64,000 nucleotides of DNA from Polyangiales bacterium (GCA_038231275.1 JBBRLQ010000001.1:480001-544000); one strand, 5' to 3'; positions 1-64,000 are shown, counted from the stretch's first letter. A program made the numbers and translations. Notes: generated by a model from the sequence alone, not told the origin.

Positions 1-6
1 TGCCCG

Positions 7-615
7 GTGCGGCCGTCGAAGATCATTTGCATCGGTCGAAACTACGCGGCGCACGCGAAGGAGCTCGGCAACGAGCCACCGAAGGAGCCGCTCCTGTTCT
101 TCAAGCCGCCGAGCGCGCTCATCGGGCCCGGCGACGCGATCGTCCTGCCGCCGAAATCGGACAGCGAGAAGATCGAGCACGAGGCGGAGCTCGGTGTCGT
201 CGTGGGCGCGCGTGGCCGCAACGTCGCGGCGGCCGACGCGATGAGCCTCGTCTTCGGCTACACGTGCGTCGGCGACATCACCGCGCGCGATCTCCAGAAG
301 AAGGACGGCCAGTGGACGCGCGCGAAGGGCTTCGACACCTTCTGCCCGACCGGCCCGTGGATCGAGACCGAGCTCGATCCGGCGAAGAGCCGCGTCATCT
401 GCCGCGTGAACGGCAAGGTGCGGCAAGACGCGCCGACGAGCGACATGCTCTTCGACGTGGCGACGCTCCTCGCTTACGCCAGCCGCGTGATGACGCTCGA
501 GCCTGGCGACCTCTTGGTGACCGGGACACCGGAGGGCGTGGGGCCGCTCATCTCCGGGGACGCTCTCGCGATCGAGGTGGCCGGCGTCGGCGTCCTCGAC
601 GTTCGCGTCGCATGA
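7..615 (+). CDS. Fumarylacetoacetate (FAA) hydrolase family protein
   Basis: [36 protein letters not shown] and [17 protein letters not shown] motifs; the start may lie upstream of the window. Confidence 0.92.
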
Positions 616-1433
616 ACCTGCGCGTGACCGTCGCGGCCGCGCTCGTCGTCGCGGCCGCGGTGGGGGGACTCTGGCTCTTGTCGCGAACGCGGGCCGGGGA
701 CAATTATGTGCAGTGTGCAAATGGCTTCGTCCGCCGCGGCGCGAGGTGCTTGCCCGAGCACGGTTGCCCTGCGCCGCTCGCGTCCACGCCGCGCGGCTGC
801 GACGCGCCCCTCGTCCGCGTGCCGGTGCCCGCCACCGAGCTCGTCGTCGGACCGAGTGATTGGGAGGCCGAGGGGCGCGTCGTGCCGCGCACGATCAACG
901 TGCGCGCCTTCGAGCTCGACGCGTTCGAGGTCACGGTCGGCGCCATCGACCCGCGGGCCACGACCGATTTGGCGCGAGCGGCGAGCGGCATGACGCGCGC
1001 GACGGCCGAAGAGTTCTGCCGCACGGCCCGCGGCGGGCGGCTCCCGACCGACGACGAATGGCTGGCCGCGGCCGCCGGCGCGATCGCCTGGAGGTATCCG
1101 TGGGGGAACACGGGCGCGGTGTGCCGGCGCGCGGCGTGGGGTCTAAGCGTCGGCCCCTGCGCGACCGGAGGCCTCGAGCCCGACACCGTCGGCACGCACC
1201 CCGAAGGCGACACGCCGTCGCACATCCATGATCTGGCAGGAAACGTGGCCGAATGGGTGGCCGGCACCGCGGTCGTCTCGGAGGGCCGACGCTTCGCCTA
1301 TGCGCGCGGCGGCTCCTATGCGAGCGCGCTCGCGACCGACCTGCGCACATGGAGCTGGCTCGAGCTCGACCCCGCACTCGCCGATGCCCGCGTCGGCTTT
1401 CGCTGCGCCTACGATCCGCCCGCGCCCCACTGA
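612..1433 (+). CDS. FGE-sulfatase / SUMF1-EgtB-PvdO family protein with N-terminal anchor
   Basis: [22 protein letters not shown] and VGFRCA motifs; ATG at 612 overlaps the upstream stop (ATGA). Confidence 0.85.
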
Positions 1434-1496
1434 CCGCGCGAGGGGTCAGCCGATCGGGCTTGATTTCGGTCCTGGAGTGCTAGGATGGGCGGTCCT

Positions 1497-2729
1497 ATGA
1501 CGTGCGCGGTTCTGTGCATCGGGACCGAGCTCACCCGGGGGGAGCTCGTCAACACCAACTCGGCCTGGCTCGCGTCGGCGCTCACCGACGAAGGCTTCGA
1601 GGTCATCGAGGACGTCGTCGTCGACGACGATCGCACGCGCATCGTCGCGACGCTCCAGCGCCTCGCCAAATCCGTGCGGCTGCTCGTGTGCACGGGAGGC
1701 CTCGGCCCGACGACCGACGATCTCACGACCGAGGCCGTCGCTACCGCGATCGGCGCGCGTCTCGTCCGTGACGACGCGTCGCTCGAGGCGATCCGCCGCC
1801 GCTTCGAGAAGGCCGGCCGCACGATGACGGAGTCCAACGCCAAACAGGCCGAATTCCCCGAGGGCGCCGAGATCCTGCCGAACCCCGTCGGCACCGCGCC
1901 CGGCTTCTCCGTGACGATCGGCGAGTGCCGCGCCTTCTTCATGCCCGGCGTCCCGCGGGAGATGACGAGGATGTTCGACGAGCAAATCATCCCGCGCGTC
2001 CGCTCGCTCGCTCCGCGCACCAGCTACCAGCTGCGCCTCCGCACGTTCGGCCTCCCCGAGAGCGCAGTCGGCGAGCGCCTCACCGGGATCGAATCCGCGT
2101 TTCCAGGGGTCACCGTCGGCTACCGCGCGCACTTTCCCGAGATCGAAGTGAAGGTCCTCGCGCGCGCCCCCGCCCAAGCCGCCGCGCGCGATCTATGCGA
2201 GCGCGCGACCGTGGTGGTGAAGGGACGGCTCGCCGACGTCATCTACGGCGAGGGCGAGGACACGTTCGCCGGCGTCCTCGGCCGGCAGCTCCGCACGAAG
2301 GGCTACACGCTCGCGATCGCGGAGTCGTGCACCGGGGGCCTCGTCGGCCACATGCTCACGCGCGAGCCGGGCGCGAGCGATTTCCTGCTCGTCGACGCGG
2401 TCACCTACGCGAACAGCGCCAAGACGCGCATCCTCGGCGTCGAAGAAGACGCGCTGCGCGGGCACGGCGCGGTCAGCCCCGAGGTCGCCGCCGCGATGGC
2501 CGAGGGCGTCAAGCGCGTCTCCGGCGCCGACATCGCCCTCGCGCTCACCGGCGTCGCGGGCCCCACCGGCGGCAGCGCGGAGAAGCCGGTCGGTACCGTC
2601 TTCGTCGCGGTCGCGGCGGCGGGCGCCACCACCGTCAAGGAGCGACACTTCGCCGGCGATCGGCACCAGATACAGACCCTCGCGGCGTACGCGGGCCTGC
2701 ACCTGGTGCGTCAGGTCTGCCTTTCCTGA
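1497..2729 (+). CDS. cinA: Competence/damage-inducible protein A (MoCF domain + PncC NMN deamidase)
   Basis: IGTELTRGELVNTNS, GGLGPTTDDLT, AESCTGG and TGVAGPTGG motifs. Confidence 0.95.
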   Translation: MTCAVLCIGTELTRGELVNTNSAWLASALTDEGFEVIEDVVVDDDRTRIVATLQRLAKSVRLLVCTGGLGPTTDDLTTEAVATAIGARLVRDDASLEAIRRRFEKAGRTMTESNAKQAEFPEGAEILPNPVGTAPGFSVTIGECRAFFMPGVPREMTRMFDEQIIPRVRSLAPRTSYQLRLRTFGLPESAVGERLTGIESAFPGVTVGYRAHFPEIEVKVLARAPAQAAARDLCERATVVVKGRLADVIYGEGEDTFAGVLGRQLRTKGYTLAIAESCTGGLVGHMLTREPGASDFLLVDAVTYANSAKTRILGVEEDALRGHGAVSPEVAAAMAEGVKRVSGADIALALTGVAGPTGGSAEKPVGTVFVAVAAAGATTVKERHFAGDRHQIQTLAAYAGLHLVRQVCLS

Positions 2730-2780
2730 TCGGAAGATGATCGGAAGATGATCGGAAGATGATCGGAAGATGATCGGAAG
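2727..2780 (+). repeat. 11-bp tandem repeat (TGATCGGAAGA), about 5 copies
   Basis: Four exact copies plus a 10/11 partial copy, starting at the cinA stop codon. Confidence 0.95.
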
Positions 2781-2797
2781 CGACCCGGCGGATCGTC

Positions 2798-3466
2798 TCA
2801 GCCCGCCGCAAACGCCGCGGTCAGCTTGCCAAGCGCGCCCGTCGCGAGCGCGGGGATCCCGGTGATCTTCTTCTGCGTGTCGGCGACCGACACGTTGATG
2901 TCGGCCTTCACCTTCTCGAGGTTGTCGAGATCGGCCTTCGCCTTCGCCTTGCCGTCGGCGCTGCCGAACGGGTTCGACATCGTGGCCGTCGCGCCCGTGC
3001 TCACCTTCGTCGCGAGCAGCGGCACTTTGGCCGTCACGACCGCGAGCCTCTTGGTGAGCGCCGCGACCTTGTCGGGCGTCGCCTTGAGGGCGATGACGAT
3101 CTCGTTCAGCTGCTTCAGCGTCGCCTCGAGCTCCGCCTTCGCTTCGGCGGTGACGTTGCCGTCCACCTTCACGTCGACCTTGCCGTTGTCGAAGGTGCCC
3201 TTCGCCATGCCCATCACCGCGCCGGCGCTCATGCCGAGGCGCTTCGGCATGCTCGTGAGCTTGTCGATGACGACCTGCGTGTCCTCGATCGGCTTCGTGA
3301 GCCCCTTTACATCGGCATCGAGATCGACCTGGATGCCCTTCAGCTCGTCCATCGGGCCGAGGTCGGCCTTCGTCGACTCCGCGCTCGAGGCCTCCTTGTT
3401 GCTGCCCCCGCACGCGATTCCCACCATCGACAGACCAAGCGCGATTCCCACCACGATAGAACGCAT
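2798..3466 (-). CDS. Helical lipoprotein of unknown function
   Basis: Signal MRSIVVGIALGLSMVGIAC (lipobox); GGAGAGG RBS upstream; Lys/Ala-rich helical body. Confidence 0.8.
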   Translation of the reverse strand: MRSIVVGIALGLSMVGIACGGSNKEASSAESTKADLGPMDELKGIQVDLDADVKGLTKPIEDTQVVIDKLTSMPKRLGMSAGAVMGMAKGTFDNGKVDVKVDGNVTAEAKAELEATLKQLNEIVIALKATPDKVAALTKRLAVVTAKVPLLATKVSTGATATMSNPFGSADGKAKAKADLDNLEKVKADINVSVADTQKKITGIPALATGALGKLTAAFAAG

Positions 3467-3504
3467 ATTCCACCTCTCCAGGTTTTCGAGACGCACGCGC
3501 CATC

Positions 3505-3519
3505 GCAAGGCACGTGCCC
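3505..3519 (-). promoter_or_regulatory. Putative sigma-54 promoter for the lipoprotein gene at 3466
   Basis: Minus strand GGGCACGTGCCTTGC matches the GG-N10-GC / GGCAC-N5-TTGC consensus, about 40 bp upstream of the ATG. Confidence 0.65.
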
Positions 3520-3636
3520 CACGAAAACCGCACGAGAAACGCGCACCCTACAGCTCGACCATGGGTGTTGTGAGACCCAACTAGGCTGTTTTTTCGGGTC
3601 TCTCGTCGCTCTTTCGCGGCGCGGCCGACGAGGTCC

Positions 3637-4755
3637 TCAGCGAGTCTCGATCGCCGCCAGGCCGCCGGCGACGAACCGGTAGAAGGTTTTGTGATCGAAC
3701 CCAGTCCACGCACGCTTGGCGGCGGTGGTGTGGCCGACCTCGGCCAAGTGGTCGGCCGGCACGCAGCCCATGAAGCGCGCGCCGGGCAGGCCTTTCGCGC
3801 TCGCGACCGTCGCCATGCCGTCGTTCGGCTCGCCGGAGAAGAAGTGCCCGGTCACGTCGTGCGCGGCGTCGAGGATCACGTCGGTGGAGAACGCGCGGTT
3901 CTGGAACGCGAACGTCGCGCTTCCGCAGTCGACGGGCATCGCCTTCGTGATGCGCTCGGGATGGAAGGGATGAAGGACGACGTTGGGGTTCTCGCTCACG
4001 CCGGCCCACGCGAAGTACGCGACGTCCGGATCGGCGGGATGGGACGCGGCGAAGGCGTCGGCGTTCGCCTCCGAGAGATCGTGGAGCGCCGCCTCGACGT
4101 GCGGATCGGAGACCAGCTCCTCCTTCGTGAACGTCCTCCCGATCAGGCCGGCGAGCTTGTCGAGATCCGACACCGCGATCGCCTCGAGCGTCGGATGCTC
4201 CTTGAACGCGCCGATCATCGACAGGCCGAAGTCCGCGATGTTCGTCCCACGGTTCGGCGTCGATACGGTCGTGAGCGAGACGACGCGCGGCAATCCCTCG
4301 CGCGCCGCGGCGCTCGGCGGGTGCAGGCGAATGTACTCGCGCGCGTGCAGGCCCCCGAAGGAGTGCGCGATGACGTGAACGCCGCTCGCGTCGCAGCCGG
4401 CGATCGCCTCGCACTGCGCCTTCACGCGACGCAGCGTCGTCTCCATCGTCGCCGCGCGCGCCGCCGCGCCGTCGAAGGGCTGCACTTCGTCGGCCACCAC
4501 AAGCACGTGACCGGCCGCCGTGAGATCCGCGACGACGCCGTCGAACTTCCAAATGCTCGACGCCTCCGCCGACGCCGCGAAGCCGTGCTCGAGGACGATC
4601 GGGAACTTCGTGACGCCCGCGGGCACCTGCCCTTCGAACAGCGTCTTGGCCGCGGTCACCACCGCCTCGTCCCCCTGCTCGGCGTTGCCCGCAGGCGCAG
4701 CTCCGCAGGCGGCGGTCATGAGAAGAGGGAGGAGCGAGAGGAGGGAGCGGCGCAT
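3637..4755 (-). CDS. Secreted lipase / alpha-beta hydrolase lipoprotein
   Basis: Lipobox TAAC; PIVLEHGF, AHSFGG nucleophile elbow, STPNRGT, NDG and DHLAEVG motifs. Confidence 0.85.
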   Translation of the reverse strand: MRRSLLSLLPLLMTAACGAAPAGNAEQGDEAVVTAAKTLFEGQVPAGVTKFPIVLEHGFAASAEASSIWKFDGVVADLTAAGHVLVVADEVQPFDGAAARAATMETTLRRVKAQCEAIAGCDASGVHVIAHSFGGLHAREYIRLHPPSAAAREGLPRVVSLTTVSTPNRGTNIADFGLSMIGAFKEHPTLEAIAVSDLDKLAGLIGRTFTKEELVSDPHVEAALHDLSEANADAFAASHPADPDVAYFAWAGVSENPNVVLHPFHPERITKAMPVDCGSATFAFQNRAFSTDVILDAAHDVTGHFFSGEPNDGMATVASAKGLPGARFMGCVPADHLAEVGHTTAAKRAWTGFDHKTFYRFVAGGLAAIETR

Positions 4756-4864
4756 GGCGCACATGTAAGCAAAGGTCGCACCTGCTCCAACTGATGGAAA
4801 TGACGCCACTACGTCGCGGCGAGGCGGATCTTTCCGGTGCGGTCGATCCAGGAGGCGCGCGGCG

Positions 4865-6241
4865 CTACGGGTTCTTCGCGACCTCCCGCGCCCACGCCTT
4901 CGCGGTCGCGCAGGTCCCGGCCGCCGTCGATTTGGCGGCGATCGTGGCCGGCCCCGCGACGATGACGAGCTCGCGTCCGTCGCGGTGCACGGCGAGCGGC
5001 CCGAGGTCGGCGCGTTCCACGCAGACGAATCCGCTCTCGCGCTTCGCGGTGCCGAGCTTGCCGAGCCCCGCGCCGACGGATTGGAACGCGCGCTCCGCCA
5101 GGGCGTCCTTCGTCGCGCCGGCGCTCGCGTCGTACCTCACATGCACGGCGATCGCGGTCTTCCCGCCGCCGGTCCAGATCGCGCCACGATCGCCGCCCCA
5201 TCCTGCGGCGGCCGACTTCGCCTCGTCGCGCATCATCCACTCCTCGAACATGAGGCGCATCTGCTGCTCGCCGTACGTGTCCTCGTCGACCATCGAAAAC
5301 CCCTGACCGAGCGCCGCCGCCGTCGGGCGTGCCACCGCGATCGCCGGCTCCTTCTTGAGCCACTTGTCCGGGTGGAGCATCTGCTCGGTCGTCTCCGGCA
5401 GGTGCTCCCACGCGTCGTTCACCGCCGCCCACCCGCCGGCGCGTCGCAGGCGGTTGATGAAGACGAGGCCATCGACGTACGGCGCCACAAGCGACGTTCG
5501 CATGATGTGGGGCGCACGCGCCGAGTCGCCGGTGTTCATCGAGCCGATCACCTGCTCGGTGAACACCTCCTCCGGCACGTCGAGCGCGGTCCGCGACGGA
5601 TCCATCTTCGAGACGATGTAGTCGGCCATCGCGCTCGTCGCGTCCCCTTCTGCCATCGCCGCGAGGGCGCCCGAGCGATCGCTCTCGCCCGGCTTGTACT
5701 TGCTGCGCTTCTTCAGATCCCAGTGCTGATCCTGAAGCGCGTGCACGAGCTCGTGCGCCAAGGTCGCCTCCGCGTTCATGCCGTCGAGATCGGAGGCCAT
5801 GTACATCGTGCCGTCCTCCGGCTCGTAGTACCCCGCGAGCTGCGACTCGAGCAGCGCGAACATCTCCTTGCCGTAGTCGAAGTCGTTCGGCACGAAGCCG
5901 AGGAGCTTGAGCGTCGCCCCCTCTCGCTCGATCGCCTCGGGCGGAATCTCCACGGAGACGTGCTGCTTCACGCGAAGGATGAGCTGATCGCGCGCGAGGA
6001 TCTTTCCCGGCACCTCGCGCGTCGCCGCCAAGCCACGAAGCTGCGTCACCCGCTCCAGCGTGCGCGCGACGAGCTTCAGCTGCTTCGCGTCGGCCCGAGT
6101 CGGCGTCGGAGTCGGCGTCGGAGTCGGAGTCGGCGTCGGCGTCGGAGTCGACGTCGGAGTCGGCGTCGGAGTCGACGTCGGAGTCGGAGTCGACGCACAC
6201 GCCGTGAGGAGCGCGGCCGCAAGCAGGAGCGCGCGGGTCAT
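4865..6241 (-). CDS. Putative zinc metallopeptidase lipoprotein (HExxH) with Thr-Pro linker
   Basis: Lipobox LTAC; (TP)n linker; HELVHALQDQH and EGDAT motifs. Confidence 0.8.
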   Translation of the reverse strand: MTRALLLAAALLTACASTPTPTSTPTPTPTSTPTPTPTPTPTPTPTPTRADAKQLKLVARTLERVTQLRGLAATREVPGKILARDQLILRVKQHVSVEIPPEAIEREGATLKLLGFVPNDFDYGKEMFALLESQLAGYYEPEDGTMYMASDLDGMNAEATLAHELVHALQDQHWDLKKRSKYKPGESDRSGALAAMAEGDATSAMADYIVSKMDPSRTALDVPEEVFTEQVIGSMNTGDSARAPHIMRTSLVAPYVDGLVFINRLRRAGGWAAVNDAWEHLPETTEQMLHPDKWLKKEPAIAVARPTAAALGQGFSMVDEDTYGEQQMRLMFEEWMMRDEAKSAAAGWGGDRGAIWTGGGKTAIAVHVRYDASAGATKDALAERAFQSVGAGLGKLGTAKRESGFVCVERADLGPLAVHRDGRELVIVAGPATIAAKSTAAGTCATAKAWAREVAKNP

Positions 6242-6927
6242 GTGCCGCCGCCTTCGCGCGCGCCTGCGTTACCTTCGGCGCGCAGCGACGCGATCGCCTC
6301 CGCGTAGCCCTTGGGGTGCGTGAAGATCGCGTTGCCTGCGACGAGCGCGCGGGCGCCGGCCTTGGTCGCGGCGCGGACGGTCTTGTCGCTGATGCCGCCG
6401 TCGATCTCGAGATCGATCGGGCGCTTCTCGGCGTCGATCATCGCGCGGATCTTGGTGACCTTCGGCAAGACCTCCGGCAAGAACGACTGCCCGCCGAATC
6501 CCGGGTTGACGCTCATCACGAGGATCAGGTCCACGAGGCCCATCACGTAGCGAAGCGTCTCCTCGCTCGTGCCTGGGTTGAGCACGACGCCCGCGCGTTT
6601 CTTGAGCGAGCGAATGTGCTGCAGCGTCCTGTGAAGATGCGTGCACGCCTCGACGTGGACCGTGATCGTGTCCGCGCCGGCGTCGGCGAACGCGTCGACG
6701 TATTTCTCGGGCTCGACGATCATGAGGTGCACGTCGAAGGGGAGCTTCGTCGCGCCGCGGATCGCCTTCACGATCGGAGGTCCAATCGTGAGGTTGGGTA
6801 CGAAGCGTCCGTCCATCACGTCGACGTGGATCCAATCGGCGCCCGCCTTCTCGACCGCGGCGATCTCCTCGCCGAGGCGCCCAAAATCCGCCGACAGGAT
6901 GCTCGGCGCGATGATCACGTCGCTCAC
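6238..6927 (-). CDS. rpe: Ribulose-phosphate 3-epimerase
   Basis: IAPSILSADF, HVDVMDGRFVPN, MSVNPGFGGQ and IDGGI motifs. Confidence 0.97.
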   Translation of the reverse strand: MSDVIIAPSILSADFGRLGEEIAAVEKAGADWIHVDVMDGRFVPNLTIGPPIVKAIRGATKLPFDVHLMIVEPEKYVDAFADAGADTITVHVEACTHLHRTLQHIRSLKKRAGVVLNPGTSEETLRYVMGLVDLILVMSVNPGFGGQSFLPEVLPKVTKIRAMIDAEKRPIDLEIDGGISDKTVRAATKAGARALVAGNAIFTHPKGYAEAIASLRAEGNAGAREGGGT

Positions 6928-7024
6928 TCTTGAAACCTCCGCGCGAGAGCGTGCGGGCCCTTCCCGCCGACGTCAAGAACACCCTAGGCCAAGCGACGAG
7001 AATCGGTATCCTGGGGTGAGAGCG

Positions 7025-7474
7025 ATGGAAACCAGGCCGTGCACGAAGGCGCACTTCGACGAGATCGTCGAGGTCATCGATCGCTGGTGGGGCGGGCCGA
7101 TCAGCACGTTCGCGCACCCGATCTTCTTCTACGAAATCGGCGACGCCGCGCTCGTGGTGGTCGAGGACGGGCAGATGATCGGCTTCCTCCTGGGCTTCAT
7201 CGCGCACCAGCCGGTGAAGACGGGCTACGTCCACCTCGTCGGCATCCACCCCGACTTCCGCAGGCGCGGCGTCGGCCGCCTCCTCTACGCCAAGTTCAGC
7301 GAAGCGAGCGAGCGCGCTCAATGTGTGCGCATGAAGGCGATCACGACGCTCGGCAACGAGGGGTCGCGGCGCTTCCACATCGCCCTCGGCTGGCAAGAGG
7401 AAGAGGTGGACGACTATGCCGGACCCGGAAGGCGTCGAATCGTCTTCACGAAGGACCTCGGCGTGCGAAACTAG
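7025..7474 (+). CDS. GNAT family N-acetyltransferase
   Basis: HPDFRRRGVGRLL acetyl-CoA motif; NEGSRRFH. Confidence 0.88.
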   Translation: METRPCTKAHFDEIVEVIDRWWGGPISTFAHPIFFYEIGDAALVVVEDGQMIGFLLGFIAHQPVKTGYVHLVGIHPDFRRRGVGRLLYAKFSEASERAQCVRMKAITTLGNEGSRRFHIALGWQEEEVDDYAGPGRRRIVFTKDLGVRN

Positions 7475-7525
7475 CTTCACCTGCGTAGTCCTCGTTGCCG
7501 CGGCACTTTGGGAGGTCGACTCCGG

Positions 7526-8410
7526 ATGCGACGCGCCACGTACCCGCTCTCGCTGATCTGCGCATCGGTCGTCGCCGCGCTCGTCGGGGCGTGCGCGCAT
7601 GGGCCGGTCGCCGCGACGGACACCTCCGACGAGACGCAGGGAGACGCGGCCGGTCACGTCACGGACGGCGCGGTCTCGCACGAGGCCGCGACGCCGGAAG
7701 AGGAAGGCGGTGCCGACGCGCGCGTGATCGATCCGCTCGACGCGTCTCCGTTCCCGTCCCCTCCGCCCCCGCCTCCCGTCGACGCCGCGCCGCCTGTCGA
7801 CGCGTCCACGTGCACGCGCGTCGGGCCTGGTCAGGCCTGCGGCGTCGCGCCGCAATGCGGGTGCTCGGCCAACCAAACGTGCGACCTCAACGGCACCGGC
7901 GACTCTTCGTGCGTCGGTCCCGCGGGGCTCGGCGTCGCCGGGAACCACTGCGTGAACGCCGCCGCGTGCCAAGTTGGGCTCACCTGCGGCTACGGCCAGT
8001 CGTGCCGTCCCTTCTGCAAGACACCCGGTCAGGCGTGCGGCGGCTCGAAGCTCGGAACGTGCATCCAGCTCAAAGATCGCAACGGCGGCGCCGTCCCGAA
8101 TTTCTTCGTCTGCGAGATCACGTGCCAGCTCCAGGACCCGAGCTCGTGCGGGTTCGGCTCGGGATGCTTCCAGAGCTCCGTCACCGCGGGCGCGTCGGAC
8201 TGCTACTCCGCGGGCACCAAGGGCCTGAACCAAGTCTGCGTCTACGCCGACGACTGCCAGGCGGGCTACGGCTGCGTCGGGTTCGGCGGCGGCACGTACC
8301 GCTGCAAAAACTGGTGCCGCGTAGGCCAGAGCGACTGCGGCGGCACGACGTGCGCCGGCTTTAGTCCCGCGCTCGTCGTCAACGGCGTAAGCTACGGCAC
8401 CTGTCCTTGA
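7526..8410 (+). CDS. Cys-rich secreted lipoprotein
   Basis: GGAGG RBS; lipobox VGAC; Pro/Asp-Ala linker; more than 20 Cys in the C-terminal domain. Confidence 0.8.
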   Translation: MRRATYPLSLICASVVAALVGACAHGPVAATDTSDETQGDAAGHVTDGAVSHEAATPEEEGGADARVIDPLDASPFPSPPPPPPVDAAPPVDASTCTRVGPGQACGVAPQCGCSANQTCDLNGTGDSSCVGPAGLGVAGNHCVNAAACQVGLTCGYGQSCRPFCKTPGQACGGSKLGTCIQLKDRNGGAVPNFFVCEITCQLQDPSSCGFGSGCFQSSVTAGASDCYSAGTKGLNQVCVYADDCQAGYGCVGFGGGTYRCKNWCRVGQSDCGGTTCAGFSPALVVNGVSYGTCP

Positions 8411-8414
8411 ACCC

Positions 8415-8963
8415 ATGAGCACGCCCAAACCCAATCCGCCGCCCGCCGCGGGTCCGAAGAAGGATCCTCCGGTGGACCTTGCGCAGCTTCGTGACATCGG
8501 GCTCTTCGGCGCCCTCTCCGACGAGGTGCTCGAGCACCTCCTCAAGACGCTCCACGAGAAGCGCGTCGGCGCGGGGGAGATGGTCTTTCGCGAGGGCGAT
8601 CCCGCGCGCGAGATGTACGTCGTGCTCGCCGGCGAGATGGAGGTGCTCAAGAAGAGCCGCCGCGGACGCGATCAGCGCGTCGCGATCCTCGGCCCCAACG
8701 ACACCTTCGGTGAGATGAGCGTCATCGACATGCAGGCGCGCTCGGCGACGGTTCGCGCGCTCGCGCCGTCGCGCGTCCTCCGCATGTCGACGGAGGACAT
8801 GGACGCGCTCTATCGCTTCGACTTGAAGAGCTACGCGCTCATCGTCCTGAACCTCGCGCGCGACATGTCACGACGCCTTCGCGTGACGGACGGCATCCTC
8901 GCGGACTTCACGGCGAGCGTCCTCGACGAGTACGTGCCCGGCAACGGCGGCCAGAAAAAGTAG
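8415..8963 (+). CDS. Stand-alone cyclic nucleotide-binding domain protein
   Basis: VFREGDPAREMYVVLAGEMEV and FGEMSVIDMQARSATV motifs; no obvious HTH. Confidence 0.9.
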   Translation: MSTPKPNPPPAAGPKKDPPVDLAQLRDIGLFGALSDEVLEHLLKTLHEKRVGAGEMVFREGDPAREMYVVLAGEMEVLKKSRRGRDQRVAILGPNDTFGEMSVIDMQARSATVRALAPSRVLRMSTEDMDALYRFDLKSYALIVLNLARDMSRRLRVTDGILADFTASVLDEYVPGNGGQKK

Positions 8964-8965
8964 CC

Positions 8966-9313
8966 TCAGCCGCCGTCGTCGCTCGCGTCGGTCGCGCCGT
9001 CGTCGTTCGCGTCGTTCGCGTCGCTCGCGTCGGTCGATCCGTCGCTTGCGCCATCGAGCCCGCCCTCGCTGGGGGGCGGCGCGCTGTCCGTGGCGCCGGA
9101 GTCGCTGATCGCGCCGGACGAGCCGGACGAGCCGCTGCTGCTCCCCCCGCCGGACGAGCCGCTGCTGCCCGGGCCCGTGGTGCTGTCACGGAAGTCTCCC
9201 GCATCTGTGGCGAGAGCCCCTTCCGGCGGGAGCGGCTGCGGGTTCACGGTGCAGGCGACGCCGAGCGCCGTCCCCAGCGCGAGGAAAATCGTGAGCGATA
9301 CGGTGCGTCGCAT
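8966..9313 (-). CDS. Small low-complexity lipoprotein with NPQPLPP motif
   Basis: MRRTVSLTIFLALGTALGVAC-TVNPQPLPPE followed by an S/G/D/A-rich tail; ATG coupled to the upstream TGA. Confidence 0.75.
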   Translation of the reverse strand: MRRTVSLTIFLALGTALGVACTVNPQPLPPEGALATDAGDFRDSTTGPGSSGSSGGGSSSGSSGSSGAISDSGATDSAPPPSEGGLDGASDGSTDASDANDANDDGATDASDDGG

Positions 9314-9669
9314 CAACCGTCCTCCGGTGCGTCGTTCGGTGAGTCGGCGGCGGCGTCGTTCGAAGCGTCCGCGCCCGCGTCGTTGCCCGCGCCGTCCGCG
9401 TCGCCGCCGGCGTCGGACACGGTCCCGATGCCCCCGTCGGCCCCGCCATCGTCCCGCGGGGGCGATGGGGTCGCGGCGTCGTTGCCGAACTGCGTGGAGC
9501 CGCCGTCGCTGCCGGAGTTGTCCTTGCCGCCGCTGGGGTCGTTGAGCGACTCGGGGGGCAAGGGCTGCGGGTTGACGATGCACGCCGCAGCCGCCGCCGC
9601 CGCGCCTGCGAGCACGACGATGCTGGCGAGGAGGCGCCAGGACAGGGCAGTGGGGAGGCGGAAACTCAT
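9313..9669 (-). CDS. Small low-complexity lipoprotein with NPQPLPP motif
   Basis: Signal ending AAAC-IVNPQPLPPE followed by a D/G/A-rich tail. Confidence 0.75.
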   Translation of the reverse strand: MSFRLPTALSWRLLASIVVLAGAAAAAAACIVNPQPLPPESLNDPSGGKDNSGSDGGSTQFGNDAATPSPPRDDGGADGGIGTVSDAGGDADGAGNDAGADASNDAAADSPNDAPEDG

Positions 9670-9689
9670 CGGCTCGGATCTCTATGCAA

Positions 9690-9704
9690 GCACCGTGGAT
9701 GCCA
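9690..9704 (-). promoter_or_regulatory. Possible sigma-54 promoter for the NPQPLPP lipoprotein pair
   Basis: Minus strand TGGCATCCACGGTGC fits GG-N10-GC, about 20 bp upstream of the ATG at 9669. Confidence 0.4.
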
Positions 9705-9784
9705 TCACAAAAACCGCGAAAAATCCTCAGATTCGGCGCTAGAAGGCACGACAGACCGCGACAGGCGAGGTAGAACGGCCCACC

Positions 9785-10516
9785 GTGGCACAGCCGGAAA
9801 TTCCCGAGAGCGCTGCGCCCGTCCCGCCGGTCCTTGCGGTTCGCGACGTCGTAAAGCGCGTTCGGGACGGGGAGGAGCGGCGCACCGTCGTCGACGGGGT
9901 GTCGTTCGAGGTCGCACAAGGTGAGCTCGTGATCTTGCGTGGTCCTAGCGGCAGCGGGAAGACGACGCTGCTCGCCCTCGCCGGCGCAATGCTCGCGCCG
10001 ACGAGCGGAGAGGTTCTCTTGGGCGGCGAGCCGACGTCGCGTCTTCGCGAGGCGCACCGGGCCGAAGCACGTAGGCGGAAGGTCGGGTACGTGTTTCAAG
10101 ATCTGCAGCTCGTCGAGGAGATGTCCGCGCGCGACAACGTCTTGCTCCCGCGCGTCCCCGACGGCGTCACGAGCGGCGACGAAGCGCGCGCGGACGAGCT
10201 CCTCACGCGCTTCGGCGTCGGCGCGCGCGGCCACACGCGTGCACGCTCGCTCTCTGGCGGAGAGCGCCAGCGCGTCGCCTTCGCGCGCGCGCTCGTCTGC
10301 GATCCGCCGCTCCTGCTCCTCGACGAGCCCACCGCCCACCTCGACGATGCGCGCGCAGAGGAGATCGCCGGCGAGCTCGAGCGGCTCGCCGCGAGCGGCC
10401 GCGCGGTCCTCGTCGCCACCCACGATCCGCGCATCGCCGAGCGCGCGGCCGTCACGCGCGTCCTTCGCCTTGCGGCCGGGCGCATCGAGGACCACGCTAC
10501 GGAGCGAGGCGCATGA
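9785..10516 (+). CDS. ABC transporter ATP-binding protein (LolD/MacB-like)
   Basis: GPSGSGKTT, LSGGERQRVA, LLLDEPTAHLD and ATHD motifs. Confidence 0.92.
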   Translation: MAQPEIPESAAPVPPVLAVRDVVKRVRDGEERRTVVDGVSFEVAQGELVILRGPSGSGKTTLLALAGAMLAPTSGEVLLGGEPTSRLREAHRAEARRRKVGYVFQDLQLVEEMSARDNVLLPRVPDGVTSGDEARADELLTRFGVGARGHTRARSLSGGERQRVAFARALVCDPPLLLLDEPTAHLDDARAEEIAGELERLAASGRAVLVATHDPRIAERAAVTRVLRLAAGRIEDHATERGA

Positions 10517-11535
10517 CGAATCTGCTCGAGCCGTGGGTCTTGCTCCGTCTCGTCGCCGGCTTCCTCGCGGCGCTCCTCTTCGCGCGCGGCGCTCTCACTG
10601 CCGCTCGCGTGCTCCGGCACTTCGACCTCGCCCACGCGACGGAGGGCCAGCTCGCGCTCGAGAAGCAGCTCGAGCTGTCCGCGTCGTTCGTCCGCGTCGC
10701 GACGATCGTGCAGATCGCGTCGCTCGTCCTCTCCGTGCTCGCGGCCGACCGCCTCAGCCACGGCATCCGCGGAGCCATGTGCGCGTACGGCGTGTTCGCG
10801 GCCAACGACGCGGGCTTCCCGTCGCTCTTCGTCACCGTCGGCGTCGCGGTCGTCGCCGGCGTCCTCGCGCAGGCGTACGCCTTCGACGCGCGCGTCCGCG
10901 GGATGGATCTCGTGCGCCCCCTCGCGATCGCGACGCTCGCGTTCGCGCCGCTCGCCGTCGTCGATCTGGTGATGACCGCGCGCTTCCTCACCCGCCTCGA
11001 TCTCTCCGTCGTCGCGTCGTGCTGCTCGGTCAACCTCGACGCCGCGGCGGCGGGGAACGGCGGCTACACGAGCGGCCCTCGCGCGCTCACGACGGTCCTC
11101 GCCCCGATCGCGGTGGGCCTCTCGATCGTCGTCGCGCTGCTCGCCTCGCGACGTCCCACCGCGCCGCGCGCCGCGTTCGCAGGCGCTCTCGCCGTCCTCG
11201 CGTTGCCGATCGCGGTGGGCGCGTGCGTCCTCGAGGTCGCGCCGCACGCCTTCGAAGTCCCGCAACACGTGTGCCCTTTCTGTCTGCTCAAGCCGGACGT
11301 CCTCGGTCTCGGCTATCCGCTCTTCGGTGCGATCTTCCTCGCGGTCGTGTGGGGCGCCGGCGCGGCGGTGGCGGGCCTCCTCGCGCGTGGTCCTGCGGCG
11401 CGCGCCGCGTTCGGTCCCTTCGCGCGCGGTCTGCTCCGTCGCGAGGCCGTCGCGTGGGGCGTCGCGCTGGCGCTCGGCCTTGCGCCGATCCTCCGCTATG
11501 CCATCGTGGCGGGCGGAGCCTCCCTGTTCCGATGA
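10513..11535 (+). CDS. Polytopic membrane protein with Cys motifs (GAMC, SCCS, HVCPFC)
   Basis: Several hydrophobic segments; ATGA-coupled to both neighbours. Confidence 0.8.
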   Translation: MTNLLEPWVLLRLVAGFLAALLFARGALTAARVLRHFDLAHATEGQLALEKQLELSASFVRVATIVQIASLVLSVLAADRLSHGIRGAMCAYGVFAANDAGFPSLFVTVGVAVVAGVLAQAYAFDARVRGMDLVRPLAIATLAFAPLAVVDLVMTARFLTRLDLSVVASCCSVNLDAAAAGNGGYTSGPRALTTVLAPIAVGLSIVVALLASRRPTAPRAAFAGALAVLALPIAVGACVLEVAPHAFEVPQHVCPFCLLKPDVLGLGYPLFGAIFLAVVWGAGAAVAGLLARGPAARAAFGPFARGLLRREAVAWGVALALGLAPILRYAIVAGGASLFR

Positions 11536-11948
11536 TCCCGCGCCGCCGCTTCATCGCCGTCATCGCAACGTGCGCCGTGTCCTCCGTGGCATGCAAGCGC
11601 GAGCCTCGCTGCGCGCACTGCGGAATGAAGCTCGATCCGACCAGCAGCTGGACGACCGAGCTTCGCGGCGGGAGCCCCGAAAAATACGACACGCCGCGCT
11701 GCGCGCTTACCGCGTGGCGTAGAGGTCGCGCGAGCACCACCGGCGTGAAGGTCGTCGAGTACTACGATCGCGCGCCGCGCGACGGCGCCGAAGTCTCGTT
11801 CGTCGTGGGCAGCGACGTCCTCGGGCCGATGGGACCTGACGCCGTGCCCGTCGCAAAGGACCGCGCGGACCGCTTCGTCAAAGACCACGGCGGCCGCAAG
11901 CTCGGCCTCGACGATCTCACGCTGCACGTCCTCGAGGAGCTGAAGTGA
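11532..11948 (+). CDS. nosL: NosL-family (copper chaperone-like) lipoprotein
   Basis: Lipobox SVAC; CAHCGM, GSDVLGPMG and FVKDHGG motifs. Confidence 0.8.
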   Translation: MIPRRRFIAVIATCAVSSVACKREPRCAHCGMKLDPTSSWTTELRGGSPEKYDTPRCALTAWRRGRASTTGVKVVEYYDRAPRDGAEVSFVVGSDVLGPMGPDAVPVAKDRADRFVKDHGGRKLGLDDLTLHVLEELK

Positions 11949-12220
11949 CCGACGATCTCCCGAAGCCGCCGCCCGACGCTCCCGAAGAACCGCCGCAGGA
12001 TTTGCCCCCGCGCGTGCGTCGCATCCTGCGTTCGGTCTATGCGATCGAAGGCGTCGCCGGCGCGCGCGTCTGGCTCTGGGAGCAAAAGGTCGCGGTCGGC
12101 GTGCGCGGCACCCACGCCATCTCCGTCCCCGAGCTCCTCCGCCGCGTCGAGACCGCGGTGGCGCCGCTCCGCGAGCCCGACGAGACGTGGGACTTCGGTC
12201 TCCTCGAAGAGGACGCCTGA
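11945..12220 (+). CDS. Hypothetical protein
   Basis: GTGA overlap with the nosL stop; plausible protein sequence. Confidence 0.65.
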   Translation: MTDDLPKPPPDAPEEPPQDLPPRVRRILRSVYAIEGVAGARVWLWEQKVAVGVRGTHAISVPELLRRVETAVAPLREPDETWDFGLLEEDA

Positions 12221-12262
12221 CAAAACGCAGCGAGCGCGCCTCCCCGAAGAGAAGCGCGCCCG
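12221..12262 (-). terminator. Possible intrinsic terminator downstream of cdnL
   Basis: Minus strand GC-rich hairpin with TTCG loop followed by a short TTTT. Confidence 0.4.
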
Positions 12263-12281
12263 GCGACGAGAACGTGCGGAA

Positions 12282-12788
12282 CTAGTTCGAGACGAAGATC
12301 GCTTCGATCTCGTTCTTGACCTGCTCCTCGGTCTGCTCGCGCGCGATGGCGATCTCCTTCACGATGAGCGTGCGCGCGGTGTCGAGCATGCGGCGCTCGC
12401 CGAACGAGAGCTGCTTGTCCGTCTTCAGGCGGTACAGATCGCGGAGGACCTCGGCGACGTCGTAGATCGAGCCGGTCTTGATCTTGTCCATGAACCCGCG
12501 GTAGCGGCGGTTCCAGGTCTGGTTGTCGAACGCGACGTTGCGCTCCCTGAGGATGTCGAAAATCTCGCGGATCTCGACTTCGCTGATGACGCAACGGAGG
12601 CCGACGGCGCTCGCGTTGCTGACGGGCACCATGATCTTGCGGTCGGTATCCAGGATGCGAAGAACGTAGAAGCGCTGACGCGTGCCGGCGATGTCTTTCT
12701 CTTCGATCCGGATGACCTCAGCCACACCCTGCGCCGGGTAAACGGCCTTGTCGCCAACCTTGAACTTGACCTCGGTACCAGCTTGCAT
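12282..12788 (-). CDS. cdnL: CarD family RNA polymerase-binding regulator (CdnL type)
   Basis: FKVGDKAVYPAQGV, TWNRRYR, AEVLRDL and LSFGERRMLDTAR motifs; 168 aa with no AT-hook domain. Confidence 0.93.
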   Translation of the reverse strand: MQAGTEVKFKVGDKAVYPAQGVAEVIRIEEKDIAGTRQRFYVLRILDTDRKIMVPVSNASAVGLRCVISEVEIREIFDILRERNVAFDNQTWNRRYRGFMDKIKTGSIYDVAEVLRDLYRLKTDKQLSFGERRMLDTARTLIVKEIAIAREQTEEQVKNEIEAIFVSN

Positions 12789-13078
12789 AGTGTCTCCTCA
12801 GGTTCCTGTTTTCGGCGTGGGGTCGCGGCTCCGAGTCCGGGAGTCGCAAAAGGAAAAAGCCCTCCGTCACCTGATGACCCCAAGCTCTTCCTGAACAGCC
12901 GGAGCTGGAAGAAGTTGAGGACCGCCAAGTCGCGGGACTTCGAGACGAACGTGATCGAACGGGGGCGTTTGTCGGAAGACGAAGAATCGATTTCCTCGAG
13001 CCCGCGGGAGGGAGTCAGTGGGACAGAACGCCCGCTGACGATGCGGTCCGAGGCGGTGGGCAGAATTCAGGCGAGCGC

Positions 13079-13108
13079 ACTGTAATTGGCCGGAGGCCTG
13101 TTTGTCAA
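13079..13108 (-). promoter_or_regulatory. Sigma-70 promoter upstream of cdnL
   Basis: Minus strand TTGACA-N18-TACAGT. Confidence 0.65.
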
Positions 13109-13367
13109 ACGGGAAGCGCCGTCAAAGTGTGATCTGCGTCAAACCGTGTGGCGTTCCCGTGCAAAAAGCGAACAGCGCGGGCGAGCAGGAAATCAGAAGA
13201 GTCCCGCTCACTTCGAGTAAGAACACGACAGGAGGCGGGACCTCGTCCGTCGCGCGCATGTGCGCCAGCTGAATACACTGTAGCATGGGCCGGCCATTGC
13301 GCCAGTCGATCGGCCGGTTCCTTTTCTGCGGAGGCTCGGCCGACCAGACGCCGCCCTCGCCCTCGGA

Positions 13368-14282
13368 CTACGCGCGCGCGGCGAGGGCTTGCGCGATTCC
13401 CCACCGCACACCGCGATCGGAGATGCGCACGGCGGGAGCGCCCCATCGATCGAGGAGCGACAGCGCGACGAGCCCGCCCGCGACGATGACGTCCGCGCGT
13501 TTTGGTTCGAGGCCCTTCACCGTCCGCCGCTCGGCCACCGTCTTCGCCGCGAGGCCTTGCACCACACGCCGGAGCGTCGTGGTCTGTAGCTCGAGGCCGT
13601 GCACGCGCGTGCCGTCATACGTCTCGAGCTCCAGCGCGATGGCGGCGAGCGTCGTCATCGTCCCCGCCACGCCAACGGGAACTCCGCGTACGGGAGGCAC
13701 GTTCTCGAACGTCGTCGCGGCGTCGCGCATGATCGCGTCGAGCTCGTCGGGCGCGATCGGATCGCTCTTCACGTGGCGCTCGGTGAGCCGGACGCTGCCA
13801 ACGTCGAAGCTCCGCGCCCACGTGATCGTCGCAGGGGCCTTGCCGACGATGACCTCGGTGCTCCCGCCGCCGATGTCGAAGACGCACACGTCGCGGCCGT
13901 CTTCGTAGCCCAGGCCGCTGGTCGCGCCGGCGAACGAGACGCGCGCCTCCTCGTCCCCCGAGATGACGCGCGCGTCGACGCCGATCGCCCGCTTCACGTG
14001 CGCGCGCACTTCGTCGCCGCCCTTCGCGTCGCGCATGGCGCTCGTGCCGACGACGTCGACGCGCGTAGCGCCGAGGCGCTTCAGGTGCGCCCCATACGCG
14101 TCGAGGCACGCCACGGTCCGCGCGATCGCGTCGGGGTGCAGCGTCCGTGTCTTGTCGACGTCCTGACCGAGGCGCGTGATCGTCGCGTGATCTTCGATGG
14201 CGCGAAGGACGCCGTCTTCGCCGGTCTCGGCCACGAGCAAGAGAACGGTGTTGGTGCCGATGTCGATCGCTCCGACGCGCAT
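13368..14282 (-). CDS. ppx: Ppx/GppA family exopolyphosphatase
   Basis: AIDIGTNT, GTSAMRDA, ISGDEEA, DIGGGSTE and GVRWG motifs. Confidence 0.92.
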   Translation of the reverse strand: MRVGAIDIGTNTVLLLVAETGEDGVLRAIEDHATITRLGQDVDKTRTLHPDAIARTVACLDAYGAHLKRLGATRVDVVGTSAMRDAKGGDEVRAHVKRAIGVDARVISGDEEARVSFAGATSGLGYEDGRDVCVFDIGGGSTEVIVGKAPATITWARSFDVGSVRLTERHVKSDPIAPDELDAIMRDAATTFENVPPVRGVPVGVAGTMTTLAAIALELETYDGTRVHGLELQTTTLRRVVQGLAAKTVAERRTVKGLEPKRADVIVAGGLVALSLLDRWGAPAVRISDRGVRWGIAQALAARA

Positions 14283-14309
14283 GCGACCCACTTCAGCACG
14301 CGCGCCCAC

Positions 14310-14346
14310 AAAACGAAACGGGGCGAGCCCCGAAGGACACGCCCCG
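14310..14346 (-). terminator. Intrinsic terminator after the OmpA/MotB gene
   Basis: Minus strand CGGGGCG...TTCG...CGCCCCG followed by TTTCGTTTT. Confidence 0.7.
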
Positions 14347-14365
14347 CCGTCCCGTCACGCGACGA

Positions 14366-15220
14366 CTACTTGATCGTGTTGAGGTTCAGCATCTCTTCCA
14401 CGTTCGGCTGGACGACCAGCTCGACGCGGCGGTTCTTCTGCTGCTGGTCCTTGTCCTGAACGTCGATCGTGCCGATCTGCGGATCGGTCTCGCCGTAGCC
14501 GCTCGCCGCCCAGTGGCGCGGGTTGAGGCCGCCACCGCTCGGGCCCGCCTTCGGGTCTTTCGGCGGCGTGTTGGGCGTCACGAGGAAGAGGAGGACGGTG
14601 CGCGCGCGCGCGAGCGACAATCCCCAGTTGTCCTTGAAGGCACCACCGGCCGGGTACTTCACGTTGTCGGTGTGGCCGGCGACCTGGAAGTTGCGCTTCG
14701 CGAGATCGGCGTCGCTGCGAATGACCTCGGCGACCTGACCGAGGACCTCTCTGCCTTGCGGCTTGATCTCGTCTTTGCCCGAGTCGAAGAGGATGTCGCC
14801 CGGCAGCTGGATGACCATGCGGTTGTTTCGCACGACGACCTTGAGGCCGATCTGATTCAGCTTGTCGAGCTTCGACCTGAGCTCGCGGAAGCGCGCCTCG
14901 ATCGCGGCGAGCTGATCGGCGCGCTGCTTGTACTCGGAGAGCGCTTGCTGCAGCTTCGCGGCTTCGTCCTTCGACTGGCCGAGGGCGACGCCGGCTTGCT
15001 GGAGATGCTCCTTCATCTGGTCAATCTGCGCCTGCGCGTCGTTGAAGCGCGACTGATCTTGGGCGATCTGGTTCTTCGCGGCCTTCAGATCGGCGCCCAG
15101 CTTGTCGATCTCCCGCTGTTTCGCCGCCATCTCCTCGTCGGTGTGGCCGCAGCCCACGAGCCCGAACATCGCCACCGCGAGAATCGACAACAGCCAAAGG
15201 TACGCCTTCGTGCTTTTCAC
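14366..15220 (-). CDS. OmpA/MotB family peptidoglycan-binding lipoprotein with coiled coil
   Basis: Lipobox LVGC; ILFDSG, VAGHTD, NWGLSLARA and KNRRVE motifs. Confidence 0.9.
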   Translation of the reverse strand: MKSTKAYLWLLSILAVAMFGLVGCGHTDEEMAAKQREIDKLGADLKAAKNQIAQDQSRFNDAQAQIDQMKEHLQQAGVALGQSKDEAAKLQQALSEYKQRADQLAAIEARFRELRSKLDKLNQIGLKVVVRNNRMVIQLPGDILFDSGKDEIKPQGREVLGQVAEVIRSDADLAKRNFQVAGHTDNVKYPAGGAFKDNWGLSLARARTVLLFLVTPNTPPKDPKAGPSGGGLNPRHWAASGYGETDPQIGTIDVQDKDQQQKNRRVELVVQPNVEEMLNLNTIK

Positions 15221-15390
15221 CGGAGAACCTCCTCACCGCGCCGGACTCGGCGGGCACAAAAAAGAAACGCCGAGACGGTAACCGGGCCGCCCTCTTCGCG
15301 CAACGGGCCGTTGGATCCGTGCTGCGCCTCGTGAAATTGGGTTTTCAGTCGCCGGCGCGGCCCGCGCGACGCCCCGCGCGCTCTGCCCTC

Positions 15391-15440
15391 ACGTGTCAAA
15401 AAAAAAGTCTTTGACATGTAACGTAGGTGACCATATAGGT
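15391..15440 (+). promoter_or_regulatory. Promoter with overlapping inverted repeat, upstream of the histone-like gene
   Basis: ACGTGTCAAA-N9-TTTGACATGT palindrome; TTGACA-N17-TATAGG; AGGAGG RBS downstream. Confidence 0.55.
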
Positions 15441-15473
15441 ACTGCAACACCTCATCCCCGTAGGAGGACGATC

Positions 15474-15785
15474 ATGGCTGCTAAAAAAGGTGCCAAAAAG
15501 GGCGCGAAGAAGACCAAGACCACCAAGAAGGCGGCTGGTAAGACCGCCAAGAAGCCGGCGAAGCGCAAGGCTGCCAAGAAGAAGGCTGCCAAAAAGCCAG
15601 CTAGGAAGGCCGCCCCGAAGCCGGCCGCCAAGAAGAGCTCGGGACGATCGGCCGCGAAGCGCGGCGGCGGCGGTGGTCGGACTTCTGCGACCGCCGCACC
15701 TAAGCCGGCACCCCCGGCGGGCGTCCCGTCGATGCTCGGCGGAGCCCCCACGTCCAGCCACCGGCCGGACGACGGAGAGGAATAG
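15474..15785 (+). CDS. Lys/Ala-rich histone H1-like protein
   Basis: MAAKKGAKKG...KKAAKKPARKAAPKPAAKK; strong RBS. Confidence 0.8.
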   Translation: MAAKKGAKKGAKKTKTTKKAAGKTAKKPAKRKAAKKKAAKKPARKAAPKPAAKKSSGRSAAKRGGGGGRTSATAAPKPAPPAGVPSMLGGAPTSSHRPDDGEE

Positions 15786-15900
15786 TCGAGCAACTCCTTA
15801 CACTTATTCTTTAGGGTCGTGATTCTGCGGCCGTGACTGAAGGGCGCATTCCTCAACGGGAACTGCGCCCTTCGGCCATTTCGGAGCAATGGGGGTCGGC

Positions 15901-16296
15901 ATGAGTCAGCCACGCAAAAGGGCCGTCATCGTGATCGGCGCCGGCGCCCTGTCGTGGATCGGCTTGGCGTGCGGCACCAGCCAGAAGGCCGAGTGCTTTT
16001 GCGATAGCCCCGCCGCGGTGACCATTCGCGCGCCGTCCGGGGCGATCTCGGCGGTGAAGCTGGGCGGGGCGTGCGCGGGCGTCTTTCCGTCGTGCCAGGG
16101 GAACGGCGATGCCGTCTACCCGACGGGGTGCGCCGAGACGCTCCTCTTCCCTCGAAACACCGGGACCTGCGACATCGAAGTCGACTTCTTCGACGGGCGC
16201 GCGTTTCGAAGCTCCGTTTCGCTCGTCGCGGACGGTACGTGCTGCGGCATCGTTCGGGCAGCGACGCCCGACGGCGGCACCCTCGCCGTGCCGTGA
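15901..16296 (+). CDS. Small Cys-rich lipoprotein
   Basis: Lipobox GLAC; 8 further Cys. Confidence 0.7.
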   Translation: MSQPRKRAVIVIGAGALSWIGLACGTSQKAECFCDSPAAVTIRAPSGAISAVKLGGACAGVFPSCQGNGDAVYPTGCAETLLFPRNTGTCDIEVDFFDGRAFRSSVSLVADGTCCGIVRAATPDGGTLAVP

Positions 16297-16303
16297 GGCG
16301 TGC

Positions 16304-17890
16304 TCACTCCCCGAGGTAGAGGCGCAGGCTCTCGGCGGCCGCGCGGCGATCGAACGTCAGGCCGGCGAGCTCGTCGCGCCTTCCGATGCTCTCGAACAGC
16401 GCGGTCAGGAACTCGAAGAACTGATCGCACTCGACCGTCGCCGCTGCGAGGCGCCCCGGATCGACGAGGTCCGCCTCTTCGAGCGAGCTCATCGCCCCCA
16501 TGAACGCGTCGAAGCGCGGGTAGTCGGCGGCGCGAAGGAGCGGGTACCCCATCGAGCGAAAGTACGCGAGGAACTCGCGCACGAACTGGAGGCTCGACGC
16601 TCCCGACCACCGCACGTCGGCCGACGGCGCCGCGCGCGCCTTCGTCGAGAACGCGCGGACGATCTGCGCGAACATCCACACGTCGCGGCGGAGACGCTCG
16701 GAGAGCGTGCGGCGCGCGACGTGATCGTCGAAGACGCCGTGCTCGTCGAGGCGCGTGCCCAGCGTCTTGCCGAGAAAAAGCACCGCGTTTTGTAGGGCAG
16801 GGCGGAGGTTCGACACGGTGCGGATGACGGCGGCGCGTACGGCCTCGCCGGTGGCGCTCTCCGGCGGAACGAAATCGTGCTCGAACGCGCGGCGCATCTC
16901 GAGGCGCAGGTTCGCCGCGATGCCGCCGAGCGTGGCCTTGATGCCGAGCAGGCGATGCCCCTCGGCGCGGAGCGCCTCGTAGCGCGCGGCCATCTGCACC
17001 GCCGGCGTCCGCAGGAGCTCGCGCTCGTAGCTGTCGGCGAGCAGGACCCCGGTGCGCTGGCGAAGGTAGCCGGTGAGCGCGCGCGCATCGGAGCGGAGCA
17101 CGCTCATCACGAGGTAGACCACGCCTGCCATGCGACGCGAGCTCGCTTCGTCCTTCGCCGCGCTCTCGCAGAGCGACAAATACCGCAGCATCCGGAAGAG
17201 CGAGAGGAACGACAGCGCGACGAGCCGCCGCGCCTGTTCGCCGTTCACGCCGCGCATCAAGTCGAGGATGCGCGCGTTGGCGATGCGATCGAACTCTGGT
17301 CGGAACTCGAGCGCGTTCAGCGGATTGAAATACGCCGAGCGCGAGACCTCGCGCTGCGCGACGCCGAGCAGCGCGTAAAAGAGGCGGTACGGCACCCGCT
17401 CGAGGCGCGCCACGCCGGTCGTCACCTCGTGGAGGTTCGACATCGAGTGACGGAGGACGAAGAGCGACTCCTCGGGCGTGTCTTGCGCGAGCGTCTCGTG
17501 GACGAGCCGCGTGCGCGCGCCGTCGTCCGGCAGCACCGTCTCCAGGTAGCGCGAGAAGACGAACGCGCGCTCGCGATCGACGAGGAGCGTGCGGCACAGG
17601 GCCACGATGCGCGCCATCGCGTCCTTCGCCAAGACGAGCGGCTCACGGAAATCCTGCGCGACGACGGGAATGCGCCGCGCCGGCCCCGCGTGATTTCTCG
17701 GATTGGCGAAGCACGCGAGGCCCTTCAGCAGAATCTCGAGCTCGAAGAGGAGCTCGTCTTTGCGATCGAGCGGCAGGCGCGACAGCCACGTCTCGCGCGC
17801 GAGCGCCTGCTCGCGGCGAAGCCCGCGCGTGTCGCGCAACAGGTCGCCGTACGGATCGCGCCCGTCCGGCGGGAGAGTGCGCGGCGGCAT
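16304..17890 (-). CDS. Hypothetical helical protein (about 528 aa)
   Basis: Long ORF with host-like codon usage downstream of the TrmB gene; start uncertain. Confidence 0.8.
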   Translation of the reverse strand: MPPRTLPPDGRDPYGDLLRDTRGLRREQALARETWLSRLPLDRKDELLFELEILLKGLACFANPRNHAGPARRIPVVAQDFREPLVLAKDAMARIVALCRTLLVDRERAFVFSRYLETVLPDDGARTRLVHETLAQDTPEESLFVLRHSMSNLHEVTTGVARLERVPYRLFYALLGVAQREVSRSAYFNPLNALEFRPEFDRIANARILDLMRGVNGEQARRLVALSFLSLFRMLRYLSLCESAAKDEASSRRMAGVVYLVMSVLRSDARALTGYLRQRTGVLLADSYERELLRTPAVQMAARYEALRAEGHRLLGIKATLGGIAANLRLEMRRAFEHDFVPPESATGEAVRAAVIRTVSNLRPALQNAVLFLGKTLGTRLDEHGVFDDHVARRTLSERLRRDVWMFAQIVRAFSTKARAAPSADVRWSGASSLQFVREFLAYFRSMGYPLLRAADYPRFDAFMGAMSSLEEADLVDPGRLAAATVECDQFFEFLTALFESIGRRDELAGLTFDRRAAAESLRLYLGE

Positions 17891-17937
17891 CGACGGAGGG
17901 CGCGACGGGGAGGTGACGGTCACCGCCCTCGAGAGTA

Positions 17938-18789
17938 TCAGGCCGGCGCGCGCGTGCGGACGCGAGCCTCGGCCCCCGCCTTCTTCTTGGAGAGGAGCGA
18001 GTCGAGGCGGCCGACGCGGCTGCCGAGCATCCGCGCCATCACGTGCTGCACGTCGCGCTTTGTGCGCTGGCACAGGAGCGTGATGTCGAGCGCAACCTGG
18101 CTCGTCGCGATCTCGGCGATCGCGCGCGTCTCGCTGACGACCGCGTTGTCGTCGTTGCCCTGTTCGGTCGCGGCGATGAGCGATCGCGTGTCGTCGGCGA
18201 CGACCACGAGGCGGTGTTTCCAGAACTCTTCGAGCGACGCCTCGTCGAGCTCGTAGCTGAAGAGCTCGCCCGGCAACGTCGCTGGGAGGGCCGAGTGCGA
18301 GAAGACGACGATGTAGACCTTGCGCTTCGCCGCCTTCTTCAGCTCGCTCGACAAGTGCTCGAGCTCCCGAGGCCAACCGGAGACGACGAGGCGATCCTCT
18401 GCGCCGCGAACCAGACGCTCGGCCTCCTCGACGACGCGGGCATACCCGCGCACGCTGAAGGCGTCCGGGATCGGCGGCGCCACGTCGATCTCTCTCACGG
18501 CTTTGTCGAGCGTCTCGGCGGACGTGTCGAAGCGCTTGCGCAAGAGAATGAGGAGCTCGTCCGCCGGCGCCGGCGCGAAGCGTTCCGGCGAGCCCGCGAT
18601 CGACCGGGCGGCGCCGGCCTTCACGAGGCGACGGAGGACGCCGTACACCGCCGACCGCGGGATCTGCGCGCGCACGCCGACCTCGTAGCCGGTCGCCGGG
18701 CTCTCCTGAAGGAGCGCGGCGTAGGCGCGCGACTCGTTCAGACTGAACCCGAGGGCGACGAGCGCCTGCACGACGTCCGGTTCTGCCAT
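17938..18789 (-). CDS. TrmB family transcriptional regulator
   Basis: LGFSLNESRAYAALLQESPATGYEV...IPRSAVYGVLRRL wHTH plus C-terminal effector domain. Confidence 0.9.
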   Translation of the reverse strand: MAEPDVVQALVALGFSLNESRAYAALLQESPATGYEVGVRAQIPRSAVYGVLRRLVKAGAARSIAGSPERFAPAPADELLILLRKRFDTSAETLDKAVREIDVAPPIPDAFSVRGYARVVEEAERLVRGAEDRLVVSGWPRELEHLSSELKKAAKRKVYIVVFSHSALPATLPGELFSYELDEASLEEFWKHRLVVVADDTRSLIAATEQGNDDNAVVSETRAIAEIATSQVALDITLLCQRTKRDVQHVMARMLGSRVGRLDSLLSKKKAGAEARVRTRAPA

Positions 18790-19031
18790 GGGGCATTTCT
18801 CCCATGGAACCCGTACCTCAGGTGCAAAAATCCCTTATCACCCCAGGGTTTGGCGCCATTCGTAACGAAATCGAGCGAAATTGCGCGCGCGCAAGCCCTC
18901 CTTAGCGGAAAAAAAACTGGCCCGCGTCGTCGATACCTTTGTACCCTCCCGCGCGTAGCTGAGACGGACTCGGCGTGTTCGCCGGGGAGTTTCGAAATGG
19001 GCGCGTTCGCGCGTTGAGTGAGGAGAACATT

Positions 19032-19286
19032 ATGAACATCGGCAAGACGTTGGCGGTTTCGGCTGTCTCGAGCATCCTCGTGGGCGTTCTCGCCGCGTGT
19101 GGCGGCGCGCCCGCGGATGGCGCGAAGGTCCCCTCGACGGACATGGCCCCGCCGGCGGCGAAGGACTGCTGCAAGGGCAAGAACGAGTGCAAGGGCAAGT
19201 CCGGCTGCAAGACCGAGACGAACGCCACCTGCGCCGGTCACAACGAGTGCAAGGGCAAGGGCACGACCTGCGCCAAGCCGGCCTGA
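19032..19286 (+). CDS. bufA: Bufferin-type (BufA2-like) Cys-rich RiPP precursor, lipoprotein
   Basis: Lipobox LAAC; two NECKGK repeats; 7 core Cys; lies next to DUF692. Confidence 0.8.
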   Translation: MNIGKTLAVSAVSSILVGVLAACGGAPADGAKVPSTDMAPPAAKDCCKGKNECKGKSGCKTETNATCAGHNECKGKGTTCAKPA

Positions 19287-19305
19287 TTTTTCAGAGCTGA
19301 GCACG

Positions 19306-19347
19306 AGGCGCCGGTCCGCGTTCGCGCGGCCGGCGCCTTTTTCTTTT
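19306..19347 (+). terminator. Intrinsic terminator between precursor and MNIO genes
   Basis: AGGCGCCGG...CCGGCGCCT stem followed by a T-tract. Confidence 0.85.
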
Positions 19348-19366
19348 GGTGCTAGGAGGTTTCCGC

Positions 19367-20269
19367 GTGGGCTACCGGCAGCGTCACGACATCCCCGATC
19401 TCGGCATAGGCGTCGGATTTCGCATCCCGCACTACGCGAAGATCCTCGACGAGACGCCGCCGATGGACTGGTTCGAGGTCATCAGCGAGAACTTCATGGT
19501 CCGCGGCGGCCGCCCGCTCGAGAACCTGGAGCGCCTCCTCGCCTCGTACCGCGTCGTGAACCACGGTGTCTCCATGTCGATCGGCGCGTCGACGCCGCTC
19601 GACGTCGACTACCTCGCGAAGCTCAAGGCGCTCATCGCCAAGGTGAAGCCGCCGTGGTGCTCCGATCACCTGTGCTGGGGTCAAGCGAGCAAGGTCGTCC
19701 TCCACGATCTCCTCCCGCTCCCGCAGACGAAGGCCACCGTCGACCACGTCGCCGAGCGCGTGAAGCGCGTGCAAGGCACGCTCGAGATCCCGTTCGCGCT
19801 CGAGAACGTGTCTTCGTACCTGACGTACAAGGAGAGCACGCTGACCGAGTGGGAGATGGTCTGCGAGGTCGCCGAGAAGGCCGACTGCGGGCTCCTCTTC
19901 GACGTGAACAACGTCTACGTCTCGTCGCGAAACCACGGGTTCGATCCGAACCTGTACGTCGACGCGGTGCCCGTCGATCGCGTCGTCCAAATCCACGTCG
20001 CCGGCCACACCGACAAGGGCAAGTACATCCTCGACACGCACAGCGACCACGTGCGCGAGGAGGTGTGGGATCTCTACCGTCGGGCGATCGCGCGGTGCGG
20101 CGCTGTGTCCACGCTCGTCGAGTGGGACGACGACATCCCGGAGTGGGACGTGCTCGCCAAAGAAGCAGAGATGGCGCGGACCGCGCGCGCGGAGGTGCTC
20201 GGCGGCGGCGCACCACCCGAAACGCAGGAGAGAGCGGACCGCGCGCGCGTCGGGGCATCGTGCGCGTGA
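19367..20269 (+). CDS. bufB: DUF692 multinuclear non-heme iron oxidative enzyme (MNIO, BufB-like)
   Basis: WFEVISENF, HGVSMSIG, SDHLCW, ENVSSY, DVNNVYV, IHVAGH, DTH and EWDDDIP motifs. Confidence 0.93.
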   Translation: MGYRQRHDIPDLGIGVGFRIPHYAKILDETPPMDWFEVISENFMVRGGRPLENLERLLASYRVVNHGVSMSIGASTPLDVDYLAKLKALIAKVKPPWCSDHLCWGQASKVVLHDLLPLPQTKATVDHVAERVKRVQGTLEIPFALENVSSYLTYKESTLTEWEMVCEVAEKADCGLLFDVNNVYVSSRNHGFDPNLYVDAVPVDRVVQIHVAGHTDKGKYILDTHSDHVREEVWDLYRRAIARCGAVSTLVEWDDDIPEWDVLAKEAEMARTARAEVLGGGAPPETQERADRARVGASCA

Positions 20270-21060
20270 TGGAGCTGCGTTCGCTTCAAGAGTTCATGGC
20301 CGACGTGCTGCAGAAGCCGCGGCCACTCGCCGAGCACGGCGAGCTCGCCGGCGCGACGCCGGGTGTCATTGCGGGGAACGAGCGTCTCTCGCCCGTCGAG
20401 CAGCTCGACATCTACCGCGAGCAATTCTGGCTGCGGCACACCGGCGCGCTCGAGGAGGACTACACGACACTCGTGCACGTGCTTGGGCACGAGGCGTTCC
20501 ACTCGATGTGTGCAGACTACATCGAAGCATTCCCGCCCGATTCGTGGAGCCTCCGCGATCTCGGCGCGAAGCTGCCCGAGTTTCTGGAGAAGACCGCGCA
20601 GTTCGCGGACGATCCGCTGATCATCGATCTCGCGCGCTACGAGTGGGCGTTCGTCGACGCGTTCGATGCGCCGTCGGCCCCGCCGCTCGACGCCGCCGCC
20701 ATCGCCGCCGCGAGCGAGGACGAGTGGAGCCGCGCGAAGCTCGATCTCGCGCCGAGCGTACAGCTCGTTCACGCACGCTTCCCCGTCGACGAGCTACGCG
20801 CGGAGGTCCAGAAGGGCGAATCGCCGGAGCGACCGCCTCCGAAGGACGTGCACCTCGTGGTCTGGCGCGGCCCCGACGCAATGAAGTACCTCGACGTCGA
20901 GCCCGCCGCGCTGGCGTTGCTGCAGCGCCTCGCGAGGGGCGAACCTCTCGCGACTGCCTGCGAAGCGATCGCCGCCGAAGAGCCCGCGATCGAAGAGAAG
21001 GTCGGCGCGTGGTTCCAGCAGTGGTCGCAGCTGGGCTGGATCGCGCGCGTCGTCTTCTGA
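20269..21060 (+). CDS. bufC: DUF2063 / HvfC-BufC MNIO partner protein
   Basis: EQLDIYREQFWLR..ALEEDY and DLARYEWA motifs; coupled to the DUF692 stop. Confidence 0.88.
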   Translation: MELRSLQEFMADVLQKPRPLAEHGELAGATPGVIAGNERLSPVEQLDIYREQFWLRHTGALEEDYTTLVHVLGHEAFHSMCADYIEAFPPDSWSLRDLGAKLPEFLEKTAQFADDPLIIDLARYEWAFVDAFDAPSAPPLDAAAIAAASEDEWSRAKLDLAPSVQLVHARFPVDELRAEVQKGESPERPPPKDVHLVVWRGPDAMKYLDVEPAALALLQRLARGEPLATACEAIAAEEPAIEEKVGAWFQQWSQLGWIARVVF

Positions 21061-21073
21061 GCGACGCGATCGC

Positions 21074-21712
21074 TCAGTTCTTCGGCGGTGGCTGCGCTCC
21101 GCCCTTGCCGACCTGGCCGGTCTTCGGGTGGAAGTTGAACGGGTAGTGCGTGCGCGTCTCGAAGCCCTTCGCGCTCTTCGCGAACTTCACCTTCTTGATG
21201 ATCGCGGCGATGCACGACGAGACGCCTGCGTCGTGGATCGTCGACTTCGTGCTGTCCTCGCCGGCCTCGGTGACGTTCCCTTCGGGATCGATCGTCCACT
21301 TGATGTCGAGGTCGCCTTCGATCGACGGGTTCTTCTTCAGCCCCTCGTCGTAGCAAGCGCGCGCCTCGTCCCTGCGCGCGGCGATGATGGCCTGGATGTC
21401 CTCGCGGCCACGGCCGGGCTCGGCACCCTTCTTGGGCTCGTCGGCCTTGGGGGGCGGTGTGCCCGTCGCGGGGAGCTTCGTCCCGGGCTCGTTGCCGGTG
21501 AGCGTCGCCGTCGTGGTGGTCGGCGGGCTCGACGCGGGTTCGGTGGCGGGCGCCGTGGACGTCGGTGACGCGCCGGCGCCGAGCGATTCAGGGGTCTTGG
21601 CGTCCGGCGACTTTCCGCCGCAGGCGCCGACCGCCACGACGAGCGTGGCCGCGGACACGAGGGAGAAGAAGGAGGAGAGGGGAGCGGACAGGCCTGAGTT
21701 CCTCGCGCGCAT
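21074..21712 (-). CDS. Lipoprotein with AgmX/PglI-type (TonB-C-like) C-terminal domain
   Basis: Lipobox VGAC; Pro/Thr linker; RACYDEGLKKNPSIEGDLDIKWTIDPEG...YPFNF. Confidence 0.82.
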   Translation of the reverse strand: MRARNSGLSAPLSSFFSLVSAATLVVAVGACGGKSPDAKTPESLGAGASPTSTAPATEPASSPPTTTTATLTGNEPGTKLPATGTPPPKADEPKKGAEPGRGREDIQAIIAARRDEARACYDEGLKKNPSIEGDLDIKWTIDPEGNVTEAGEDSTKSTIHDAGVSSCIAAIIKKVKFAKSAKGFETRTHYPFNFHPKTGQVGKGGAQPPPKN

Positions 21713-21773
21713 AGGGAAAACGTAGCCCAGACTCGACGATGGGGGGGCGAAATGCTTCAGTGAAAGCGGACCC

Positions 21774-23564
21774 GTGTCTACCGGCGAGCCCCCCCTCAAC
21801 GATCTGGCGCCCGCCCTCGGCGAGGCGGCCACGGCGTCCTCGGCGGCGTCGGCATCCCCGCCGACGGCGAGCGGTGAGCAGGGCGAGGCGATCGCGCCGA
21901 GGACCCTCGGCCGTGCGGGCGGCTACGAGCTCCTGATCGAAATCGCGTCGGGCGGCATGGCGACGGTCTACTTGGGACGCGCCGTGGACGGGCGAGAGGG
22001 GGCGGTGCTCGTCGCCGTCAAGCGGCCGCACAAGCACCTCGCCACCGACAAGGTCTTCATGTCGATGCTCCTCGACGAGGCACGCCTCGCCTCGGCGATC
22101 GATCACGAGAACGTCGTGAAGGTGCGCGAGCTCGGTTTCGAGCTGGGCGAGCCGTTCATCGTCATGGACTACGTCGAGGGCGCGTCGCTCGCCGATCTGC
22201 GCAAGGAGCTCGCGACCGCCGAGCGCGCCGTCGACGCGCGCGTGGCCGTGCGCATCATCCTCGACGCGCTCGCCGGCCTCGTCGCCGCGCACGAGCTCCG
22301 CGACGACAGCGGTCGCCACCTCGGGATCATCCACCGCGACGTGTCGCCGCACAACGTCCTCGTCGGCTGCGACGGCCACGGCCGCCTCACCGACTTCGGC
22401 ATCGCCAAGGCCGAGGATCGTGTGCAAACTACACGTACCCACGAGGTGAAGGGCAAGCTCGCCTACCTGGCGCCCGAGCGCATCGACAAGCGGCGCATGT
22501 GCACGGTGCAGAGCGACGTCTTCTCGATGGCGGTGGTGCTCTGGGAGTGCATCGCCGGTCGCCGCCTGTTCCGCGGCGAAGAGGCGGTCGACACGCTGCA
22601 AGAGGTGATGAACGCGCAGATCCCGCGCTTGCGACGCCTCGGCGCGCGCATTCCGGTCGCGCTCGACGACGTCATCGCGCGCGGCCTCTCGCGTGACCTC
22701 GAGACGAGGTACCTGACGGCGCGCGACTTCGCCGAGGCGATCGAGCGCGCCGCGGGGCGCCAGAACATCGCGTCGTGGACCGAGACGGCGAACGTCATCG
22801 AGACGGTCTTCGGCCCGCGCATGCGCGTCCGCCACGACAAGATCCGCTCGAGCCTGCCCGGGCGCGACGCCGACGTCATCATTTCGCAGTCGGGCCTCCC
22901 GTCGCGTGAGCCACCGACCGAGGAGATGCGCCTCTCGATCCCCGAGGTGCTCGCGCAGATCGCGCCGCCGGCGCCGAGCGCGCGGTACACGTTCGGCAAC
23001 AACGACTACGCGGCGAAGCTCTTCCCGAGGAAGCCCCCGTGGGGGATCATGGCGGGGATCGGTGGCGGCATCGCGCTTGGGGCGATCATCATGTTCACGC
23101 TGGTGCCGCGTCGCGCGGCCGTGCCGGTGACGACGACGCCGTCGGCCGCGGTCACCACAGCCGCAAAAGTGCGGCACGTGAAGGTGGCGCTTCCGTTCGT
23201 GGCCACGCTCGTGACGCTCGACGACACCGCGCGCGAGCTCGATCCGGCGGCCGATGCCGTCGAATTCGACGTGCTGGCCGAGCGACCGACGCGCCATCGT
23301 GTCATCGCCGTCGCGCTCGACGGGACGCGCGCCGAGGGCTGGGTGCGTGAGGTCGACGGCGTCGCGTTGATCGACGAGGACGGGTACACCTTCGAGAGCC
23401 CCGATCTGCCGAGCGTCGCGCAGGCGCAACCGCCTCCCGCGCCCGCCGCCGCGCGAGGGACCGGGACCGCGCGCAACGGGCCCGGAGGGAAGAAGCCGCC
23501 GCCGCCCGCCGCGCCGCCGCCGCCCGCCGGGACGACGAAGAACGGCTTCACGAAGCTGAAATGA
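21774..23564 (+). CDS. Ser/Thr protein kinase (membrane-anchored)
   Basis: IASGGMATVY, VAVK, HRDVSPHN, DFGIAK and YLAPE motifs; TM segment. Confidence 0.95.
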   Translation: MSTGEPPLNDLAPALGEAATASSAASASPPTASGEQGEAIAPRTLGRAGGYELLIEIASGGMATVYLGRAVDGREGAVLVAVKRPHKHLATDKVFMSMLLDEARLASAIDHENVVKVRELGFELGEPFIVMDYVEGASLADLRKELATAERAVDARVAVRIILDALAGLVAAHELRDDSGRHLGIIHRDVSPHNVLVGCDGHGRLTDFGIAKAEDRVQTTRTHEVKGKLAYLAPERIDKRRMCTVQSDVFSMAVVLWECIAGRRLFRGEEAVDTLQEVMNAQIPRLRRLGARIPVALDDVIARGLSRDLETRYLTARDFAEAIERAAGRQNIASWTETANVIETVFGPRMRVRHDKIRSSLPGRDADVIISQSGLPSREPPTEEMRLSIPEVLAQIAPPAPSARYTFGNNDYAAKLFPRKPPWGIMAGIGGGIALGAIIMFTLVPRRAAVPVTTTPSAAVTTAAKVRHVKVALPFVATLVTLDDTARELDPAADAVEFDVLAERPTRHRVIAVALDGTRAEGWVREVDGVALIDEDGYTFESPDLPSVAQAQPPPAPAAARGTGTARNGPGGKKPPPPAAPPPPAGTTKNGFTKLK

Positions 23565-24055
23565 AGGCGTCCCGCGTGACGGTCGCGCTCCGCGTGGGCA
23601 CGGCGTCGGCCTTCGCCCTCACGGCCGCGCTCATCGCGTGGGCCTGCAACGGCGACATTCCCGTCGATCCAACCTGCGTCGCGATCCCCGACGGCGGGTG
23701 CCCCTCGTCGTTCGGAAACGCGTGCGAAGATCCGACGTGCGCGACCGTCTATGCGTGCACGACCGCCGGTTGGTCCTTCGTGCGCGCGTGTCCGGCGCGC
23801 GAGGCCGGTGCCGACTCCTCGAGCGACGACGGCGCGAGCCACGACGCGCAGGCGATTCGAGACGTTCAGATCGACGTCCCCGGCGCCGGCGGCGGCCCCG
23901 GTTGCCAAGATCTCCAGCTCCCGGACTGCCCGCTCGCCCTCGCGGTCTCCTGCCCCAGCGGATGCTGCGGCTGCGAAGATCTCTTCGTGTGCGCCAATGG
24001 AGGCTGGAGCGACTGGGGCATTTGCGGCGACGGCGGAACGATCACGCCGCGCTGA
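23561..24055 (+). CDS. Cys-rich lipoprotein
   Basis: Lipobox AWAC; two small Cys-rich modules; ATGA overlap with the kinase. Confidence 0.75.
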   Translation: MKASRVTVALRVGTASAFALTAALIAWACNGDIPVDPTCVAIPDGGCPSSFGNACEDPTCATVYACTTAGWSFVRACPAREAGADSSSDDGASHDAQAIRDVQIDVPGAGGGPGCQDLQLPDCPLALAVSCPSGCCGCEDLFVCANGGWSDWGICGDGGTITPR

Positions 24056-24082
24056 TGTCCCTCGCGACGATGACGGCGGCCT

Positions 24083-24658
24083 TCAGCTCGCCTTCAAGAA
24101 CGGCTCCCACTCCTTGAACTTGGAGCCGGTGCCGAGGAGGATCTGCGCGGTCATCGACCACTTCGGACGGAACGGCCGGCGGGCGAGGTTCATGTTCGCC
24201 TCTTCCGGCGTCTTCCAGCCCTTCCGCAAGTTGCAGACGCGGCACGCCGTCACGAGGTTCTCCCACGTGTCGGCGCCGCCGCGCGAGCGGGGCATCACGT
24301 GGTCGATGTTGAGCTCGCGGAGCGGAGGCCGCTTCCCGCAGTACTGGCACGTGTGCGCGTCGCGGAACATGAGGTTGCGTCGCGTCAGGCGTACCGTGAC
24401 GCGCGGGGTGCGGTCGTAACGGTGCAGATGCAGGACCCGAGGCACGCGGAGGCCGCCGCCCACGATCGTGACCAGATCGTCGTGGTCGCGGACCGGCAAG
24501 GTGCGCCACAGGTCGAAGTCGTGCGGCTCGCCCTCTTCGTCCAGCGCGTTTGCCGCCCCGCCGTAGAGGAGCACGAACGCACGTTTGGCCGTCGTAACCT
24601 GTACGGGCTGGAAGTAGCGATTCAGGATTAGTACGGGCAAGCTGAGCACGTCAGTCAT
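24083..24658 (-). CDS. HNH endonuclease (McrA-like)
   Basis: RDAHTCQYCG, IDHVMPRSRGG and WENLVTACRVCNLRKG motifs. Confidence 0.92.
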   Translation of the reverse strand: MTDVLSLPVLILNRYFQPVQVTTAKRAFVLLYGGAANALDEEGEPHDFDLWRTLPVRDHDDLVTIVGGGLRVPRVLHLHRYDRTPRVTVRLTRRNLMFRDAHTCQYCGKRPPLRELNIDHVMPRSRGGADTWENLVTACRVCNLRKGWKTPEEANMNLARRPFRPKWSMTAQILLGTGSKFKEWEPFLKAS

Positions 24659-24726
24659 CGCGCTTTCCAAATGATAGCACGCCAGGTGTGCCCTCCAACT
24701 TCCGCGCCAACACGGCCACGCCTACA

Positions 24727-24754
24727 TTGACCTGGGTGAATGTAGGGCTAAAAT
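24727..24754 (+). promoter_or_regulatory. Sigma-70 promoter of ccmE (likely leaderless)
   Basis: TTGACC-N16-TAAAAT, 7 nt before the GTG start. Confidence 0.55.
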
Positions 24755-24761
24755 TGAGCCC

Positions 24762-25328
24762 GTGAGCGAACCCGACAAGCCCAAGGGCGACGACGACGAC
24801 GGACTCGAGGTACCGGTGCGACGACGCCGGCGCGGCGAGTCGGCCGAGGAGTCGCAGCAGGCGTCGCGTCGCGGCATGCTCATCCTGATTCCGCTCGTCA
24901 TGATCGGCGCGGGGCTCGTCTTCTTCGTCCTGACCGGGATGAAGGACCAGGCCATCTACTCGAAGCCGGTCGACGAGCTCGTCGCGAACAGGGCGCGCTT
25001 CGCCGGGCGCCAGGTCATGGCCGAGGGGAACCTCGTGCACGGCACCATCGTGAAGCGCGAGTCGCCGTGCGAGTACCGCTTCACGATCGAGAAGGGCGGC
25101 ACGCAGGTGCCTGTGCGGTTCCCGCAGTGCGTCGTTCCGGACACGTTTCGCGACATGCCGGGCCAGGACGTGGGCGTGACCGTCGAAGGCGAGCTCCTCG
25201 CGGACAACTCGTTCTTGGCGACCAAGGTGCTGGCCAAGTGCCCGAGCAAGTACGAAATGAAGGAGCAGGCCGCGAAGGGCGTGAAGATGCCCCATCCGGC
25301 GATGGAGCCTCCGCAGACGTTGCAGTAA
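24762..25328 (+). CDS. ccmE: Cytochrome c maturation heme chaperone CcmE (CxxxY variant)
   Basis: N-terminal TM; VPDTFR, VTVEG and VLAKCPSKY motifs. Confidence 0.88.
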   Translation: MSEPDKPKGDDDDGLEVPVRRRRRGESAEESQQASRRGMLILIPLVMIGAGLVFFVLTGMKDQAIYSKPVDELVANRARFAGRQVMAEGNLVHGTIVKRESPCEYRFTIEKGGTQVPVRFPQCVVPDTFRDMPGQDVGVTVEGELLADNSFLATKVLAKCPSKYEMKEQAAKGVKMPHPAMEPPQTLQ

Positions 25329-25338
25329 CCTCGCGGTC

Positions 25339-25947
25339 GTGGAGTCAGCCGCCGTAGGTTGGATCGCGCAGTACGCCGCGCAGCGCGGGCTCCGCTATGA
25401 GCCCGACGCCGACGAGCGTTGGCTGCGGGCGTGGGAGCCGTACACGACGCTGAAGACGCCGGTGCGCTACGAGCACGCGCTCTACGCGACCGGTTCGGGA
25501 GGATCGCTGACGCTCGCGCGCTTCTCGGTGCCGACGCAGGTGATGGCGCCGAGCGGCGGCGTCGCGGAGGTGGAGGCGAGCGCGTGGATTTGCATCGCGC
25601 AGGACGTACGCATCGCGGCCGCCGCAGCGACGACGAACGATCCCGGCCGCATCTTCGCGGAGAACATCGATCTCGTGACGATGCCGCGACGGCCCACCGG
25701 TGACGCCGCGTTCGATCGATCGTTTGCGACCTTCGCGCCGACGCCGGACGATCTGACGACGGGGATCACGCCAAGCCTGCGCAAGCTCCTCTTGTCGTGG
25801 AGCGTGCCGGTGCATGCGGAAATTCGGAAGGGCGGATTCGTCCTCGCGCCAGTGTCACTCGGCGCGGATCCGAACAGCCTCAGTTGGCTGGCGCGCGCCG
25901 CGCACGTGTTCGGCGACAAGGCCTCGAAGCTCACCAGACAGGTGTGA
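25339..25947 (+). CDS. Hypothetical protein
   Basis: In operon-like arrangement; host-like codon usage. Confidence 0.7.
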   Translation: MESAAVGWIAQYAAQRGLRYEPDADERWLRAWEPYTTLKTPVRYEHALYATGSGGSLTLARFSVPTQVMAPSGGVAEVEASAWICIAQDVRIAAAAATTNDPGRIFAENIDLVTMPRRPTGDAAFDRSFATFAPTPDDLTTGITPSLRKLLLSWSVPVHAEIRKGGFVLAPVSLGADPNSLSWLARAAHVFGDKASKLTRQV

Positions 25948-25963
25948 TACCGTGGTCACCAAA

Positions 25964-26881
25964 ATGCGGCTCGGACGGCACCTCCTCACGCTCGCGCTCC
26001 TCGGCACGGTGGTCGCGGTTCCCGCGATCGCGCAGTCCCAGCCCGGCAGCGTGACCTCGTACCCGGAGTGCACCGCAAAGCCGTCGGTCGACGACAGCGA
26101 GGCCGCGAGGAACGCGTACCTCTTCGGCAAGCGCAAGTACGACGAGGCGGAGTACGCGACCGCGGTCAACTACTTCAAGGACGCGTACAAGACCGACTGC
26201 ACGAAGCACGAGATCCTGATCATCATCTCGCGGTCGTACGAGCTCTCGGGCAACAAGACCGAAGCGGTGAACGCGCTCGAGACGTACCTGAAGCGCGTGC
26301 CGAACGCGCAGGACGCCGACGTGCAGCGCAAGCGCATCGCGAACCTCAAGGCGCAGACCGCGCCGCCGGCCACGACCACGACCCCGACGGCGCCCGCGAC
26401 CTCGACGACGACTGCACCGACCGCGACGACCGCACCGAGCGCGACGACGACCGCAGCGTCCGCGGGTACGGACTCGCCGCCCGCGGAAGCGCCGCGGAGC
26501 ATCGCGCCGTGGATCCTCGTCGGCGCAGGAGCGGTCGTGCTGGCCACCGGCGTCGTGCTTGTGATCGTCGGCGCGGGCAACGTGAGTTCAGCGCACGACG
26601 CTTTGAAGAAGGACGGCTGTGACCTGAACAACCCGGCTACGAAGTGCACTGTCCCTAATAGTGCGGCAGACGTATCGACACAGAACGACAAGCTCTCTTC
26701 TGGGAAAACCTCCGAGACGATCGGCGGGGTCGGGATCGGCGTGGGAGCCGCGGCGGTCGTCGGCGGGCTCGTGTGGCACTTCGCGTTCGACAAGCCTCGG
26801 CCCGCCGAGAAAGCCGCGACGATGCTTCATCCCGTCGTCGCTCCCGGGTACGCGGGGCTCGGCCTCGGCGGCAGCTTCTGA
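25964..26881 (+). CDS. Secreted TPR protein with C-terminal hydrophobic/beta-signal region
   Basis: Signal peptide; TPR (GKRKYDEAEYATAVNYFKDAY); Thr-rich linker; ends GLGLGGSF. Confidence 0.82.
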   Translation: MRLGRHLLTLALLGTVVAVPAIAQSQPGSVTSYPECTAKPSVDDSEAARNAYLFGKRKYDEAEYATAVNYFKDAYKTDCTKHEILIIISRSYELSGNKTEAVNALETYLKRVPNAQDADVQRKRIANLKAQTAPPATTTTPTAPATSTTTAPTATTAPSATTTAASAGTDSPPAEAPRSIAPWILVGAGAVVLATGVVLVIVGAGNVSSAHDALKKDGCDLNNPATKCTVPNSAADVSTQNDKLSSGKTSETIGGVGIGVGAAAVVGGLVWHFAFDKPRPAEKAATMLHPVVAPGYAGLGLGGSF

Positions 26882-26888
26882 GGCGAAG

Positions 26889-27587
26889 GTGGCGGGGCCT
26901 CCGTCCGACGGTCCGCGCTACGTCGCGCGGCTGACCTCGCGAACGGCGGGACGACCGCTCGTGCCGGTTACCCTCGCGCTCGGGGCAGACGTCCTTCGTT
27001 CCCACGTGATGCCCGGGCAATACGTGTCGATCGTCGTCGCCGGCGAGAACGGCTACTTCGTCATCGCCAGCCCGGTCGGCGCGCGCGACTGGTGCATTCT
27101 AGTCAAAGGGGGCGGCACCGTCGCCGACGCGCTCCTCGCCGAGTCGCTTGGGGCCGAGTTCTCGGTCAGCGCCGCGCTCGGACGTGGCTTTCCGTGCGAG
27201 GAAGCGCGCGGGCGTCCGCTCGTGGTGGTCGCCGCGGGCACCGGCATCGCGGCGGCCATTCCGATCGCGGCGCGGCGCATCGCGGACGGCGACGCGGCGC
27301 GCACGCACCTGTTCCTCGGCCTTCGCAACGCGGTGGACCTGCCGTGTCCCGAGGAGCTCGACGTCTGGCGTGGCGCGGGCGTCGTCGTGCTCTTGTGCCT
27401 CTCGCGCGAGGACGGCGACGGCGTCAATAGTGTGCCGGGGTACGTTCAGGACGTCGCGCGCGAACGCGTCGCGAAGGCCGAAGGGACGATGATCTTCGCC
27501 GTCGGACCGTCAGCGATGGTCGACGCGGCCCGCGCGCTCGCGCCTCGGCTCGGCGCGTCCGAGGCGGATTTGCGCACGAACTACTGA
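26889..27587 (+). CDS. FAD/NAD(P)-binding oxidoreductase (FNR-like)
   Basis: PGQYV, AAGTGIA, GYVQD and FAVGP..MV motifs. Confidence 0.82.
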   Translation: MAGPPSDGPRYVARLTSRTAGRPLVPVTLALGADVLRSHVMPGQYVSIVVAGENGYFVIASPVGARDWCILVKGGGTVADALLAESLGAEFSVSAALGRGFPCEEARGRPLVVVAAGTGIAAAIPIAARRIADGDAARTHLFLGLRNAVDLPCPEELDVWRGAGVVVLLCLSREDGDGVNSVPGYVQDVARERVAKAEGTMIFAVGPSAMVDAARALAPRLGASEADLRTNY

Positions 27588-27632
27588 CCGATACGGTTCC
27601 ATCCGCCCCGCGCGCCGCGTACCCTTCGGAGT

Positions 27633-29534
27633 GTGAGCCAGGCGCCCCTCCCTCGTCCCTCGATGCGCGCCGGCGGGAAAGAGGAGCTGCGGGCGTACAT
27701 CCTCAAGACGTACCTCCTGCGCCTGCGCGCGGAGAAGGGCGAGCGGGCCGTGCGTGCGCTGCTCACGACCGCGGGGATCGATCCCGCCGTCGTCGACAAC
27801 GAGACGGGCTGGCTCAGCCAGGTCGCCGCAAAGCGCGCGCTGAAGGCGCTGAAAGAAGAGCTCGGCCCCGACGCCCTGAGGCGGCGCGGCGAGTGGACGA
27901 CCCACGCCGAAGCGCTCGGCACGATCGTCCGCATGCTCCGGAACGCCGAGCAGCCCATCGACGCGTACCGCTACCTCGCGACGAACGCGAAGGAGGTCAC
28001 GCGCATCGGCACCTGGGAGATCGAGGAGCCAGCCGGCGCGAACAAGAACAAAGCGGCGGTGACGTGGGTGAAGATGACCTACCGCCTCCGCGACGACAAC
28101 GACGACGGGCAAGACGTCGACGTCGGGTCGGAAGATCTCCTCTGCGCCGCGCGCGAGGGGGAGCTCACGGCGGTGCCGCGCGTGTGGGGGCTCGCCGACG
28201 CGGAGGTCTCGCACGAGTCGTGCATTTCTAAGGGCGGCGACGCGTGCGTGTACGCGGTGCGGTGGACGAGCAGCGCCGCGTCACGCCAAGGTGTAATCCT
28301 CGGCGGGCTCGGCGCGGCGCTCTTGACCGGCGGAGTCGTCGCGGCCACCGGCGGGCTCCTGGCGGGGGGCCTCGCGGCGGCGCTCGGCGGCGGGCTCGGC
28401 GGCGGCGCCGGGTTCCTCTACGATCGCTCGAAGGCCGACACGAGCGCGCGCGCGTTCGAAAGGAACCGCATCGCCGCGCTCGAACGCGGCCTCGAGCTCA
28501 AGGGCGAAATCGGCGGGACCAGCCACGCGCAACCGGGGGAGCTCACCGGCACCGTCCTCGGCGGCAAGTACAAGATCGGCCGGAAAATCGGCTCCGGCGG
28601 CATCGGCGTCGTGTACGCGGCCGAGCACACGACGCTCGGCCACGAGGTCGCCGTGAAGGTGCTCCGCGGCGCCGCCGCGCGCGACGGGAGCGAGATCGCC
28701 CGCTTGCGCCGCGAGGCGTACATCCAGGTCCACATCGAGCACCCCAACGTCGCGCGCGTCATGGACCTCGATCAGATGCCCGACGGCTCGATCTACGTCG
28801 TCATGGAGCGCCTCATCGGCCGCTCGCTCGCCGACAAGCTCGCGCGCGACGGCCTCCTCGCGCCCGGCTTCGCCATCCCGGTCTTCATCGGCGTGTGCGG
28901 AGCGCTCGCGGCGGCGCACGGCAAAGGCGTCGTCCACCGCGACCTGAAGCCCGGCAACGTATTTTTGTGCGACGACGGCGTCAGCAAAGTCTTGGACTTC
29001 GGAATGAGCAAGCTCCACACGGCGGAGGCGCTCACGCAGACCGGCTACACGCTGGGTACGCCCGAGTACATGGCGCCCGAGCAGTGCATCGGCGCGCAGG
29101 TCGAGCCGCGCACCGACGTCTACGCCCTCGGCGTCCTCATGTACGAGGCGCTCACCGGCGAGCTGCCGATCATCGCGCAGAGCCGACGCGAGCTGCTGGA
29201 TCTCCACCAGCGCCAGGTCCCGATCCCGATGCGCCAACGGCGCTTTGATCTCCCGATCCCCGAGGCGCTCGACGCGATCGTGATGAAGTGCCTGAAAAAG
29301 CGCGTCAACGATCGACCGAAGGGGGCGGCCGAGGTGCAGGAGATGCTCGAGGCGGTCTCGCTCGACGGGCTCCCGACGTGCTACCCGAGCACCGTGAGCC
29401 GCCGCGCGCCGAGCGCTCCGCAGCAGGCGACGAAGGCCGCGCTGAAGGAGCCGGGTGTGCCGAAGGACGTGAACACGCTCGCCGCGATGCCGTCGAGCTC
29501 GCCGCCTCCGCCCGAAAATAAAGAGGGCGCGTAG
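27633..29534 (+). CDS. Ser/Thr protein kinase with N-terminal V4R/H-NOX-like sensor domain
   Basis: HESCISKGGDACVYAVRW; hydrophobic segment; IGSGGIG, HRDLKPGN, DFG and GTPEYMAPE motifs. Confidence 0.92.
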   Translation: MSQAPLPRPSMRAGGKEELRAYILKTYLLRLRAEKGERAVRALLTTAGIDPAVVDNETGWLSQVAAKRALKALKEELGPDALRRRGEWTTHAEALGTIVRMLRNAEQPIDAYRYLATNAKEVTRIGTWEIEEPAGANKNKAAVTWVKMTYRLRDDNDDGQDVDVGSEDLLCAAREGELTAVPRVWGLADAEVSHESCISKGGDACVYAVRWTSSAASRQGVILGGLGAALLTGGVVAATGGLLAGGLAAALGGGLGGGAGFLYDRSKADTSARAFERNRIAALERGLELKGEIGGTSHAQPGELTGTVLGGKYKIGRKIGSGGIGVVYAAEHTTLGHEVAVKVLRGAAARDGSEIARLRREAYIQVHIEHPNVARVMDLDQMPDGSIYVVMERLIGRSLADKLARDGLLAPGFAIPVFIGVCGALAAAHGKGVVHRDLKPGNVFLCDDGVSKVLDFGMSKLHTAEALTQTGYTLGTPEYMAPEQCIGAQVEPRTDVYALGVLMYEALTGELPIIAQSRRELLDLHQRQVPIPMRQRRFDLPIPEALDAIVMKCLKKRVNDRPKGAAEVQEMLEAVSLDGLPTCYPSTVSRRAPSAPQQATKAALKEPGVPKDVNTLAAMPSSSPPPPENKEGA

Positions 29535-29553
29535 TCGGCGACCAGAGATGCGC

Positions 29554-30615
29554 TCAGCTCCTCAAGAGCCATACGAGGCCGGCGACGCTGAGCGCGATCA
29601 CGAACGCCGCCGCCAAGACGACGGCGAAATCGGTCGCAGACCATCCGCCGCGCGCGCGCACGGTCGCTGCGTTTCGTCCCGTCGCCGCGCGGACCTCCGC
29701 GATCGGCGCGGCCTTCCCGATGCCTGCGCTCGCGGGCGCGCTCGAAGGAGGTGGCGCGGCCTCGGTCGCGGCCGTCTCGATGGGGCGCGCGATCGACACC
29801 GGCGCCGGCTCCGGCGGGACGTCGGCTTCGAGCATCGGCTCGTCGGCGGCTCCCTCGAGCGCACCGAGCGCTTGGGCGACGGGCTCCTCCAACGCGAGCA
29901 CCGTCCTCCCCACGCGCATCATGAGCGCCGCGCGCCACGCCACGTCGCGATCGCGCGCGAGGCGCGACTCGCCGAGGAGCGCGCCGTTCTTGGAGCCGGG
30001 ATCGCGCGCGAGCACGGCGGGACCGCGTCGGACGAGCTGGACGTGCTCGCGCGACGCGTCGGCGTCCGCCAGCGGCAGATCGCACGTGTCGTCGCGTCCG
30101 ATGATGTACGCGCGCCCCTCTTCGAGCAGCGGCAAGACGGCGCCGGCATCCGGACCCTCCACGACGCGCACCTTGGGTACCACGTCGTCCCCTTGCTCTT
30201 CCATCGCCTGCGCCACCAGCATGAGCGCGAGCTCGCGCGTCGCTACGGCGAGATCGCGCGTCGGTGGCGTCTGATCGATCCGCGCCTCCAGCCACACGCG
30301 ACCGACGCGGATCAGGTCTCCCGCCCGGAGCGCGCGCGGCGTCTGCGGCGACAGGCGGACACCGCCGACGAAGGTTCCGTTCGTGCTGCCCTCGTCGACG
30401 AGCGAGTGCTTGCCTCCCTCGGTGCGGATCGTCGCGTGACGCTGGCTGACGCTCGGGTCGGGGAGGCGAACGTCGCACCCTTGACCTCGTCCGATGACCA
30501 CGCGCGCGCCGTCGAAGGTGAGCGCAGGCGGGGCGCCGCTGCTTTCTGACGACGACGGCGCCGACGATGGCGAGTGTGGCGAGAGCGCGCTTCGAACGAG
30601 GAGGGTGAGCGGCAA
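29554..30615 (-). CDS. Double FHA domain membrane protein
   Basis: IGR...SVSQRHA...GSTNGTF and IGR...ASREH...GSKNG; C-terminal TM; TTG start. Confidence 0.88.
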   Translation of the reverse strand: MPLTLLVRSALSPHSPSSAPSSSESSGAPPALTFDGARVVIGRGQGCDVRLPDPSVSQRHATIRTEGGKHSLVDEGSTNGTFVGGVRLSPQTPRALRAGDLIRVGRVWLEARIDQTPPTRDLAVATRELALMLVAQAMEEQGDDVVPKVRVVEGPDAGAVLPLLEEGRAYIIGRDDTCDLPLADADASREHVQLVRRGPAVLARDPGSKNGALLGESRLARDRDVAWRAALMMRVGRTVLALEEPVAQALGALEGAADEPMLEADVPPEPAPVSIARPIETAATEAAPPPSSAPASAGIGKAAPIAEVRAATGRNAATVRARGGWSATDFAVVLAAAFVIALSVAGLVWLLRS

Positions 30616-30681
30616 GTCGGTCGCAATTTATTGCATGAAACGGACTCGGATCCCGTCATACTGCGTGGCGAGGTCCCGGAA

Positions 30682-31050
30682 ATGGGTTGGAAGGGTTCTG
30701 CAGGCGCTCTTTTCGCGGTTCTCGTCGCTTGCACCTCGGCAAGCGCGGCAGGCGCGGCAAGCGCGACCGACGCGGCGCCCCAGCACGCGCGTTCAGGTCT
30801 TGCATCAGGTCCGCGAGAAGACGGAAGCGCGGCAAAAGGCGATGTGGGCTACCTGACGGTGAGCACCGACCCCACCGCGAAGCTCGAGGTCGACGGTGTG
30901 GACACCGGCAAGACCACTCCCGTCACGAAGATTTCGCTCGCGGCCGGCAAGCACAAGGTCACGCTGACCTCGCTCGACGGGAAGACGAAGCGCACCCTCG
31001 GCGTCACCATCGTCGCCGGCGAAGAGAAGCGCCTGACGGTCAGCCTCTAG
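30682..31050 (+). CDS. PEGA domain protein (probable lipoprotein)
   Basis: GYLTVSTDPTAKLEVDGVDTGKTTP..LAAGKHKVTL; LVAC; start uncertain. Confidence 0.75.
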   Translation: MGWKGSAGALFAVLVACTSASAAGAASATDAAPQHARSGLASGPREDGSAAKGDVGYLTVSTDPTAKLEVDGVDTGKTTPVTKISLAAGKHKVTLTSLDGKTKRTLGVTIVAGEEKRLTVSL

Positions 31051-31142
31051 AGCAATCGTCGTTACTACGTAACGCTTGCTCTAGCCTTTAGGTGGATCGC
31101 TCCAGTCGTTTGCCCGCCACGGACAAACGACTTCCGCTCTAG
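31047..31142. repeat. Two-hairpin REP/MITE-like element with CTAGAGC...GCTCTAG ends
   Basis: CTAGAGCAA/TTGCTCTAG and AGTCGTTTG/CAAACGACT inverted repeats; AT-richer than the flanks. Confidence 0.6.
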
Positions 31143-31160
31143 TCTCGGTTTGGTCGGTAG

Positions 31161-32132
31161 TCATTCCGGCATCAGGCTGGGCACGGCCGGGCGCATCTCG
31201 CTCGCGTGCACTTCGAGCCAGTGAATGACGTCCTCGGCGACGTCGCGCTTCGCGTGCTGCGAGAGCTCCTGGATGCCGGTCGGCGACGTGACGTTCACCT
31301 CGGTGAGCTTGTTGCCGATGAAGTCGAGGCCCACGAACACGAGCCCATCGGCCCTGAGGCGCGTCGCCATGTCGGCCACGACCGCGCGCTCTTCGGCGGT
31401 GACGTCGCACGGCTCGACGCGCCCGCCGACGTGGATGTTCGAACGCAGATCGTCCGCGCGCGGCACGCGGTTGATGCCGCCGAGGATCTTCCCGTCGAGG
31501 AGGATGACGCGCTTGTCCCCCTTCGTCACCGCCGGCAAATACTCCTGCACCATGACCTCGAGCTGCCCCTCGCCGGTCAAGAGCTCCACGATCGCATGGT
31601 TGTTCTTGTCCCCCTCGGAGAGCATGAGGACGCCCGCGCCGCCCGCGCCGTGGAGCGGCTTGATGACCCCCTTGCCGCCGGTCTCCTTCACGAACGAATA
31701 AATCCGATCAGGGCTCGACGTCACGAGCGTCCGCGGCATGTGCCGGGAAAAGTGCAGCGCGTAGAGCTTCTCGTTCGCGTCGCGGATGCCGCGCGGATCG
31801 TTCATGAGGATCGTGCGGCCGCGGGCGCGCTCCAGCATGAGCGCGCAGTAGAGGTAGGCCGTGTCGAACGGAGGGTCTTTGCGGATGAGCACCGCCTCGG
31901 CGTCGGCGATTCGGAAGTCGTACGGATCGCCGAACGCGAAAAAAGGCGCCGTGTCGGTGATACGAAGATCGCGTACCTTGGCGAAGACGTCCCCATCCAA
32001 GATGAAGAGGTCCTTCGGGGTGCAATGGAGCGCCGAGTGGCCCCTCCTTTGCGCGGCGCGCTGCAGCGCGTACGTCGTGTCCTTGTCCGGCAGAACCCGA
32101 TCCATCGGATCCATCACGTAGACAAATCGCAT
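31161..32132 (-). CDS. gshB: Glutathione synthetase
   Basis: VMDPM, RKDPPFD, NEKL, KPLHGAGG, GDKRV, RSNIHVGG and EVNVTSPTG motifs. Confidence 0.96.
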   Translation of the reverse strand: MRFVYVMDPMDRVLPDKDTTYALQRAAQRRGHSALHCTPKDLFILDGDVFAKVRDLRITDTAPFFAFGDPYDFRIADAEAVLIRKDPPFDTAYLYCALMLERARGRTILMNDPRGIRDANEKLYALHFSRHMPRTLVTSSPDRIYSFVKETGGKGVIKPLHGAGGAGVLMLSEGDKNNHAIVELLTGEGQLEVMVQEYLPAVTKGDKRVILLDGKILGGINRVPRADDLRSNIHVGGRVEPCDVTAEERAVVADMATRLRADGLVFVGLDFIGNKLTEVNVTSPTGIQELSQHAKRDVAEDVIHWLEVHASEMRPAVPSLMPE

Positions 32133-33861
32133 GCGACCTTCCTCACTCCTCCGGTACGGAGCACGCAGCCTAACACCTCTCGCGCCGGTCGCGATCGGCG
32201 CGCTCCTCCTCGCGACGCTGCCCGCGCGCGCGGCTCATGCGCCGAGCGCCGAGGGCACGCGCCTCGCGGTCGCGACCGACAGTGGAGACGCGACGCGCGC
32301 GGCGTTCGGGGTCCTGGCAGCCGGGGGAAACGCGGCGGACGCGGCGATCACCGCGGCGCTCGTACTCGGGGTCGTGAGCCAGTCGTCCTCCGGCATCGGC
32401 GGCGGCGGCTTCGCGATGGTGTACACGGCGAAGGACCAGAAGATCACGGTCCTCGACTTCCGCGAGACGTCGCCCGCCAAGGTCGACGTCGAGGCGCTCG
32501 GCGCGCGCGACTGGCGCAACGAGGACGCGAGCAAGCGCGGCGTGTCGGTCGGCGTCCTCGGCGAGCCGGCGGGGCTCGAGATGCTCGGCCAGAAATTCGG
32601 CAAGCGCTCCCTCGCGGAGAACGCCGCTCCTGCGGTCGCCCTCGCGGAGCGAGGATTTTTCATGGGCCGCAACATGGCGAACGTCACTGCGTTCATGAAG
32701 GATCGCCTCGGCGGCTCGCCGGAGATCATGGCGACGTTCATGCCGGGAGGTAGCCCCATCGCGTTCGGCGCGCTCGTTCGCCGCCCCGAGCTCGCGCGCA
32801 CGTTGAAGCGCTTCGGCGCCGAGGGCAGCAAGCCCTTCTACACCGGAGACATCGCCGAAAAGATCGTGACCTCCGCGCGCGGCTTCGGCTCGCAGATGGA
32901 GGCGAGCGATCTGGCCGGCTACAAGGTCATCGAGCGCGCGCCGCTCGTGCGGACCGTCGACGGGCGCACCATCGCGACGATGCCCGCGCCGTCGGCGGGT
33001 GGCCTCATGCTCCTCGAGACGGCGATGATGTACGGCGCCAACGGCACGTCACCGCTGAAGGCGATGGGCTTCGGCTCGAGTGCGTACCTCCACACGATCG
33101 CCGAGGCGATGCGCGGCGCGATCGGCGATCGCGTGCGCGTCGCGAGCGATCCCGAGCTCGAGTCCGGCACCGCCGCCGCCTTCGACGCCGCGCTCGAGCC
33201 GCGCCAGCTCGCCGCGCGCAAGAAGCGCATCGATCCGAAGCGAACGCATAAATCCGCAGATTTTCGCACGCGCGAGCAGGGCACCAGCCACCTCATCACC
33301 GTCGACGCCGAGGGCAACGTGGTCCTCGTCACCACCACCGTGAACGCTCCGTACGGCGCGCGCATCGTCGCCGGCGACACCGGCGTCGTCTTGAACGACG
33401 AGCTCGACGACTTCTCGCGCCCCAAGGACACGGCCGGCTTTGGCGTCATCGGCCTCGGCCCCAATCGCGCCCGCGGCAGCGCGCGCCCGGTGTCGAGCAT
33501 GGCGCCGACGCTCGTGCTCGAGAGCGGTCAGCCCATCCTGGCCATCGGCGGCAGCGGCGGCGAGCGCATCGCGACCGGCGTGACGCAGATGACGATGTGC
33601 CGCCTCGTCTTCGGCCTCGATCCGAACGCGTGCCTCTCGTCGTCGCGCGTCCACGTGAGCTCCACCACCGAGCTCACCGTCGAGCCGGATCTGACCGAGG
33701 ACGTGCGGGCGGGCCTGAAGGCGCGCGGCGAGACGGTCAAAGAGAGCGCGATTCCGATCCAGCCCGCGGTGCAGATGATCGCCTGGGATCGCGCAGCTGG
33801 GAGCACGCGCATCCTCGCGGCGTCCGATCCCCGCAAGGGTGGCTTCGCCGCGGCGCAGTAG
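32131..33861 (+). CDS. ggt: Gamma-glutamyltransferase
   Basis: GGNAADAA, SGIGGGGF, DFRE, TSHL (nucleophile Thr), NDELDDF, RPVSSMAP and SDPRKGG motifs; signal peptide. Confidence 0.94.
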   Translation: MRPSSLLRYGARSLTPLAPVAIGALLLATLPARAAHAPSAEGTRLAVATDSGDATRAAFGVLAAGGNAADAAITAALVLGVVSQSSSGIGGGGFAMVYTAKDQKITVLDFRETSPAKVDVEALGARDWRNEDASKRGVSVGVLGEPAGLEMLGQKFGKRSLAENAAPAVALAERGFFMGRNMANVTAFMKDRLGGSPEIMATFMPGGSPIAFGALVRRPELARTLKRFGAEGSKPFYTGDIAEKIVTSARGFGSQMEASDLAGYKVIERAPLVRTVDGRTIATMPAPSAGGLMLLETAMMYGANGTSPLKAMGFGSSAYLHTIAEAMRGAIGDRVRVASDPELESGTAAAFDAALEPRQLAARKKRIDPKRTHKSADFRTREQGTSHLITVDAEGNVVLVTTTVNAPYGARIVAGDTGVVLNDELDDFSRPKDTAGFGVIGLGPNRARGSARPVSSMAPTLVLESGQPILAIGGSGGERIATGVTQMTMCRLVFGLDPNACLSSSRVHVSSTTELTVEPDLTEDVRAGLKARGETVKESAIPIQPAVQMIAWDRAAGSTRILAASDPRKGGFAAAQ

Positions 33862-33878
33862 TCGCTCGTCGAGATGGA

Positions 33879-34844
33879 TCAGTCCTGATCGGCGAGGGCC
33901 GCGAGCTCCGCGCTCGGTCCCTCGTCGAGATCGCTCGCGAGCGCATAGCCGATGCCGCGGTTCTGCGTGACGGCGATCGAGTACCCGTTCGCCCGCCCGA
34001 CGCGCACCTGCGCGGTGCCGACGGCGCGCGGCTGCAGCATGTCGCTGTCGCCGACCTGAATCTTGCGCGGATCGTAGATGAAGACGCTCACCCGCTGCGC
34101 GCCGGCGCCGTCGCCGATGCGGTACTCGAGGAGGGCGGCGCGCTGATCGTGCACCGGCATGAGCCGACCGCCGATGAGGTGGGCGCTCGTCTTGTTGAAC
34201 TTCTGAAAGCTGGGCGGCCGCACCGGCACGCCGACGTACTGTTCGAGGCCACGCACGCCCATCGCGTCGGTGCGCTCCATCGGCCAGATGCGCGAGTGCA
34301 TCTCGACGAAGCCGGCGAGCGGATCGTTGGCGAGGCCCGCGGCGCGAACGTTGCGGCTCACGTCGTGCGACGGCGTGGCGGCGATCGAGCCCCACACGAT
34401 CGCAAGCGCGGCGGCGCTCGTCAGCGGCACCATCGTGCGCCAGCCAAAGAGCTTCGACCCTCCGCCGAATCCGCCAGCGATACCGGCAGCCATTCCTGAC
34501 GCCGGAAGGGTCGCGATGACGCTCTCGCGTCGCTCCTCTTCGTTCTTCTTCGCATCCGCGCGCGCGCGCTCGCCGCTCATGGAGGCGAGCATCCGCGCGC
34601 GCATCGCGCTCTTCTGATCGGAGTCTTGCGACGCCTCGAGGCGCACGACCTTCTTCAGCGTGCCTCGCATCGCGCGATCCAAGGCGATCCGCTCGCGACA
34701 GGTCTCACACTCCGTGATGTGCCCCTCGATCTCGAGCAGCTTCGGAGCGTCGAGCTCACCGTCGACGTACGCGCCCAGGACGTGCGCGTACCTCTGGCAC
34801 TCGCGCGAGATCGGGGTATCGGGAAATTGCGGGGACTTGTTCAT
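33879..34844 (-). CDS. Zinc-binding (ZAS/zf-HC2) anti-sigma factor with membrane segment
   Basis: AYVDGEL...HITECETC; directly downstream of the ECF sigma gene. Confidence 0.88.
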   Translation of the reverse strand: MNKSPQFPDTPISRECQRYAHVLGAYVDGELDAPKLLEIEGHITECETCRERIALDRAMRGTLKKVVRLEASQDSDQKSAMRARMLASMSGERARADAKKNEEERRESVIATLPASGMAAGIAGGFGGGSKLFGWRTMVPLTSAAALAIVWGSIAATPSHDVSRNVRAAGLANDPLAGFVEMHSRIWPMERTDAMGVRGLEQYVGVPVRPPSFQKFNKTSAHLIGGRLMPVHDQRAALLEYRIGDGAGAQRVSVFIYDPRKIQVGDSDMLQPRAVGTAQVRVGRANGYSIAVTQNRGIGYALASDLDEGPSAELAALADQD

Positions 34845-34853
34845 CCGGGTTGG

Positions 34854-35516
34854 TTATGCGGCCCCCCTCTTCCGCGCGCGGTAGGCGTTGAGATCGGCAG
34901 GCTCGGCCTTCTTGGACAGGTTCGTCTCGGTCAGGCTCTCTCCCTTCACGATACCCATGGCGAGGGCGTGAGAGTAGAGGGCCTTTTGCAGGAGCTTTCG
35001 GCCGCGATGTAGGCGGCTCATCACGGTGCCGATCGGGCAGGCCATGATCTCGGCGATCTCCTCGTAGGAGAACTCCTCGACGTCGCACAAGATGACCGCG
35101 AGCTTGAACTCTGCGGGCAGCTGGTCGAGCGCCTTTCGGATCTCGCCCTCGACGATGGGCTGGAGCGCGATCGTCTCCGGATCGCGGAGCTGGCGCATCG
35201 TGGACGCGCTCACCCACCCGTCCACGAGCGGATCGGCGTCGGGGCCTTCCATGATCTGACGCTCGAGCCCGCCGCGGCGGTACTTGTTGATGAACGTGTT
35301 CGTCAGGATACGGAAGAGCCACGCCTTCAGGTTCGTCCCGGCGCAAAACTGGTGCTTCGCCCGCATGGCCTTGACGAGCGCATCCTGGACGAGATCTTCC
35401 GCCTCGGTGGGGTTCCGCGTAAGGCGGCACGCCACGGCGTACATCGCGTCGAGGTGCTGGATGCAATCCTCGGAGAAGCTATCGGTATCTTTCAGAATTT
35501 CGCCGGAAGACGGCAT
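34854..35516 (-). CDS. ECF sigma factor, SigR/SigH-like
   Basis: [27 protein letters not shown] and [21 protein letters not shown] motifs. Confidence 0.94.
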
Positions 35517-35545
35517 CGGAGAACCGCGCCTTTCTACCCTATGCC

Positions 35546-35572
35546 AACCGTGCGTAGGGTGTACCTATTCCC
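35546..35572 (-). promoter_or_regulatory. Putative autoregulatory ECF promoter (GGAAT-N18-GTT)
   Basis: Minus strand GGGAAT-aggtacaccctacgcacg-GTTG, 30 bp upstream of the sigma ATG. Confidence 0.75.
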
Positions 35573-35656
35573 ACTGCGAGCGCCGTGCCCAACCGCAGAG
35601 GCGGGCAGGTTTGGCGAAGGTAGGTACGCGCAGGGGCGGCGCAAGTGCTGGAGCGA

Positions 35657-36229
35657 TCAATCTTTTTTGGAAGCGTTCTTGAGCTTGGTCTCGAGCTCGT
35701 CGATCCGCTCGGAGAGGCGTTTCACCTCGAGCTGCAAGTGCTGCCACGGCAACAGACTGGGCAGAACCGCTTTGATTCGCTCGTCAATCTGGTGCTGCCA
35801 GTCCTCGAGTTTTCCTTTTGCCTGATCGACAAGGCTCGACTTCTGCGCATCGGACTTCGCGTCCACCGCGTCTTTTTCCCCGTGTCCGTCGCGGCTTGCG
35901 CCCGGAATGAGGCGACCGATGGGCCCTTCGCGGAGCTGCGTCAGGACGTTCTCGGTGCGCTGATGAATGAGCTCCTTCAGCGTTTGGAGCGGAACGTTCT
36001 TCGAGTTCTTTTGCTCTTCGTAGACGATCTGCGCGAGCGTGACCTCGGTGAGATCGTCCTTCGTGTTGTTGTCGATGATCTGCACATCCTCGCTGTTTCG
36101 CACCATCTCGGCGATCTGGAGGAGCGTGACGTACCGACTGTCTTTCGTGTCGTAGAGCTTCCGGTTGGAGTAGCGCTTGATCACGCGCCGGGGGCGGTCG
36201 GCGGCGAGCTCTTCGGGTTTTGTCTCCAC
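35657..36229 (-). CDS. PhaR-like (PHA accumulation regulator) DNA-binding protein
   Basis: IKRYSNRKLYDTKDSRYVTL...DLTEVTLAQI. Confidence 0.88.
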   Translation of the reverse strand: METKPEELAADRPRRVIKRYSNRKLYDTKDSRYVTLLQIAEMVRNSEDVQIIDNNTKDDLTEVTLAQIVYEEQKNSKNVPLQTLKELIHQRTENVLTQLREGPIGRLIPGASRDGHGEKDAVDAKSDAQKSSLVDQAKGKLEDWQHQIDERIKAVLPSLLPWQHLQLEVKRLSERIDELETKLKNASKKD

Positions 36230-36267
36230 ACGTCCAAGCTACCATAACGCACGGAGTCAAGCGGAGC

Positions 36268-37104
36268 GTGACGCGACAAGGTGACGAAACAGGCCGGTTG
36301 GCGCTCTCTCTCGCTGACGTTTCGGCAACGTACTCGGGGGGATCGAATCCCGGGAAGGACGAGCCCCTCGTGGGGGTTTCCCTGTCGATCGCTGCGGGCG
36401 AGCTCGCGACGGTGCTCGGGCCGAACGGCGCCGGCAAGTCGACGCTGCTGCGCGTGATGAGCGGGACGCTCGCCGCGTCGCGGGGCAAGGTCACGCTGCT
36501 GGGGGAGCCGATCGACGCGTGGGATCGCGCGCGCATCGCGCGACACGTCGCGGTGGTGCCGCAGACGAGCGAGGTCGCGTTCGGCTACGCGGTGAAGGAC
36601 GTCGTCATGATGGGACGCGCGCCGCACCAGGACGCGTGGATGCGGCCGTCACCGGACGACACGCGCGCCGTGGAGGAGGCGCTCGCGAAATGCGATCTGT
36701 CGGATCTGGCGTCCCGTCGCGTCGACGAGCTCTCGGGCGGCGAGCAGAAGCGCGTCGCGATCGCGCGGGCGTTCGCGCAGAAGCCGGCGGTGCTGCTGCT
36801 CGACGAGCCCGGCGCGTTCCTCGACGTGCGCCACCAGGTGATGCTCTACGATTTGCTCGACGACGCGAGAAAAAGCGGCACGGCGTGCGTCGTCGTGATG
36901 CACGACTTGAACGTCGCTGCGCAGTACGCCACGCAGGTGCTCCTCATGAAGCGCGGGCGCCTCGTCGCGTCGGGCACCATCGAGCAGGTGATGACGTACG
37001 CGCGCCTCAAGGAGACGTTCGACGCGGATCTCTACTGCGGCGTCAACGACGTGAACGGCACGCGCTTCTTCTTGCCGATGCGCGGCAAGACCGCCAGCGC
37101 CTGA
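36268..37104 (+). CDS. ABC transporter ATP-binding protein (heme/siderophore/cobalamin family)
   Basis: GPNGAGKST, VMMGRAPH, LSGGEQKRV and MHDLN motifs; start uncertain. Confidence 0.9.
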   Translation: MTRQGDETGRLALSLADVSATYSGGSNPGKDEPLVGVSLSIAAGELATVLGPNGAGKSTLLRVMSGTLAASRGKVTLLGEPIDAWDRARIARHVAVVPQTSEVAFGYAVKDVVMMGRAPHQDAWMRPSPDDTRAVEEALAKCDLSDLASRRVDELSGGEQKRVAIARAFAQKPAVLLLDEPGAFLDVRHQVMLYDLLDDARKSGTACVVVMHDLNVAAQYATQVLLMKRGRLVASGTIEQVMTYARLKETFDADLYCGVNDVNGTRFFLPMRGKTASA

Positions 37105-37650
37105 TCAGAGCGCGGCGGTGACGAGGCGCTCGAGCTCGGCGTCGCTCGTGACCCCCGTGCGAACGGCGAGGACCTTCCCCTCTTTGGACAGGAGAACGAG
37201 GGTCGGCAGGTTCTCGACGCCGTACTTCAGGGCGACGACGTTCGCGTCGTAGGCGATCGGAAACGAAATATTGTGCGCCTTCGCCCACGGGGCTGCGCGT
37301 CCCGGCTCATCGCTGGTGTTCACCCCGACGACGACGAGCCCCTTGTCCTTGAAGCGCTGCGCGACCTTGTCGAGGATCGGCGCCTCCGCTTGGCAGGGCC
37401 CACACCACGTCGCCCAAAAATCGAGGAGGACCGGCTTACCCTTCAGCTGGGCCAGCGTAACTTTGGGCGTTTCCGCGTTCGCGACCATGTCGAGCGTGAA
37501 GTCCGGCGCGTCCTTCCCGACGAACGCCGACTGCGCGTTCGGAAACAGGCGCGGGAGGACGGCGAAGCCGAACAGCATCGCGAGCAAGATTCCCACCACG
37601 CTGAGCGGGTAAAAGACCTTTCCCTCGTCGGCGGTGGCAGCGTTCGCCAT
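37105..37650 (-). CDS. TlpA family thiol-disulfide oxidoreductase
   Basis: APDFTL and DFWATWCGPC motifs; N-terminal TM. Confidence 0.92.
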   Translation of the reverse strand: MANAATADEGKVFYPLSVVGILLAMLFGFAVLPRLFPNAQSAFVGKDAPDFTLDMVANAETPKVTLAQLKGKPVLLDFWATWCGPCQAEAPILDKVAQRFKDKGLVVVGVNTSDEPGRAAPWAKAHNISFPIAYDANVVALKYGVENLPTLVLLSKEGKVLAVRTGVTSDAELERLVTAAL

Positions 37651-37687
37651 TCGCCATTCTCTAGCACGTGCTGCTAGAAAGGTCGCG

Positions 37688-39595
37688 ATGACGGCCGCCG
37701 TTCACGGTGCGAAGAAGGTCCAGACGCGATCGGATCTGGCCAAGCTGTCGCTCGGCGCGCTCGGCGTTGTGTACGGAGACATCGGCACGTCGCCCCTCTA
37801 CGCGCTCAAAGAGTGCCTCAGCGGCGAGCACGGCGTAGCGCCGACGCACGCGAACGTGATGGGCCTGCTCTCGCTCGTCTTCTGGTCGCTCACGCTCGTC
37901 ATCGTCATGAAGTACCTGTCGTTCATCATGCGCGCCGACAACCACGGCGAAGGCGGCATCCTCGCGCTCCTCGCGCTCCTCCGCGGTAAGGGTGGCGAGA
38001 CGCGCAGGAAGTCGGCGGCGGTGCTGCTGCTCATGGGTCTCTTCGGCGCGGCGCTGCTCTACGGCGACGGGATCATCACGCCGGCGATCAGCGTCTTGTC
38101 GGCGGTCGAAGGCCTCGAGGTCGCGACGAACACGTTCCAGCCGTTCGTGCTCCCGGTCACCGTCGCGATCCTGATTGGCCTCTTCGTCGCGCAGAAGCGC
38201 GGCACCGCGGGCATCGGCGCGATCTTCGGCCCGGCGATGCTGGTCTGGTTCGGCAGCATCGCGATCACCGGCGTCATCTGGATCGCGAAGGTGCCGAGCG
38301 TGCTCATGGCGGTGAACCCCGCGTACGCGATCGCCTTCTTCGTCGACCATCGCCTTCACGGCTTCCTCGTCCTCGCGGCGGTGGTCCTCTGCATCACCGG
38401 CGGCGAGGCGCTCTACGCCGACATGGGGCACTTCGGGGTACGGCCCATTCGCATCGCCTGGTACTCGATCGTCTTCCCGTGCCTGCTCCTCAACTACTTC
38501 GGGCAGGGGGCGGTGGTGCTGACGAAGGGCGCGGCGGCGGTGGCGAATCCGTTCTTCGCGATGGTCGACGGATGGATGGTCTACCCGTTCGTCGTCGTCG
38601 CCACCGTCGCGACGGTCATCGCGTCGCAGGCGCTCATTAGCGGCGCGTACTCGCTCACGCAGCAAGCGGTGCAGCTCGGGTACTGGCCGCGCGTATCGAT
38701 CGTTCACACGTCGGGCGACGCGGAGGGGCAGATCTACATCCCCGAAGTCAACAACGCGCTCATGGTCGCCTGCTGCATCCTCGTCCTCGCGTTCCGCAAG
38801 AGCACGAACCTCGCGTCGGCGTACGGCATCGCGGTGACCGGCACGATGAGCATCACCTCCATCCTCTTCTACGCCGTCGCGCGCGAGCGGTGGAAGTGGG
38901 GGCGCCTCCACGCCGGCGCGATCACCGCGCTGTTCCTTTCGTTCGATCTCGCGTTTTTCTTCGCGAACGCGACCAAAGTGGCCGACGGCGGGTGGGTGCC
39001 GCTCGCGATGGCGCTCGTCGTCTTCACGACCATGACGACCTGGAAGCGCGGACGCGACACGCTCTACGCGTTCCTCCGCGGCATCACGCTGCCGCTCGAC
39101 ATGTTCATGGAGGACATGAGCCGGCAGGAGCCTCACCGCGTGAAGGGCACCGCCGTGTTCATGACGTCGAACCCCGAGGGCGCGCCGCCGGTGCTCCTCC
39201 ACCATTTCAAGCACAACAAGGTGCTCCACCAGAAGGTAGTGCTCCTCGCGATCACGACGCACCACGAGCCGGAGGTGCCGGCGTCCGAGCGAATCCAGGT
39301 GATCCGCGATCTGGGGCACGGCTTCCACCAAGTGACGGCGGCGTACGGATTCATGCAGACGCCGAACGTCCTCGACGTGCTCCAGCGCTGCGCGGACGCG
39401 GGGCTCGTGACCGACAAGAACGACACGAGCTTCTTCCTGGGGCGCGAGACGCTGATCATCACGGATCGTCCCGGCATGGCGAAGTGGCGCAAGATCCTCT
39501 TTGCGTTCCTCTCGCGCAACGCACGGCCGGCGAATGCGTTTTTTCGAATTCCGCCGAATCGCGTCGTCGAGTTGGGGACGCAGATCGAGCTCTGA
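37688..39595 (+). CDS. kup: Potassium transporter Kup
   Basis: GVVYGDIGTSPLY, GEGGILAL, TGGEALYADMGHFG and GQIYIP motifs. Confidence 0.97.
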   Translation: MTAAVHGAKKVQTRSDLAKLSLGALGVVYGDIGTSPLYALKECLSGEHGVAPTHANVMGLLSLVFWSLTLVIVMKYLSFIMRADNHGEGGILALLALLRGKGGETRRKSAAVLLLMGLFGAALLYGDGIITPAISVLSAVEGLEVATNTFQPFVLPVTVAILIGLFVAQKRGTAGIGAIFGPAMLVWFGSIAITGVIWIAKVPSVLMAVNPAYAIAFFVDHRLHGFLVLAAVVLCITGGEALYADMGHFGVRPIRIAWYSIVFPCLLLNYFGQGAVVLTKGAAAVANPFFAMVDGWMVYPFVVVATVATVIASQALISGAYSLTQQAVQLGYWPRVSIVHTSGDAEGQIYIPEVNNALMVACCILVLAFRKSTNLASAYGIAVTGTMSITSILFYAVARERWKWGRLHAGAITALFLSFDLAFFFANATKVADGGWVPLAMALVVFTTMTTWKRGRDTLYAFLRGITLPLDMFMEDMSRQEPHRVKGTAVFMTSNPEGAPPVLLHHFKHNKVLHQKVVLLAITTHHEPEVPASERIQVIRDLGHGFHQVTAAYGFMQTPNVLDVLQRCADAGLVTDKNDTSFFLGRETLIITDRPGMAKWRKILFAFLSRNARPANAFFRIPPNRVVELGTQIEL

Positions 39596-39615
39596 ATTTG
39601 GTCGCGATGCGGGGC

Positions 39616-39754
39616 GCGGCTAGGCGGGCTCGCCCCTCCTTTGCCCTGGCGGGGGTGCGCCCTCGCGCCGGCGACGCGGTAGATGCCTAGTGAAACGGGG
39701 CCGCCGGCGCGTGGAGTCCTTACGGGCAAAGGAGGGGCGAGCCCGCCCAGCCGC
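39616..39754. repeat. 139-bp element with 31-bp terminal inverted repeats (MITE/REP-like)
   Basis: Arms 39616-39646 and 39724-39754 match 30/31; internal CGCGCCGGCG/CGCCGGCGCG inverted repeat. Confidence 0.8.
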
Positions 39755-39778
39755 TACTCGGGTGCGTGAAAAGAAAAC

Positions 39779-41494
39779 TCAGCGGGTCGAGGGGGGGGAG
39801 GGGTCGACGCGGATGAGCTCGGCGCGGGAGGCGCGATCGCGGCCGGCGTGGGGGGCGAGGGCGTCGGGGCTGGGGAGGTGGACGACGAAGGCGGCGCCGC
39901 CGAGAGAGGTGCTCTCGCCGGCGTCGATGGAGCCGTTGTGCTCGACCACGATCTTTTTCACGATCGCGAGGCCGAGCCCGGTGCCGTCGTCCTTTGTCGT
40001 GAAGTAGGGATCGAAGACGCGCGTGCGTGATTCTTCGGGGATGCCGGGGCCGTCGTCTTCGACCGTGATGGCGGTGCCGGTGCCCTCGGCGCGTGCGCTG
40101 ACGACGACGTTGCCAATGGCGCCGTCCTTGTCCTTGTTGGCGTCGCGGATCGCCTGGACCGAGTTTCGTACGAGGTTGACGACGACGCGGCGGAGCATCT
40201 GGCGATCGATGGCGGCGCGGAGCGGCTCGTCGGGGAGGCGCCAGGAGATGGACACGTTGTGGAGGGCGATAGGCTCGGCGTCGGGCGAGTCGGTGCCGAG
40301 CGATACGTCCTCGAGGTGGGCAAGCTGTTCGGAGCAGTCGCGCAAGAAATCGCGGAGGCTGTGCTCTTTCAGCTCGGCCTGCGGGAGGCGCGCGAAGTTC
40401 GAGAAGTTGCCGACGAGGCGACGGAGCGTGCCGACCTCCTCCTCGACCACCTCGAGCGTCGTGTCGAGGAGCGCGCGGTACTTCGTGTCCTCGCCGGCGT
40501 ACTTGCGGTGGCACTCTTGGACCGCGAGCTGGATGGGCGTCAGCGGGTTCTTGATCTCGTGCGCGAGGCGCTTTGCCATCTCTTGCCATGCGCCGATTCG
40601 CTGCAAATATTCGATGCGCGCGCGTGACTGGGCCATCTCGCCGAGCATGCGGTTGAAGGTGCTCGCGAGGTCCGTGAGCTCGTCGGACCCGGTGACCGGG
40701 ACGCGGACCGAGAAGTCTCCTTCGGCGACGAGGTTGATGGCGGCGGCGAGGCGGTTGATTCGTCGCGTGACGCCGCGCGCGAGGAGCGTGCCGAGCACCA
40801 CCGTGAGGAGCATCGTGATGACGAGGAGGCCCGCGAAGATGAAGAGCGCGACCCGGTAGATCTCGGGCTGCGACTTTTCCATGTTGTGGTACTCGGTCAC
40901 CGCGTTGGCGGTCGAGTTGATCTCGTCGAGGTGCTCGTCGAGTCGCGCGCGATCGATCGCGAACATCGCCGCGATCTTGATCGCGTCCTTCTTGGAGGGA
41001 TCTTCCCAGACCGCACGCTCCACGTTGAGCGTGCGCTCCGTCGCGTCGTCGACCGCGCGGCCTCGGTGGCGCTCGGCGAGGGTCTTTTTCTCCATCTCGT
41101 CGCCGGCGTCGTCGAGCTTCACGTCGGCGATCGTGAGCGACACGAGCTCGGGGAAACGAGGGAAGAGCGCGTCGAGCTGCACCTCGATGAGGGCGTGGTT
41201 CCGGGTCTTGCAGGCTTCGCGCAGAAGCTCGTCGGTCGCGATCGCGTCGGTCTGATGACGCATGTCGGTCTTGATGGCCGCGACGTAATCCTTGTAGAGC
41301 GCCGCGCCGCGATCGAGCTGGCGGCCGACCTCCGGCTTGAACCACAGGGCCGACGCGTAGCCGAACATCCAGTTCGCGAGGAGCAGCGCGGCGGCGAGGG
41401 GAAGGACCGCCGTGAAGAGGATCACGAGCGCGAGCCTCGACTCGATTTTCCCCGGAAAACGCAGCGCCACGCGGGTCACGAGGGGAGTGTACAC
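39779..41494 (-). CDS. NtrY-like HAMP sensor histidine kinase
   Basis: Two TMs; AWQEMAKRLAHEIKNPLTPI, NLVRNS, DDGPGI and GTGLGL motifs. Confidence 0.93.
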   Translation of the reverse strand: MYTPLVTRVALRFPGKIESRLALVILFTAVLPLAAALLLANWMFGYASALWFKPEVGRQLDRGAALYKDYVAAIKTDMRHQTDAIATDELLREACKTRNHALIEVQLDALFPRFPELVSLTIADVKLDDAGDEMEKKTLAERHRGRAVDDATERTLNVERAVWEDPSKKDAIKIAAMFAIDRARLDEHLDEINSTANAVTEYHNMEKSQPEIYRVALFIFAGLLVITMLLTVVLGTLLARGVTRRINRLAAAINLVAEGDFSVRVPVTGSDELTDLASTFNRMLGEMAQSRARIEYLQRIGAWQEMAKRLAHEIKNPLTPIQLAVQECHRKYAGEDTKYRALLDTTLEVVEEEVGTLRRLVGNFSNFARLPQAELKEHSLRDFLRDCSEQLAHLEDVSLGTDSPDAEPIALHNVSISWRLPDEPLRAAIDRQMLRRVVVNLVRNSVQAIRDANKDKDGAIGNVVVSARAEGTGTAITVEDDGPGIPEESRTRVFDPYFTTKDDGTGLGLAIVKKIVVEHNGSIDAGESTSLGGAAFVVHLPSPDALAPHAGRDRASRAELIRVDPSPPSTR

Positions 41495-41505
41495 TCGAGG
41501 GCAAG

Positions 41506-42522
41506 ATGCAGCTGTCTCAGGTGCGCCTGGTCGGCGTGGGGCCCTTCGAGGACCTCACCGTCCGCCTCGGTGACGACGAGGGGGCGCTGCGTCGGCTCAC
41601 GGTGGTCCTCGGAGCGGGTGGCGTCGGCAAGACGTCCCTCCTCGCGTCGATCGCGTCGACGCGCCCTGGCTCGTCGGTGCCGGTTCGTCCGCGCCTGGGA
41701 CAAACCGGAGCGGCGTTCGTGGTCGCCGACTGGATCCTGGGCGACGACGATCCGGCGCGGCCTCACCCGCTGCGCGTGACGAGCCCCAACGCCGTGCTCG
41801 AGGAGCGCGAGGACGAGGCGGTGCTCCGTCGGCGCGAGCAAGCGCTGTTCGATCGCCGCGCCACCGAGGGAGGCTTCGTCCTGGTCGGCTTCTCCGCGAT
41901 GCGTTCGCTGCCGCGCGCGCCTCTGTCGCTCGCGCCGGGCGAGCGCGCGTCGGTAGGGAGGTACGACGCGCGCGCGAACGTGACGTTCGACGACGCCTCA
42001 CGCGCCGACGTCGCGCGCGAGACGAAGCAAGCGCTCGCGGTCGGATCGGTGCGCGCGTCTCTCGGCGGCCCGCGGGCGCTCGACGACGCCCTGCGCGAGG
42101 TCACGACGGCGCTCCAGCCTTTGACTGGCTGCGCGTTCGAGGGGGCCGATCCCTCCACGTTCGAGCCGATGTTCGACACCGGCGGCGTCACGAGGGCGTC
42201 GTTCGACGAGCTCCCGGCGAGCGCGCGCGGGGTCCTCGCGTTCGGGGTCCTCACGGCGCGCGCCCTCCACGCGGCGTATCCGGCGAAGCCGCCGCGCGCG
42301 TCGGAGGGCGTCGTCCTCATCGACGAGGTCGAGCTCCATCAAGAGCCGGAGATCGCGCGCGCGATCGTGCCGGCCCTCACGCGTCTGTTCCCTCGCGTGC
42401 AGTGGGTCGTGAGCACGCAGCAGCCGGCGGTCGCGCGCGCGTGCGAGTCCGAGGCCGTGCTCGCTCTCCGGCGAATGCCGAGCTCGTCGCGCGTGGAGCT
42501 CTTCGCGGGGACGATTCACTGA
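41506..42522 (+). CDS. ABC/AAA_21-like ATPase, divergent
   Basis: GAGGVGKTS Walker A; VVLIDEVELH Walker B; FPRVQWVVSTQQP. Confidence 0.75.
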   Translation: MQLSQVRLVGVGPFEDLTVRLGDDEGALRRLTVVLGAGGVGKTSLLASIASTRPGSSVPVRPRLGQTGAAFVVADWILGDDDPARPHPLRVTSPNAVLEEREDEAVLRRREQALFDRRATEGGFVLVGFSAMRSLPRAPLSLAPGERASVGRYDARANVTFDDASRADVARETKQALAVGSVRASLGGPRALDDALREVTTALQPLTGCAFEGADPSTFEPMFDTGGVTRASFDELPASARGVLAFGVLTARALHAAYPAKPPRASEGVVLIDEVELHQEPEIARAIVPALTRLFPRVQWVVSTQQPAVARACESEAVLALRRMPSSSRVELFAGTIH

Positions 42523-42558
42523 GTGGAGCGAAGCGCAGCGGAGCGAAACGCTCGTGGG
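42519..42558 (+). repeat. 40-bp REP-like repeat, copy 1
   Basis: CTGAGTGGAGCGAAGCGCAGCGGAGCGAAACGCTCGTGGG; 38/40 identical to 44575-44614. Confidence 0.85.
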
Positions 42559-42590
42559 GGCAGCCAGGTCGCGCACCCGATAAGGATCGT

Positions 42591-43550
42591 TCAGGGCCCC
42601 CACCAAAGAAGCTCGTGCGTCTCGACGCGCTTGTCGACGCTGACGATGACCTCGAGCTTCGCGCCGTCCTCGCTCGCCCGCACGATCGGCTCGGGGAACG
42701 CGTCCGAGGGCCAGTACGCCGCCTTCTCGAAGCCCGCCGCGGTGAGCCAATAGAGGTAGAGCCCCTTCTCGCCGGGCCCGTACACGAGGAGCATCCGACC
42801 GCCGCCGAGCCAGAGGAAATCGAGCCACTTGAAGCCTAGCTCGGCGAACCGCTCGGGGCTCGGGAAGTGCTCGCCGACGTCGCGAAGCTCGGGCAAATGG
42901 GCCTTCAAGTGCTTGTAGAATACATCGTACCGGGCCGACTTCGCGATGCGCGGGAGACGGCGGTCGGGCGGGGCGATGACGGGCAGCGCCTCGGGCGTCG
43001 CGCAGGGGATCTCGACGAGGGCGCGGTAGCGATCGGCGAGGGTCGCCTGCGCGTCGGGCGCGTCGTCGGCGAGCGAGCGCAGCCACCAGTGGAAGACCGC
43101 GAGGTCGGCCTCACCGGCGCGTGACGACAGATGAACGAGGCTCTCCCATAGCGGTCGCCGCACGCGCCACGATCCGCCGTGCGCCGCGACGATGCACGCG
43201 CCCACGTACGCCGCGCCGTGTACGACCGCATTGAAGAGGGCGCTTGCAGGATCACCGGCCGCGCCCAGCGCCCGCCATCGATCGCGCGTCGCCGGCGTGA
43301 GGGCCGCGCTCAGGCGGTGGACGCTGGCGTCCGTGCGATCGAGGAGCGGCGCGTCGTCGCCGAAGAGCGCAGGCGCGTTGGCCACGAACGCGTCGGCCGC
43401 CTCTTCGAGGTGCCGCACGAACGACGGGTTGTTCGCGGGGTTCGCGTCGGTCCTCCGCGCACGCGCGAGGTCCTCGCGCGCGTCGGGCGGGGTGAGCGGG
43501 AGAAAGTAGTCGCGAAGGAGCGACTCCGCGGTGACCTTCGGGGACGACAC
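42591..43550 (-). CDS. Hypothetical protein
   Basis: 319-aa ORF with a protein-like, Trp-rich sequence. Confidence 0.75.
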   Translation of the reverse strand: MSSPKVTAESLLRDYFLPLTPPDAREDLARARRTDANPANNPSFVRHLEEAADAFVANAPALFGDDAPLLDRTDASVHRLSAALTPATRDRWRALGAAGDPASALFNAVVHGAAYVGACIVAAHGGSWRVRRPLWESLVHLSSRAGEADLAVFHWWLRSLADDAPDAQATLADRYRALVEIPCATPEALPVIAPPDRRLPRIAKSARYDVFYKHLKAHLPELRDVGEHFPSPERFAELGFKWLDFLWLGGGRMLLVYGPGEKGLYLYWLTAAGFEKAAYWPSDAFPEPIVRASEDGAKLEVIVSVDKRVETHELLWWGP

Positions 43551-43582
43551 CGGCGTGTGCCTACCACACCGCGCGGCTCCTA

Positions 43583-44578
43583 GTGTACCTTCCCCCCGTG
43601 TTCACGACCGACGTGCGCTTCGAAGGGTGGACGACGGAGGCGTGGCAGCGCTTCCTCCACCTCTGGAAGCCCCGCGCGTCGCCCGATCGCGAGCCGACGC
43701 GTCCCCGCGGAGGAGTCTTCGCGATCCACGAGGCGGGGCGACTCCGGAAGCTCCTCCACACGCGCACCGGTCGCCTCGATTTGCAGGCCACGGCGTGGCC
43801 GGTGCCGCTCTCCGAGCTCTGCGCGCAGCACCACGCGAGCTGGGCGCTCGCCGGTCACGCCGGCGCGCTCGAGGAGATCATGGAGCGCTTCGGCGCGCGG
43901 GCGAAGCGCGCCGACGATCTCGTGGCGCAGTCGCTCACGCTCGTGCAGATCGCGCGCGAGATGATGATCGAGGGGGCCATCGAGGTGTGGCCCGTGCGCC
44001 TCCACGGCATCCCGCCGCCCAGCGAGCCGATGGTGCGCCGCGCGATGGATGCACTCTGCACGGATGGAAAATGCATCGCCCTCGGCATGTTCAAGGACGG
44101 CGACCTGTGGACCGCCTTCGTCGCGCGCCGCCGTGGCGCGGGCTTCGACGTCGTCGCCGGGCCGGACGAGCTACGTCATCACATGGGCCTCCTCTCCGGC
44201 GACTGGCGGCGCGACTACCGGCACCTCGTTCGCGCGGTCGAAGACGCGTATGCGCCGCTCTCGTTCGGGTGCTTCGCGGAGGTCGACACGTTCCGCGCGC
44301 TTCAAGTCGACGCGCGACCCGGCGCGTGGGGGCGCGCGGTGGCGGTGCGCGACATCGTGCTGTCGCCGATCCCGACCGCGGTCGGCCTTGCGCTCGGCGT
44401 CGACGGCGCGCGCTACGCGTTCGAAAATCTGAAGCGCGTCACCGGCCGCATCGGCCTCCTCGATCCGGTGCTCGCGTCGATGCGCGCACACCTCGGGAGC
44501 GCGGCCGGCGAGAAGGACGTGTCGAACGTGCTGGGCTTCGACCCCATGCACGCGCTCCGGCAGCTCTTGCGGCGCTGA
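43583..44578 (+). CDS. Hypothetical protein
   Basis: 331-aa ORF with host-like codon usage. Confidence 0.75.
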   Translation: MYLPPVFTTDVRFEGWTTEAWQRFLHLWKPRASPDREPTRPRGGVFAIHEAGRLRKLLHTRTGRLDLQATAWPVPLSELCAQHHASWALAGHAGALEEIMERFGARAKRADDLVAQSLTLVQIAREMMIEGAIEVWPVRLHGIPPPSEPMVRRAMDALCTDGKCIALGMFKDGDLWTAFVARRRGAGFDVVAGPDELRHHMGLLSGDWRRDYRHLVRAVEDAYAPLSFGCFAEVDTFRALQVDARPGAWGRAVAVRDIVLSPIPTAVGLALGVDGARYAFENLKRVTGRIGLLDPVLASMRAHLGSAAGEKDVSNVLGFDPMHALRQLLRR

Positions 44579-44614
44579 GTGGAGCGAAGCGCAGCGGAGC
44601 GAGACGCTCCTGGG
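44575..44614 (+). repeat. 40-bp REP-like repeat, copy 2
   Basis: CTGAGTGGAGCGAAGCGCAGCGGAGCGAGACGCTCCTGGG. Confidence 0.85.
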
Positions 44615-44626
44615 CTCCTGGAGCCG

Positions 44627-45109
44627 TCAGCCGGCGTCGGTGTCGGCGTCGGTGATTGCGGAGTCGCTCGCGTCGTCGTTCGCGTCGACGCCGGCGTCCG
44701 CCGGGCCCGCATCGGGCGGCGGCGTCACGTCCGCGCCGGTGTCGGCGGGTCCGCCCTCGGAGACCCCGCCGTCGGCGAGGCACGACGGACCCGCGGTGAA
44801 CGCGTCCATCGCGCGTACGCAGTCCGGATCGCTGCCGGACACGTCGAAGAACGGCGGGTACGGCTCACACTCGGTGCCGACGAAGATCGCACGATCGCCG
44901 CCGTCCCCGGTCGTCGCGACGAGGCAAACGAGCGCGCAGAGCCCGCCCGGCTCCGTCCCGTCGACGACGTCGAGCGAGGAGATCGGGTCGACGCACCCGC
45001 GCGCGCGATCGAAGCGGCGCGCCGGGTAGATGTGCGACGTCGAGCCGCACGCCACCGCGATCAGGATCGCGAGCCCCAGCGCGACGCAGCCGACGCCGAG
45101 CCGCCTCAT
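44627..45109 (-). CDS. Cys-containing lipoprotein with acidic DAG-rich tail
   Basis: Lipobox AVAC; overlaps the aspS stop. Confidence 0.75.
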   Translation of the reverse strand: MRRLGVGCVALGLAILIAVACGSTSHIYPARRFDRARGCVDPISSLDVVDGTEPGGLCALVCLVATTGDGGDRAIFVGTECEPYPPFFDVSGSDPDCVRAMDAFTAGPSCLADGGVSEGGPADTGADVTPPPDAGPADAGVDANDDASDSAITDADTDAG

Positions 45110-46998
45110 TGCGGAGGCTCGATCACCTTGATTTTGAGCTCGACGAGCTGCTCGGGCGACGCCTTGCTCGGCGCGTCGGTCATCAGATCCGTGCCCTTCT
45201 GCGTCTTGGGGAACGGGATGACGTCACGCAGGCTGTCGGCGCCCGACAGGAGCATCGCCAGGCGATCCATGCCGATCGCGATCCCGCCGTGCGGCGGCGC
45301 GCCGAAGCGCAGCGCGTCGAGGAGGAAGCCGAATTTGGCGCGCGCGTCATCGTCGGAGATGCCGAGCGCGCGGAAGACCTTGGACTGCACCGCCGGATCG
45401 TGGAGGCGGATCGATCCACCGCCGATCTCGAAGCCGTTCAAGACGAGGTCGTAGCGGTAGCAGAGGACCTTGCCGGGATCCTTGTCGAGGAGATCGACGC
45501 ACTCGTCGTGCGGGCGCGTGAAGGCGTGGTGGGCGGCGGCCCAGGTCTTCTTGTCGTCGTCGTACTCGAAGAGCGGCGGGTTCACGACCCACAGGAAGTT
45601 CCATTTGCCGCCGTGGCCGACCTCGGGGATGAGGCCGAGCCGCTTGGCGAGGTGGACGCGCAGGTTCGCCATCACCGTCTGGACGGTGCTCTCCTTGCCG
45701 AACTGGAAGAGGAGCAAGTCGCCGCTCTCGGCCTTCGTCGCGGCATTGATCGCGTCGCGCAGCTCCGGCGTGATCGTCTTGGCGAGCGGTGACTGCGTCC
45801 ACTGCAGGGTGCCGTCCTTGCCGTCGATCTTCGCGCGCGCGAGCCCCTTGGCCCCCATGCCCTTGACGTACTCTTCGAGCTTGTCGATCTCCGTGCGCGA
45901 GAGCTTCGACGCGTGCTCGGCGGGGATGCGCAGCGCCTTGACGATCTCGGCGGGAAGATCCGCGCGGTACTGGCCGCTCTTGAATTTCTCGGCGATGGGC
46001 TGAAAGAAGGGGATGCCGCCGCCGCCCTGCGCGACGACGATCGCCGTGAGATCGGTGTGCGGCATGCCGAAGCGCAAGTCCGGCTTGTCGTTGCCGTAAT
46101 TTCCCATCGACTCTTCGAACGGCATCTGCGGGAAGCGGCCGCTCGGATAGAGCTCGTGGAGATCCACCCCGAGGACCTCCTTCCACACCTTGAAGATGAG
46201 GCCTTCCATGACGCGGAAGACGTCGTCCTGGTTCACGAACGACATCTCGACGTCGATCTGCGTGAACTCGGGCTGGCGATCGACGCGGAGATCCTCGTCG
46301 CGGAAGCATTTGACGATCTGGAAGTACCGATCGAAGCCGGCCACCATGTAGAGCTGCTTGAAGAGCTGCGGGCTCTCCGCGAGGGCGAAGAATTTGCCCG
46401 GGTTCATCCGGCTGGGGACGAGGAAGTTGCGGGCGCCGCCTGGCGTGTACTTCACCATCACGGGCGTCTCGAGCTCGAGGAAGCCGGCGTCGTCGAAGTA
46501 GCGCCGCGTCGTCTGGTGGATGCGGTGGCGAACGCGGAGGGTCTTCTGGAGCGGGGCGCGGCGAAGGTCGAGGTAGCGGTACTGGAGGCGCTTCTCTTCG
46601 CCGGTGTCGAGATCGTCGGTGATCTCGAAGGGCGGGGTGTCGGCGCGGTTGAAGACGTTGAGCTCGACCACGCGGATTTCGATCTCACCGGTCGGGAGGC
46701 GAGGGTTCTTGTTCCCGCCGCGCCCGACGACGATGCCGCGGACGCCGATGACCCACTCGCTGCGGAGCGCCTGCGCGGCGTCGTGCGCGGCCTTCGGCGC
46801 GTCGCCGTGGCCCTTCATGTCGGGATCGAAGACGAGCTGGGTGATGCCCTCGCGGTCCCGGAGATCGACGAAGACGCAGCCGCCGTGATCTCGGTAGCTC
46901 GCCACCCAGCCGAAGAGGACGACCTCTTTGCCCTCGTCGCTCGCGCGCAGGGCGGCGCAGTGGTGGGTGCGTTTCAGCTCGTCGATGAACCTGGCCAC
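45106..46998 (-). CDS. aspS: Aspartate--tRNA ligase (probably non-discriminating)
   Basis: RDHGG, RYRYLDLR-like, SPQLFKQ, CFRDED, RQPEFTQ, GGGSIR and PPHGG motifs; His in RDHGG is typical of non-discriminating enzymes. Confidence 0.96.
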   Translation of the reverse strand: MARFIDELKRTHHCAALRASDEGKEVVLFGWVASYRDHGGCVFVDLRDREGITQLVFDPDMKGHGDAPKAAHDAAQALRSEWVIGVRGIVVGRGGNKNPRLPTGEIEIRVVELNVFNRADTPPFEITDDLDTGEEKRLQYRYLDLRRAPLQKTLRVRHRIHQTTRRYFDDAGFLELETPVMVKYTPGGARNFLVPSRMNPGKFFALAESPQLFKQLYMVAGFDRYFQIVKCFRDEDLRVDRQPEFTQIDVEMSFVNQDDVFRVMEGLIFKVWKEVLGVDLHELYPSGRFPQMPFEESMGNYGNDKPDLRFGMPHTDLTAIVVAQGGGGIPFFQPIAEKFKSGQYRADLPAEIVKALRIPAEHASKLSRTEIDKLEEYVKGMGAKGLARAKIDGKDGTLQWTQSPLAKTITPELRDAINAATKAESGDLLLFQFGKESTVQTVMANLRVHLAKRLGLIPEVGHGGKWNFLWVVNPPLFEYDDDKKTWAAAHHAFTRPHDECVDLLDKDPGKVLCYRYDLVLNGFEIGGGSIRLHDPAVQSKVFRALGISDDDARAKFGFLLDALRFGAPPHGGIAIGMDRLAMLLSGADSLRDVIPFPKTQKGTDLMTDAPSKASPEQLVELKIKVIEPPQ

Positions 46999-47091
46999 GA
47001 GACCTCCGCAAGGAACGTTGGGGGCACGGATGCTACCACCGCGCGGCTCCGAATTCTGTACCCCTCCGCCGCGGCGTCGTAAGACGGCCTT

Positions 47092-48918
47092 GTGGCATCT
47101 GCGCGCGCCGGAACGCCTCGCTCGTCCGAAGGCGGGCCGTCCGAGCGGGTCATCGGCGCGGCGCGCGCGGCGAGCGTGCTCCTTCCAGCGATCCTCGCGG
47201 CGGCGCACGTCGATCACGTCCCCGACGCGGCGCACGATCTCGGCGTCGCGCGGGTCGTCGGCCTCGGGTGGACCGGCGCGCTGCGCGGTCTCGACGTGCT
47301 CGCGGGGACGGCGTTCGCGTGGCTGCCGATTGGGACCCGCGCGTTTCGGGTGGGGCTCGCGTCGGCCGTGCTGTGCGGCGTCGGGGCCGGGCTCGTCTTC
47401 GAGCTCGGGTGGGCGCTCGTCTCGAGCGTGGCGCCGCGCGCGACGCGGTTGGGCCCCGCCGCGGCGGCGGTCGCTGCGCTCACCTGTGGCCTCTCGGTGG
47501 CGTGGCAGCTCGAGGCGGCGAGCGCGGGCACGCCGATCCTCGGCGCGATCCTCGTCCTCGGACCGCTCGTCGCGCTCGCGCGTGCGAAGAGCGTGCAGGA
47601 TGCACCGATCGCGACGATCGGGCTATTTTTAGGGCTCGCCGCGACCTACGAACCCCTGGTCGGGCTGGCGGCGTTTCTCTCCACGGCGGCCTTCGCGACG
47701 CTCGGCGGACGCGCGGAAGGGCTCGTCGCGAAGGAGCACGTTCGCAAGCTCGCGCCGCTCGCCTTCGCGGCAGCCGGCATCGCGCCCCTGGCGTTCGCGT
47801 TCTTGCGCGCACGCCATGACCCGCTCCTGGTCTTGCCGCGTCCGCCGCTCGCTTCCTTGCTCGGGGAGGCGGGCGCGTCGCCGCGGGGTTCGCCGATCGG
47901 GCTCGTGCACGCGGAGCTCGGGTTGGCGCTCGTGGTGCTGGCGGTCTTTGGACTGGTGCTCGCCGCGCGGTCGCCGAAGGGTCGACCGCTCGCGGCGGGG
48001 CTCTTCGCGATCGCGGCGGTGGGCTTCGCGGGTGCGGCCGTAGGTGCGCCCGCCGGGCCGACGCGCTGGGCGGGGCCGGTCCTCGCCGCGCTCGGCGCGC
48101 TCATGGCGCTGGCGGCCCTCGCGATGCAGGCGGTCGTTCGTGTCGTCGCGGATGCGCGCATCCCCTTCGCGCAGGCCAGCGCGGCGATGATCGTGGTCTT
48201 GCTCCTCGCGTTTCCGGCGCGCGTCGCCGACGACGCGTGGGGGCGCGCGGCCGATCGCGGGCGTGGCGGCGCGGTCGCGTGGGAGGAGGCGGCGTGGGGC
48301 GCTCTTCCGTTCGGAGCGGTCGTGCTTCTGGACGATCGGCGCGCGCTCGAGCGCATCGTCGCCGCGCGCGCCACCGGAGCGATGCGCGTCGATCTCGCGA
48401 TCGTGCCGTTCCGCGAGCTCTTGGGTCCGATGGCGTCGCTCGAGATCGCGCGCGAGCCGAAGCTCCAGGCGTTCCTCCGCGACATGGCGCTGGAGGGAGC
48501 GCCCGAGGAGCTGAGCCTCTCGTCGCTCGCCGCGGCGCGCCCGCTGGCGATGACGTTCGATCCGCGGTGGGACAAGCCGCTCTCGCGCCACCTCGTGCCG
48601 GCCGGGATGGTCGCGCGATTCGAGACGGAGCCGCGCGGCTCCAGCGATCGCAAGCGCGCGCTCGATCTCGGCGATGCCGCGCGCGCGCGCTTCGAGCGTC
48701 TCGTCACCCGCCCGCGGGATCTCGAGCTCTGCGCCGCGGCGGCCTCGCTCCTCCGTTCGCGCACCGTCGCGTTCGCGGCCGCAGGCGATCGCGAGGTCGT
48801 CGCGCGGGGCCTCGACGAGCTGAGGCCGTTTGCGCCGGACGACGCTGTGGCGAGCGAGCTGTCGCGTCGCGTCGTCAGCAGCAAGGGCGGCATCGAGGTG
48901 AAGGATCTTCACCCCTAG
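47092..48918 (+). CDS. Polytopic membrane protein, possibly a DUF2723/GT-C-like glycosyltransferase
   Basis: Many hydrophobic segments plus a soluble C-terminal part; WLPIGTRAFRV resembles DUF2723; family call tentative. Confidence 0.55.
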   Translation: MASARAGTPRSSEGGPSERVIGAARAASVLLPAILAAAHVDHVPDAAHDLGVARVVGLGWTGALRGLDVLAGTAFAWLPIGTRAFRVGLASAVLCGVGAGLVFELGWALVSSVAPRATRLGPAAAAVAALTCGLSVAWQLEAASAGTPILGAILVLGPLVALARAKSVQDAPIATIGLFLGLAATYEPLVGLAAFLSTAAFATLGGRAEGLVAKEHVRKLAPLAFAAAGIAPLAFAFLRARHDPLLVLPRPPLASLLGEAGASPRGSPIGLVHAELGLALVVLAVFGLVLAARSPKGRPLAAGLFAIAAVGFAGAAVGAPAGPTRWAGPVLAALGALMALAALAMQAVVRVVADARIPFAQASAAMIVVLLLAFPARVADDAWGRAADRGRGGAVAWEEAAWGALPFGAVVLLDDRRALERIVAARATGAMRVDLAIVPFRELLGPMASLEIAREPKLQAFLRDMALEGAPEELSLSSLAAARPLAMTFDPRWDKPLSRHLVPAGMVARFETEPRGSSDRKRALDLGDAARARFERLVTRPRDLELCAAAASLLRSRTVAFAAAGDREVVARGLDELRPFAPDDAVASELSRRVVSSKGGIEVKDLHP

Positions 48919-48934
48919 TTGCATGGCCGGCGTA

Positions 48935-48955
48935 AAAGAGTAATACATACTTTAT
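48935..48955. promoter_or_regulatory. Putative NrtR-type operator
   Basis: AT-rich imperfect palindrome AAAGAGT-AATACAT-ACTTTAT (GT-N7-AC) abutting the PARG start. Confidence 0.55.
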
Positions 48956-49772
48956 GTCACTTCAGGAGATCGCCGCCGAGACCGTCCGAATCGTCGACGC
49001 CGGCATGTATCGCGCGCCTTCGGGCCGTGACGTCCGGATCGACGCGCTCGTCGCCGCCGCCGAACGAGGCACCGCGCTGGTGCGACCGGGCGAGACGGAC
49101 GAGGTCGCGTTCGAGGCCCGCGCAGGAAAATGCGAGATCGAAGTGGTGCCGGAGACGACCGCGAAGGCCGCGCGCCGGCTCGTCCTGGCCGGGCATCCGC
49201 GCGTCGCGGCGCTGAACTTCGCGTCCGCCACGAACCCGGGCGGCGGCTTCCTCGGTGGCGCGATCGCCCAAGAGGAAGACCTGGCGCGTGCTTCGGCCCT
49301 CTACAAGTGCCTCCTCGCGCAGCCCGCGTACTACGCCGTGCACCGCAAGAGCCCGTCGCCGATCTACACCGACCACCTCGTCTACTCGCCCGACGTCCCG
49401 TTCTTCCGGGACCACGAGCTGACGTTGATCGAGGAGCCGTTCACCGTCTCGATCCTGACCGCCGCCGCGCCGAACGCAGGCGAGGCGCTCGCGGTCGACG
49501 TCAACGCCGCGCCCGCGATCGCAGCGGCGCTCGAGAAACGTGCGCGCGTGGTGCTCGACGTCGCGGCTGCGCGTGGGCACAGGGTCCTTGTCCTCGGCGC
49601 GTGGGGCTGCGGCGTGTTCCGGAACGATCCGGCGCAGGTCGCCAACATCTTCGCGCATTGGCTCGAGCACGCGCGGTTTCGCGGCGCCTTCGAGCGCGTC
49701 GTTTTCGCGATCTACGACCGCGCGCTCCGCCAGCCGAGCCTCACCGCGTTCCGCGATCGCTTTTCCGACTAG
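48954..49772 (+). CDS. TIGR02452-type bacterial poly(ADP-ribose) glycohydrolase (macrodomain)
   Basis: LNFASATNPGGGFLGGAIAQEEDLARAS and LGAWGCGVFRN motifs. Confidence 0.92.
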   Translation: MSLQEIAAETVRIVDAGMYRAPSGRDVRIDALVAAAERGTALVRPGETDEVAFEARAGKCEIEVVPETTAKAARRLVLAGHPRVAALNFASATNPGGGFLGGAIAQEEDLARASALYKCLLAQPAYYAVHRKSPSPIYTDHLVYSPDVPFFRDHELTLIEEPFTVSILTAAAPNAGEALAVDVNAAPAIAAALEKRARVVLDVAAARGHRVLVLGAWGCGVFRNDPAQVANIFAHWLEHARFRGAFERVVFAIYDRALRQPSLTAFRDRFSD

Positions 49773-49805
49773 CCGCACCGGGTGCACGGTGGGAACATCG
49801 CGCGC

Positions 49806-51188
49806 ATGATTGGTGCCATCGACGTGAAGCAGCTCCGCGCGCTCTTCCAGCAGCGCGGCATCAAGAAGGTCAAGGTGGGCGGCTTCGACATCGACGGTGT
49901 CCTCCGCGGAAAATACGCGAGCCTCGACAAGTTCTGGAGCATGGTGGAGAGCGGCTTCGGCTTCTGCGACGTCATCTTCGGGTGGGACATCGCCGACGTC
50001 CTCTACGACAACGCGAAGGTCACGGGCTGGGCCACCGGCTATCCCGACACGCACGCGCGCGTCGACCTCTCGACGTTCCGCGTCATCCCGCACGAGCCCG
50101 ACACAGCCGCGTTCCTCGTCGACTTCGTGACCGAGGACGGCGCGCCGCATCCGGCGTGCCCGCGCGGCCTCCTCAAGTCCATCCTCGCGAAGGCGAAGGG
50201 CATGGGCTACTCGGCGACGTTCGCGACCGAGTTCGAGTTCTTCGTCTTCAAGGAGACGCCCGAGTCGCTGCGCCAGAAGGGCTTCCGCAACATGACGCCG
50301 CTCTCGCCCGGCATGTTCGGCTACTCGTGGCTGCGCGAAGGGCAAAATAGCGATTTTTGCCGAGCGATCTGGGACGAATCGGAGGCGTTCGACATCCCGA
50401 TCGAGGCGCTCCACACCGAGACCGGGCCCGGCGTGTACGAGGTCGCGCTGCGGTACGACGAGGCGCTGCGCATGGCGGACAAGGCCGCGCTCTTCAAGAC
50501 GCACCTGAAGCAGCTGTGCACCCGGCGCGGCCTGCAAGCCACGTTCATGGCGAAGTGGAACGAGAGCCTGCCCGGCTCGAGCGGCCACCTCCATCAGTCG
50601 CTCTGGAGCGGGGACGGCGCGAAGAAGAAGAAGACGAACGTTTTTTACGACGCGAAGAGCCCGAAGGACTTGTCGGCCCTCGCGAAGAATTACCTCGGCG
50701 GCCAGCTCGCGCTCATGCCCGAGCTCACCGCGCTCTACGCGCCGACGATCAACAGCTACAAGCGCTACGTGCCCGGCGTGTGGGCGCCGCTCACCGCCTC
50801 GTGGGGGCTCGAGAACCGCACATGCGCGATCCGCGCGATCTTGGGCGGCGCGGCCGGCACACGTCTCGAGTACCGGCAGACGGCGGCGGACATCAACCCG
50901 TACATCGCGATCGCGACGTGCCTCGCCGCGGGACTCTGGGGCGTCGAGAAGAAGATCACGCCGTCGAAGGCCTCGAAGGGGGACGCGTCACGCGCGGACG
51001 ACGCCGCCGCCGCGCTGCCGCGCACGCTAAAAGAGGCGACCGAGCGCCTCGCCGCGAGCAAGGGCGCGCGAGCGATCCTGGGCGCTCCGTTCGTCGACCA
51101 CTTCGTCCGGACGCGCGAATGGGAAGTGCGGCAATACGAGCGCGTCGTCACCGAGTGGGAGCTCGCGCGATATTTCGAGTCGATCTGA
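49806..51188 (+). CDS. Glutamine synthetase-like gamma-glutamyl-amine ligase
   Basis: DIDGVLRGK, EFEF, HTETGPGVYE, SSGHLHQS, NSYKR and ENRT motifs. Confidence 0.92.
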   Translation: MIGAIDVKQLRALFQQRGIKKVKVGGFDIDGVLRGKYASLDKFWSMVESGFGFCDVIFGWDIADVLYDNAKVTGWATGYPDTHARVDLSTFRVIPHEPDTAAFLVDFVTEDGAPHPACPRGLLKSILAKAKGMGYSATFATEFEFFVFKETPESLRQKGFRNMTPLSPGMFGYSWLREGQNSDFCRAIWDESEAFDIPIEALHTETGPGVYEVALRYDEALRMADKAALFKTHLKQLCTRRGLQATFMAKWNESLPGSSGHLHQSLWSGDGAKKKKTNVFYDAKSPKDLSALAKNYLGGQLALMPELTALYAPTINSYKRYVPGVWAPLTASWGLENRTCAIRAILGGAAGTRLEYRQTAADINPYIAIATCLAAGLWGVEKKITPSKASKGDASRADDAAAALPRTLKEATERLAASKGARAILGAPFVDHFVRTREWEVRQYERVVTEWELARYFESI

Positions 51189-51256
51189 TCGTCGTTCTAT
51201 ACCCCGCCGGAATTGTTCGGCGTGCGCGGGCGTCCGGGGTTACCCTCGTGCCGCGC

Positions 51257-51751
51257 ATGAAGGAACCGTCCGCTCTGCACGAGGTCGGCGTCAGCGTCGA
51301 CTTCGGCGTCTTCAAGATGAACGCGAAGTGGGCGCCCGATCCGCGCCAGCGCGACGCCGCGTGGGCGATGTACGTCGAGCTCTCGACACGCATCGCGACG
51401 CAGGATCTGGATCTCGAGGTGGGCCTCCTCCGCGAGGCGCTCGACTCGCTCCACGCGCTCTTCGGTGTCACGCGCGAGATCCTCCGCAAGGAGGGCGCGC
51501 ACGTCGGCAAGGAGCCGAACACGGTCGGCGGAATGTCGATCCAAGTGCTCAATGCGGGGATCCGCCCGTTCCTGACGAAGTGGCACCCGCGCCTGGCGGA
51601 CTGGGAGACGCACAAAGATCCGCACACGAGCACGCTGTCGCACGAGCGCGCGTGGCAAGACGAAGCGAAATGCCGCGGCGAGCTGGCGAAGCTCCAGCGA
51701 GGCCTTTTGACCTATGCCGAAGCGCTCGGGAAAATCGCCGGCGCGGCCTGA
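51257..51751 (+). CDS. Hypothetical helical protein (first gene of the TIR operon)
   Basis: AAWAMYVELSTRIATQ, REALDSL and VLNAGIRPFLTKWHP segments; host-like codon usage. Confidence 0.8.
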   Translation: MKEPSALHEVGVSVDFGVFKMNAKWAPDPRQRDAAWAMYVELSTRIATQDLDLEVGLLREALDSLHALFGVTREILRKEGAHVGKEPNTVGGMSIQVLNAGIRPFLTKWHPRLADWETHKDPHTSTLSHERAWQDEAKCRGELAKLQRGLLTYAEALGKIAGAA

Positions 51752-51758
51752 GGCGGGG

Positions 51759-52418
51759 GTGACCTCGGTCTCGGTCTCGCGAAGCGCACGCGCGCGCGAC
51801 GACGGGCGGGGCGAAGGCGCGCCCGCCTACGACTACGAGGTCTTCGTCAGCTACCGGCGGCGCGATCCGGTGCTGTCGTGGATGAACAACCATTTTTTCC
51901 CAAAGCTCGTTCACTGGCTGCCGCAGTTCTGGCCGAGCGAGCTGCCCACGCCGCGCGTCGCGAAGGACGATCAGATGGAGACGGGCGTACGGTGGCCCGA
52001 TCGCCTCGCGCAGATGCACGCGGGCTCGCGGTGCATGGTCGCGATCCTGTCGCCCGAGTATTTTCGCTCGGAGTGGTGCACGAGCGAGTGGCGGGCGATG
52101 CAGGCGCGGGAGAAGGTCGTCGGGATGGCGACGAAGAGCCGGACGCGCGGCCTCATTTTCCCGGTCCTCTTCTGCGGAGACACGTCGGTGCTCCCCAAAG
52201 AGGCGGCGGCGCGGCAGTGGGCGGACTTCACGCGCCTCAATTTCCCGGACGAAGTGTTCCGCTTTCATCCCACGTACCTCGAGCTCGATCAGGCCGTGCA
52301 AGGCGTCGCGCGCGATCTCGTCTCGATGATCAAGAGCGCGCCGCCGCGCCGCGCGTGGCCTCGGCTCGAAGCCCCCAAGACGCTCGCGCGGCCGCCCATC
52401 GCGCTCCCGAGGCTTTGA
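51759..52418 (+). CDS. TIR domain protein
   Basis: YEVFVSYRR, G-x-x-W, MVAILSPEYFRSEWCTSEW (catalytic Glu) and IFPV motifs; start uncertain. Confidence 0.88.
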   Translation: MTSVSVSRSARARDDGRGEGAPAYDYEVFVSYRRRDPVLSWMNNHFFPKLVHWLPQFWPSELPTPRVAKDDQMETGVRWPDRLAQMHAGSRCMVAILSPEYFRSEWCTSEWRAMQAREKVVGMATKSRTRGLIFPVLFCGDTSVLPKEAAARQWADFTRLNFPDEVFRFHPTYLELDQAVQGVARDLVSMIKSAPPRRAWPRLEAPKTLARPPIALPRL

Positions 52419-52421
52419 GAG

Positions 52422-54143
52422 ATGGGCACGATCGTCACCTTCTACTCGTACAAAGGCGGCACCGGTCGCACGCTGGCTCTCGCCAACGTCGCCACGCTGC
52501 TCGCGCAGTGGGGGCACAAGGTCCTCTGCGTCGATTGGGATCTCGAGGCACCGGGGCTTCACCTCTACTTCGAGCGCCAAGCAGCGCCGGCGAAGGGCGG
52601 CCTCGTCGAGGTCATCGGGGCGCTCGCGAGCGGCCAGAAAAAATCGTCGTGGCAGCGCTACGTCGTTCGTACGGAGATCGGCGCGCGGGGCAAGCACGCG
52701 CGGGCGCGAAAGGGCAAAGGGCGGCTCGATCTCCTCGCGGCGGGAAAGCCCGGGCGCGGGTACGTCGCGCGGCTCCAAGCGCTCGACTGGAGCGCGCTCT
52801 ACGCCAAGGGGCTCGGCGAGGAGATCGAGCGCCTGCGTGAAGAGTGGTCGGCGGCGTACGACTTCGTGCTCCTCGACAGCCGCACCGGCATCACCGACAT
52901 CGGCGGCATCTGCACGGCGCAGCTTCCCGACATCCTCGTCCTGATGGCGACGGCGAACGATCAGAGCCTCGAAGGGATCGTCGACGTCGCCGATCGCGCG
53001 CGCGCCGCACGATCGCGGATGCCGCTCGACAAGCCCGTTTTGCACTGCGTCCCAGTGCCCTCGCGTTTCGACGTGCACATGGAGAGCGCGATCAGCGCCA
53101 AGTGGCTCCAAAAATTCGCGACGCGCCTCGAGCCGTATTATCGGACGTGGCTCCACACCGCGATCGCGCCGTCCGAGATCCTCGCGCACGTGAAAATTCC
53201 GTACACGCCGGTGTGGAGCTTCGGTGAGCGCTTGCCCGTCATCGACGAGGGCACCGCGGATCCGGAGTCGATCGGGTTCGCGCTCGAGACGCTCGCGGCG
53301 CTCGTCGCGCACAAATTGGCGTACTCCGACGTCCTCGTACGCAACCGGGACAGCTTCCTCGCGGCGGCGCGTGGCGCGCGCGCAGAAGAGGACGCGTCGC
53401 GCGGAGAGTTCGGCACGGACGTCTTCGTGAGCCACGGCGCCGCCGACGGCGAGCTCGCGTCGCGCCTCTCGCGCGCGCTGAAAAAGCGCGGTCTCGCTGT
53501 GACTCGGCACGAGCGCGGCGGCGAGACTGCGCTGGCGCGCGAGCAATCGCTGCGCGGCGCGAAGAACCTGCTCACGATCGTGGGTCCCGAGTTCGGCGGG
53601 TGGCAGCTCGAGGAGACGATGAGCTTCCTCAAGATGGCCAACGCGCCGAGCCAGCGCGTCGTCGTGCTCCTCACGCGCGACGCCCGTCCGGCCGACGTGC
53701 CGCCGCTCCTTCGCGACGCGCCCGTGCTGGACGATCGACGACCCGAAGGCGCGCTCGTCGATCGCCTGGCGTCGGTGATGGGGTCGCTCGCGCGCGCCGA
53801 CGATCCGCAACACGGATTGTGGGGGCGCCGCGCCGAGCGCGCAGGCCGCGAGCTGACCGCCAAGGTGCGCCCCGTGAAGGGCGAGCGCGATCTCTACCGG
53901 ATCGATCTCACCGTCACGCGCGCGAAGGGGGCGTCGCCGATTCGCGGTCCGGTGCGCTTCCACCTGCATCCGTCGTTCAAGCGCCACGTTCGCGAGGTCG
54001 AGCCGGCCGGCGGCGTCGCGTCCCTGTCGGTCCTCGGCGCGAGCGCGTTCACCGTCGGCGCCGAGCTCGACGACGGCGCGACCATCCTCGAGCTCGATCT
54101 CGCGCGCGTGCCCGGCGTTCCCAAGGGGTTCGTCGACGTCTGA
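52422..54143 (+). CDS. ParA/MinD-like (KGGxGR) ATPase - TIR - pYEATS fusion protein
   Basis: TFYSYKGGTGRT, DWDLEAPG and LDSRTG; DVFVSH...WQLEE; VRFHLHPSF...AFTVGA...LELDL. Confidence 0.85.
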   Translation: MGTIVTFYSYKGGTGRTLALANVATLLAQWGHKVLCVDWDLEAPGLHLYFERQAAPAKGGLVEVIGALASGQKKSSWQRYVVRTEIGARGKHARARKGKGRLDLLAAGKPGRGYVARLQALDWSALYAKGLGEEIERLREEWSAAYDFVLLDSRTGITDIGGICTAQLPDILVLMATANDQSLEGIVDVADRARAARSRMPLDKPVLHCVPVPSRFDVHMESAISAKWLQKFATRLEPYYRTWLHTAIAPSEILAHVKIPYTPVWSFGERLPVIDEGTADPESIGFALETLAALVAHKLAYSDVLVRNRDSFLAAARGARAEEDASRGEFGTDVFVSHGAADGELASRLSRALKKRGLAVTRHERGGETALAREQSLRGAKNLLTIVGPEFGGWQLEETMSFLKMANAPSQRVVVLLTRDARPADVPPLLRDAPVLDDRRPEGALVDRLASVMGSLARADDPQHGLWGRRAERAGRELTAKVRPVKGERDLYRIDLTVTRAKGASPIRGPVRFHLHPSFKRHVREVEPAGGVASLSVLGASAFTVGAELDDGATILELDLARVPGVPKGFVDV

Positions 54144-54179
54144 ACCGCCCGCCCGCGAGCGTGCTACCGTCGAGCAGTC

Positions 54180-55025
54180 ATGAGGCTCGCCGCCATCGCC
54201 CTCGCGCTGTCGCTTCCGCTCTTAGCCGCATCGTCTGCGCGCGCCGCCGGTCCGCCGCCACCTGAGGGCGCCGTGCACATGAAGGACGGCGGCCTCATCC
54301 GCGGCGGCCTCCTCGAGGTGAAGCCCGACGATCACGTCACGGTGCTCCTCGCGACCGGGCAGACCGCGACGATCCCTTGGCATCTCGTCGATCGCATCGA
54401 AGGAATCGCCAGCACCGCGCCGCCGTCGGCCCTGGTCGTCGTCCCTCCGCCGCCGCGACGCACCGCCCTCGTGCACATCGAGTCCGATCGACCGGTCCGC
54501 CTCGAGGCCGCGACCGGCAAGAAGAGCTTCGACTTCGTCTGCCAATCGCCGTGCGACAAGGAGGTCGATCTCGACCGGCGCTACCGAATCGGCGGCGACG
54601 GCGTGCGCAACACGAGCCCGTTCTCGATCGAGGCGCAGCCGCACCAGCGCGTCGTCATCGACGTCGACACGTCGTCGAAGGGCTCGTTCGTCGGCGGCAT
54701 CGTGCTCGTGAGCATCTCGCCGGTCGTGGCGCTCATCGGCCTCGTCGTCTACGCGGTCAGCTCGATCACGCTCGACGGCTCGGGCGGGAGCGACAGTGGT
54801 CGGACCGTCGGCGTCGTCATGGGGGTCGGCGGCCTCGTCGGCATCGTCCTCGGCACGGTCATGATCATCTCCAGCTCGAGCTCGAAGCAGTCGCAATCGA
54901 TCGCCGGTCCTCCTCCTCCCGGCACGCCGCCCGCGCGCGACGCCGCACGCGAGCCGATCTGGCACACCGGCGTCGTCGCCCCGCCCGCCGCGACGACGTT
55001 CGAGGTCCCGGTCCTCCGCTTCTGA
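54180..55025 (+). CDS. Secreted/membrane protein (PEGA-like domain, two C-terminal hydrophobic segments)
   Basis: Signal peptide; VCQSPC; TM-like segments. Confidence 0.72.
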   Translation: MRLAAIALALSLPLLAASSARAAGPPPPEGAVHMKDGGLIRGGLLEVKPDDHVTVLLATGQTATIPWHLVDRIEGIASTAPPSALVVVPPPPRRTALVHIESDRPVRLEAATGKKSFDFVCQSPCDKEVDLDRRYRIGGDGVRNTSPFSIEAQPHQRVVIDVDTSSKGSFVGGIVLVSISPVVALIGLVVYAVSSITLDGSGGSDSGRTVGVVMGVGGLVGIVLGTVMIISSSSSKQSQSIAGPPPPGTPPARDAAREPIWHTGVVAPPAATTFEVPVLRF

Positions 55026-55045
55026 TTCGGATTTCGGAAGGCGCC

Positions 55046-56074
55046 CTAGCGCGTCGCCGGACGCCGGTCGCGGTTCTGCCAACCAAGCATCCAGCCCGGA
55101 TACTCCGGCGGGAGCGCGCTTGCCTCGTCCAGCTTGGCGATGTGCTCGGGCGCGAGCTCCGTGTCCGCCGCGGTGAGGTTGTCCTTCAGCTGCTCCATCG
55201 TCTTGGCGCCGATGATGACGCTCGTCACGAAGGGCTTCGTGAGCTGCCACGCGAGCGCGACGCGCGCAACCGAGAGGCCCGTCGCCTCGCCGACCGCACG
55301 CAGCGCCTTCAGCACCGTCGGCAAGCGACCGCGGTCGACCGGCGGAAAATCAAACGACGTGCGCCGCGCCCCCTCGGGGTTCGGCTTGTCGGGATCGAAC
55401 TTTCCGGAGAGCAGCCCACCCGCGAGCGGGCTCCACGGCAGGATCGCCAGCCCCTGATCCTGCGCAAACGGCACGATTTCTCGCTCGATGTCGCGTCCCG
55501 CGATCGAGTAGTAGACCTGCGCGCTCACGAACTTCGTGAGGCCGTTGGCGTGTGCGAACGCGTTCGCCTTCATCGCCTGCCACGCCGACAGGTTGCAGAA
55601 GCCGATGTACCGCACCTTCCCGCTCCGGACGACGTCGTCGAGCGCGCGCATCGTCTCTTCGAAGGGTGTGTCGATGTCGAAGCCGTGAATTTGGTAGAGG
55701 TCCACGTAGTCGAGCTCGAGGCGCGAGAGGCTCGCGTCGATCGAGGAGAGAATGTGTCCGCGCGATAGGCCGACCTGGTTTGGGCCAGGACCGGTGCGTC
55801 CGCGGCACTTCGTCGCGAGGAAGATCTGATCGCGCGGCCGGCCCAGCTTGGCGAGTGCCGCGCCGACGAGCTTCTCCGACTCTCCCTCGGAGTACACGTC
55901 GGCGGTGTCGATGAAGTTCACCCCCGCGTCGAGCGACGCGCCGACGAGCGCCTCCGCGTCCGCCGCACCGAGCTTGCCGACGACCTCCCAAAAGCCCTTC
56001 CCGCCGAACGTCATGCTGCCGAAGCAGAGCTCCGACACGTACACCCCCGTTTTTCCGAGCAGTCGGTAGCGCAT
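55046..56074 (-). CDS. Aldo/keto reductase
   Basis: MRYRLLGKTG, IDTADVYS, DLYQIH, WSPLAGG and IIGA motifs. Confidence 0.95.
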   Translation of the reverse strand: MRYRLLGKTGVYVSELCFGSMTFGGKGFWEVVGKLGAADAEALVGASLDAGVNFIDTADVYSEGESEKLVGAALAKLGRPRDQIFLATKCRGRTGPGPNQVGLSRGHILSSIDASLSRLELDYVDLYQIHGFDIDTPFEETMRALDDVVRSGKVRYIGFCNLSAWQAMKANAFAHANGLTKFVSAQVYYSIAGRDIEREIVPFAQDQGLAILPWSPLAGGLLSGKFDPDKPNPEGARRTSFDFPPVDRGRLPTVLKALRAVGEATGLSVARVALAWQLTKPFVTSVIIGAKTMEQLKDNLTAADTELAPEHIAKLDEASALPPEYPGWMLGWQNRDRRPATR

Positions 56075-56258
56075 GGTGAACCTCCGGTGGGGTAGTGATG
56101 CCGGGCGCTCGCTCTTGGTTGCGCGCGGTTTCGCGAAGGGCCCTCGCGCCTCGATTCTGCGGTGCCCACACATCCAGAGGCGATAGGATCGTGAGGATGT
56201 GGCACGATCGTCCACACTCGGGCGGACAATGGCCGCCGGACTCCCATCGCGCGCAGCC

Positions 56259-57422
56259 ATGAGTCGCTCACATCGCCTGTTCACGCCGCGAGCCGCGACG
56301 CTGGCCGCCCTCCTCGGTGCGGCGAGCGCGGGGTGCAGCGCGCTCCTGGCGATCGCCGACGTGGGATACGGGGCGCCCGACGCGGGCGGCGATGCGGGGC
56401 TGGACGAAGAGCTCGCCGCCCGCGAGGGGGGAGAGGACGCGGCGTTCTGCAAGGACGCGGACGTCGTGGCAGACCCCCTCAACTGCGGCGCCTGCCGACA
56501 CGATTGCCTCGGTGGTGCCTGCACCGGGGGCCTTTGCCAGCCGTACCTGATCGCCGTCGCAAACCACCCGCGCGGCATCGGCGTGGACGGCGCGGAGATT
56601 TACTTCGCCACGGACCGAGAGGTGCTGCACCACTCGACGCGCGCAGGCTCCGAGGTGCCCAAGAGCCTCGCGGCGAACCAGAGCGAGCCGGAGGGCCTCG
56701 CGATCACGTTGCGCGGTATCTATTGGACGACCAACGAGTACTTCATTGCGACGGGCGGAAGTCTTTCGTTCGCGACGCGGCAGGGGCAGAGCTCGGTGCT
56801 CGTTTCTCCGGCTCCGGCGAGCTTTTTTGTCGAGGCGAGAGGCGGCGCGGTTTTCTGGAACCTCCGCGCGCAAGGTGACGGGGGCGACAGCATCATGTGG
56901 ATCCATGAGGACGGCGGTACGGAGGCAGGTGCCCTCCGCGGATTGGGCAGCACGTTCGGTCTCGCCATGGACGACGAGCGCACCTACTGGACGGAGCCTT
57001 CCAAAGGCATCATCCACTATTGCGACCGACCAGCGTGCGCGATGGCGCGTACCCTCCTAAGCAGCGAGCCCGGGGCGCGGGCGATCACGGTTCGCGGCTC
57101 CCGCTTGTATTGGGTCCGGGGCTTCACATTGAAGAGCTGCACGCTGCCCGCCTGCGCCGACGAGACCACCCTCGCCTCCCAAGGCTTTGGGACGACCACG
57201 CCCGAGCCCGGAAAGATCGCCGTCGACGACGACTACGTTTACGGAAGCGGCACGGACGGAGCGACCTTGGTCCGATGTTCCGTCGCGGGGTGCGGCGGCA
57301 ATCCGGAGGTCGTCGCGACCGCGAACCAGCCATTCGACATCGCTTTGGACGATGCAGGTGTCTACTGGTCGAGCTTCGCGGCGCCCGATGCGGGTGGCGG
57401 CATCTTCGGTAAGGCGAAATAG
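56259..57422 (+). CDS. Lipoprotein with Cys-rich module and beta-propeller (YW repeats)
   Basis: Lipobox SAGC; DPLNCGACRHDCLGGAC; repeated IAVD..VYW. Confidence 0.8.
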   Translation: MSRSHRLFTPRAATLAALLGAASAGCSALLAIADVGYGAPDAGGDAGLDEELAAREGGEDAAFCKDADVVADPLNCGACRHDCLGGACTGGLCQPYLIAVANHPRGIGVDGAEIYFATDREVLHHSTRAGSEVPKSLAANQSEPEGLAITLRGIYWTTNEYFIATGGSLSFATRQGQSSVLVSPAPASFFVEARGGAVFWNLRAQGDGGDSIMWIHEDGGTEAGALRGLGSTFGLAMDDERTYWTEPSKGIIHYCDRPACAMARTLLSSEPGARAITVRGSRLYWVRGFTLKSCTLPACADETTLASQGFGTTTPEPGKIAVDDDYVYGSGTDGATLVRCSVAGCGGNPEVVATANQPFDIALDDAGVYWSSFAAPDAGGGIFGKAK

Positions 57423-57515
57423 GCGGCGCTGCCGATGAAGCCGCGGCGCCGTCACCTGACCCCGGGGCAGCAGGCCCGCTAGAGCGGCGCCTGGCTTCGT
57501 GGTAGCTCCTCCTTC

Positions 57516-58649
57516 ATGTCAATGTCGACCTGGAGCTTCCCCACCAAGATCGTCTTCGGCAACGGCGCGCTCAAGACCCTCGCGGATCACGTGAAGGCAA
57601 TCGGCGCGACGCGCGCGCTCGTCGTGTGCGATCCGGGGGTCGTGAAGGTCGGCATCGCCGAGAAGGTGAAGGCCGTCCTCGAGGGCGGCGGCGTCCCCGC
57701 GGCGATCTTCGACGGCGTCGATCCGAACCCGGTCGAGAAGAACGTTGTCGACGGCGTCGCGGCCTACAAGGCGCATGGCGCGAACGTCATCGTCTCGGTG
57801 GGCGGCGGCTCGCCGCTCGACGCCGGCAAGCTCATCGCGCTCAAGACGACGCACGAGCGGCCGCTCGTCGACTACGACGACGCGACCGGCGGCGACCAGT
57901 ACATCGGCGCCAACGTCCCGCCGATGATCACGATCCCGACGACCGCCGGCACCGGCAGCGAGGTCGGTCGCTCCGGCGTCGTGACGCTCGCGGCGAACGG
58001 GCGAAAGACCGTGATCTTCTCGCCGCACCTCCTAGCGAAGGTTGCGCTCCTCGACCCCGAGCTCACGGTCTCCATGCCCGCGCGCATCACCGCCGCCACC
58101 GGCTTCGACGCGCTCACCCACTGCCTCGAAGCGTTCTGCTCGGTCGGCGATCACCCGATGGCCGACGGCATCGCGCTCTTCGGCCTCGAGCTCTGCGCCA
58201 AGCACCTCGCGACCGCGGTCGCGAACGGCAAGGACCTCGAGGCGCGCGGCGCGATGATGAAGGCCGCGATGATGGGCGCCGTCGCGTTCCAAAAGGGCCT
58301 CGGCGCGTGCCACTCGCTCGCGCACCCGCTCTCGAGCGAGAAGGGCATGCACCACGGCCTGGCCAACGCGCTCTGCCTGCCGGCAGTTGTAGAATACAAC
58401 GAAGCGGTCATCCACGAGAAGCTCGAGCGCGTCCGCGCGATCATCGATCCCGGCGCCAAGACCGCCGCCGACGCCGTCCGAGGACTCCGCAAGAAGCTCG
58501 GTCTCCCCGAGGGTCTCCGAGCGGAGGGCGTCACCGAGGCCGACATCCCCAAGCTCGCCGACAAGGCCATCCAGGACGCGTGTCACACCAGCAATCCCAA
58601 GAAGACGACGCGCGACGATCTCGCGAAGCTCTACGCCACGTCGATGTGA
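57516..58649 (+). CDS. Iron-containing alcohol dehydrogenase
   Basis: GGGSPLDAGK, PTTAGTGSE, DALTHCLE, HSLAH and HHGLANA motifs. Confidence 0.95.
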   Translation: MSMSTWSFPTKIVFGNGALKTLADHVKAIGATRALVVCDPGVVKVGIAEKVKAVLEGGGVPAAIFDGVDPNPVEKNVVDGVAAYKAHGANVIVSVGGGSPLDAGKLIALKTTHERPLVDYDDATGGDQYIGANVPPMITIPTTAGTGSEVGRSGVVTLAANGRKTVIFSPHLLAKVALLDPELTVSMPARITAATGFDALTHCLEAFCSVGDHPMADGIALFGLELCAKHLATAVANGKDLEARGAMMKAAMMGAVAFQKGLGACHSLAHPLSSEKGMHHGLANALCLPAVVEYNEAVIHEKLERVRAIIDPGAKTAADAVRGLRKKLGLPEGLRAEGVTEADIPKLADKAIQDACHTSNPKKTTRDDLAKLYATSM

Positions 58650-58665
58650 GGGTACGCTCGGCGGC

Positions 58666-59589
58666 GTGAGCGCGCCGGGGCCGGTCTACGTCAAGCGAAC
58701 GTCCTGCCGCGCCTGCGGTGGCCCGAAGGTGACGCGCCCAAAGACCGGGTACGTCTACTGCGACTACTGCGCGACGCTCATCGACTGGGACTTCCAGGTC
58801 GCGATCTCGACGAAGGGATCAGCGCTTCCCGGACCGCAGTACGAGATCCTCGCCGCGCAGCTGAAGCCGGAGCTGGACGCCGCGCTCGCCGCCCTCGATC
58901 GACCGCGATATTACCGTGCACAATACACACTCTACGCGCTGTACGTTCAGCTGTGCCCCGCGTCGCTCTCGCCGCGCGTGGGCGATCCCGCATACCGCGC
59001 GGCGTTCGTCGACTACACCGCGAAGACGACGACCGAGCAGGATTTCGATCCGGCCACCGCGGCGACGACGGCCGCGATGGACGACGCCGTGAAGAAGCTC
59101 CAGTGGATCAACGCGGGCGGCGCGATGCAGTGCGCCCCGGCGACGTTCTGGCCGATGTGGGACGCCGTCGTGGCGAAGATCCAGGCGAGCATCGACATCA
59201 ACGGGCGAACCGGCCTCCTCGCGCAGCACCCTGACGGCGCGCCGGCGGACCTTCTCCTTCGCATGGGTCTGTCGGCGATGGTGCAGGGTTGGCTGCCTTA
59301 CCTCGGCGCCGCCGACAGCGAGCGGCTCCTCGCGGTGAGCGGCATGAAGGGCGAGTACGTCGCGGTGCAGCCGCCGCCCACGACCGAGTCGCCGTGCTCG
59401 GGATGCGGCGGCGCGCTCCACATCGTGCAAGGAGCGAAGCGCGTCGTGTGCGAGTCGTGTGGGCGCGTGAACGATCTGGGCGCCGGCTCGATCGCGTGCC
59501 CGACCTGTGGCGGCCACGTGCCGATCGGCGAGGGCAACCTCGCGTCGTGCCCGTTCTGCCGCGCAGATCTCAGGGCGATGCGGCCGTGA
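58666..59589 (+). CDS. Multi zinc-ribbon protein
   Basis: Six CxxC motifs: two N-terminal, four C-terminal. Confidence 0.75.
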   Translation: MSAPGPVYVKRTSCRACGGPKVTRPKTGYVYCDYCATLIDWDFQVAISTKGSALPGPQYEILAAQLKPELDAALAALDRPRYYRAQYTLYALYVQLCPASLSPRVGDPAYRAAFVDYTAKTTTEQDFDPATAATTAAMDDAVKKLQWINAGGAMQCAPATFWPMWDAVVAKIQASIDINGRTGLLAQHPDGAPADLLLRMGLSAMVQGWLPYLGAADSERLLAVSGMKGEYVAVQPPPTTESPCSGCGGALHIVQGAKRVVCESCGRVNDLGAGSIACPTCGGHVPIGEGNLASCPFCRADLRAMRP

Positions 59590-59600
59590 TACGCTGAGGC

Positions 59601-59834
59601 ATGGCGAAGCGAGAGACGTCCCGCGCATCGCTCGCCGTCGCCGCGCGCCTGCGTCTCGCAACCGCCATGCAGCGCGAGGGGACCCTCCTGATCCGCGAGA
59701 ACCTTCGCCGGCGCCACCCCGAGGCGAGCGAGCAGGAGCTGGATCGCCTGCTCGAAACCTGGCTCCTCGATCGCCCGCTCGATGCGCCGGGACCCCGGGT
59801 GTCATGGCCAAGAAGAAGACCGCACGCGGTGTAG
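59601..59834 (+). CDS. Small antitoxin-like protein
   Basis: ENLRRRHPEASEQELDRLLETWL; resembles partners of nucleotidyltransferase toxins. Confidence 0.6.
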   Translation: MAKRETSRASLAVAARLRLATAMQREGTLLIRENLRRRHPEASEQELDRLLETWLLDRPLDAPGPRVSWPRRRPHAV

Positions 59835-60042
59835 TCGACGCCGCGGCCCGCACGGCGACGAGCCTCGACGCGACGCGCGCCTTCAAGACCGTATCGATCT
59901 GAAGAACCTGGGCGCCGTGGCGACGGCTGCGGATTGGTCGCTCGCCGAGACCGCCGTGCGGTTGATCCGCGCGCGTGGCTACCATCGGGGTCGCGCGTTG
60001 CGGAAGCGCCTCCGCGCCTGGCGAGAGACGTCGAAAGGCTGA
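59835..60042 (+). pseudogene. C-terminal remnant of a nucleotidyltransferase (AbiEii-like)
   Basis: RLQDRIDLKNL...AVRLIRARGYHRGR with no catalytic N-terminus and no good start. Confidence 0.55.
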
Positions 60043-60064
60043 GCAAGTGCTACGCTCGTCCTCG

Positions 60065-61276
60065 ATGAGCCTCCGCGTCGTCGTCGTCGCCGCGTCGGTG
60101 ATCGTGGGGTGCGGGTCATCGACGCCGAATCCCGCGGCGCCTGGGCCCTTGGACGATGGCGGCGGCTCACTCGACGGCGGGCCCGATGGCGGCGGAAACG
60201 ACGCCACGGTGAACGGCGACGGCGCGACTCCTCCTCCGCCTCCAGGCGACGCGGGCAAGGACGGAGCGACCGGCGGCGACGCGGCTCTCGGCTCCGAGTG
60301 GCTCGTCGTGAAAGGGAACAAGATCCTCCACGCCGACGGGACGCCGTTCCGAGGGCGCGGCGTGAATTTGCACGACGAGCGCTCGTGCGAGGCGTGCTCC
60401 TTCGCGCCGGCGAACCCCGCGGGACTGAACCGCTGGGCCGATCAGCTCATCGACGTGTGGCACGCCACGTTCATTCGCTTCCTCCTCTCGTCGAAGGCCG
60501 CGCCCTTCAACGCCGGCGAGCAGCAGTGGAAGAGCCTGGTCGACGATCCCGCGTACTACGCCGACGTTCAAAACAACGTGGGCCACATGACCGGCAAGGG
60601 CGCGTACGTGCTCGTCACGCTCTTCGCCGATCCGACGATGAAGACGGAAGCCGCGGGCGGCGACGACAGCGAGTGGCCCGGCTCGGCGGGCGATGGCAAC
60701 ACGAACGCGCGCTACACGCTCCTCGCCCAGGCGTTCACTACGAACCCGCGCGTGCTCTTCGGCCTCACGAACGAGCCGCACGGTCCCGCCAATCGCGACG
60801 CCGACCTCGCCGTCCGGTACCAGTCGGCGATCGACGCGATCCGAAAGGTAGAAGACGCCGCCGGCACGCCGCACCACCTCATCGCCGTGCAAGCGCCCGA
60901 GGGGTACGCGCGCGATCTGACGTATTTCGTCGGCAAGCCGCTGCCGGGCGACAACATCGTCTACGAGATTCACCCGTACAATCCGCAGACCGAGTTCGAC
61001 AAGCTCGTCACCCAGCCGGCCAAAACGCTCCCGATCATCATCGGCGAGTACGGGCCTGCCGGCACGATGGCGGACGCCGACGTCAAGGCGCTGTGGCCCG
61101 TCGCGCAGGCCGCCGGCGTGCCGCACATCGGGTGGAATTTTCACATGCGGTGCCCGCCCAACATGCTCACCGACACGGCGTCCGACGGCTGCGGTCTCGC
61201 CGCGAGCACGGGCTACGCGTTCCCGCGGACGGCGTGGGGCGACGAGATGTTCACCTACCTGACGACCCCCTGGTGA
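60065..61276 (+). CDS. Glycoside hydrolase family 5 (cellulase-like) lipoprotein
   Basis: Lipobox IVGC; RGVN, NEPH (acid/base), HPY and IIGEYG (nucleophile) motifs. Confidence 0.88.
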   Translation: MSLRVVVVAASVIVGCGSSTPNPAAPGPLDDGGGSLDGGPDGGGNDATVNGDGATPPPPPGDAGKDGATGGDAALGSEWLVVKGNKILHADGTPFRGRGVNLHDERSCEACSFAPANPAGLNRWADQLIDVWHATFIRFLLSSKAAPFNAGEQQWKSLVDDPAYYADVQNNVGHMTGKGAYVLVTLFADPTMKTEAAGGDDSEWPGSAGDGNTNARYTLLAQAFTTNPRVLFGLTNEPHGPANRDADLAVRYQSAIDAIRKVEDAAGTPHHLIAVQAPEGYARDLTYFVGKPLPGDNIVYEIHPYNPQTEFDKLVTQPAKTLPIIIGEYGPAGTMADADVKALWPVAQAAGVPHIGWNFHMRCPPNMLTDTASDGCGLAASTGYAFPRTAWGDEMFTYLTTPW

Positions 61277-61291
61277 TAAGCTCCCTCGGTC

Positions 61292-62716
61292 ATGCTCCCC
61301 GAGAAAAAGCAGGTCCTCATCGTCGACGACGAGCCGAACCTGCGAAAGATCCTGGCCGCGCAGCTGTCCCGTGACGGCTACGACGTGATGACGGCCGAGG
61401 ACGGCGAGCAGGGGCTCCAGATGCTGCGCGAGCATCACATCGATCTCGTGGTGACCGATTTGAAGATGCCGAAGGTCGACGGGATGACGCTCCTGCGCGA
61501 GGCGCTGCGTCTGGACCCGGAGCTGCCGGTCGTCATGATCACGGCGCACGGCACCGTCGACACCGCGGTCGAGGCGCTGAAGACCGGCGCGTTCGATTAC
61601 CTCACCAAGCCGTTCGACAAGGACGAGGTCCGGCAGATCGTCGCCAAGGCGCTGAAGACGCGGCAGCTCGCCGGCGAAGAGGCGACCGTGACCGCGCCGG
61701 CCCCGAGCGCGCGCTTCGGGATCATCGGCATGTCGCCGGAGCTGACCGAGGTGTACGGCGTCCTCGAGCGCGTCGCCGACACACCGACGACGGTGCTCAT
61801 CACCGGCGAGAGCGGTACCGGCAAAGAGCTCGTCGCGCGCGCGCTTCACGAGAACTCGTCGCGCAAGGGCAAGCCGTTCATCAAGGTCAACTGCGCGGCG
61901 ATCCCCAAGGAGCTCATCGAGAGCGAGCTCTTCGGCTACGAGCGCGGCGCGTTCACGGGCGCGGTCGGCAGCAAGCCTGGTCGCTTCGAGCTCGCGGGCG
62001 GCGGCACGCTCTTCCTCGACGAAATCGGCGAGGTCCCCGTCGAGATGCAGGTGAAGCTCCTGCGCGCGTTGCAAGAGAGCGAGTTCGAGCGCGTCGGCGG
62101 CATCAAGACGATCCGCGTCGACGTGCGTCTCGTCGCCGCCACCAACCGCGATCTGAAGAAGCTCATCGCGGCCGGGAATTTCCGGGAAGATCTCTTCTAC
62201 CGCCTCAACGTCGTCCCCATCCGACTGCCCGCGCTGCGTGAACGAACGGGGGACATTCCGCTCCTCGTCGAGCACTTCCTCGGCAAATTCAACGAGCGGC
62301 TGAAGAAGCACGTGAGCGGCGTTGAAGACGACGCGCTCGAGATCCTGAAGGCGCATCCGTGGCCGGGGAACATCCGCGAGCTCGAGAACGTGATCGAGCG
62401 CGCGGTGCTCTTCTGCGACGGGCCAAAGCTGCGCGCGCAGGATCTCCCGCACGAGGTTCGAGGCGCGCCGCCGCCGTCGATGCCGCCGGTGTCCGACGCC
62501 GAGCTCCAGGCCGCGCTCGCCAACGAAGGCGGGCTGAAGGAGCACGTGAAGGTGGCGATGAGCCGGCTCGAGCGCGAGCTCGTCAGCCGCGCGCTCACGC
62601 AGACCGGTGGAAATGTCACGCACGCGGCTCGCCTGCTCAAGATCTCGCGCAAGGGGCTCCAGCTCAAGATGAAGGAGCTCGGCTTGCGCGAGGGGGTGAG
62701 CGAAAAGGGCGACTGA
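61292..62716 (+). CDS. Sigma-54-dependent response regulator (NtrC family)
   Basis: REC domain; [14 protein letters not shown] and WPGNIREL motifs; Fis-type HTH. Confidence 0.96.
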
Positions 62717-62717
62717 C

Positions 62718-63887
62718 GTGGCGCGCGCGTTCGTGTGGCGGGTGGCCGCCGTGGCTGCCGTCGGGCTCGCCGGCGCCGTATTCTCGTGCAGCCGCAGCTT
62801 GCCCTCGGCGCCGCCCGTCGATCCCACGCCTCCCGCGACCGACGCGGCCGCGCTCGTCTCGGTCCCGAGCGCAACGGCGGCCGGCGCGCCGCGCACCGGA
62901 ATGACGTGGGTGCCCGCCGGCGTGCTCAAGGCCGGCACCCCGCTCGATCGCTCGCCGCGCATCAGCGACGAAGAGCTGCCGGGCACCGAAATCCCAATGG
63001 CTGGATTCTACATCGATCTCTTGCCGTTCCCGAACGAGGCCGGCGCGATCCCCTCGACCAACGTCTCCCGCGAGGAAGCGCAGCGCGCGTGCGAGGGGAA
63101 GAACAAGCGCCTCTGCACCGAGCTCGAATGGGAGCGCGCATGCAAGGGTCCCGAGGGCACGACGTACGAGTACGGCAACGACTACCGCGCGGCGACCTGC
63201 GGCACCGGCGTCGCCGTCGAGCTCTCCGCGCGAAGGCCCACCGGTGATCGCGTGGCGTGCAAGAGCGGCTTCGGCGCCCTCGAGATGCACGGCGGCGCGT
63301 GGGAGTGGACGAGCAGCGACTGGGGGCGCGGTCACAAGGAGGACCTCGGCGTGCTGCGCGGAGGCAACGCAACGGCGGGTGAGCTCGCGGGCCGCTGCGC
63401 CAACGGGATCGCGCGCCCTGCGAGCACGAAGGGTCCGCAGATGGGATTTCGCTGCTGCGCGGGGCCGAAGAACGAAGCGAAGGTCGATCTCGTGATCACC
63501 TCCGGCGCTCCCCTCGAGCGCAGCGTCAAGCCCGTGACCCTCGCGGCGCCGCTCGCGGCCGTCGCGGGGACGGCGTGGAAGGCGACCGCGTCGGTCGATT
63601 TCGATCACGCGTGGACGTGGCGCCCCGCGCCGAACGAAGAGCTCGTCGTCGGCGCCGCGTGCATTCACGAGCCGAAGCAGACGCGGTGTGGCCTCGTCGT
63701 CGGGCGACCCAACGGCGAGTCCGCGGTCCTCGTCGCGCAGTTCGAGACCGGCTTCGTGGCGCCCGAGGTCGCGCAGAACGGCGAAGCGCGTCGAATCCGC
63801 GCGCGCGGCCTCGACGCCCAGGGCGCGTTCGTGCGCGATCTCGTCTACTCGTACGGACGCGTCGAGGTCAGCGATCCGAAGCGCTGA
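62718..63887 (+). CDS. FGE-sulfatase family lipoprotein
   Basis: KRLCTELEWERACKG, MHGGAWEWT and GFRCC motifs. Confidence 0.85.
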   Translation: MARAFVWRVAAVAAVGLAGAVFSCSRSLPSAPPVDPTPPATDAAALVSVPSATAAGAPRTGMTWVPAGVLKAGTPLDRSPRISDEELPGTEIPMAGFYIDLLPFPNEAGAIPSTNVSREEAQRACEGKNKRLCTELEWERACKGPEGTTYEYGNDYRAATCGTGVAVELSARRPTGDRVACKSGFGALEMHGGAWEWTSSDWGRGHKEDLGVLRGGNATAGELAGRCANGIARPASTKGPQMGFRCCAGPKNEAKVDLVITSGAPLERSVKPVTLAAPLAAVAGTAWKATASVDFDHAWTWRPAPNEELVVGAACIHEPKQTRCGLVVGRPNGESAVLVAQFETGFVAPEVAQNGEARRIRARGLDAQGAFVRDLVYSYGRVEVSDPKR

Positions 63888-64000
63888 TCACTTGCAGCCG
63901 AGCGCCTTGCTCCGCGCGCGCGCCTCGTCGGCGGTGACCGAGCGCGGCGTCGCGTGCCCCCACCGCGCCAGCACCACGGCATACGCCGCGCACGCGCCCG
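63888..64000 (-). CDS. 3' end of a gene running off the window (TPR-like C-terminus)
   Basis: Translates as GACAAYAVVLARWGHATPRSVTADEARARSKALGCK*. Confidence 0.55.
   Translation of the reverse strand, partial: GACAAYAVVLARWGHATPRSVTADEARARSKALGCK

Follow-up and report, generated by a model that had tools for sequence, protein, structure and literature searches.

A Polyangiales operon combining a predicted TIR-ParA dyad with an unnamed, TIR-adjacent protein family

TIR-ParA apoptosis systems are known from computational prediction (Li, Burroughs and Aravind, bioRxiv 10.64898/2026.10.19.760177, 22 Oct 2026). The parts of that preprint considered here predict that they kill via NAD+ loss, describe them as enriched in multicellular bacteria, name pYEATS as the C-terminal sensor of a ligand-binding subtype, and give as hallmarks of the ConB2 class of ParA a Walker A Lys replaced by Arg and a sensor-1 DxD followed by PG. 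In type VI Thoeris, according to the sections considered of a second preprint (Yirmiya et al., bioRxiv 10.64898/2025.12.03.692087), the 2'cADPR-activated effector is ThsG, a DUF6650 protein which forms a homo-hexamer with basic pockets between protomers and sometimes carries N-terminal transmembrane helices; the same sections set CBASS-type and Avs-type TIRs aside as NAD+-depleting effectors and not signal makers. These two recent frameworks, Aravind's TIR-ParA with its NAD+ loss and Sorek's expanded Thoeris with its signals for dedicated effectors, meet in the operon described below.

In this work we are presenting an analysis of a 64,000-nt stretch of DNA from a Polyangiales bacterium (GCA_038231275.1, JBBRLQ010000001.1:480001-544000), called the window throughout, in which positions 51257-54143 hold three co-oriented, tightly packed genes forming an immune-type operon. 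The initial annotation had proposed a candidate undescribed defence or conflict system. This description fails for genes 2 and 3, because they match the ligand-binding subtype of TIR-ParA, which has already been predicted; it stands for gene 1, whose unnamed family is covered by none of the four family libraries scanned. The best explanation of the operon is that it joins two modules: the TIR-ParA dyad of genes 2 and 3, and a more widespread pair made of genes 1 and 2.

All three genes lie on the plus strand. Gene 1 (51257..51751) encodes 164 aa and gene 3 (52422..54143) 573 aa, while gene 2 (51714..52418) has two candidate starts: from ATG 51714 it overlaps gene 1 by 38 nt, and from the in-frame GTG 51759 it leaves a 7-nt gap. 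Genes 2 and 3 are spaced by 3 nt. The co-orientation, the 7-bp and 3-bp gaps and the 164-aa first product noted initially were thus recovered, the first gap with the GTG start, and all the motifs quoted at that time (WCTSEW, KGGTGRT, DVFVSH, WQLEE, VRFHLHPSF, AFTVGA and LELDL) were located in the translations. The order gene 1, TIR, ParA fusion was found again at three loci (L001, L002 and L003), and gene 1 together with ParA at two more (L016 and L017), hence the arrangement is not due to chance.

The TIR-ParA dyad

Gene 2 encodes a stand-alone TIR protein in the "TIR-FC" position. Its TIR domain (about 51840-52238, plus strand) was matched by TIR_2 with E 2.4e-14 and 54.3 bits (cut-off 28). 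The Glu of CTSEW, Glu125 (codon 52086-52088, plus strand), aligns with the RUN1 column occupied by Glu in 6o0w and by Ala in 7s2z, and this column is invariant in 29/29 TIR proteins adjoining gene 1 homologues. The claim that the TIR retains its catalytic Glu is therefore upheld at the level of sequence, and gene 2 is a predicted enzyme.

Gene 3 combines three domains, all on the plus strand. Its ConB2-type ParA domain (52431..52997), with the Walker A motif KGGTGRT and the motif DWDLEAPG, that is, the DxD sensor followed by PG, was matched over residues 4-192 by NCBIfam NF047398, the "KGGVGR-motif variant AAA ATPase" (164.7 bits; cut-off 90). A second TIR in the "TIR-FT" position follows at 53421..53732 (residues 334-437; TIR_2, E 8.1e-10; W394...E398 kept), and then a pYEATS domain, the predicted ligand sensor, at 53895..54101 (residues 492-560; PF20305, E 5.5e-10, 39.4 bits against a cut-off of 26.9). 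The second divergent TIR and the pYEATS-like C-terminus seen at first reading were both confirmed by these matches, and the domain searches proposed then (TIR_2, CbiA/ParA, pYEATS, PADLOC) gave TIR_2, NF047398, PF20305 and PDC-M28B. The "deviant-Walker-A ATPase" stood as an ATPase and not as an ordinary deviant Walker A: K11, R16 and PG are each present in 120/120 aligned homologues of gene 3, so that the catalytic Lys is replaced by Arg in all of them. This Arg-P-loop ParA domain is a second biochemical question raised by the operon; a literature search for "KGGVGR" returned nothing relevant.

Judged by sequence, the second and third genes belong to the ligand-binding (pYEATS) subtype of TIR-ParA dyads. 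They share with the described systems the upstream TIR with an intact active-site Glu, a ConB2 ParA with the P-loop Arg and PG, a C-terminal second TIR with a pYEATS sensor, the gene order, and the occurrence in Myxococcales-type genomes; the known system is itself computational only. Two differences were noted. In the sections considered, the preprint mentions no gene for a small helical protein ahead of the TIR, and its authors regard the ParA-fused TIR as inactive, having lost the W...E motif, whereas the second TIR of the window keeps W394 and E398. The column of E398 is E in 82/120 and D in 26/120 homologues, and W394 and E398 are kept together in 27/120. Precomputed annotation assigned pYEATS to 25/120 listed homologues, the query included; in the pYEATS set of 27 sequences both residues are found in seven, namely the query and its six closest relatives, and the remainder mostly has A...D at these positions (14/27). 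The chain of events proposed initially, in which a sensor acts through an ATPase switch on TIR-TIR assembly and thereby on NAD+ loss or signal production, is partly supported, by analogy, as it is essentially the proposal of Li et al. for TIR-ParA.

Other known systems resemble single parts of the operon. The FxsC/FxsT proteins of the FxSxx-COOH peptide systems (NCBIfam NF040588), also named in the part of the ParA preprint considered (bioRxiv 10.64898/2026.10.19.760177), share an N-terminal TIR resembling gene 2 (FxsC, E 6.1e-15) and an FxsT-like ParA-TIR core with gene 3. They differ in that FxsC_Nterm scores 55.6 bits on gene 2 against a cut-off of 130, and that the operon lacks an FxsC-C domain as well as any module of the STAND or TPR kind. 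Genes for radical SAM proteins or peptides were absent from the ten neighbours scanned, and an Fxs system was ruled out on the FxsC score and the lack of FxsAB genes among these ten. The PADLOC candidate PDC-M28, for which a literature search yielded no paper text, is similar in its ATPase domain alone: ParA residues 5-185 of gene 3 match PDC-M28B (3.6e-26), while none of the PDC-M28 models is matched by gene 1 or gene 2.

Within the phylum, KGGVGR-type ParA was found in 31/401 genomes. Gene 1 was absent within 1.5 kb of all 29 other such loci sampled, which rules it out as a general partner of this ParA. With home-made, insensitive HMMs, pYEATS was detected in 0/29 of these loci and an upstream TIR in only 2/29.

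The gene 1 family and its TIR partners

Gene 1, described initially as a helical protein that could not be assigned, indeed has no family in Pfam, NCBIfam or PADLOC, and none in PHROGs, where six members were searched. Pfam assignments such as DUF1441 (0.018) were weak, concerned single members only and were rejected. Gene 1 is thus the new part of the operon, and its family, unnamed and uncovered by the four libraries scanned, is a conserved one of about 165 aa with at least 2150 representatives at E<=1e-3. The AlphaFold2 model (pLDDT 90.7, pTM 0.84) shows a helical bundle together with a beta-hairpin. Neither Foldseek against the PDB (E<=1e-3), nor a BFVD search, nor a comparison of the family profile with PDB sequences (E<=10) gave any match.

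When modelled in four copies, gene 1 scored 0.47, and the best of three controls 0.00. The mark of 0.47 was reached by 20/30 proteins solved as pairs and by 1/23 solved as single chains, a rough guide since this calibration is for two copies. Between runs, 80% or more of the contacts are shared, with a partner pLDDT of 74 or higher. The modelled interface is formed by W36, V40, E41, T44 and R45 on one face and by F69, R73, L76, G80, L98 and N99 on the other; it is predicted to hold 11 of the 23 conserved positions within 40 of the 164 residues, the conserved R45 and R73 among them.

The family takes several forms. Two to four copies of the domain occur in 23/150 listed representatives, and among 33 long forms tested the domain is joined to TIR in four, to XRE-HTH in eight, to SLOG in one and to a phosphoesterase in one; a fusion to BTAD was also seen. 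Some members have an N-terminal hydrophobic stretch, by eye a putative transmembrane helix.

In its surroundings the family is associated with TIR genes. By Pfam, a TIR gene stands beside gene 1 homologues at 6/7 genome loci and 42/80 metagenome loci. By a local HMM, a same-strand TIR domain starts within 300 nt downstream of gene 1 at 46/87 loci (43/71 among those with room to see one), against a background, more than 1.5 kb away inside the same loci, of 22 TIR domains per 205,189 bp. The co-occurrence suggested for checking was accordingly found for gene 1 with TIR, and for the full three-gene order at the three loci given above. Several ThsB-like TIR genes surround gene 1 at three loci (L007, L023 and L081), and many of the TIR partners carry sensors of various kinds: STAND, SAVED, WD40-Roc, GUN4 and FGE-sulfatase.

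The usual Thoeris pattern is that of variable TIRs beside a constant partner. Gene 1 shows 65% identity against 30% for its TIR partner, and of the 941 locus pairs compared, 97.3% have gene 1 as the better conserved of the two; when loci of the cyanobacterial type are set against the window, gene 1 retains about 50% identity and the TIR 11-24%. On the sequence data, gene 1 is itself a conserved partner of TIRs, standing directly upstream of TIR genes of many kinds. The passages of eLife 2020, eLife 2021 and Viruses 2022 considered name no such small TIR partner.

Such a small gene directly upstream of an enzyme, with a tiny gap or overlap, within 300 nt at more than half of the loci, is also what an antitoxin would look like. 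Gene 1 might then be an antitoxin-like inhibitor of the gene 2 TIR NADase, and the ParA-sensor protein a third component freeing the TIR for NAD+ depletion, as in a TIR version of the TA-ParA ternary systems. The shared three-gene logic, in which a small protein is encoded ahead of an enzyme targeting NAD+ and a ParA-sensor, is in agreement with this, and so are the XRE-type HTH found in 8/33 long forms, as in many type II antitoxins, and the direct fusions of the domain to TIR. RES-Xre is a known pair of an NAD+-degrading toxin and an HTH antitoxin (PMC9503650, in the part considered), and ParA-sensor proteins attached to TA pairs have been proposed to reorganise the toxin-antitoxin contact (bioRxiv 10.64898/2026.10.19.760177, sections considered); TIR, however, is not among the six toxin classes which these sections list for TA-ParA. 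Moreover, gene 1 is not conserved in the manner of an antitoxin: a protein so much better conserved than its TIR would be unusual for an antitoxin matching the surface of its toxin, its conserved residues are polar or basic and placed by the model between protomers of a homo-oligomer, and tandem multi-copy and apparently membrane-anchored forms are atypical of antitoxins. We consider this explanation unlikely.

Still less probable, in our assessment, is that gene 1 acts as an upstream ligand-binding or adaptor module which helps to activate or assemble TIRs, in the manner of SAVED or STING domains fused to TIR. The variety of outputs fused to the domain (TIR, HTH, phosphoesterase, BTAD) and its set of conserved, polar, pocket-like residues would suit such a role, a predicted homo-oligomer could scaffold TIR assembly, and relatives stand beside Nuc_deoxyri_tr2 (PF15891) genes at three loci (L086, L088 and L091), the DrHyd superfamily being placed in the class of TIR in the parts of the preprints considered. 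Most partner TIR proteins, however, and gene 3 as well, already have dedicated sensors. In addition, the AlphaFold2 model of a natural TIR fusion, P0102 (pLDDT 74.6, pTM 0.57), connects TIR and gene 1 domain through about 40 disordered residues and does not pack them confidently, which leaves it uninformative on domain contact.

Possible kinship with ThsG and a proposed mechanism

From the sequence comparisons gene 1 is a possible distant relative of DUF6650/ThsG. In a protein language-model atlas DUF6650 was the sole named family for two gene 1 members (0.84 and 0.82/0.80/0.80), scores below 0.9 counting as leads only. Using hhalign, the gene 1 family was aligned with DUF6650 over the whole domain (169 columns) with a score of 31.5, E 5.7e-4 and a probability of only 29.5%, and 25 controls (5 reversed or unrelated, 20 column-permuted) scored at most 18.8 with a best E of 0.048. 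Three conserved Arg of gene 1 were aligned with conserved Arg of DUF6650. Against the link stand this low probability, the lack of any PF20355 match at E<=1 among 38 family members, and the atlas structure search, which listed no DUF6650 cluster (the next TM-score after the family's own clusters was 0.34). PF20355 was also found in 0/401 genomes of the phylum, the own genome included, and home-made HMMs, insensitive and thus uninformative here, found no TIR within 1.5 kb of one DUF6650 locus (L133).

Compared with type VI Thoeris, the gene 1 loci likewise encode a protein of about 165 aa and of no known function beside a TIR, with apparent N-terminal transmembrane helices in some members, a homo-oligomer with conserved basic residues between protomers (for gene 1 a prediction of the model), and a weak, controlled profile similarity of the two families. 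They differ in that the gene 1 family, unmatched by PF20355, is by these searches separate and larger, that its TIR partners often have large sensor domains, and that in the window a ParA-TIR-pYEATS gene follows.

We tentatively favor, as a plausible though far from settled reading, that the operon is a Thoeris-like TIR signalling pair (genes 1 and 2) under a ParA-pYEATS switch, with gene 1 being ThsG-like. The pYEATS domain would bind a ligand reporting infection or stress, and the ParA domain would dimerise or switch in a nucleotide-dependent manner, bringing its fused TIR to the TIR of gene 2. The assembled TIR would cleave NAD+ and release an ADP-ribose-derived signal. Gene 1, whose modelled homo-oligomer is head-to-tail and places conserved Arg, Trp, Thr and Asn between protomers, may bind this signal and arrest growth, by analogy with ThsG and 2'cADPR. 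[quoted passage not shown]

Several observations speak against this signal reading. Many TIR partners of the gene 1 family bring their own sensors, and some are of the CBASS and Avs types, regarded as NAD+ depleters in the Thoeris preprint sections considered. Fusions to XRE-HTH and a place upstream of an enzyme are typical of antitoxins as well. Gene 1 has no enzymatic or membrane domain for harming the cell, a gap shared by ThsG without transmembrane helices as far as the same sections describe it. It is also missing from the 29 other KGGVGR-ParA loci of the phylum, and the surroundings of the operon are housekeeping genes and not a defence island.

More doubtful is the broader proposal that gene 1 is the first member of a large, unnamed family whose proteins receive or execute nucleotide signals produced by TIRs, distant kin of ThsG and common in cyanobacteria, actinobacteria and myxobacteria together with sensor-bearing TIRs. 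If true, the TIR-ParA system of the window and many TIR-GUN4, TIR-FGS and TIR-STAND "depleters" would be Thoeris-like signalling cascades, and the ParA-pYEATS protein would gate signal production. Gene 1 would give the predicted TIR-ParA systems a concrete third component, and its role, whether signal receptor, inhibitor or scaffold, would decide whether a large class of sensor-fused bacterial TIRs signal or simply deplete NAD+.

Genomic surroundings and distribution

The operon is chromosomal, and in composition it does not differ from the DNA around it. Ten of its neighbours were scanned, namely PARG, a glutamine synthetase-like gene, aldo-keto reductase, Fe-ADH, AspRS, GH5 cellulase and four genes without a family. 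PARG lies two genes upstream and probably does not belong to the system, as the ORF layout at the equivalent place of L001 has no ORF of that size. One consensus match marks a promoter-like site at 51707-51735.

These housekeeping flanks and the matching composition would also suit an operon which is not anti-phage and serves regulated death or signalling in the multicellular, myxobacterial life style, in line with the enrichment of TIR-ParA in multicellular bacteria described in the preprint sections considered (bioRxiv 10.64898/2026.10.19.760177); or else gene 1 could simply be syntenic with a TIR-ParA system of two genes. Relatives were scarce in viral contigs, with only three loci, two of which have a TIR just upstream, and PHROGs gave none. 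We find these possibilities very improbable. The distribution is patchy, with gene 1 present in 6/401 and the ParA type in 31/401 of the phylum's genomes, and relatives adjoin Thoeris-like TIRs, methylase-HNH, TIR-SAVED and RAMP genes; against mere synteny, the adjacency of gene 1 and TIR spans phyla.

Genes 2 and 3 as a TIR-ParA pair

The operon (51257-54143, forward strand) is composed of three ORFs: gene 1 (51257-51751, +, 164 aa), gene 2, which runs from its ATG at 51714 to 52418 (+) and overlaps gene 1 by 38 nt, and gene 3 (52422-54143, +, 573 aa), separated from gene 2 by 3 nt. Gene 2 could instead start at the in-frame GTG at 51759, leaving a 7-nt gap to gene 1; with this start the three co-oriented genes are spaced by 7 and 3 nt, as the initial annotation described, and all motifs which it quoted for genes 2 and 3 are present in the ORFs. 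The HMM searches proposed there recovered all three domain types (TIR_2, ParA-type and pYEATS). Gene 2 matched TIR_2 of Pfam (E 2.4e-14) and, under the cut-off of 130, the FxsC N-terminal TIR of NCBIfam (55.6 bits). In gene 3, residues 4-192 correspond to NF047398, the 'KGGVGR-motif variant AAA ATPase' of NCBIfam (164.7 bits, cut-off 90), while Pfam gave ParA/MinD-type matches, TIR_2 (E 8.1e-10) and pYEATS (39.4 bits, cut-off 26.9). The PADLOC search returned the gene 3 ATPase domain as candidate PDC-M28B (3.6e-26) and nothing else.

The Glu of CTSEW in gene 2 aligns with a column of the plant RUN1 TIR occupied by Glu in 6o0w and Ala in 7s2z, which we take to be the catalytic Glu, and this column is invariant in 29/29 TIR proteins encoded beside gene-1 homologues, in agreement with the catalytic-type Glu claimed earlier for gene 2. 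The ParA domain of gene 3 carries KGGTGRT and DWDLEAPG, where K11, R16 and PG are each conserved in 120/120 aligned homologues. Of 8000 proteins scored against gene 3, 2759 matched at E ≤ 1e-10; pYEATS is annotated in 25 of the 120 homologues listed, the query counted.

TIR-ParA apoptosis systems were defined by Li, Burroughs and Aravind (bioRxiv 10.64898/2026.10.19.760177, 22 Oct 2026). According to the text of this preprint, the gene of a conventional, active TIR precedes that of ParA, and in a subset ParA is followed by a C-terminal TIR, whose active site is said to be lost, and then by variable sensors, among which pYEATS is named explicitly for the 'ligand-binding subtype'. The marks given there for the ConB2 ParA clade, Arg in place of the Walker A Lys and a PG motif after the sensor-1 DxD, are shared by gene 3 (Arg in KGGTGRT, PG in DWDLEAPG), and we assign genes 2 and 3 to the ligand-binding subtype with high confidence. 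Its authors propose that the sensor acts through a ParA switch on the active TIR, which destroys NAD+, with inactive TIRs aiding multimerisation; the proposal is computational, the text containing no reported experiment. The same logic of sensor, ATPase switch and NAD+ loss had been put forward in the initial annotation. Its further statement that the combination is not a named system stands for gene 1, which the text of the preprint does not name, but not for the dyad of genes 2 and 3, already described there, computationally only.

The second TIR of gene 3 (53421-53732, +, residues 334-437) differs from this description: the query and the six proteins nearest to it retain W394...E398, whereas the active site of this TIR is called lost in the preprint text. 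In a 27-sequence pYEATS set, A...D stands at these positions in 14/27, i.e. in most sequences beyond the query group; over all 120 homologues, 82 have E and 26 have D in the E398 column. The pattern has the look of a recent divergence between possibly active versions and degenerate ones.

The gene 1 family and its TIR neighbours

Gene 1 has no match in Pfam, NCBIfam or PADLOC, and its family is absent from the four family libraries scanned (these three and PHROGs) and unnamed in the text of the TIR-ParA and Thoeris preprints, whose figures or supplements may show it. When 1.84 billion cluster representatives were searched with a profile, 2150 proteins passed E ≤ 1e-3, of which 1456 also passed 1e-10 and 355 passed 1e-30. 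Two to four domain copies occur in 23 of the 150 representatives listed, and some members have an N-terminal hydrophobic stretch, taken by eye as a transmembrane helix. When 33 long forms were scanned with Pfam, an XRE-type HTH was found in eight, TIR_2 in four (in both orders), SLOG, a calcineurin-like phosphoesterase and BTAD-TPR in one each, weak membrane-type matches in two and no family in 16. In the protein-language atlas, the model of an actinobacterial TIR_2 cluster of 201 members includes the gene-1 domain (TM by query 0.79).

Seven loci with gene-1 relatives (L001-L007) were found in species-representative genomes. L001-L003 (91, 78 and 56% identity) keep the order gene 1, TIR, ParA-pYEATS of the window. 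Gene 1 is followed by a TIR-NACHT-FGE-sulfatase protein in L004, stands between an upstream divergent TIR gene and a downstream FGE-sulfatase protein in L006, and is flanked on both sides by ThsB-like TIR genes in L007, in a block that also contains Nmad2 and a methylase-HNH; no TIR was seen at L005. The metagenome scan gave at least 595 pattern matches, of which 582 were relatives, and for the best 80 loci, a few near-duplicates included, 132 neighbouring ORFs (nearest upstream, nearest and second downstream) were scanned with Pfam. A TIR family match was obtained in 42/80, many of the other loci being contig ends by the gene. The co-occurrence asked about in the initial annotation was thereby seen for gene 1 with TIR, and with pYEATS in the three-gene order of L001-L003. 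The partner TIR is free-standing or fused to GUN4, FGE-sulfatase, STAND/AAA_16, TPR, a dynamin-like GTPase or WD40-Roc; ParA is present in metagenome loci L016 and L017, with pYEATS detected in L017 only.

TIRs were also counted independently of ORF calling, by local HMMs on six-frame translations of 87 loci, 71 of them with at least 450 nt downstream. A TIR started within 300 nt downstream of gene 1 on the same strand in 46/87 loci (43/71), lay within 300 nt upstream in 3/87 (2/71) and elsewhere in the locus in 14/87 (12/71), and was absent in 24/87 (14/71). The background beyond 1.5 kb from gene 1 was 22 TIR domains per 205,189 bp, and the downstream TIR is in strong excess even over this inflated local background; the HMM was trained partly on these loci, the independent count being that of Pfam. 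Gene 1 very probably works together with TIR enzymes as a genuine partner, and we consider a non-defence or bystander reading quite improbable.

This position upstream of the TIR, together with the HTH fusions, would suit an antitoxin-like inhibitor of the TIR, i.e. a TIR version of the TA-ParA systems of the TIR-ParA preprint, which is the main rival of a signal-binding role. The conservation pattern of gene 1 argues against such an inhibitor, and we regard it as rather unlikely. Mean pairwise identity over 45 paired loci is 65% for the gene-1 domain and 30% for the adjoining TIR, and in 97.3% of the 941 locus pairs gene 1 is the better conserved; comparison of the window with cyanobacterial-type loci gives about 50% and 11-24%, respectively. 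Thirteen positions are invariant in the family alignment (A34, W36, T44, R45, G56, S64, R73, G80, L98, R103, P104, W109 and H110) and ten further ones almost so.

The distribution of gene 1 is patchy: it occurs in 6/401 sampled genomes of the phylum and in 0/29 other genomes of the organism's own taxonomic family. A KGGVGR ATPase is present in 31/401 genomes, with gene 1 within 1.5 kb at 0/29 of the other KGGVGR loci; the five other gene-1 loci of the phylum sample have ParA in none and TIRs in two. Gene 1 therefore goes with the TIR and not with ParA, and the three-gene combination is restricted to the window's own clade.

Possible likeness of gene 1 to ThsG

The AlphaFold2 model of gene 1 is confident (pLDDT 90.7, pTM 0.84), with a beta-hairpin followed by a helical bundle, and structure searches with it found no informative neighbour. 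In the atlas, gene 1 retrieved unnamed clusters and, as sole named family, DUF6650 (0.84), and for a second family member the top three named clusters were DUF6650 (0.82, 0.80 and 0.80), all within the 'lead' range of similarity; the atlas structure search for the second member listed no DUF6650 cluster, the next TM-score beyond its own clusters being 0.34. Yirmiya et al. (bioRxiv 10.64898/2025.12.03.692087, 3 Dec 2025) defined Thoeris types V-XI, type VI consisting of a TIR and the DUF6650 protein ThsG. In the text of that preprint the type VI TIR makes 2'cADPR, which on addition stops growth of system-bearing cells; AlphaFold3 predicts a homo-hexameric ThsG tube in which the pockets between protomers carry positive charge, and N-terminal transmembrane helices are present in some ThsG proteins, the action of ThsG without them being left unexplained there.

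The DUF6650 family PF20355 was matched by 0/38 gene-1 family members at E ≤ 1 and found in 0/401 genomes of the phylum. We used a DUF6650 set built from one gene (L133) and its homologues (161 at E ≤ 1e-3 among 368 candidates; PF20355 annotated on all 120 listed). Profile-profile comparison of 130 gene-1 with 110 DUF6650 sequences scored 31.5 (E 5.7e-4, probability 29.5%), against at most 18.8 (best E 0.048) for the controls (reversed alignments, unrelated alignments and 20 DUF6650 alignments with permuted columns); gene 1 and DUF6650 align collinearly along 169 columns and through both domains, with R45, R73 and R103 on conserved Arg of DUF6650. Cross HMM searches reached 8.6 and 10.9 bits with real sequences versus 1.2-2.0 with reversed or shuffled ones.

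A four-copy model of gene 1 had a median score of 0.47, whereas none of three controls scored above 0.00; the mark was reached by 20/30 proteins solved as pairs and 1/23 single chains (rough counts, from a two-copy calibration). Contact agreement between runs was at least 80% and partner pLDDT at least 74. In the model the copies pack head-to-tail, each touching residues 69-81 and 95-99 of the next with its own residues 32-45, and the interface (40/164 residues) takes in 11/23 conserved positions (W36, V40, E41, T44, R45, F69, R73, L76, G80, L98 and N99), which speaks further against the antitoxin-like inhibitor. As modelled, this interface would fit a ligand pocket between protomers.

We tentatively favour, at somewhat below even odds, a Thoeris-like pair of genes 2 and 1 under control of the ParA-pYEATS protein, in which the TIR would produce an ADP-ribose-derived signal to be bound by a gene-1 oligomer. 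That gene 1 is instead a sensor or scaffold seems improbable. In combination, the three genes seem to be a new variant linking the TIR-ParA and Thoeris frameworks.

Further gene-1 loci and surroundings of the operon

In three metagenome loci (L086 4489-5438, L088 2583-3543, L091 3263-4088) the gene-1 homologue lies between an upstream WD40-Roc-TIR protein and a downstream Nuc_deoxyri_tr2 (PF15891) gene; the family therefore pairs also with a nucleoside 2-deoxyribosyltransferase-like type, which may fall within the DrHyd group, classed with TIR in the preprints. One subtype (L045 696-2945, L042 2394-5237, also L028, L055 and L094) has an ORF of conserved length, 84 aa and without Pfam family, directly after the gene-1 homologue; in L045 a TIR-SAVED gene follows downstream, two small ORFs from the homologue, and in L042 a RAMP (type III CRISPR) protein is encoded upstream. 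The dense block of L007 (4290-9780, 46% GC), reading ThsB-like TIR, gene-1 homologue, TIR, ThsB-like TIR, Nmad2, unknown gene and DNA methylase-HNH, looks like a defence island. In L071 (1-3631) a prokaryotic LSDAT/SLOG gene, the gene-1 homologue, a TIR gene and a DUF4231 (PF14015) gene stand in one row, possibly a larger nucleotide-signalling cassette. In L004 (3299-8485) a reverse transcriptase gene (RVT_1) follows the homologue and the TIR-NACHT-FGE-sulfatase protein; FGE-sulfatase/C-type-lectin domains next to reverse transcriptases are reminiscent of diversity-generating retroelements.

Around the operon the GC content is about 68% and the composition has no break. The neighbouring genes scanned encode AspRS, a family-less membrane protein, microbial-type poly(ADP-ribose) glycohydrolase (PARG), a glutamine-synthetase-like protein (common to the window and metagenome locus L015), a family-less protein, aldo-keto reductase, Fe-alcohol dehydrogenase, two more family-less proteins and a GH5 cellulase, with no mobile-element genes among them. 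The PARG gene (48954-49772, +, PF10021, E 1.5e-48), two genes upstream of the operon, is probably outside the system, because the ORF layout of L001 shows one of the expected size at the glutamine-synthetase position and none at that of PARG. An ADP-ribose-processing enzyme so near two TIR domains is noteworthy in itself. No Pfam family was matched by window ORFs 47092-48918, 54180-55025, 56199-57422 and 58666-59589 (all +); on visual inspection, 54180-55025 shows hydrophobic stretches at both termini and 58666-59589 several CxxC pairs.
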